A DNA stretch of 25,405 nucleotides from Promethearchaeota archaeon (GTDB lineage Archaea > Asgardarchaeota > Lokiarchaeia > Sigyniarchaeales > SOKP01): NCBI GenBank assembly GCA_016839765.1, contig JAEOTP010000008.1, forward strand, positions 1 through 25,405, in the 5' to 3' direction. The notes beneath the pieces are model-generated. The model saw nothing but the letters and a program-made list of their open reading frames with translations. It did not search any database and had not been told where the DNA came from. The position numbers were made by a program, and so were the translations under genes. Shown here piece after piece: positions 1-25,405 of the stretch; position 1 is the first letter of the stretch, and every line of letters begins with the position of its first letter.

Positions 1-348
1 ATTATGGAGAAAAGTCAATATATATATGATCTAAATCATACATGATAACGAAAAAATGATCTATAATGTTAATAATTCTACATTTTGCATAAAATCAAAT
101 AAAAAAATCACATTTTTTTTAAAAAAAAAGATCAAAGGGGATCAATAATTTTGAATATTAAAAGCAATCTAAATAAAAGATATTATTTCCCTACATCAAT
201 AATCAGTTTTTAATTGAAATCCAATCAAAATAATTAAATCTTCTATTATTTGAGAGTTTAAAATAAAAGATTTTGGATTATCGATTTGGTCATATTTAAA
301 TAATATTTTTTTTTACAGTTTAGTGAAAATGTTAAAGGAGGTATTATA

Positions 349-456
349 TTGGATTTTTTAATATATATGATTCATAAATTCTTGTGGAGATTAAAGTCAG
401 TATTTGGTCATCTTTTTCATGAAGAAACGAAAGAATTAGATAAAGATAGCAAATAA
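349..456 (+). CDS. Putative 35-aa small protein (MDFLIYMIHKFLWRLKSVFGHLFHEETKELDKDSK), not in the ORF track
   Basis: Strong SD AAGGAGGT at 335-342, 6 nt before TTG at 349; frame open to TAA at 454-456; hydrophobic/amphipathic N-half and charged tail. No family recognised. Confidence 0.45.
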   Translation: MDFLIYMIHKFLWRLKSVFGHLFHEETKELDKDSK

Positions 457-576
457 GTTTAATTAATGATTTTATTGGGTTTTAAATAATTTTATAATGA
501 AATATAGCGATCACAAATTTTCTACCTAACCCTATACTTTAATCCATTTTTGGTTGCTTCTTTGGAGTTGGATTTC

Positions 577-620
577 AGGGAATATGTGGCACTTCACATA
601 TCCCTCTCATTTTTCCTTTT
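577..620 (+). other. Stem-loop followed by a T-rich tract (terminator-like, or part of a small structured RNA)
   Basis: AGGG-A-ATATGTG / loop GCACTT / CACATAT-CCCT (577-605), followed by CTCATTTTTCCTTTT; GC-richer than its surroundings. Confidence 0.45.
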
Positions 621-786
621 AAAAATTATACTAAGAGAGATAATTAAGTGCGAACTACAAAAGGTTTAATAAAGCAACAAAAATTAAAAATTTCCCATAC
701 TCACTTCTTTTTAAATTCACTTAGGTAATAATTTGATTATTAAACCATATATATTGCCAATAAAATGATGAAGGGAGTGAGGAATT

Positions 787-960
787 ATAATTACTCAATC
801 AGATTTTGATCTTGAAAGCAGTTTATTAACTTGTCCATTTTCTTACTCGTGTAACCTTCCTAAATCCCAAACTTTATGCAATTTTCCTGATTATAAAATA
901 TGTCCAGATTATCAAATTAAACTACAAAAATTGAAATCGACTGCTAAAATTTTGCATTAA
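787..960 (+). CDS. Small Cys4 protein, 57 aa (C-x5-C-x8-C-x7-C), probable metal-binding; ATA start; not in the ORF track
   Basis: Frame open from 781 to TAA at 958-960: ITQSDFDLESSLLTCPFSYSCNLPKSQTLCNFPDYKICPDYQIKLQKLKSTAKILH. SD-like GGAGTGAGG at 774-782. An in-frame TGA at 778-780 excludes an upstream start, and there is no ATG/GTG/TTG before the cysteines. Confidence 0.6.
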   Translation: MITQSDFDLESSLLTCPFSYSCNLPKSQTLCNFPDYKICPDYQIKLQKLKSTAKILH

Positions 961-1008
961 GCATGATAAAGCAATAATTTAATAAAAAAAGAAATGGAAA
1001 AAAATATT

Positions 1009-1293
1009 TTATAGTTCTTCTTCAATCATTAATTCATCTAGAGTAATATTAACGTCTAATTCAGCGGATTTTATTTTCTTTATTATTTTTCTTAAACCGT
1101 AATCATTTAATATTAACTCTATGAAATTTTTATATAGACCTTCGATATTCTCTTGGCCAGCCTCTAAGTAAACTGGGTCATCTGGGATGCAGATATTGAG
1201 GATATCATAAAGGCCTTTAATTGAATCTTTAATCTTTTTAAAATTCTCTTCCGCTCTATCAACCATTTCATTTGTAAAATTTGTATATGCCAT
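1009..1293 (-). CDS. Hypothetical acidic alpha-helical protein, 94 aa
   Basis: ORF with SD GGTGATT (reverse complement of 1301-1307) 7 nt upstream of ATG; protein-like composition; converges on the Cys4 gene across an A/T-tract spacer. Confidence 0.8.
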   Translation of the reverse strand: MAYTNFTNEMVDRAEENFKKIKDSIKGLYDILNICIPDDPVYLEAGQENIEGLYKNFIELILNDYGLRKIIKKIKSAELDVNITLDELMIEEEL

Positions 1294-1642
1294 TTTTTTT
1301 AATCACCTAAATAAAAATAATGAATGAAGATATTTAAATGGTGATCAATTTTATCAATTATGTGATCATGATCTCATAATAATGAGAGCAAATACGATCA
1401 GCTTACTCACCTAAAACGGCGATTAAATGTAGATAAATAATAAAAAAATAAGATATTGATTCACTGAAATATTAACTATTACTAAAAAGGATAGCGGATT
1501 CTGATCATTACTTATAAAAAACAAAAATCATTTTGAAAAAATTATTACTCTCTATCACTTAAAATAAGTTTATGATTGAAATCTAATAAAAATAGCAAAA
1601 GGGAAAGTGTAAATCAATTTATGATCGAAATTAAAAAAAAAG

Positions 1643-1807
1643 TAATGAATTTTTAGCGAATCTAATCATATTTGTTTTACGAATTTTTATGCAATTTAAT
1701 TAAAAAATTCTTCCCCCAAATTAATTAAGATCGCAAATCATATTAGATTCTCTTTATCTTGATAACTTTTACAATCTTTTTTCTGGTAAAGTTTACAAAA
1801 TTCATTA
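1643..1807. repeat. Nested imperfect inverted repeat downstream of GMP synthase B
   Basis: Outer arms TAATGAATTTT (1643-1653) / AAAATTCATTA (1797-1807); inner arms GAATCTAAT-cat-ATTTG (1658-1674) / CAAAT-cat-ATTAGATTC (1734-1750); TTAATTAA at 1696 and 1721. Confidence 0.4.
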
Positions 1808-1826
1808 TGAGAAAAAAAAGAGATAC

Positions 1827-3014
1827 TTATACATATTCTATAGTAGCAGGTGGTTTTGGAGTGATATCGAAATAAATATTTTTAGTTTCGGGAATTTCTT
1901 TTAGCAATATCTTCAATTTTTCTATTAACTCAAATGGTAGATTTGTAATAGTCGCTGTTCTTGCATCTTTACTATTTACAGATCTAATTATTACGTCATA
2001 TACACCTTTTTTATCAGTTTCAAGCTCATAAAGTAATCTAGAATATCCTTTTAATTGAGATGCTAAATCAGTGAGTTTTGAATAATCCCATTTTCCTTTA
2101 ACGCATAAGGGGAGTTCATAAGTTCTTTTTCCATTAACTATTCCAGTAACTTTTCTATTAAGAATATCTTCACCTATAGCAGCAAATGCTTGAAATGGTT
2201 CTTGTTCTCCCTTTTCGTTTATTATCATTGGTGTACTGTATTTCTCGATATAATAATCATCTACATTACTTTCGACGATATCATGCACTTTTTTTTCAAA
2301 AGCTAAATTTTCATTTGTCACAGGTCCTATAATTCTTGCTGATAGCGCTGGGCCTGGAAAAGCTTTTCTATATACTAATTCAGGAGGCATCTTTAAATAT
2401 TCAAGAATCTTCCTAATCTCATATTTGTTAAGGCTTGCTACTGGCTGAATTGTAGCCTCAACTTCATATTCAATTTCTACATTATGTTGGCTTTTTACAA
2501 ATCCTTGGATATTTTTTTCTTTTAAATTTATTTCCTCCTCAAGTGACATGGTTTCTTTTAAATCTGAGATTTTAACACCAAAACTTTCTTCGATATCGGG
2601 CAAGATGGTTCCATCAGCAAGTAGATCACACTTTTCCTCCTTAATTACACTACTGATTGTATCAGAATATGCATTTTTGAATAGTTTCCGCTTGTTTTCA
2701 GCATCACCCTCTCCAAAAATTTTTGGTAAAAATTTTTTGCGAATATCAACAATAATGAGTTCTGGAAACAATTTTTTTAGATATTCTCGTTCTTCTTTCC
2801 CTCTAATTATTCTCATAAGGCCGTGGTCAATAAATACAGGAAGTGCATCAACTCTTGCTTCCTTTAACAGAAGATATACACAAGAACTATCCACTCCACC
2901 AGAAAGTGCACAAAATACCTTTTTATTTTTACCATATTTCTGAAGAAATTTTACAGCAGTCCGAACAAACTTTTCTGGCTCACGTGGAGGATCAATTAAT
3001 CGATGGTTTAACAT
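1827..3014 (-). CDS. guaAB: GMP synthase subunit B (ATP pyrophosphatase plus dimerisation domain; no glutaminase domain)
   Basis: PP-loop ALSGGVDSS, IDHGLMR, GTILPDIEES, KSQHNV, FPGPALSARI and C-terminal DITPKPPATIEY. Confidence 0.92.
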   Translation of the reverse strand: MLNHRLIDPPREPEKFVRTAVKFLQKYGKNKKVFCALSGGVDSSCVYLLLKEARVDALPVFIDHGLMRIIRGKEEREYLKKLFPELIIVDIRKKFLPKIFGEGDAENKRKLFKNAYSDTISSVIKEEKCDLLADGTILPDIEESFGVKISDLKETMSLEEEINLKEKNIQGFVKSQHNVEIEYEVEATIQPVASLNKYEIRKILEYLKMPPELVYRKAFPGPALSARIIGPVTNENLAFEKKVHDIVESNVDDYYIEKYSTPMIINEKGEQEPFQAFAAIGEDILNRKVTGIVNGKRTYELPLCVKGKWDYSKLTDLASQLKGYSRLLYELETDKKGVYDVIIRSVNSKDARTATITNLPFELIEKLKILLKEIPETKNIYFDITPKPPATIEYV

Positions 3015-3133
3015 AGTTTATAATTATATCATTAATAAAATAAGTAGTTTTATTAATTGGTTATGAATTCAAAACCCTCTAAGAATTATAAAATTTAGTA
3101 AAGTAAAAATTTAGAATTAGAAAAAAAACCTAA

Positions 3134-3589
3134 TTATTTCTTATTTTTCTCATAATAGCGTTGATGGTATTCTTCAGCTTTATAAAATTCTGAAGCAGGT
3201 GTTATCTCAGTAACAATAGGATTTTTATATCTACCAGACTTGTCGAGCTTTTCTTTTAATTTTAAAGCTCTTTCTTTTTGTCCTTCACCATGATAAAATA
3301 CCACAGATCGATATTGAGTACCAATATCCCAACCTTGGCGATTAAGAGTTGTAGGATTATGAATATTCCAAAAGATTTCTAATAATTCCTCATAAGATAC
3401 AATTGAAGGATCGTAAGTAACTTGGACAACCTCAGCATGACCTGTTTTATCTGTGCAAACATCTTTATAAGTTGGATTTTTCGTTTTACCTCCAGAATAC
3501 CCAACAACAGCGTCTATTACACCCTTAACCTTCCTAAATCTTGCTTCTACACCCCAGAAGCAACCCGCACCAAATGTAGCTTTTTCCAT
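3134..3589 (-). CDS. msrA: Peptide methionine (S)-sulfoxide reductase
   Basis: GCFWG active site, [17 protein letters not shown] and AEEYHQRY motifs. Confidence 0.97.
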
Positions 3590-3630
3590 TTTTCTAAAAT
3601 AAATAAGATAAAGTGAACATAAAAGAGTAT

Positions 3631-3643
3631 TGATAATTTATCA
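3631..3643. promoter_or_regulatory. Palindromic operator candidate upstream of msrA
   Basis: Perfect 6-1-6 palindrome TGATAA-T-TTATCA about 42 nt upstream of the msrA ATG. Confidence 0.35.
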
Positions 3644-3742
3644 TAAATTAAATACTATATTTACTAATAATTCTAAATAATTTGAAAGAAAATCTAAATT
3701 TTTAATAAAAAATTTTTCGCAAAAAATAAATACAAATATGGA

Positions 3743-5386
3743 TTATTTTTCCGCTTCTTTTTCTCTTAATTCCCGATGAAGTATTTTTCCAACAATAGTT
3801 TTAGGTATTTCATCGATAAATTCTACGAATCGGGGGTATTTCTCAAAACCCATGTTTTTCTTTGACCAATCAATAATGTTTTGTTCTGAAGTCTTCCCCT
3901 TAAATTCATCTTTTAACACGATAAACGCTTTTATATTCTCATTTCCTTCTTTGTCAGTAATTCCAACAACAGCACAATCTTCAATAGTGTCATTATAAAA
4001 TAGCAAATCTTCAACTTCTGTAGGATAAACTGAATGTCCCTTATATTTAATCATATCTTTTAATCGTTCTTTTATCAATATTCGACCATCCTCATTCATT
4101 AATGCCATATCCCCTGTTCTTAACCATCCATTAATAATTGTAGTTTTTGTTTCTTCAGGTCTTTTATAGTATCCTTTCATCATTTGTGGACCTTTAACCC
4201 ACAATTCCCCTACTTCATTTATACCAAGAACTTTCCCATCTTCACTAACTATTTTAACTTCTGTATTTGGTAAAGGCATTCCCGCAGTTCCTGATTTGAA
4301 GTTATCATCAAATGTATTTGCAGTTACAGCAGGAGACATTTCAGTTAAACCATAAACCTCTCTAACTTTAGCTCCGGATAATTTTTCAAACTTCCTTCTT
4401 ACATCGTCTGGTAAAGGTGCAGCTCCACTAAAGCAATATCGAATACTCGATAGATCATGTTTTTCTATACCTTCATAATTATTTATATTGTTATATAAAG
4501 GAGCAATACCTGGAAAAACAGTTACTTTTGTGGTTTCTATTGCCTCAATAATTTCATGTGTCTCTCGAGGATTGAAAACACAAGTAAGTATATCCCCCAA
4601 ATGGATTACAGCGTTCATGACAAAACACATATATATATGATAAAACGGTAAAACTGCTAAAAAGTTGTCTTCACCCTCTTCAATACCAGGCAACCAAGTT
4701 TTAATTTGATACACATTTGCGACAATATTTTGATGAGTTAGCATTGCACCCTTTGGGAAGCCAGTAGTACCACCTGTATATTGAAGCATCGCCAAATCTT
4801 CTGGATCAATATATTCAACAATAGAAGGATTAGGTTTCGTTTCCCTAATAAGATCTTCAAAGGTCGGTTCCCCACCCATAGGAAACTCGGGTGGTGCCAT
4901 TGGATCTGGTGATAAATAAGGACCAAGATTACTATAAAATTTATGTTTAACTCCTGTCTCTTCAATAATAGGATCTACTATCCCATTAAACCCTTCCCAT
5001 CCAATATAAATTATTGCATCACTATCATTCAGTTGTCTTTTAACCTCTAAGCTCTTGAATAAAGGTGATAAGTTTGTGACAACTCCACCCATTTTAAGAA
5101 CACCGTAATAATAAGAAATGTACGCTGGATTATTAGTAAATTGAAGTGCAACGGTTTCCCCTTTTTTTACGCCTAACTCTGATAATTTTGTAGCTGTACG
5201 ATATGCAATATCTTGCAACTGGGTATAGCTTAATTGAAATCCCATAAAATTTGTGACAATATTATTTGGATATTTTTTTACAGAATCTTCAAGAAAATCG
5301 ATTAAAGTTTTGTTTGGAATTTCGATTGTTTTTGGAACATCCTTAGGCCAATCCTTATAATAGATTTTTTGATCCGACATATTCAT
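3743..5386 (-). CDS. Long-chain fatty-acid--CoA ligase (AMP-forming, FadD-like)
   Basis: AMP-binding P-loop YTGGTTGFPKG, YGLTE, GELWVKGPQMMKGYY, WLRTGD and PKTIVGK motifs. Confidence 0.93.
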   Translation of the reverse strand: MNMSDQKIYYKDWPKDVPKTIEIPNKTLIDFLEDSVKKYPNNIVTNFMGFQLSYTQLQDIAYRTATKLSELGVKKGETVALQFTNNPAYISYYYGVLKMGGVVTNLSPLFKSLEVKRQLNDSDAIIYIGWEGFNGIVDPIIEETGVKHKFYSNLGPYLSPDPMAPPEFPMGGEPTFEDLIRETKPNPSIVEYIDPEDLAMLQYTGGTTGFPKGAMLTHQNIVANVYQIKTWLPGIEEGEDNFLAVLPFYHIYMCFVMNAVIHLGDILTCVFNPRETHEIIEAIETTKVTVFPGIAPLYNNINNYEGIEKHDLSSIRYCFSGAAPLPDDVRRKFEKLSGAKVREVYGLTEMSPAVTANTFDDNFKSGTAGMPLPNTEVKIVSEDGKVLGINEVGELWVKGPQMMKGYYKRPEETKTTIINGWLRTGDMALMNEDGRILIKERLKDMIKYKGHSVYPTEVEDLLFYNDTIEDCAVVGITDKEGNENIKAFIVLKDEFKGKTSEQNIIDWSKKNMGFEKYPRFVEFIDEIPKTIVGKILHRELREKEAEK

Positions 5387-5610
5387 ACTTTTTTATTTAA
5401 ATAAATTATAACCCTTAAGGTTAGGAATATTTTTAAAGTTACTGCTGTTTGCCATTAAACTGATCATTAGAATTAAAAAATCAGTTATGTCAAAAATCTT
5501 AAACAAATTTAACTAAAAAATTTGTCAAAAATAATTAAATCCATTTATCTATTCCTATTAATTGAACGTTAAATTTAAAATTCTAAAGAAGATTGGAAAA
5601 AGGCTAAGAG

Positions 5611-5847
5611 ATGTTATTAAAAAAATATGATAAAAAGAATTTAGAGTACGTTCAAGGAATAGGATTAATCCTAATTTGTATTTCAATACTATTAGGACAA
5701 TTTGTTCATGGGATACTCTTGATAGATTTCCTTGAAGGTTTGTTGATGGGAATTTCAATTCCTCTACTATTAGTAGGCATTTATTATTCTAGTAGATCAA
5801 TTCGAGAACCCAAAAGAAATCAAGAAGAACAAACTAAAAATAATTAA
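5611..5847 (+). CDS. Small membrane protein with two predicted TM helices, 78 aa
   Basis: Hydrophobic stretches GIGLILICISILLGQFV and FLEGLLMGISIPLLLVGIYY, with a charged tail. Confidence 0.7.
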   Translation: MLLKKYDKKNLEYVQGIGLILICISILLGQFVHGILLIDFLEGLLMGISIPLLLVGIYYSSRSIREPKRNQEEQTKNN

Positions 5848-5919
5848 ATATGTTTTTTTCTTTTTATTATTTCTAAATAAATGATTTCTTTATAATAATC
5901 AATTATAAAGGTATAAGAC

Positions 5920-6483
5920 ATGTCTATTCCATCTGAAGATGTTATAATTAATGCTATTAATCATGATATAAGAAGAAACATCTTAAGATTATTAAAAAGT
6001 AAACAAATGAGTTATTCTCAAATATTAGATCATTTTGCATTAACATCAGGTAAGTTAAATTATCATCTTAAGCTTTTATCTGGATTTATTGAAAAAAATG
6101 ATGAAGGGTTATATAGAAATACGCAATTGGGAGATAGAATTATTAATATACTCGAGCAATTTAATGATACTATTAGGGATGAGGATAGGCCTTTTTTAAA
6201 GAAAGCTTTTGCCTCTCAATTGAGCAATAGGAAGTCATTTCTTCGAATAAGGCTTGTAGGGGGAATTTATTTGAAAATTATCTTGCTTTCTACTGTTTTT
6301 GTATTAATAATCATATTGGCGATTATGTACACATTAACGGGCGTTTCAATACTATATGTATGGCCTTTTTATTTATTATCTTCAATTATTGGGATCACAG
6401 GATTTATTTGGGTTTTTAAACAATATAAACCTGCAAAGGAGTTCGTAGAAAGGGTAGATAAGTTATTAAAAAATTCAGAATAA
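5920..6483 (+). CDS. ArsR-like winged-helix protein with two C-terminal TM helices (membrane-anchored regulator)
   Basis: N-terminal HDIRRNILRLL...MSYSQI...SGKLNYHLKLLSGFIEK...GLYRNT wHTH pattern; two hydrophobic helices at about residues 113-165. Confidence 0.85.
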   Translation: MSIPSEDVIINAINHDIRRNILRLLKSKQMSYSQILDHFALTSGKLNYHLKLLSGFIEKNDEGLYRNTQLGDRIINILEQFNDTIRDEDRPFLKKAFASQLSNRKSFLRIRLVGGIYLKIILLSTVFVLIIILAIMYTLTGVSILYVWPFYLLSSIIGITGFIWVFKQYKPAKEFVERVDKLLKNSE

Positions 6484-6607
6484 TTATTTAGGAGAATAAA
6501 ATAATAAATTTGTGAAATAATCGCGCTAATACATACAATGAATGCTATAAAAGTTTTCAAAGTGCTGGAAAAAAAATATAATAAAAAGAAATAATCTTAT
6601 TTAAAAG

Positions 6608-6897
6608 ATGTGCCAAAATATGCGTAGTAGGTTAGCAGATTTTATCTTAGAAAATATTAATCTTGAATTTATTATTATTCTTGAGGCAGGTTGTGGTGCA
6701 GGGGAATTAACAATTCCTTTTGCTCATAAATTAAGTGAGCGTCTCAGCAATTTTAAAATAATTGCTTATGATCTTTCGCTCTTGAAACACTTGAAGAATG
6801 GACTGTTGACCCAAAATATATCGAAACAAATAAAAAGTTTATTCGAAAATATGGATTAGAATCTCCTATGGAACATGTAATCTTTTGTCAAAAGTAA
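6608..6897 (+). pseudogene. Class I SAM-dependent methyltransferase remnant (internal deletion plus frameshift)
   Basis: Motif I ILEAGCGAG and the acidic motif IIAYDLS, after which the frame degenerates at about 6778. A second frame (6778-6897) reads ALETLEEWTVDPKYIETNKKFIRKYGLESPMEHVIFCQK*, a plausible C-terminus. Too short for a complete Rossmann MTase. Confidence 0.7.
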
Positions 6898-7116
6898 TAT
6901 GCAGTAAAATTAGAGAATTTAATTCTAAATAATTAAATTAAAAATCAAATATATGAATTCTACAATTATCTTCTAATTTATTTTTATTTTAATAATAAAA
7001 TCAAAATATAAAATTTTATATCGAAATTATATATAGAATATAGAGAATATTTTATTAAATCACAAATTCATTTATTTTTTAGTTAAAATTCTATTTATAA
7101 ACCAAAATGAAGTAAA

Positions 7117-7779
7117 ATGAATGAGATCGACGATAAGAAGCTTAGTAAGATGAGCATTGATGAATTAACACATTTGTTCATGGATAGTATAAATGAACAA
7201 AACCTGAAATTAATTGAAGGGATAGAATATCTTGTAGAAGAAAATTTCAAAGAATTTAAGCAAAATCTAAATTATGTTATTCAAACAAATACGGAGGTCT
7301 CAATTAAAAAAAAATTCGAATCTAAAATTTTTAAGTCTAAATTAATGTTTTCAAAGGCAGATCGCCTGAAATTATTTACTAAAATTAATGAGATTAAAAA
7401 TATAGGGGAATTTATGGCTAATAAATTACTTCTTTATAGGGTTGTATTCCCCGATGAGGAATTTAAACTTCAAATTCAAAATATTCTCAAATCATTGAGG
7501 ATGATTTCTAATTTTTTGTCAGATGCCGTTAAATTAATTGGATCTGATCTAAGCAAAGCCCATGATGTCTGTGAAAATGTAAAAGAAGAAAGACGAAAGA
7601 TGAGGAAAGCAGAGTGGCGTTTGTTAGATAAACTTTATAACTATGATATGGATTATTTATCAAGGACTTTTTTATATCTTAAAGAACTTATTGAAGATAT
7701 TATGATGTTGGCTGATCACATCAAAAGTTTTTCAGAATATATTCAATTTCTTGCAACAAAATATTTAATCTTCGAATAA
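7117..7779 (+). CDS. DUF47/PhoU-like helical phosphate-transport regulator (divergent)
   Basis: All-helical 220 aa with DRLKLF...INEI and EDIMMLADHIKSFSEYI DUF47-like repeats; 22 bp upstream of the PiT gene. Confidence 0.7.
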   Translation: MNEIDDKKLSKMSIDELTHLFMDSINEQNLKLIEGIEYLVEENFKEFKQNLNYVIQTNTEVSIKKKFESKIFKSKLMFSKADRLKLFTKINEIKNIGEFMANKLLLYRVVFPDEEFKLQIQNILKSLRMISNFLSDAVKLIGSDLSKAHDVCENVKEERRKMRKAEWRLLDKLYNYDMDYLSRTFLYLKELIEDIMMLADHIKSFSEYIQFLATKYLIFE

Positions 7780-7801
7780 AAACAAAAAATTATGATTCGA
7801 T

Positions 7802-8833
7802 ATGGCTGACGATTTAACACTAGTCATAATTATAATTCTTATTGTATTAGCAATTGGACTTGCATTTTCTATAGGAGCAAACGATGAAACATTAGCCACT
7901 TTAGTAGGTGCAGGAGTAGTAAAATTTAAAATTGCCTTGATAATAGGAGGTGTTGCTCTTGGAGGTGGTATGATTGCTTTTAGTTCTGGGTTTGTAGCAA
8001 AAACAGTTGGTTCAGATATTCTGGGTGAAGGAATCACCTATACAACATTTATGTTATTAACCGTTTTAATAAGTAGCATTCTCTGGTTAATAATTGGGAG
8101 TTTTGCAGGGATTCCTTTAAGTAGTACGCATTCCTTACTTGGTAGTGTAGTCGGTGTTTTAATTGTATATGCAATCTCTCAAGGGGGAGTAAATACTGAA
8201 ACAGCATTAAATTGGGATAAACTAAGCAATATAATTCTCAGTTGGTTCTTATCTCCCTTATTCGGTTTGATAATTACTTATCTTTTATTCAAAATTATAG
8301 CAAAAACATATTTATCAAAATTAAAAGGATTAAATCAAATTGAAAAATCAGAAAGATATTTTAAATGGTTTTTGCTTGGGAGCGTTGTATTTGCAGAGAT
8401 TTGGGTAGGAGCAAATTCAGGGGAAGCGTTAGGCATTCTTTATGGTCTACTGAATAATGGGTCATTAAATTTAGGACAGTACTTTTTCTTTGCAATATTG
8501 TGTGGGATATTTGCATTTTTAGGAATTTTTATAGCAGCTAGATACGTAATAAGGAATTTAGCTTCTCAAATGACTGACGCTCGTCCAAGTGAAGGGCTTA
8601 TTACCCAATCAAGTTCCTCAATAATTTTAATGATCGCTACATTGTTTGGTTTACCAATTTCTCATAGTCACGTTATCGTTTTTTGTATAATTGGTATGAA
8701 TAAAGCACAGAAAAAAGAAGTTGATCTCAAAAATTTAGGAAAAATGGCGATATATTGGGTATTAACTTTCCCGATAGCAGGTATTATGGCGGGATTTCTT
8801 TATTTTGGATTAAATCTAATTGGATTAGTCTAA
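7802..8833 (+). CDS. Inorganic phosphate transporter, PiT family
   Basis: GAND signature, GIPLSSTH and GLPISHSH motifs, multiple TM helices, flanked by DUF47 genes. Confidence 0.92.
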   Translation: MADDLTLVIIIILIVLAIGLAFSIGANDETLATLVGAGVVKFKIALIIGGVALGGGMIAFSSGFVAKTVGSDILGEGITYTTFMLLTVLISSILWLIIGSFAGIPLSSTHSLLGSVVGVLIVYAISQGGVNTETALNWDKLSNIILSWFLSPLFGLIITYLLFKIIAKTYLSKLKGLNQIEKSERYFKWFLLGSVVFAEIWVGANSGEALGILYGLLNNGSLNLGQYFFFAILCGIFAFLGIFIAARYVIRNLASQMTDARPSEGLITQSSSSIILMIATLFGLPISHSHVIVFCIIGMNKAQKKEVDLKNLGKMAIYWVLTFPIAGIMAGFLYFGLNLIGLV

Positions 8834-8886
8834 TAAAATATATATAGCATATAGTAATATAAAGAACATTAAAAAAGAAAATTTGA

Positions 8887-9573
8887 ATGGTTAAAATGGG
8901 ATCATTGATTGAGTTTTTGAAAAGAAAAACCGCATTAAATGTTTTAGAAAAAACTATCAAACATGCTCAAATTGTACAACAGTGTGTCAAGGAATTAGAA
9001 ATTGGAATAAATTTTTTACTTAACGAGAAGGATCTTCAAAAAGCTCATGATAATTTGCATAAAGTCGATCTTCTCGAAGGTGATGCCGATAAATTAAGAA
9101 GAGAGATTCAAAGAGATGTATCTCAAGGAGAATTAGATCCAAGTGTACGACAAAATCTATCTCATTTAATTAAGAGAATGGATGATGTCGCAAATTGCTG
9201 CACTGGAGTAGCTCGGAGAATAAATACAATACCTATAAAATTTTGGGAACAGAGTAACGCAGAAACTATAAGTTTAGTTACTGAAATGATGAAATCTACC
9301 GTAGAATGCTCCCGTTTTTTAGATAAAATTGTAATAGATTTATTAGAAGAAAGAAAAAATATAAAAGAATATGCTCGGCAAATAAATCAATATGAACATA
9401 AGATAGATATTTTGAATATTAAGCTGAGAAAAAGTTTACAAGAAACAAAGTATGATGTAAATTATTTTACAGCTTTCACAGCAGGCAATGTTTTTGATAT
9501 AATTGAGGCTATTTCAGATGCAATTGAAGGTGTTGCGGATTATATAATGATATTATTAACAAGTGCCGTATAA
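8887..9573 (+). CDS. DUF47 family (PhoU-like) phosphate transport regulator
   Basis: LEGDADKLRREI, MDDVAN, YEHKID and IEAISDAIEGVAD acidic repeats typical of DUF47; follows the PiT gene. Confidence 0.88.
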   Translation: MVKMGSLIEFLKRKTALNVLEKTIKHAQIVQQCVKELEIGINFLLNEKDLQKAHDNLHKVDLLEGDADKLRREIQRDVSQGELDPSVRQNLSHLIKRMDDVANCCTGVARRINTIPIKFWEQSNAETISLVTEMMKSTVECSRFLDKIVIDLLEERKNIKEYARQINQYEHKIDILNIKLRKSLQETKYDVNYFTAFTAGNVFDIIEAISDAIEGVADYIMILLTSAV

Positions 9574-9664
9574 AATAACCGCAACAATTAAATTTTCTTC
9601 TTAATGTAAGTTATTAAATTTTTGTATCTAATTATTCTAATTAAATAAGTAATTAAAAATAAAA

Positions 9665-10201
9665 TTAAGCAGCAGATCGCTTAATAACATCTACTAATCC
9701 TTTTTTATGAAGCTTTTCCATCATTTTTTCAATCTCTTCCACGGGTTTCTGATTTATTTGGGCAACCTGTACAAGAGTATTCCTCCCATCACACACTTTT
9801 AGAACTTTGTATTCATTCATAGAAAGCATTCCTAACTGAACACTTAGGGGAGTGACTTCCTTTATAACTACAGGGATTCTTACCTCACCACCCTCCTCTA
9901 TAGTCTTGGCTCCCATATCGGACATACTTGGAGTCTCACCAAAGAAGGATCGTACACCAGTAATATCATAATTTTCATTAATGTATATATAAATAGTATG
10001 CTCTTCCCCAGAGAGATCATCGAGTTCATCAGGGTCTGGATAAAGATTTCGATGTTTATATTCTTTTGTATAAATCCCCATTTTAAGACCATTTATAATT
10101 TCTTTTTTATCAAGCCTTAGCGCTACCATATCCTGGCATATATCACAATAACCCCAAGCCTCTATGAGGCTGAAATATTTTCTAACTTTATTCTCTGGTA
10201 T
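9665..10201 (-). CDS. Putative Zn-binding plus C-terminal winged-helix protein, 178 aa (track ORF extended 24 codons to an ATA start)
   Basis: Frame is open upstream of the track ATG: (I/M)PENKVRKYFSLIEAWGYCDICQD-MVAL. SD GGTGAG (10208-10213) lies 6 nt before ATA at 10201. C-terminal EYKVLKVCDGRNTLVQVA...LHKKGLV is wHTH-like. The gene is well supported; the exact start is less certain. Confidence 0.78.
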   Translation of the reverse strand: MPENKVRKYFSLIEAWGYCDICQDMVALRLDKKEIINGLKMGIYTKEYKHRNLYPDPDELDDLSGEEHTIYIYINENYDITGVRSFFGETPSMSDMGAKTIEEGGEVRIPVVIKEVTPLSVQLGMLSMNEYKVLKVCDGRNTLVQVAQINQKPVEEIEKMMEKLHKKGLVDVIKRSAA

Positions 10202-10454
10202 TGAATTCTCACCTTTCCTATAATTTGGTTTAGTTCTGCAAAAATATGAATATAGTATATATACTAATTATGTTGTTTATTAATTTAAAATTTAATTGAC
10301 TAATTATATATAAAATAGTATTAGCCCTTTTATAGTAATTTTAATTTTAATGTTACTTTGAAGAAAATTTAAAATTCACACATCATAACCGAAAATAATT
10401 AAAGTTATAGGCTATTTTATAATCCATTAAAGTTTACACAGTTCAATAATACTT

Positions 10455-10631
10455 ATGTCAAGTTTTAAAAAGAATATGTGTTTTTCATGTGGACGACCTA
10501 TTGCGCCTTATGAAGGGGCAGTACATTTTCCTTGCCCTCAATGTGGAGATGTAACCATTTGGAGATGCGAACGCTGTAGAACTATGGGAAATACATATCG
10601 ATGTCTTAAATGTGAGTTTGAAGGCCCTTAG
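10455..10631 (+). CDS. Zn-ribbon protein, DUF1610 / HVO_2753-like, 58 aa; not in the ORF track
   Basis: MSSFKKNMCFSCGRPIAPYEGAVHFPCPQCGDVTIWRCERCRTMGNTYRCLKCEFEGP: four CxxC motifs, terminal FEGP, and the usual archaeal position immediately upstream of EF-1beta. Confidence 0.93.
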   Translation: MSSFKKNMCFSCGRPIAPYEGAVHFPCPQCGDVTIWRCERCRTMGNTYRCLKCEFEGP

Positions 10632-10665
10632 GCGCTCTAGTAAAAGAGAAATAAAAGTGATTGAA

Positions 10666-10932
10666 ATGGGAGAGTTTGTAGCTTTAATTGATGTAGTTCC
10701 AGAAGATACTGATGTTGAATTTGAAGGGTTTGTGAATAAATTAAAAAAAGTTCTTCCTGAAACTTGTACCATTGAACATTATGAAATCATACCAGTAGCA
10801 TTTGGTCTTAAAAAAGCAAGGCTTCGCGTGAGATATCCTGACGAATGGGGAGGTACGGATAAAGTTGAAGAACTATTAGGTCAAGTTGAAGGGATACAAG
10901 GAATAGAAGGTATTGCGTTTTCAAAAGCATAG
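10666..10932 (+). CDS. ef1b: Archaeal translation elongation factor 1-beta (start corrected to MGEFVAL)
   Basis: PEDTDV, PVAFGLKK and GGTDKVEE motifs; SD-like GTGAT at 10657-10661. The track start at 10612 overlaps the Zn-ribbon gene. Confidence 0.93.
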   Translation: MGEFVALIDVVPEDTDVEFEGFVNKLKKVLPETCTIEHYEIIPVAFGLKKARLRVRYPDEWGGTDKVEELLGQVEGIQGIEGIAFSKA

Positions 10933-10969
10933 AGTAAGACTTAATTTATTTTCATTAAATTTTTATTTA

Positions 10970-11467
10970 TTAATTCCCATCTTGAGGTAAGACTTGATAT
11001 TTCAACCATTCTAGCTCATCCTTTTTAATGAGTTCTTTAATAAAGGGAATAGAGTAAAAACTTGAATTATTCTTGTAATGATTTTTAAAGCTTCCAAGTA
11101 TTTCGTGCGCTTCATAGATTTTACCAGATTCGAGTAAGATATCATATATTTTTTTAATCATCTTACCAGATTCTTCAATTTCAGTAGAGAAATATACTTT
11201 TTGAACTTTTTCTGCTACTTTTTTCATAAATTTTTCTTGTTCCTGCATATATGAATCCATATTATTTTTTATTGTCAATCTAATGATTTTTTCAGCGTAA
11301 TCAATAGCATCCTCATAATTACCATTTAATAAAGAATTTTCTTCCAAGATCTTCAAGTCATTAATATCTGATAGAATATCAAATTTAGGGTCCCTTATTG
11401 AAACCTTTTCTCCTTCACTTTCTACTTCTTTTTCCTTTAATGTTTTTTTCTTAATTAACTTTTTCAT
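10970..11467 (-). CDS. Hypothetical helical (TPR-like) protein, 165 aa
   Basis: Long ORF; helical hairpin patterns NYEDAIDYAEKII and KIYEAHEIL; no family recognised. Confidence 0.75.
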   Translation of the reverse strand: MKKLIKKKTLKEKEVESEGEKVSIRDPKFDILSDINDLKILEENSLLNGNYEDAIDYAEKIIRLTIKNNMDSYMQEQEKFMKKVAEKVQKVYFSTEIEESGKMIKKIYDILLESGKIYEAHEILGSFKNHYKNNSSFYSIPFIKELIKKDELEWLKYQVLPQDGN

Positions 11468-11600
11468 TTCAATATTCCTATAAATTATTTTTACTAAATT
11501 CCAAATTAAATGTTAACTATTCCTATTAAAAAATCTTAATTTTAATATTTATGTCTTAATTTTTCGGAGGATATGAATAAAAAAAGATTTCAAAATGATC

Positions 11601-13487
11601 CTACGTAACACGTTTGAATAATTTATCTAACTCTTTAATTGATATAAACTTTAATGTTGGTCTTCCGTGTGCGCAATGAAAGGGATCTTTACATTTAGCC
11701 AAATCAATTAAAAGTTTTCTTATATTAACAATAGATAAATCATCTCCCCCACGAATACTTTTATGGCAGGCTAAATAATTAATAACATTGTCCTTTATTT
11801 CAGAAAAACTCTTATCTTTGCCAATTTCAGCAATATCTCCAATAATTTCTTTTATTATTTCTGCTTTTGGTAATTTTTGGATGATTGTAGGCAATTTTCT
11901 GAGAATAAAGGTATTTCCCCCGAAATGTTCAAATTTAAATCCTAATTTGTTTATTTCATTTAAATTTGAAAATAAAAAAAACCTTTCACTTGGGGATACT
12001 TCAATCTTTAGTGGGGAAATGAGCTTCTGTATTTTTTTTTTAGTATTGTCATATAATCTATGAAAATATTCCTTATTGACTCTTTCAGAAGCAGCATGCT
12101 GATCTAAAATATACATTCCCGCCTCTCCATTTTCATTTACGCCTTCTAGTAAAATATAAACCTTATTGCTCAGTTGCCCCGTTTTAGAAATTAATCGAAG
12201 TTTAGGAAAATTTTCTGAGATTATATATTTTTCCCTTAGATAAATCTCCTGTAAATATTCTTTTTCAGTAGTCTTATCGACTATTTGATCTGTTAAATCT
12301 AATTGTATTGATTTTTGAGTTTCATCTATGATGGATAAAGTTTTGTTTTCATCAGTTTCCTCAGTGATTTCCTGAATATTTTTAATAGATTCAAGAGCAT
12401 CTTCAGATTCTATCCATAAATCCAACTTAGATTTTTCATCTCTATCTGAGATAAATTGTCTAATTTCAGTTTCAAGATATTTATCTTGTTTTTTAATAAA
12501 GTATTCATCAATAAAATCTCGGATAATATTATATACCTTATTATAAATAAAATCCTCGTCTTCAAATCTGATATGTAACTTTTTCGGATGGATATTACAG
12601 TCAATAATAGCAGGATTTATATCTAAAAATAGAATAAAAAAAGGATATTTTCCTATCATCAATATATCTTTATATGCTTCTTGCACAGCCCTGAATAAGA
12701 GATCACTAGTAATATAGCGATTATTGACAAATAAACAGGAATATGTTCTACTTTTTTTAGAGATTTCAGCACTTCCAAGCAATCCATGCAATCCTAATTT
12801 ATCTTCACTATAATCAATTGGTTCCATATGTTTAGCAATAATTTTGCCATAAATATGAAAAACAGTTGTTTTTAAATCATTTTGAGCCGGACAATTAAGT
12901 ATAGTAAGGTCATTGTGGATATAGATAAAATGAAGAAATGGAAATGCTAATGAATATCTCTGTATAATGTCTGTAATATGCCCCAATTCTGTATTATCTT
13001 TTTTCAGAAACTTTTTTCTAGCTGGAATATTATAAAATAGATTTTTTACTCTAATATTAGTACCAACAGGGCAAGAAATTTCATCCTTCTGAATAGTTTT
13101 CCCTCCTTCAATAAGTAACCTTACTCCTAAGTCGTTTTCCTTAAATCTCGAAATTATTTCAACTTGGCTAACAGCAGCTATGCTTGCGAGTGCTTCTCCT
13201 CTAAAACCTAAAGTATTTAAATTATCCAAATCCTCTATTCTCCTTATTTTGCTGCTAGTATGCCTATCAAAAGCAATTTCAATTTCATCTCGTGGGATAC
13301 CTATTCCATCATCTATAACTTGTATTAAGGATTTTCCTGCCTTTTTTATAACAATACGTATTTCCTTTGCTCCCGCATCAATACTATTTTCAATTAACTC
13401 TTTCACTACATTTGCTGGTCTTTCGACAACCTCTCCTGCTGCAATCTTTTCAGCATCAATTATCTTTTGAATTCTTGAATATTTCAA
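11601..13487 (-). CDS. mutL: DNA mismatch repair endonuclease MutL (TTG start)
   Basis: IAAGEVVERP, KELIENSIDAGA and GFRGEALASI (GHKL ATPase); endonuclease motifs DQHAASERVNKE, ACHKSIR and CAHGRP. Confidence 0.97.
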   Translation of the reverse strand: MKYSRIQKIIDAEKIAAGEVVERPANVVKELIENSIDAGAKEIRIVIKKAGKSLIQVIDDGIGIPRDEIEIAFDRHTSSKIRRIEDLDNLNTLGFRGEALASIAAVSQVEIISRFKENDLGVRLLIEGGKTIQKDEISCPVGTNIRVKNLFYNIPARKKFLKKDNTELGHITDIIQRYSLAFPFLHFIYIHNDLTILNCPAQNDLKTTVFHIYGKIIAKHMEPIDYSEDKLGLHGLLGSAEISKKSRTYSCLFVNNRYITSDLLFRAVQEAYKDILMIGKYPFFILFLDINPAIIDCNIHPKKLHIRFEDEDFIYNKVYNIIRDFIDEYFIKKQDKYLETEIRQFISDRDEKSKLDLWIESEDALESIKNIQEITEETDENKTLSIIDETQKSIQLDLTDQIVDKTTEKEYLQEIYLREKYIISENFPKLRLISKTGQLSNKVYILLEGVNENGEAGMYILDQHAASERVNKEYFHRLYDNTKKKIQKLISPLKIEVSPSERFFLFSNLNEINKLGFKFEHFGGNTFILRKLPTIIQKLPKAEIIKEIIGDIAEIGKDKSFSEIKDNVINYLACHKSIRGGDDLSIVNIRKLLIDLAKCKDPFHCAHGRPTLKFISIKELDKLFKRVT

Positions 13488-13607
13488 TTTATCTCTAGAT
13501 TTTACTTTTAACTCAAAATTTTATAATTTAATCAGACTAATATATTTCACATAATTAACAAATATAAAAAAATACTCTATTAAGATTTAAATAATTTTTA
13601 ACTCGAG

Positions 13608-14357
13608 TTGTTTCTTTTGGTAATTATAAAAATTTTCCAAAATAAGCAAGAAATGGGAGATGCTGCAGCACAAATGGCTGCAAAGATTCTACAAGAAGTT
13701 CTCCAATCTAAAAATAAAGCATGTTTTATCGCAGCAACAGGGGCTTCTCAATTCGAATTTTTAGATGCTCTATGTAACCATGATGAAATTAACTGGAAAA
13801 AAACCGAAATGTTTCATTTAGATGAATATTTAGGCTTACCAGCAAATCATCCCGCTAGCTTTAGGAACTATTTAAAAAAGCGGCTTGTAGATAAAGTAAA
13901 ACTTGGAAAAGTTTTTTTCATTCAAGGAGATGCCCCAAACCCAATATATGAGTGCAAACGAATTAGTGATCTTATTTCTAAAAGAAAGATTGATGTAGCT
14001 TTCGTAGGTATGGGGGAAAATGGGCACCTTGCTTTTAATGATCCTCCAGCAGATTTCAAAACCAAAGAACCTTATATTGTTGTAAGCTTGGATGCTAAAT
14101 GCCGAAAACAGCAATTTAATGAAGGATGGTTTAAATCTATTGAGGAAGTACCAAAAAAAGCAATCACTATGTCAATTAATGAGATAATGAGAGCCAAAAA
14201 TATTATTTGTACTTGTCCTGATGAAAGAAAGGCTGAAGCTGTTCGGAACTGTTTGTCTGATAAAGCTAAAATTAGTCCTGAGAATCCAGCATCAATATTG
14301 AAAAATCATCCTCGAGTAATGTGCTATTTAGATAGATATTCTTCTTCTCTTCTTTAA
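13608..14357 (+). CDS. nagB: Glucosamine-6-phosphate deaminase/isomerase family (start may be a few codons downstream)
   Basis: ATGASQ, FHLDEYLGL, HPASF and GMGENGHLAFNDP motifs. Confidence 0.88.
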   Translation: MFLLVIIKIFQNKQEMGDAAAQMAAKILQEVLQSKNKACFIAATGASQFEFLDALCNHDEINWKKTEMFHLDEYLGLPANHPASFRNYLKKRLVDKVKLGKVFFIQGDAPNPIYECKRISDLISKRKIDVAFVGMGENGHLAFNDPPADFKTKEPYIVVSLDAKCRKQQFNEGWFKSIEEVPKKAITMSINEIMRAKNIICTCPDERKAEAVRNCLSDKAKISPENPASILKNHPRVMCYLDRYSSSLL

Positions 14358-14359
14358 CT

Positions 14360-17300
14360 TTAAAGATTTTCCAATTTTTCCTTAACTTTAATTAATTTCT
14401 TCAGTGCGTCTAATGGAGTTAAAGAGTTGATGTCAATATCTGTTAGTAATTTAACTAATCTCATTAAATCTTCATCAAGTACCTTTTCTTTAACATCAAT
14501 TGGTTTAAATAAAGAGGTTTGTACATATTTTTTCGTTTTTTTAGGTTTTGACTCTTTTTTAATGCTACTAATCTCAGACTTTAATTTCTCGATTTCATAA
14601 GTTTTTTTACCTATTTCTTTTTCTTTTTCGGAAATTTCTTCTTCGCAAATACCTAATTCTTGATGCTTTGTTTCGAGTTCGAAGTTTAATTTCTCTAACT
14701 CTTTTAGCTTTTCACTTACAAGCTTATCATGATATTTTCCATAACGCGCTCCATTGCCATTTTCTCTAACTGTTGCTCTAAATGGGTCTTTTTCTTCTAT
14801 TTGATCCAAAATTTCAAAAGCTCTTATGATGACATCATCAGGAATTCCAGCTAATTTCGCTACATTTATGCCATAAGACTTATCAGTACTCCCTGGTTTT
14901 AACTTTCTTACAAAATTGATAGTTCCGTCCTCGTTTTCTATGATATCAAGATGGTAATTCTTAATTCGTGTTAAATTTATCTCTGTTAATTGATGATAGT
15001 GAGTACTAAAAAGTGTTTTAGCCTTTAATTCGTGGAGCTTTTCTAGAGTAGCCATAGCAATGCTCTGACCATCACTAGTACTTGTTCCTCTACCAAGCTC
15101 ATCAATAATAATAAGGCTTTTGGGAGTAGCATAATGCAAAATTTTCGCTGTTTCTGTCATTTCAATCATAAAGGTACTCAATCTTCTCGCTAAATCATCT
15201 GAGGCTCCTATACGCGTAAAAATTTGATCAATAACTCCTATTGTCGCCGATTTTGCAGGAACAAAACATCCCATCTGAGTAATTATGCAAATTAAAGCAA
15301 CTTGTCTCAGGAAAGTAGAATTATGATTTATAATACCATTGCCTACAAAATTATGTGAATCTGGAATGCTAAAATCATATAGCTCAGCTTTAGAATTTTT
15401 TATTTTTTCTATTTTATCATAAAAAAAATAATTTTCCTGTATATCAATTAACTCTTTATGCTCAATTTTGTATTTTTGACAATATTCAATCAATTTCTTT
15501 AATTTATCGAAAGATATATTTCTATTTTGAGGAATATAGGAATAAAAGATTCCACTAATCTTCTTATTATACTTCAATTTATCCTTATGTGGAATATTCG
15601 CACTATTTTCTACAATTCTTTTTTGAATAGTTTTTAATAAATCCTCCAAAAATGGAACACTATTGATATTTGTCATACGAGTAGGACTTGATAACTCTTT
15701 TCTCTCAGTTTTTCTCGGTAGTCTAAAATTAATTTCTTGATAGAATTTAATTGAATCTTCACCATAGAGATTTATATTATAAATAACCCTTCCAGAAGTC
15801 TTCTTAGGCTTCAAAGTACTAATTATTCCAAAATTTAATAATATAACATGGATCTGGGAAGCTAATCTCTTTGAAGTAGTAGAATAAGATACATTTCCAT
15901 ATCTCTTATCTGCTGTTCCATCTGTATCAAATAAACCCTGAAGGAAATTTATAATAATTTTCTTTGGAGCTTTAAGGATAATATCAGGAATAACCTTTTG
16001 ATGAGCTTTTACATAACCAAGCCCTAAATGAAATATGAAGTCTCTTATATAAAGACTGGAAACAAAATGCTCTGATCTATCAAATTTTTTAGATTTCACA
16101 TCATAATTAAATAGTTTTTTATTTATTCGATAAAATTCTCTTTTTAGAAATTCATCTTTCGATGTAAAACTATAACTATTTTTATATGTTAGAGTTCCAT
16201 CTCCAATTAATAATCCCATTAAATATGCTAAATCCTCATCTAATTTATCAGGAATTTTATATTTTAATACACCCTCAGGGAATACTGGTGTTGCAATTTC
16301 ATAATTGGGTGGTTCATATTCGATAGAAAGCTTATTACCCCATAAATTATTTTTTCGATTAATAATTAGAAAATCTTTTTTAGTAATTTTAGATAATTTT
16401 TTCCATTCCTCTTTACCTAAAGGTGTTCTGACTAAAATAGGATGATTTATTGACCCCTCAATTGTATATCCTAATTTTGACACAATTTTTATTGAGGGTT
16501 TTATTCCATCTGAGTAGAAATGAGAAGTTTTAACAATACCATTATTTCCAATAAGAATAATCTCTGAATCTTTAAAAGTCTCATCTAAGATGTTATCCGG
16601 TTTGAATGAGATTATAGGAAGAATCCCCTTTTCAGTAAAAAGCAATGTATCTTTATGAACACATTTACCTGCCATATTTGGACCAGTTATTACTAAAATT
16701 TGGTCTTTTTCAGTATCCAAATAGCAATCATTAGGTATAAATTTATCAGACAAATTAATTTGTTCCACAACGGCATGTCTTCCATCTTTTATAATTATCT
16801 TATCTTCATTGTTAATCACGGGGCGACAGTAATTATATTGTTCAGCAATCTCCGCAAAACATGCCATAACATCTATGAAGGCAATATTTTTTGCGGTTTC
16901 TAAAATATTTACCGTTTCTTGTAATACTTTTTCTCGTATCCTACAATAAACTTCATATTCTAAATCGTTTATCTGTTCTTCTGCTTGTATTATTTTTTCT
17001 TCAAGTTGCTTTAACTTTGCTGTGGTAAATCGTTTCGCATTTTTAAGAGTCTGCCTTTCTATAAATTCTTCAGGCAACTTTGGAATAGATTTAAGAGTAT
17101 TTAGTGTAATTTGAATATAATATCCAAGAATATTATTATGACCAACTTTGAAACCAGAATTTAACCTCCATCTCGATTTTTGCTCATTTTCATATTCAAG
17201 AACGTATTTTTTCCCGTTATTAAGGATATCTCTTAAATCATCTATTTCTTCATTAAAACCGTACTTTATAATATTTCCTTCTCTTATAGTGGTAGGTGGT

Positions 17301-18616
17301 TCGTCTTTAATTGATGCTTCGATCAAACTCCTAATTTCTCTAAAATCATTAATTTTTTCCAGAAATTTAAATATTTCAGGAATTTTAGACTTTTCTAATA
17401 CTTTTTTGATTTTAGGGATTTTTTCTAATGAATTTTTAATATTAATTAAATCTCTTGCATTTGAAGATCTAGAATAATTAATTTTATTGATATATCTCTC
17501 AAGATCTCCTGTGATTTTTAATTCTTCTCTTAACTCCGATCTTAAGAAAATATCGGCTTTAAATTTCTGGACAATATTAAGACGGTGATTTATCTTATCT
17601 ATATTAGTAAGTGGTTGTAAGATGATCTTCTTTAATAAACGAGCGCCCATTGGTGTATGAGTATGATTAAAGTTGGAGTATAATGTTGTATCTCTCCCTT
17701 TTTCCCATAATGATGTAATTAATTCTAAATTTCTTTGAGTAATATAATCTAGATGTAAAATTTCTTTTTCTTGGATTAATTTTATTTCAAAAATATTTGG
17801 TAAAACATCTCTTTGGGTTTCTTTTAAAAATGCTAATAACCCACCAGCTGCTTGAATTGCTAATGATTTTTGTTCCAAATCAAATCCTTTAAGATTTGAA
17901 ACTTTGAAATGTCGCGTTATTAAAGAATGGGCCTCATCGTAATTGAAAATATAATCATCATATGGTTTAATTAACGCATCATTTAAATCAGTAATTAACA
18001 AAAATAGTCTCTCATCCTTCTTTAACTCTGAAGGGACAACTACTTCAACTGGATCGTATTGAGCAAAAACGCTTAATAGTTTTTCCAGTGGATCTTTTTC
18101 ATTCATAGAAAATTCAGTCGTTATAAATTCACCAGTAGAAAGATCCGCAAAGGCAATCCCAAAACCAGTTCTTTGTCGAATTATCGAACAAATATAGTTA
18201 TTTTCATTAGATTTTAACATATCTGATTCAATAATTGTACCTGGAGAAAGAATTCTTACAACTCCTCGTTTTACAATTCTTCCTTTCACTGTAGATGGAT
18301 CCTCTAACTGATCAACCAAAACCACCGTTTGTCCTAAATTTACTAAATTTTTTAAATAATTACCTGCGTGATGAGGGATGCCAGCTAGAGGATAGGAATC
18401 CTCTCCAAACTTTCTCTTAGTTAAAGTAATGCCTAATAGATTAGATACTCTTACAGCGTCCTCATAGAAAAATTCATAAAAATCTCCCATTCTATAAGCT
18501 AAAATATGTTCAGGATATTTTTTCTTGTATTGCTCCTTGACACTATACCAATGTTTCATCATTGGGGTTAGATCTTTTAGATTAAGTTCCTCTATTGAGA
18601 CTTTATCCTTCATCAT
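14360..18616 (-). CDS. mutS: DNA mismatch repair protein MutS (MutS1 type) precursor containing an intein; ~970 aa after splicing
   Basis: TPMMKHW, mismatch-binding GDFYEFF, TPMGARLL, Walker A GPNMAGK|ST split by the intein, STFMIEM, DELGRGTS, STHYH and SYGINVAKLAG. Confidence 0.97.
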   Translation of the reverse strand: MMKDKVSIEELNLKDLTPMMKHWYSVKEQYKKKYPEHILAYRMGDFYEFFYEDAVRVSNLLGITLTKRKFGEDSYPLAGIPHHAGNYLKNLVNLGQTVVLVDQLEDPSTVKGRIVKRGVVRILSPGTIIESDMLKSNENNYICSIIRQRTGFGIAFADLSTGEFITTEFSMNEKDPLEKLLSVFAQYDPVEVVVPSELKKDERLFLLITDLNDALIKPYDDYIFNYDEAHSLITRHFKVSNLKGFDLEQKSLAIQAAGGLLAFLKETQRDVLPNIFEIKLIQEKEILHLDYITQRNLELITSLWEKGRDTTLYSNFNHTHTPMGARLLKKIILQPLTNIDKINHRLNIVQKFKADIFLRSELREELKITGDLERYINKINYSRSSNARDLINIKNSLEKIPKIKKVLEKSKIPEIFKFLEKINDFREIRSLIEASIKDEPPTTIREGNIIKYGFNEEIDDLRDILNNGKKYVLEYENEQKSRWRLNSGFKVGHNNILGYYIQITLNTLKSIPKLPEEFIERQTLKNAKRFTTAKLKQLEEKIIQAEEQINDLEYEVYCRIREKVLQETVNILETAKNIAFIDVMACFAEIAEQYNYCRPVINNEDKIIIKDGRHAVVEQINLSDKFIPNDCYLDTEKDQILVITGPNMAGKCVHKDTLLFTEKGILPIISFKPDNILDETFKDSEIILIGNNGIVKTSHFYSDGIKPSIKIVSKLGYTIEGSINHPILVRTPLGKEEWKKLSKITKKDFLIINRKNNLWGNKLSIEYEPPNYEIATPVFPEGVLKYKIPDKLDEDLAYLMGLLIGDGTLTYKNSYSFTSKDEFLKREFYRINKKLFNYDVKSKKFDRSEHFVSSLYIRDFIFHLGLGYVKAHQKVIPDIILKAPKKIIINFLQGLFDTDGTADKRYGNVSYSTTSKRLASQIHVILLNFGIISTLKPKKTSGRVIYNINLYGEDSIKFYQEINFRLPRKTERKELSSPTRMTNINSVPFLEDLLKTIQKRIVENSANIPHKDKLKYNKKISGIFYSYIPQNRNISFDKLKKLIEYCQKYKIEHKELIDIQENYFFYDKIEKIKNSKAELYDFSIPDSHNFVGNGIINHNSTFLRQVALICIITQMGCFVPAKSATIGVIDQIFTRIGASDDLARRLSTFMIEMTETAKILHYATPKSLIIIDELGRGTSTSDGQSIAMATLEKLHELKAKTLFSTHYHQLTEINLTRIKNYHLDIIENEDGTINFVRKLKPGSTDKSYGINVAKLAGIPDDVIIRAFEILDQIEEKDPFRATVRENGNGARYGKYHDKLVSEKLKELEKLNFELETKHQELGICEEEISEKEKEIGKKTYEIEKLKSEISSIKKESKPKKTKKYVQTSLFKPIDVKEKVLDEDLMRLVKLLTDIDINSLTPLDALKKLIKVKEKLENL
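15320..16663 (-). mobile_element. Intein (448 aa) with LAGLIDADG homing endonuclease, inserted in the MutS P-loop
   Basis: Begins at Cys (CVHKDTLLFTEKG) right after GPNMAGK; block B SINHPILV; LAGLIDADG motifs LAYLMGLLIGDG and FLQGLFDTDG; ends YDFSIPDSHNFVGNGIINHN with +1 Ser. Confidence 0.96.
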
Positions 18617-18789
18617 AAGAAAAAATTCAACTTTAAGAAATAAATCTTACAAGTCTATTAATTTTCAGTAGAAATTTATAATATTTATTATAGATTTAAT
18701 AATAAAAGCTATTTTTCTAAATCCAAGGAGTTATGTTCAACGTTTCAATCCAAGATTTAAACAAATCGAAAAATTTCTTCGAATAACAA

Positions 18790-18818
18790 TTTCCGCTTTT
18801 TAGCGGGAAAAAAAAAAA
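18790..18818 (-). terminator. Oligo-T tract plus hairpin after the flippase-fusion gene
   Basis: An 11-A run on + (18808-18818, U-tract on the minus strand) about 11 nt after the stop codon, overlapping the TTTCCGCT-TTTT-AGCGGGAAA stem-loop. Confidence 0.55.
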
Positions 18819-18829
18819 GAGAAGTAAGT

Positions 18830-21607
18830 TTAAATTTGTAATATTTTCTTTTCTAAAGTTAAATCATACGCTTCTTTCATGGCTTCCTCATAGATATCAA
18901 TCCTAAATTTATTGTGAAGTGGACTTATCTTACTACCGAATTTGGCGACTTTACTTAATGCTTTTGGAAAGAAACCAAGAACTGGAGTGGTAACCATTAA
19001 TGCTGCTCTATTAAATTCTTGTAATGTATTATCATCATAACCACCTAAGAACCCGTCTAAAAATGCATAGAAAAATATGAACACAAAAATCCCTAATAAG
19101 AATAAGATTGCTGTATTGAGGATTTTATCTCCCAAAGGAAGTGCCCAAATTAGTTCAGTTGTAAAATATAAGACAATAAAATTGATAATTGCTGAGATTG
19201 CTGGAGTTATAAATGTTTTAAAGGGATAGATTTTATATTTAATGATTTTTTTCCGGACAATCAACCAACCAATAACATCTTTAAGAAGTACCGCAGGAAT
19301 ATAAGCCACAATTACATAGACCATATCCCTTAAGAAATAAACTAAAATAAACATAAGTAATGCTCTACTAGTCTGCTCAATAATCCATACTATCATCAAA
19401 TAACCAGTATGTCCCGTGCCTTGGAATACAGAATCAACTAGCCAAGAATAGATACCAGCAGTATGAAAAAGTAATAAGGGTACTAGAAATTTGACAGCAG
19501 GCCCACCATATTCTTCACCAGCGGCTCCTACTAAAAATTTAGCTCCTGTGGCAAAAAGAACAGATATTAAGAAAAATGCAAAATAATTCCCCCATCTAAA
19601 AGCTTGATAGATATATAGCTTCGTTAGTGTATGCTTATTATGAGAACTTGATTCACTATACGCACCTAAAAGAGTGTTTGAATATAAACTTACTATTTGA
19701 ACAATTGCGCCTAATGTCCATGTTAAATTAAACCAACCTAAATTATTGGAATAATTTGCTACAAATATTGATGTTATAAGAACTTGTATAAACCATCCTA
19801 TTTGCACAAAACCTTCTCCAACACCTAACCTTGACCCATATCGTAATGATTCTTTAACTTCCTCTTTAGAAAAATCAATTCTAAAACAGGTTTTAGGTGA
19901 AAAGCCTTGCTTTTTAAATATTAAAATTGAGAAAAAGAACGTCATCCAATAATCAAAACATCTTGCAATCGCATATCCTATACCTGCTCCCAGAGCTTCA
20001 CCAAAAACAGGATTAGCAGCACCCCACATACGTCCAAGATAACAAAAAACCACCTGCCCTACTAATAAAAATACTACTTCCCAAAAAATATATAATATTA
20101 GATAGAAATCTGAACGTTGCATCCCTTGAAAAGAATACATAAATACTAAGAATACGCCAGGATATTGAACGAATGAATATATTATAAAAATCCAACTCAT
20201 ATGAGCAAGATTAGTATAAGGAAAAATAAATGATCCCATGAATGCTATTAATGAAATTTGAATAATACCTGTAATTATTTGCCACCACACATAAATTTGA
20301 ATGTAATGTATTGATTTTTCTGGATTTTTTACTCGATATTGGGCAAAAAATTTAGCTAAAGCAAAACTAGTTCCGAAATCAAACAAGATCCATATTATTT
20401 GAAAGAAGTTGTAGGCATAATTATACCAACCAGCAGCTTGTGGGTATGGTTGTATGATTTGGGGCATAATAAAATTCGAGATTAGTAATTGTGGTAAAAC
20501 GAGAATCAACCCTATGAACAAGGTGAAAAGAAATCCGCCTAATTGGCGATGAACCCCTATAGCTTCCCAATCATCTTTTAAATCTACATGTTCCTCTAAT
20601 TTTTTTTCTAAAGCCTCAATTTCTTCCGCTTTTTTCCTTTCTTCCTCTTCTGCTCTTAGTTTTAATGTTTCAATCACCTTTTGATCGATGGTGCCTCTTG
20701 ATTTCCTTTTAACAACAATAAATAAAGCAATTGCTAAAATCGCAAGGATAATAATAATTATTCCAATTATAATTTGTTCAAAAGAGTGAGGAACTGGTGA
20801 ATAAGGCCACGAGGGGTAAATTTGAAAAGATAGATTTAAACTCTCAAAAGTTAACGCATACAAAAGGTAATTGAAATAAGGCCACACTTTAAAATCAAGA
20901 TTAGCATTTGTTTCTATCCAACCTGAAAACAAAATAACATTTCCGCTCCCCTTTGTTCTTTCAATTATAATTGCTTCCCTATTTGCTTCAATCTCCAAAT
21001 TCTTTGAAATAGGATAGACATCCACGACTCTTTCTACAGATGAATCTAAGCTATTAAGAGGGATAATAGTCATATTATTAACCTTCATATCAGGAGCAGA
21101 ATTCCAGTCAATATTGCTACTAATTGGATGGTTTGGGTTATTTACTATAAATAGCATAGATTCTTGATTTTTTGCCCTACCTGCTTCGAATAGCGTATTA
21201 TTAATCAATTCTAATTCCTCTAAAAGGGTTGCATCATCGTGTAAATTCTGCCCCATAAAAACGATCGCTCCTCCACCATTTTCGACAAAAGCGGAAATAT
21301 TTCCTTGTTCTAATGCATTTAACTGAGGGTCGAATAGTAAAACAACATCAATCCATGAACCTATTGAGGTTAATGGTTCAGAATCAGACTGTATTGAGAT
21401 ATTAAAATTTTCTTGATCAATCCCAAGGCTTTGAATAAATAAATCATCATTTCCCTTACTAATTACTAAAATATTTCTCCTAGTACTTGGTTGCGCAAAA
21501 GCTGGTTTTATTAATAGGAACACGACAACGTTACTTGTGATTAATGCAATCAAACAGATAATCAGTAGTTTTGATATCTTTTGTTTAGCAATTGACATAA
21601 TTATCAA
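18830..21607 (-). CDS. Large membrane protein: signal peptide, extracellular alpha/beta domain, TM, coiled linker and MOP/MATE-superfamily (flippase-like) domain
   Basis: N-terminal hydrophobic segment ending in AFA-Q; ~240-aa soluble domain (DVVLLFD...FVENGGGAIVFMG...GNVILFSG); TM at about 278-298; E/K-rich linker; then ~14 hydrophobic segments including FDFGTSFALAKF, reminiscent of polysaccharide/lipid flippases. Confidence 0.72.
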   Translation of the reverse strand: MIIMSIAKQKISKLLIICLIALITSNVVVFLLIKPAFAQPSTRRNILVISKGNDDLFIQSLGIDQENFNISIQSDSEPLTSIGSWIDVVLLFDPQLNALEQGNISAFVENGGGAIVFMGQNLHDDATLLEELELINNTLFEAGRAKNQESMLFIVNNPNHPISSNIDWNSAPDMKVNNMTIIPLNSLDSSVERVVDVYPISKNLEIEANREAIIIERTKGSGNVILFSGWIETNANLDFKVWPYFNYLLYALTFESLNLSFQIYPSWPYSPVPHSFEQIIIGIIIIILAILAIALFIVVKRKSRGTIDQKVIETLKLRAEEEERKKAEEIEALEKKLEEHVDLKDDWEAIGVHRQLGGFLFTLFIGLILVLPQLLISNFIMPQIIQPYPQAAGWYNYAYNFFQIIWILFDFGTSFALAKFFAQYRVKNPEKSIHYIQIYVWWQIITGIIQISLIAFMGSFIFPYTNLAHMSWIFIIYSFVQYPGVFLVFMYSFQGMQRSDFYLILYIFWEVVFLLVGQVVFCYLGRMWGAANPVFGEALGAGIGYAIARCFDYWMTFFFSILIFKKQGFSPKTCFRIDFSKEEVKESLRYGSRLGVGEGFVQIGWFIQVLITSIFVANYSNNLGWFNLTWTLGAIVQIVSLYSNTLLGAYSESSSHNKHTLTKLYIYQAFRWGNYFAFFLISVLFATGAKFLVGAAGEEYGGPAVKFLVPLLLFHTAGIYSWLVDSVFQGTGHTGYLMIVWIIEQTSRALLMFILVYFLRDMVYVIVAYIPAVLLKDVIGWLIVRKKIIKYKIYPFKTFITPAISAIINFIVLYFTTELIWALPLGDKILNTAILFLLGIFVFIFFYAFLDGFLGGYDDNTLQEFNRAALMVTTPVLGFFPKALSKVAKFGSKISPLHNKFRIDIYEEAMKEAYDLTLEKKILQI

Positions 21608-21661
21608 TCTGATTTAATTAAAGTTAGTATTTAATAATGAAATTTTGTTATTTATTAATCT

Positions 21662-22513
21662 TTAATTTTTTTGAATATGCTTTTCAAACCATATATACAT
21701 ATCTCGATAAACTAAAGCGCGACTTTTTTCATTCCATAGTTCATGAAGGAATCCGTCATATTCTCGATATGTTTTATCTTGGCTTTTAACCTTTTTAAAA
21801 AATTCTTGTGTCTTATTTTTATCAACAATATTATCATTTCCCGCCTGTAATATTAATACTGGGCATATTAAGCTGGTGGCGTTTTCCATAGTCCACTTCA
21901 TAGAATCCTCCATTTCTGCTGCTGATTTAACTGTAATTACCTCTAACTTTTTCTTGTCAGCAATATGTTGTCTTAAAATCTTTAAATCACTGGTTAATTG
22001 GTTCTGATCAATAAACATTGATATATTCTTAGTAGGTGAAAGTTTTGAGATTGCCCCTGTCATTTTTTTTGCTATTTTTTTACTAGCCGTTAACTTTATT
22101 GTTAATCCTAATTGAGGAGAAGATGCTATAACTCCCTGTAAACCAGGATGGTTAATTGCGTATATTAAACTTATCAATCCACCAAATGCATGCCCCATTA
22201 AAAATATTTTTTTACTCCCGGCCTTTTTTTTTATAAGATCCATAAACAATACAATATCTTTTTGAATGTGATCAATACTATCAATATGTCCTTGAATTTC
22301 AGCATTTCTCCAGTGCCCTCGTAAATCGAAAGCGTAAATACCATACCCTTTTTCTATAAAAAATTCAGCGGGGATATTCATTCTATCAGAATGAGTACCC
22401 CAACCATGAATTGCAATTAAATACACTTTCACTGTGTTGGAATCCGGCAACCAATATTGATAAAACAGTTTTTTATTCCCCCTTCCTTCAAAGTATCCAG
22501 ATTTATTTATCAC
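21662..22513 (-). CDS. Alpha/beta hydrolase, lysophospholipase/monoacylglycerol lipase-like, with nucleophile Ser replaced by Ala
   Basis: HGWGTHS, FDLRGH, nucleophile elbow GHAFGG (canonical GHSxGG), acid D in NDNIV, and FLHEL; GTG start. Confidence 0.88.
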   Translation of the reverse strand: MINKSGYFEGRGNKKLFYQYWLPDSNTVKVYLIAIHGWGTHSDRMNIPAEFFIEKGYGIYAFDLRGHWRNAEIQGHIDSIDHIQKDIVLFMDLIKKKAGSKKIFLMGHAFGGLISLIYAINHPGLQGVIASSPQLGLTIKLTASKKIAKKMTGAISKLSPTKNISMFIDQNQLTSDLKILRQHIADKKKLEVITVKSAAEMEDSMKWTMENATSLICPVLILQAGNDNIVDKNKTQEFFKKVKSQDKTYREYDGFLHELWNEKSRALVYRDMYIWFEKHIQKN

Positions 22514-22711
22514 ATCTATTCACTTATGTTATAAATTTCGACCAAAATAGATTTAATAAGAATATTAATTTCAATATTTTTATATTATTATTGCTTTTGA
22601 AAATGAATTTAATGAGAAATGCTAATTTAACAAAGCTTTATATTATTCAGTAAACTTCTTATAAAATAATATTATTTTTATATCAACATTTCAACTTTAT
22701 AGGCTATTTCA

Positions 22712-23311
22712 ATGAATGCGTCAGATAATAATGATGAAACTATAAGTCTAATTATATTAGGCAGAGGTGGTCAAGGAGCAGTCACAGCATGTGAAATTCT
22801 TGCGGAAGCAGCATATTTAAGTGGGAATTTTAAAGATGTCCACGCGTACCCTTCATTTGGTGCTGAAAGGAGAGGTGCTCCAGTTCAAGCTTATGCTAAG
22901 CTGTCCAGAGCTGAAAAAATATGGGATCGTGCCCAAATTGAACACCCGGATATTTTAATTGTATTTGATGAAACTGTTTTAGATTATGAGGTTGTATCTT
23001 CATTAAAAACTAATGGTACTTTTATTATTAATTCAGATAAAGAGCCAGAATTCTTTGTAAATCAGTTTAATTTTAGCAAAGATGTAAAAATTATTGTAGC
23101 TAATATTAGTAATTTAGCATTGGAAAAAAATTTGACTATAGACGGAAATCCAGTTATTAATACTCCTATTTTAGGATTACTATCAAGGGCTTTACCAGAT
23201 TTAACATTAGAAAATCTAAAAGAGGTAGTTTTTAATAAAATGGGCGAAAAAGTTGGAAAACTTAATTTTGAATTAATAGAGCAAGGATATAACCTCGCTA
23301 AAATATTATGA
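22712..23311 (+). CDS. 2-oxoacid:ferredoxin oxidoreductase gamma subunit (pyruvate synthase gamma-like), stand-alone
   Basis: GRGGQGAVTA, PSFGAERRGAPV and INTPILG motifs. Confidence 0.92.
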   Translation: MNASDNNDETISLIILGRGGQGAVTACEILAEAAYLSGNFKDVHAYPSFGAERRGAPVQAYAKLSRAEKIWDRAQIEHPDILIVFDETVLDYEVVSSLKTNGTFIINSDKEPEFFVNQFNFSKDVKIIVANISNLALEKNLTIDGNPVINTPILGLLSRALPDLTLENLKEVVFNKMGEKVGKLNFELIEQGYNLAKIL

Positions 23312-23318
23312 ATTCTTT

Positions 23319-25405
23319 TTAATTGATGGGTAATTTTACAATAAACGTACTTCCTTTGTTTCTTCCAGCTGATTCTGCTCTAATTTCACCTTCATGTAAA
23401 TCAATAATCTCTTTTGAAATAAATAAACCCAAACCAGTACCTTGAATATCTACGTATTCATAACCGGAACCATATCGTTCAATTTTACCAAATCTAGTAA
23501 ATAACATATACATCTCCTCCATTGTTAGACCGACACCCGTATCACTTATTCTAACTTCTGCCCAATTCCCATTTTTATTAAGACTTACTCCTATTTCTCC
23601 ATCAGGGGGTGTATTTTTTATTGCGTTTGATAATAAATTAATAATTACTTGCTCAATTCTAATTTGGTCTACCTTTACCTCTAGATTTTCGGGAGCAGAT
23701 ATAATTAAATTAAGCTTCCTTTCTTTTATCCAGTAATCTAATTCTTTAACACAATCTTTTATAATTTTACTTAAATTGGTTGATTTTTTTGTTAGTTGGA
23801 GTTTATTATAATCAACACGGGTAATATCAATCAAATTATCAACTAAATGTCTTAATCGTTTACCTCCTTTTTCTATAAGTTCAATTATTTCAAGTTGTTC
23901 TACTCCAAATTTATCTTTATATAAAGTTAATAAAAGTTCACTACCCCCACTTATTGAAACAAGAGGAGTTTTCAATTCATGAGAAACACGTGAGATTAAA
24001 TTTTTTCGAATTGTATCTAATTCCTTTAATTTTTTAACCTCTTCTTTAATTAAAAGCTCTGCTTCTTTTTGTAGTGTAATATCATTAAAAATTGCTTGAA
24101 CGTAGGTCTCCCCTCCTATACTAATCAGTCCAGCCTGTAAATTAACCCAGATTAGACTACCGTTCTTTCTATAAGTTTGTAAATCAATACGATGAACAAT
24201 CTCTCCTTTTATAAATTTTTTGAACAACTCAATGATTTTTGGTAAATAATCTGGATGAAGAACTGGAACATCTTTAAACTTTCTCCCAACTAATTCTTCT
24301 TTTTTATATCCAAAAACTTCTTCTAATCTTGGATTAATGTCAACAATAACTCCTTTAGAATCTAATAAAACTATAGAAAAGGGGGTATTTTCATAAAGAT
24401 TTCTGAATTTTTCTTCAGATTCTCTCAATTTTCTCTCCAAATTGAATTTTTCTGTAACATCAGTAATAGTTCCATCAATTTGAATAGGCCATCCCTCTTT
24501 ATCTCTAATTAAGTGAGAGTTTAATTCTAGAGTTATCTTTCTGTCTGCTTTAGTTTTAGCATGGCAAATATAACCTCTTACTACTCCCTCCTTAGCAATA
24601 ACTTCTAAATATTTCCCCCGATCTTCAGGATTTTGCCAAAATTCTGAAACATTTTTCCCTATTAAACTCTCTAAAGGATCATATCCCAAAATAACATTGT
24701 GTGCACTATTATGGTTTAGCATTTCTCCATCTAATTTAACTTGATAAAAACCCACATCTAAGTTTGCAATTAAATTGCGATATTTTTTTTCTGATTCTTT
24801 TAAATTTTCTTCTGCTATTTTTCTTTCAGTTATATCTTCTGTATGCACTACAATCAAGTCAGGACTAACATATCCATAATTTACTAAAAGATATTTCTCT
24901 TCACCCGAAAACTGAAATCTGTATTTCATTTCCCTTATAATTTGGAATTTTTCACTCATACAAAGTTTTAAATCTACTAAAATATCTTCTCGATCTTTAT
25001 ACATTTCAGAAGCTTTATATCCTAAAAAATCATTAACTGTTCCATTTGTTATTTTTGTAGCAGCCTTATTAAAATCTATTAATACAAAATCATCCTCATA
25101 TTTTTGCCAAGTATAAGCAGGAATTGGTCCCTCTTTATATATAGCTTTAAACATTTCTCCAGACTTTTTCAAATTTTGTTCTGCCTTTTTACGATCTGTA
25201 ACATTTTTACCAATCCCTAAAATTGCATAGACTATTCCATCTTTTTTTAGAGGTATACCATATGTTTCAATATAGAGATAATTTCCATCCTTTGTTTTAA
25301 TTTTATATTCGCTTTTTTTTGATTGTTTACCCGTTTTTTTTATTTCTTTCGTTACCTTATACGCTTTCATCAGATTTTCTTTATCTAATAAATTTATAAA
25401 AGATA
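23319..25405 (-). CDS. Multi-PAS sensor histidine kinase, 5' end beyond the window
   Basis: Frame stays open from 25370 to the window edge (..SFINLLDKENL-MKAY); at least four PAS/PAC units (NVTDRK, DITERK, DVTEK, DITLQK); H-box SHELKTPL, N-box NLLSNAIK, DTGVG and GTGLGL. Confidence 0.95.
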   Translation of the reverse strand, partial: SFINLLDKENLMKAYKVTKEIKKTGKQSKKSEYKIKTKDGNYLYIETYGIPLKKDGIVYAILGIGKNVTDRKKAEQNLKKSGEMFKAIYKEGPIPAYTWQKYEDDFVLIDFNKAATKITNGTVNDFLGYKASEMYKDREDILVDLKLCMSEKFQIIREMKYRFQFSGEEKYLLVNYGYVSPDLIVVHTEDITERKIAEENLKESEKKYRNLIANLDVGFYQVKLDGEMLNHNSAHNVILGYDPLESLIGKNVSEFWQNPEDRGKYLEVIAKEGVVRGYICHAKTKADRKITLELNSHLIRDKEGWPIQIDGTITDVTEKFNLERKLRESEEKFRNLYENTPFSIVLLDSKGVIVDINPRLEEVFGYKKEELVGRKFKDVPVLHPDYLPKIIELFKKFIKGEIVHRIDLQTYRKNGSLIWVNLQAGLISIGGETYVQAIFNDITLQKEAELLIKEEVKKLKELDTIRKNLISRVSHELKTPLVSISGGSELLLTLYKDKFGVEQLEIIELIEKGGKRLRHLVDNLIDITRVDYNKLQLTKKSTNLSKIIKDCVKELDYWIKERKLNLIISAPENLEVKVDQIRIEQVIINLLSNAIKNTPPDGEIGVSLNKNGNWAEVRISDTGVGLTMEEMYMLFTRFGKIERYGSGYEYVDIQGTGLGLFISKEIIDLHEGEIRAESAGRNKGSTFIVKLPIN

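Follow-up and report, generated by a model that had tools for sequence, protein, structure and literature searches.

Inteins that interrupt the ATP-binding loop (P-loop) of their host protein are known from several sites, among them DnaB-b, MCM-a, RFC-a and Pho RadA. Clustering of inteins in P-loops is well established (PMC4760082). The described element closest to the one analyzed here, irrespective of whether sequence (E value of 7e-16, for the endonuclease core) or fold (TM scores of 0.70/0.72) is compared, is the TliVMA intein at the VMA-b site of the Thermococcus litoralis A-ATPase subunit A (PDB 7qss/7qsu; Beyer and Iwai 2022, PMC8966425), which is inserted in the P-loop, has a HINT+HEN+ACD architecture and the homing site of which is cleaved in vitro. 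Both TliVMA (429 aa) and the MutS intein (448 aa), the latter known from sequence and model, are P-loop-inserted, share the order of Hint domain, LAGLIDADG endonuclease and accessory domain, and contain both catalytic Asp residues. They differ in their hosts (A/V-ATPase versus the ABC-like ATPase of MutS) and are ∼22% identical in structural alignment; the accessory domains of inteins of this type are known to differ. Next-closest by sequence (25-34% identity) are the inteins between Lys and Ser/Thr in the P-loops of RecA, FtsH, Clp-type proteins and helicases from Patescibacteria and Gammaproteobacteria. These occupy the equivalent GK/T or GK/S position of Walker A and end in GNGF(I/V)NHN, but they reside in other hosts, mostly have Thr at +1 and are too diverged to be alleles. 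Among MutS-like proteins, inteins were described for MutS7 of Mimiviridae (Green, Novikova and Belfort 2018, PMC5784728), where the host is a giant-virus MutS7 and not cellular MutS1. No other published inteins in MutS-family proteins were found in the literature search.

The intein in the Walker A motif of MutS1

The window (the whole 25,405-nt stretch of DNA that was analyzed) encodes a MutS precursor of 1418 aa including the intein, with a predicted spliced product of 970 aa (Table 1). The host protein is MutS1, the bacterial-type mismatch-repair ATPase, of an Asgard archaeon: all five MutS domains (Pfam MutS_I-V) were matched alongside the intein domains, with MutS_V spanning residues 1099-1274, and the scores for NCBIfam NF003810 (MutS equivalog; 898 bits, cut-off 480) and TIGR01070 (826 bits, cut-off 642) were well above threshold. 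The gene for its partner MutL follows 0.9 kb further downstream, on the same strand and separated by a single plus-strand gene.

Table 1. Features of the mutS locus, with positions in the window.
Feature	Position	Strand	Basis or remark
mutL, MutS partner	11601..13487	-	Pfam DNA_mis_repair, MutL_C, HATPase_c_3
mutS (MutS1) precursor gene	14360..18616	-	ORF, translation, Pfam, NCBIfam
N-extein, aa 1-651, last residues Walker A GPNMAGK	16664..18616	-	translation, alignment with contig L025
C-extein, aa 1100-1418 and stop codon	14360..15319	-	remainder of ATPase domain V and C-terminal tail
+1 Ser codon TCT, Walker A Ser and predicted splicing nucleophile	15317..15319	-	allele comparison
Intein, 448 aa (MutS aa 652-1099), predicted class 1, nested LAGLIDADG endonuclease	15320..16663	-	Pfam, NCBIfam, AF2 model
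Splicing block A (CVHKDTLLFTEKG), Cys1 nucleophile	16625..16663	-	Cys1 in 93/93 MutS inteins
Splicing block B (GYTIEGSINHPILVR), S71-x-x-H74	16427..16471	-	family alignment
LAGLIDADG homing-endonuclease core, intein aa ~140-311	15731..16246	-	Pfam LAGLIDADG_3, phmmer, AF2 model
LAGLIDADG motif 1 (DLAYLMGLLIGDGTL), predicted catalytic Asp155 (LLIGD155G)	16190..16234	-	Asp in 90/93
LAGLIDADG motif 2 (INFLQGLFDTDGT), predicted catalytic Asp248 (LFDTD248G)	15914..15952	-	Asp in 89/93
Helical accessory domain, intein aa 316-411, holds Cys395	15431..15718	-	helices in AF2 model
Splicing blocks F and G (…AELYDFSIPDSHNFVGNGIINHN), Asp430, His447, Asn448	15320..15424	-	all three in 93/93

An insertion of 1344 bp separates, in frame, the Lys from the Ser of Walker A (GPNMAGK/C...HN/STFLRQ, the slashes marking the splice junctions). 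It begins with CVHKD and ends with GIINHN, and excising the 448 residues restores exactly GPNMAGKSTFLRQ, as in intein-less relatives. A full-length homing-endonuclease intein had been called here in the first-pass annotation, and the splicing residues, the Asp residues of both LAGLIDADG motifs and the Pfam and NCBIfam scores bear this out. The coordinates given there are exact; the strand, which had been left unstated, is minus, and the plus-strand frame at 15320-16663 contains stops throughout. Pfam Intein_splicing (PF14890) scored 57.1 bits (cut-off 35.8) on the intein, NCBIfam intein_Cterm exceeded its cut-off on the C-terminus, and Pfam LAGLIDADG_3 (PF14528) reached 72 bits (cut-off 22.5). 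Block B reads S71-I-N-H74; His74 is present in 93/93 family members, 81 of which have Thr and 12 Ser at position 71, and Ser occupies +1 in 92/92. Across the 95 alignment columns that are at least 90% conserved among the 93 members, the window copy has the consensus residue in 92, the three deviations being conservative, and Asp155, Asp248 and Lys223 are all kept.

The AF2 model of the intein, built from 93 sequences, reached a pLDDT of 95.8 and a pTM of 0.93 (an input of nine sequences gave a pLDDT of 64). In this model, the endonuclease core contains the alpha-beta-beta-alpha-beta-beta-alpha pattern twice, and the accessory domain is placed between the core and the C-terminal Hint strands. 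The top PDB matches in Foldseek were the TliVMA intein (7qss), PhoVMA, PI-PkoII, PI-PfuI and PI-SceI, with I-DmoI also matched, and phmmer matched the endonuclease core to the TliVMA/PhoVMA intein chains. Sequence and model together identify the element as a textbook class-1 bifunctional intein, predicted to consist of a Hint domain, a LAGLIDADG endonuclease and a helical accessory domain.

Distribution of the intein family and probable gain in this lineage

Taken on its own, the window intein is a standard one. A homologous intein was found at exactly the same MutS site in at least 110 protein clusters (90% identity), the hosts of which belong to Asgard archaea, Woesearchaeota and many bacterial phyla. 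The family search returned 301 matches at E≤1e-10; MutS domains were present in all of the best 120 of the 301, and GxNxxGK followed by Cys in all but two of these best 120, plus three further intein-bearing MutS proteins. Examples are MutS of Promethearchaeota LW30_13 (JAHPYZ010000040.1) and of Hodarchaeota DZ1B.236, and other records are named Thor-, Hermod- and Heimdallarchaeota, Woesearchaeota, Latescibacterota, Armatimonadota, Acidobacteriota, Bipolaricaulota, Methylococcaceae and Anaerolineae. These inteins share the insertion point (GxNxxGK/C...HN/S) and the conserved residues with the window copy and are homologous to it over the full length, at 35-74% identity. Most comprise 435-448 aa; a few are shortened (363-377 aa), with decayed endonucleases, and some alleles have Asn, Gly or Ala at the position of a catalytic Asp. 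Thus, MutS1 is an uncommon intein host, as the first-pass annotation had it, only in the literature searched, and because at least 110 MutS clusters have the same site occupied, the novelty claimed for the site largely falls away. The literature searched yielded no paper describing an intein at this site in prokaryotes. The family is large, spans both prokaryotic domains and is largely undescribed. Since annotation pipelines already name these proteins MutS, no practical annotation problem arises.

Across the family, dN/dS of the endonuclease domain ranges between 0.10 and 0.18 and is as low as that of the Hint domain, which are rough values because dS is near saturation (about 1-2); they point to purifying selection on the endonuclease domain. 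For 94% of 3916 pairs, the ML distance between inteins is smaller than that between the exteins, and the two topologies disagree. P0017, whose intein is the nearest to that of the window, diverges most in its extein when the five closest intein-bearing relatives are compared. Identities to the window of intein and extein correlate overall (r = 0.82). These comparisons indicate that the family moves horizontally between divergent mutS genes. GC content (26.3% for the intein, 30.4% for the extein) differs so little that it is uninformative about the origin of the intein.

Occupancy of the site is sporadic. Only one of 42 genus representatives (species) carries the intein, as do about 10 of 400 genomes of the phylum, spread over three families, and the window copy, the sole one in its genus, forms a distinct lineage, its identity to other known copies not exceeding 74%. 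An intein-less metagenome contig, L025, is syntenic with the window and differs at the site by an exact 1344-bp indel. Nucleotide identity between the two is 97.5% over 4954 nt, reaching the last base before the intein at the N-junction, and 95.4% over 3854 nt, starting 2 nt past the C-junction. Judged from these comparisons, the intein is clearly a recent arrival in this lineage, apparently acquired since the divergence from a relative with 95-97% DNA identity. Sporadic presence, the near-identical empty allele, purifying selection on the endonuclease and intact catalytic residues together suggest that the element is probably still mobile, in line with what had been surmised in the first-pass annotation.

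DNA flanking the insertion point

For the intein-less allele, the junction predicted in the first-pass annotation, .../TCTACTTTC..., is incorrect: the nearest relatives naturally have ...GGTAAA/AGTACTTTC... at the empty site. In the five closest of these, none of which has the intein, the +1 Ser codon is AGT, two bases away from the TCT of the window. A candidate homing target at the empty mutS site is GGTCCAAATATGGCAGGTAAA/AGTACTTTCCTGAGACAA. A TCN codon is found at +1 in 9/9 intein-bearing and in 22/89 empty alleles (Fisher p of 1.3e-5, uncorrected for relatedness); the nine intein-bearing alleles are phylogenetically non-independent. All nine are archaeal, since the contig scan by two peptide patterns returned Asgard MutS inteins and P-loop inteins of other hosts but missed the bacterial MutS inteins. 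Contrasts between nearest neighbours agree with the association, the five relatives of the window having AGT and those of L103/L016 AGC.

Raw mismatch density between the window and L025 increases from about -250 to +1000 around the insertion. Polarized with the five relatives, the changes unique to the window are no denser in this region than those unique to L025, except at +1/+2; the sole window-specific change nearby affects two bases of the Ser codon next to the intein. A long co-conversion tract was therefore rejected, nothing being visible beyond +1/+2 and perhaps +40. As there is no extended tract, the codon switch could instead reflect a requirement of the target site, or coincidence. 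Empty sites with AGT and with TCT constitute a defined substrate pair for distinguishing target specificity from co-conversion.

Proposed homing cycle and competing explanations

The reading preferred here, with a probability of roughly 0.85, is that of a class-1 bifunctional intein in the P-loop of MutS1 that was recently acquired horizontally, and that would be a selfish element, tolerated because it splices, and not a regulator. Translation would give the 1418-aa precursor, which would be processed by standard four-step splicing via Cys1 and the +1 Ser, aided by His74, Asp430, His447 and Asn448. The 448-aa intein would thereby be freed and GPNMAGK joined to STFLRQ, rebuilding Walker A and leaving a normal MutS of 970 aa. 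As a homing endonuclease, the free intein would then attack mutS alleles that lack it, within the conserved DNA encoding the P-loop, and repair off the intein-bearing copy would insert the element. In the lineage of the window, an unsampled donor would have contributed, besides the intein, at most a few flanking bases (the +1 Ser codon changing from AGT to TCT).

Whether the endonuclease still cuts bears on one alternative, according to which the intein is an immobile relic at the end of the homing cycle, with splicing kept by necessity. Activity cannot be read from sequence, nested endonucleases do decay, as PhoVMA shows (PMC8966425), and within the family itself a catalytic Asp has been replaced or the domain shortened in some alleles. 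The window copy, however, retains Asp155, Asp248, Lys223 and 92/95 of the highly conserved positions, the endonuclease domain is under apparent purifying selection family-wide, and the gain looks recent, which leaves little time for decay. A relic is thus unlikely.

According to another explanation, the intein serves, after co-option, as a post-translational switch: splicing would depend on temperature, metal ions, redox state or DNA, and the environment would thereby tune MutS activity along with the mutation rate and the barrier to homeologous recombination. With Walker A split, the unspliced precursor would almost certainly be ATPase-dead. Regulatory, conditionally splicing inteins include Pho RadA and the redox-trapped Mma PolII, and conditional splicing is reportedly documented for the former, itself a P-loop intein. 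Clustering in P-loops has been taken as a hint at function (Novikova et al., PMC4760082), and a second Cys of the MutS intein, Cys395, is at least 90% conserved across the family. A useful regulator should be retained, but only 1/42 in the genus has the intein, and near-identical relatives thrive without it. Horizontal transfer combined with selection on the endonuclease is, moreover, the signature of a selfish element, and the decayed endonucleases of the members with 363-377 aa fit the homing cycle, not domestication. All catalytic residues are canonical, and the translated N-extein contains no Cys near the junction that could form a redox trap. The rate switch proposed in the first-pass annotation was conjecture, nothing in the sequence suggesting conditional over constitutive splicing, and co-option is regarded as improbable.

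A related notion, a long shot in our estimation, is that residence in mutS is not neutral: MutS activity would drop during maturation of the precursor or wherever conditions slow splicing, and the element would thereby aid its own spread between lineages while transiently raising the mutation and recombination rates of the host. If true, recombination between diverged DNA would meet a weaker mismatch-repair barrier, the very one that a homing intein has to cross between mutS genes only 40-75% identical.

That the intein is ancestral in the Asgard lineage and vertically inherited, with the intein-less alleles resulting from repeated precise deletions, is very hard to sustain. Precise loss is conceivable via gene conversion or reverse-transcript-like events, and the overall correlation between intein and extein identities would fit descent. 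Dozens of independent exact losses would be needed, however, given that 41 of 42 genus representatives and about 390 of 400 phylum genomes are without the intein; intein distances are mostly smaller than host-gene distances, with conflicting topologies; and the flanking Ser codon is unlike that of all close relatives, as expected for import but not for loss elsewhere. An assembly or binning artefact, i.e., a chimeric contig that joined a foreign intein into mutS, can practically be dismissed, despite the fact that the assembly consists of 96 contigs and the intein-bearing protein is on one contig only, as the insertion is base-exact and in frame, its removal restores Walker A, both flanks are syntenic with L025 for several kb and the same architecture recurs in more than 100 independent assemblies.

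On the preferred reading of a recently acquired, splicing selfish element, the locus would be a clean natural example of intein invasion in Asgard archaea caught near the event, the occupied and empty alleles differing by a few percent and the insertion being base-exact. Its family occupies the ATP-binding loop of a central mismatch-repair and anti-recombination protein, yet is absent from the literature searched; MutS P-loop inteins thus represent a real gap in intein catalogues.

The intein and its host gene

The first-pass annotation had claimed an intein in the Walker A motif of MutS, and ORF, Pfam, and NCBIfam analyses showed both the element and its coordinates to be exact; the strand, which that annotation did not give, is the minus strand (see table below), and the plus strand contains stop codons throughout positions 15290-16700. 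Located by script in the MutS translation, the intein is bordered by KDQILVITGPNMAGK and STFLRQVALICIITQ. Pfam recognized five of five MutS domains in the precursor, together with Intein_splicing (PF14890; 57 bits versus a cut-off of 35.8) and LAGLIDADG_3 (72 bits versus a cut-off of 22.5). The NCBIfam MutS equivalogs scored 898 and 826 bits, with the match breaking off at residue 652 and restarting at ~1100, and intein_Cterm exceeded its cut-off. The proteins nearest to the window MutS bear the name MutS and are assigned to Promethearchaeota, Hodarchaeota, and further Asgard groups, in line with the Asgard host supposed in the first-pass annotation.

Between mutS and mutL, on the opposite strand, lies a gene of the glucosamine-6-phosphate isomerase/6-phosphogluconolactonase family (13608-14357, +); the repair genes are thus adjacent, yet not a single operon. 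The C-terminal tail of MutS contains QTSLF (residues 1366-1370; 14507-14521, −), which resembles the bacterial β-clamp-binding motif (QxxLF) and is followed, within the last ~25 residues, by the end motif LTPLDAL; both are kept in the 93-sequence MutS consensus. In contrast to this bacterial-type motif, the host, an archaeon, uses PCNA.

Features of the mutS locus and its intein. Conservation refers to the alignment of 93 MutS inteins
Feature	Position	Strand	Remarks
mutS precursor	14360-18616	−	ORF, 1418 aa
Intein CVHKD…IINHN	15320-16663; MutS residues 652-1099	−	1344 bp, 448 aa
mutL	11601-13487	−	0.9 kb downstream of mutS, same strand
Cys1	intein aa 1		invariant (93/93)
Block B, S71-x-x-H74	intein aa 71-74		His74 invariant (93/93)
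LAGLIDADG motif 1, LLIGD155G	intein aa 155 (Asp)		Asp155 in 90/93
LAGLIDADG motif 2, LFDTD248G	intein aa 248 (Asp)		Asp248 in 89/93
Lys223	intein aa 223		91/93
Block F, Asp430	intein aa 430		invariant (93/93)
His447-Asn448	intein aa 447-448		both invariant (93/93), then +1 Ser
Hint strands	intein aa 1-101 and 414-447		AlphaFold2 model
LAGLIDADG core	intein aa ~140-311		AlphaFold2 model
Helical accessory domain	intein aa 316-411		AlphaFold2 model

The splicing residues and the two LAGLIDADG aspartates named in the first-pass annotation were borne out by two alignments, one of nine Asgard alleles and one of 93 MutS inteins. In the latter, the window intein corresponds to the consensus at 92 of the 95 columns with at least 90% conservation, and the three deviations are all conservative. 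AlphaFold2 yielded a model with a pLDDT of 95.8 and a pTM of 0.93 from the 93-row alignment, and a pLDDT of only 64 from the nine-row alignment. The best Foldseek match of the model was the TliVMA intein (7qss; E 1e-28, TM 0.70/0.72), followed by PhoVMA, PI-PkoII, PI-PfuI, and PI-SceI, and the top entries of a phmmer search against PDB sequences agreed. TliVMA, located in the P-loop of A-ATPase subunit A (VMA-b site), is built from Hint, HEN, and accessory domains and cuts at its homing site in vitro (PMC8966425); this build and the P-loop position are common to TliVMA and the window intein. Judged by its sequence and predicted fold, the window element is predicted to be an ordinary bifunctional intein.

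Distribution of the MutS P-loop intein

When the intein alone was used as the query, 301 proteins were retrieved at E ≤ 1e-10, and all of the best 120 contained MutS domains. The names attached to the retrieved proteins point to archaea (Thor-, Hermod-, Heimdall-, and Hodarchaeota, Woesearchaeota) as well as bacteria (Latescibacterota, Armatimonadota, Acidobacteriota, Bipolaricaulota, Methylococcaceae, Anaerolineae), so that sequence data do not support the initial view that MutS1 is an uncommon host. A pattern search of the best 120 and three further intein-bearing MutS found G-x-N-x-x-G-K directly before Cys in all but two; most inteins of this set close with HN, followed by S(T/V), after 435-448 residues, and a few comprise only 363-377, which indicates a shortened endonuclease. 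The MutS P-loop intein is thus a well-populated allelic family of both prokaryotic domains. Asn replaces a catalytic LAGLIDADG Asp in two Asgard alleles of this family, in motif 1 in one of them (L016:1501-2844) and in motif 2 in the other (L022:1501-2820); together with the shortened alleles, which include bacterial ones, they indicate that different stages of the homing cycle coexist within the family. The next-nearest inteins, 25-34% identical, come mostly from Patescibacteria and Gammaproteobacteria and reside at the equivalent Walker A position (GK/T) in RecA, FtsH, helicases, and Clp-type ATPases. Those with 30-34% identity (loci L114-L123 and others) all terminate in GNGF(I/V)NHN, which suggests a single intein lineage hopping among the P-loops of unrelated ATPases.

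Within the window's own genome (3.32 Mb, 96 contigs, 96% complete), the MutS intein is the sole intein found with three intein profiles (PF14890, TIGR01443, and TIGR01445). A free-standing LAGLIDADG_3-type endonuclease ORF (283 aa) is present on another contig (C73:13713-14186, −). The genus is intein-poor overall: any intein C-terminal match was found in 14 of 42 genomes, and those in the 13 others are not copies of the MutS intein, which, used as the query, was found in the window's genome only among the 42 species representatives. In 40 of 40 other genomes of an initial search, which covered 24 from the genus and 16 from the order, MutS aligned in pieces with the intein skipped, and where mutS was complete the two pieces abut. 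Across the phylum, 10 of 400 genomes, from three families, contain a MutS-type copy (E ≤ 1e-150).

Intein-less relatives and the flanking serine codon

Five intein-less protein clusters (972 aa) are 96-97.5% identical to the spliced MutS product, and a metagenome contig (L025, Ga0209635_10005643) encodes a sixth, 99% identical to one of them (P0005). Nucleotide identity between L025 and the window is 97.5% over 4954 nt up to the last pre-intein base and 95.4% over 3854 nt from two bases past the intein; the difference is an exact 1344-bp indel in synteny. The closest other intein copy is 74% identical to that of the window. The window intein shares its length of 448 residues with eight other copies (in MutS proteins P0002, P0003, P0004, P0017, P0023, P0121, P0122, and the bacterial P0223). 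Among the five of these for which intein and extein identities were compared, the extein of P0017 is the most divergent (61-63%), but in the intein P0017 shares 82-86% identity with P0003, P0004, and P0023. A set of Thor/Hermod/Hod proteins share 54-60% identity with the window in the intein and only 41-44% in the extein. Maximum likelihood trees were built from 89 full-length intein and extein sequences; in 94% of the 3916 pairs, two inteins were closer to each other than their exteins, and the window's nearest intein (P0017) and nearest extein (P0002) differed. Intein and host gene are incongruent. Pairwise Nei-Gojobori dN/dS was 0.10-0.18 for the endonuclease and 0.11-0.22 for the Hint part (approximate values, dS being near saturation); constraint on the nuclease is nonetheless clearly no less than on the splicing part, as would be expected only under continued selection for homing. 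The sporadic distribution, the near-identical empty allele, the lack of a closely related intein, the incongruence, and this constraint are all evidence for a recent horizontal gain.

The +1 Ser, both Walker A residue and splicing nucleophile, is encoded by TCT in the window and by AGT in L025 and the four next-closest genus relatives, so that the real empty allele reads …AAA/AGT… and not …AAA/TCT…, the target predicted in the first-pass annotation. Among all loci fetched, TCN occupies this position in 9/9 distinct intein-bearing alleles, and empty alleles have AGY (67) or TCN (22; Fisher p 1.3e-5, relatedness ignored). Within 24 nt on either side, no other position is comparably strongly associated with the intein; at three third-codon positions p is only 0.001-0.02, and the base concerned is carried by a minority of the intein-bearing alleles themselves. 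Nearest-neighbour contrasts concur for the window and for L103/L016 (relatives with AGC) and are uninformative for L014, L015, and L022. Up to 160 nt from the junction, only positions +1, +2, and +40 carry a change that the window alone shows. In our reading, the intein brought the adjacent codon along, because donor bases beside the break would be copied during repair; the remaining conversion tract would be very short, as divergent donors and recipients resemble each other only in the DNA that encodes the P-loop. That the nuclease instead requires TCN, AGY alleles being immune, would also fit the association but is less parsimonious, as it needs an earlier double substitution in the window's lineage.

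Regulation or selfish element

The unspliced precursor would be inactive, because 448 residues split Walker A. It is nevertheless very improbable that conditional splicing acts as a switch of MutS, and thereby of mutation or recombination rate, as had been proposed: the catalytic residues are all canonical, no extein Cys is near the junction, and the sequence gives no clear sign of gated splicing. Besides Cys1, the intein has one Cys, C395 (15479-15481, −; IEYCQKY), in the accessory domain and kept in at least 90% of the 93 MutS inteins. The sporadic distribution and the pattern of horizontal transfer favour a selfish element. About as improbable as the switch is a modified form of that idea, by which the intein's own spread would profit from its location in the anti-recombination gene.

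A prokaryotic MutS intein was not found described in the searchable literature. Many P-loop intein hosts, MutS not among them, are named in the main text by Novikova et al (2016; PMC4760082); Green et al (2018; PMC5784728) list two MutS-like inteins, of Mimiviridae, and these viral ones are also all that is cited in a review of MutS genes in plants (2024). The window intein is one more member of a large family, unpublished within the literature searchable and plentiful in databases, and what this copy adds is evidence that the invasion was recent and left a minimal footprint of conversion.
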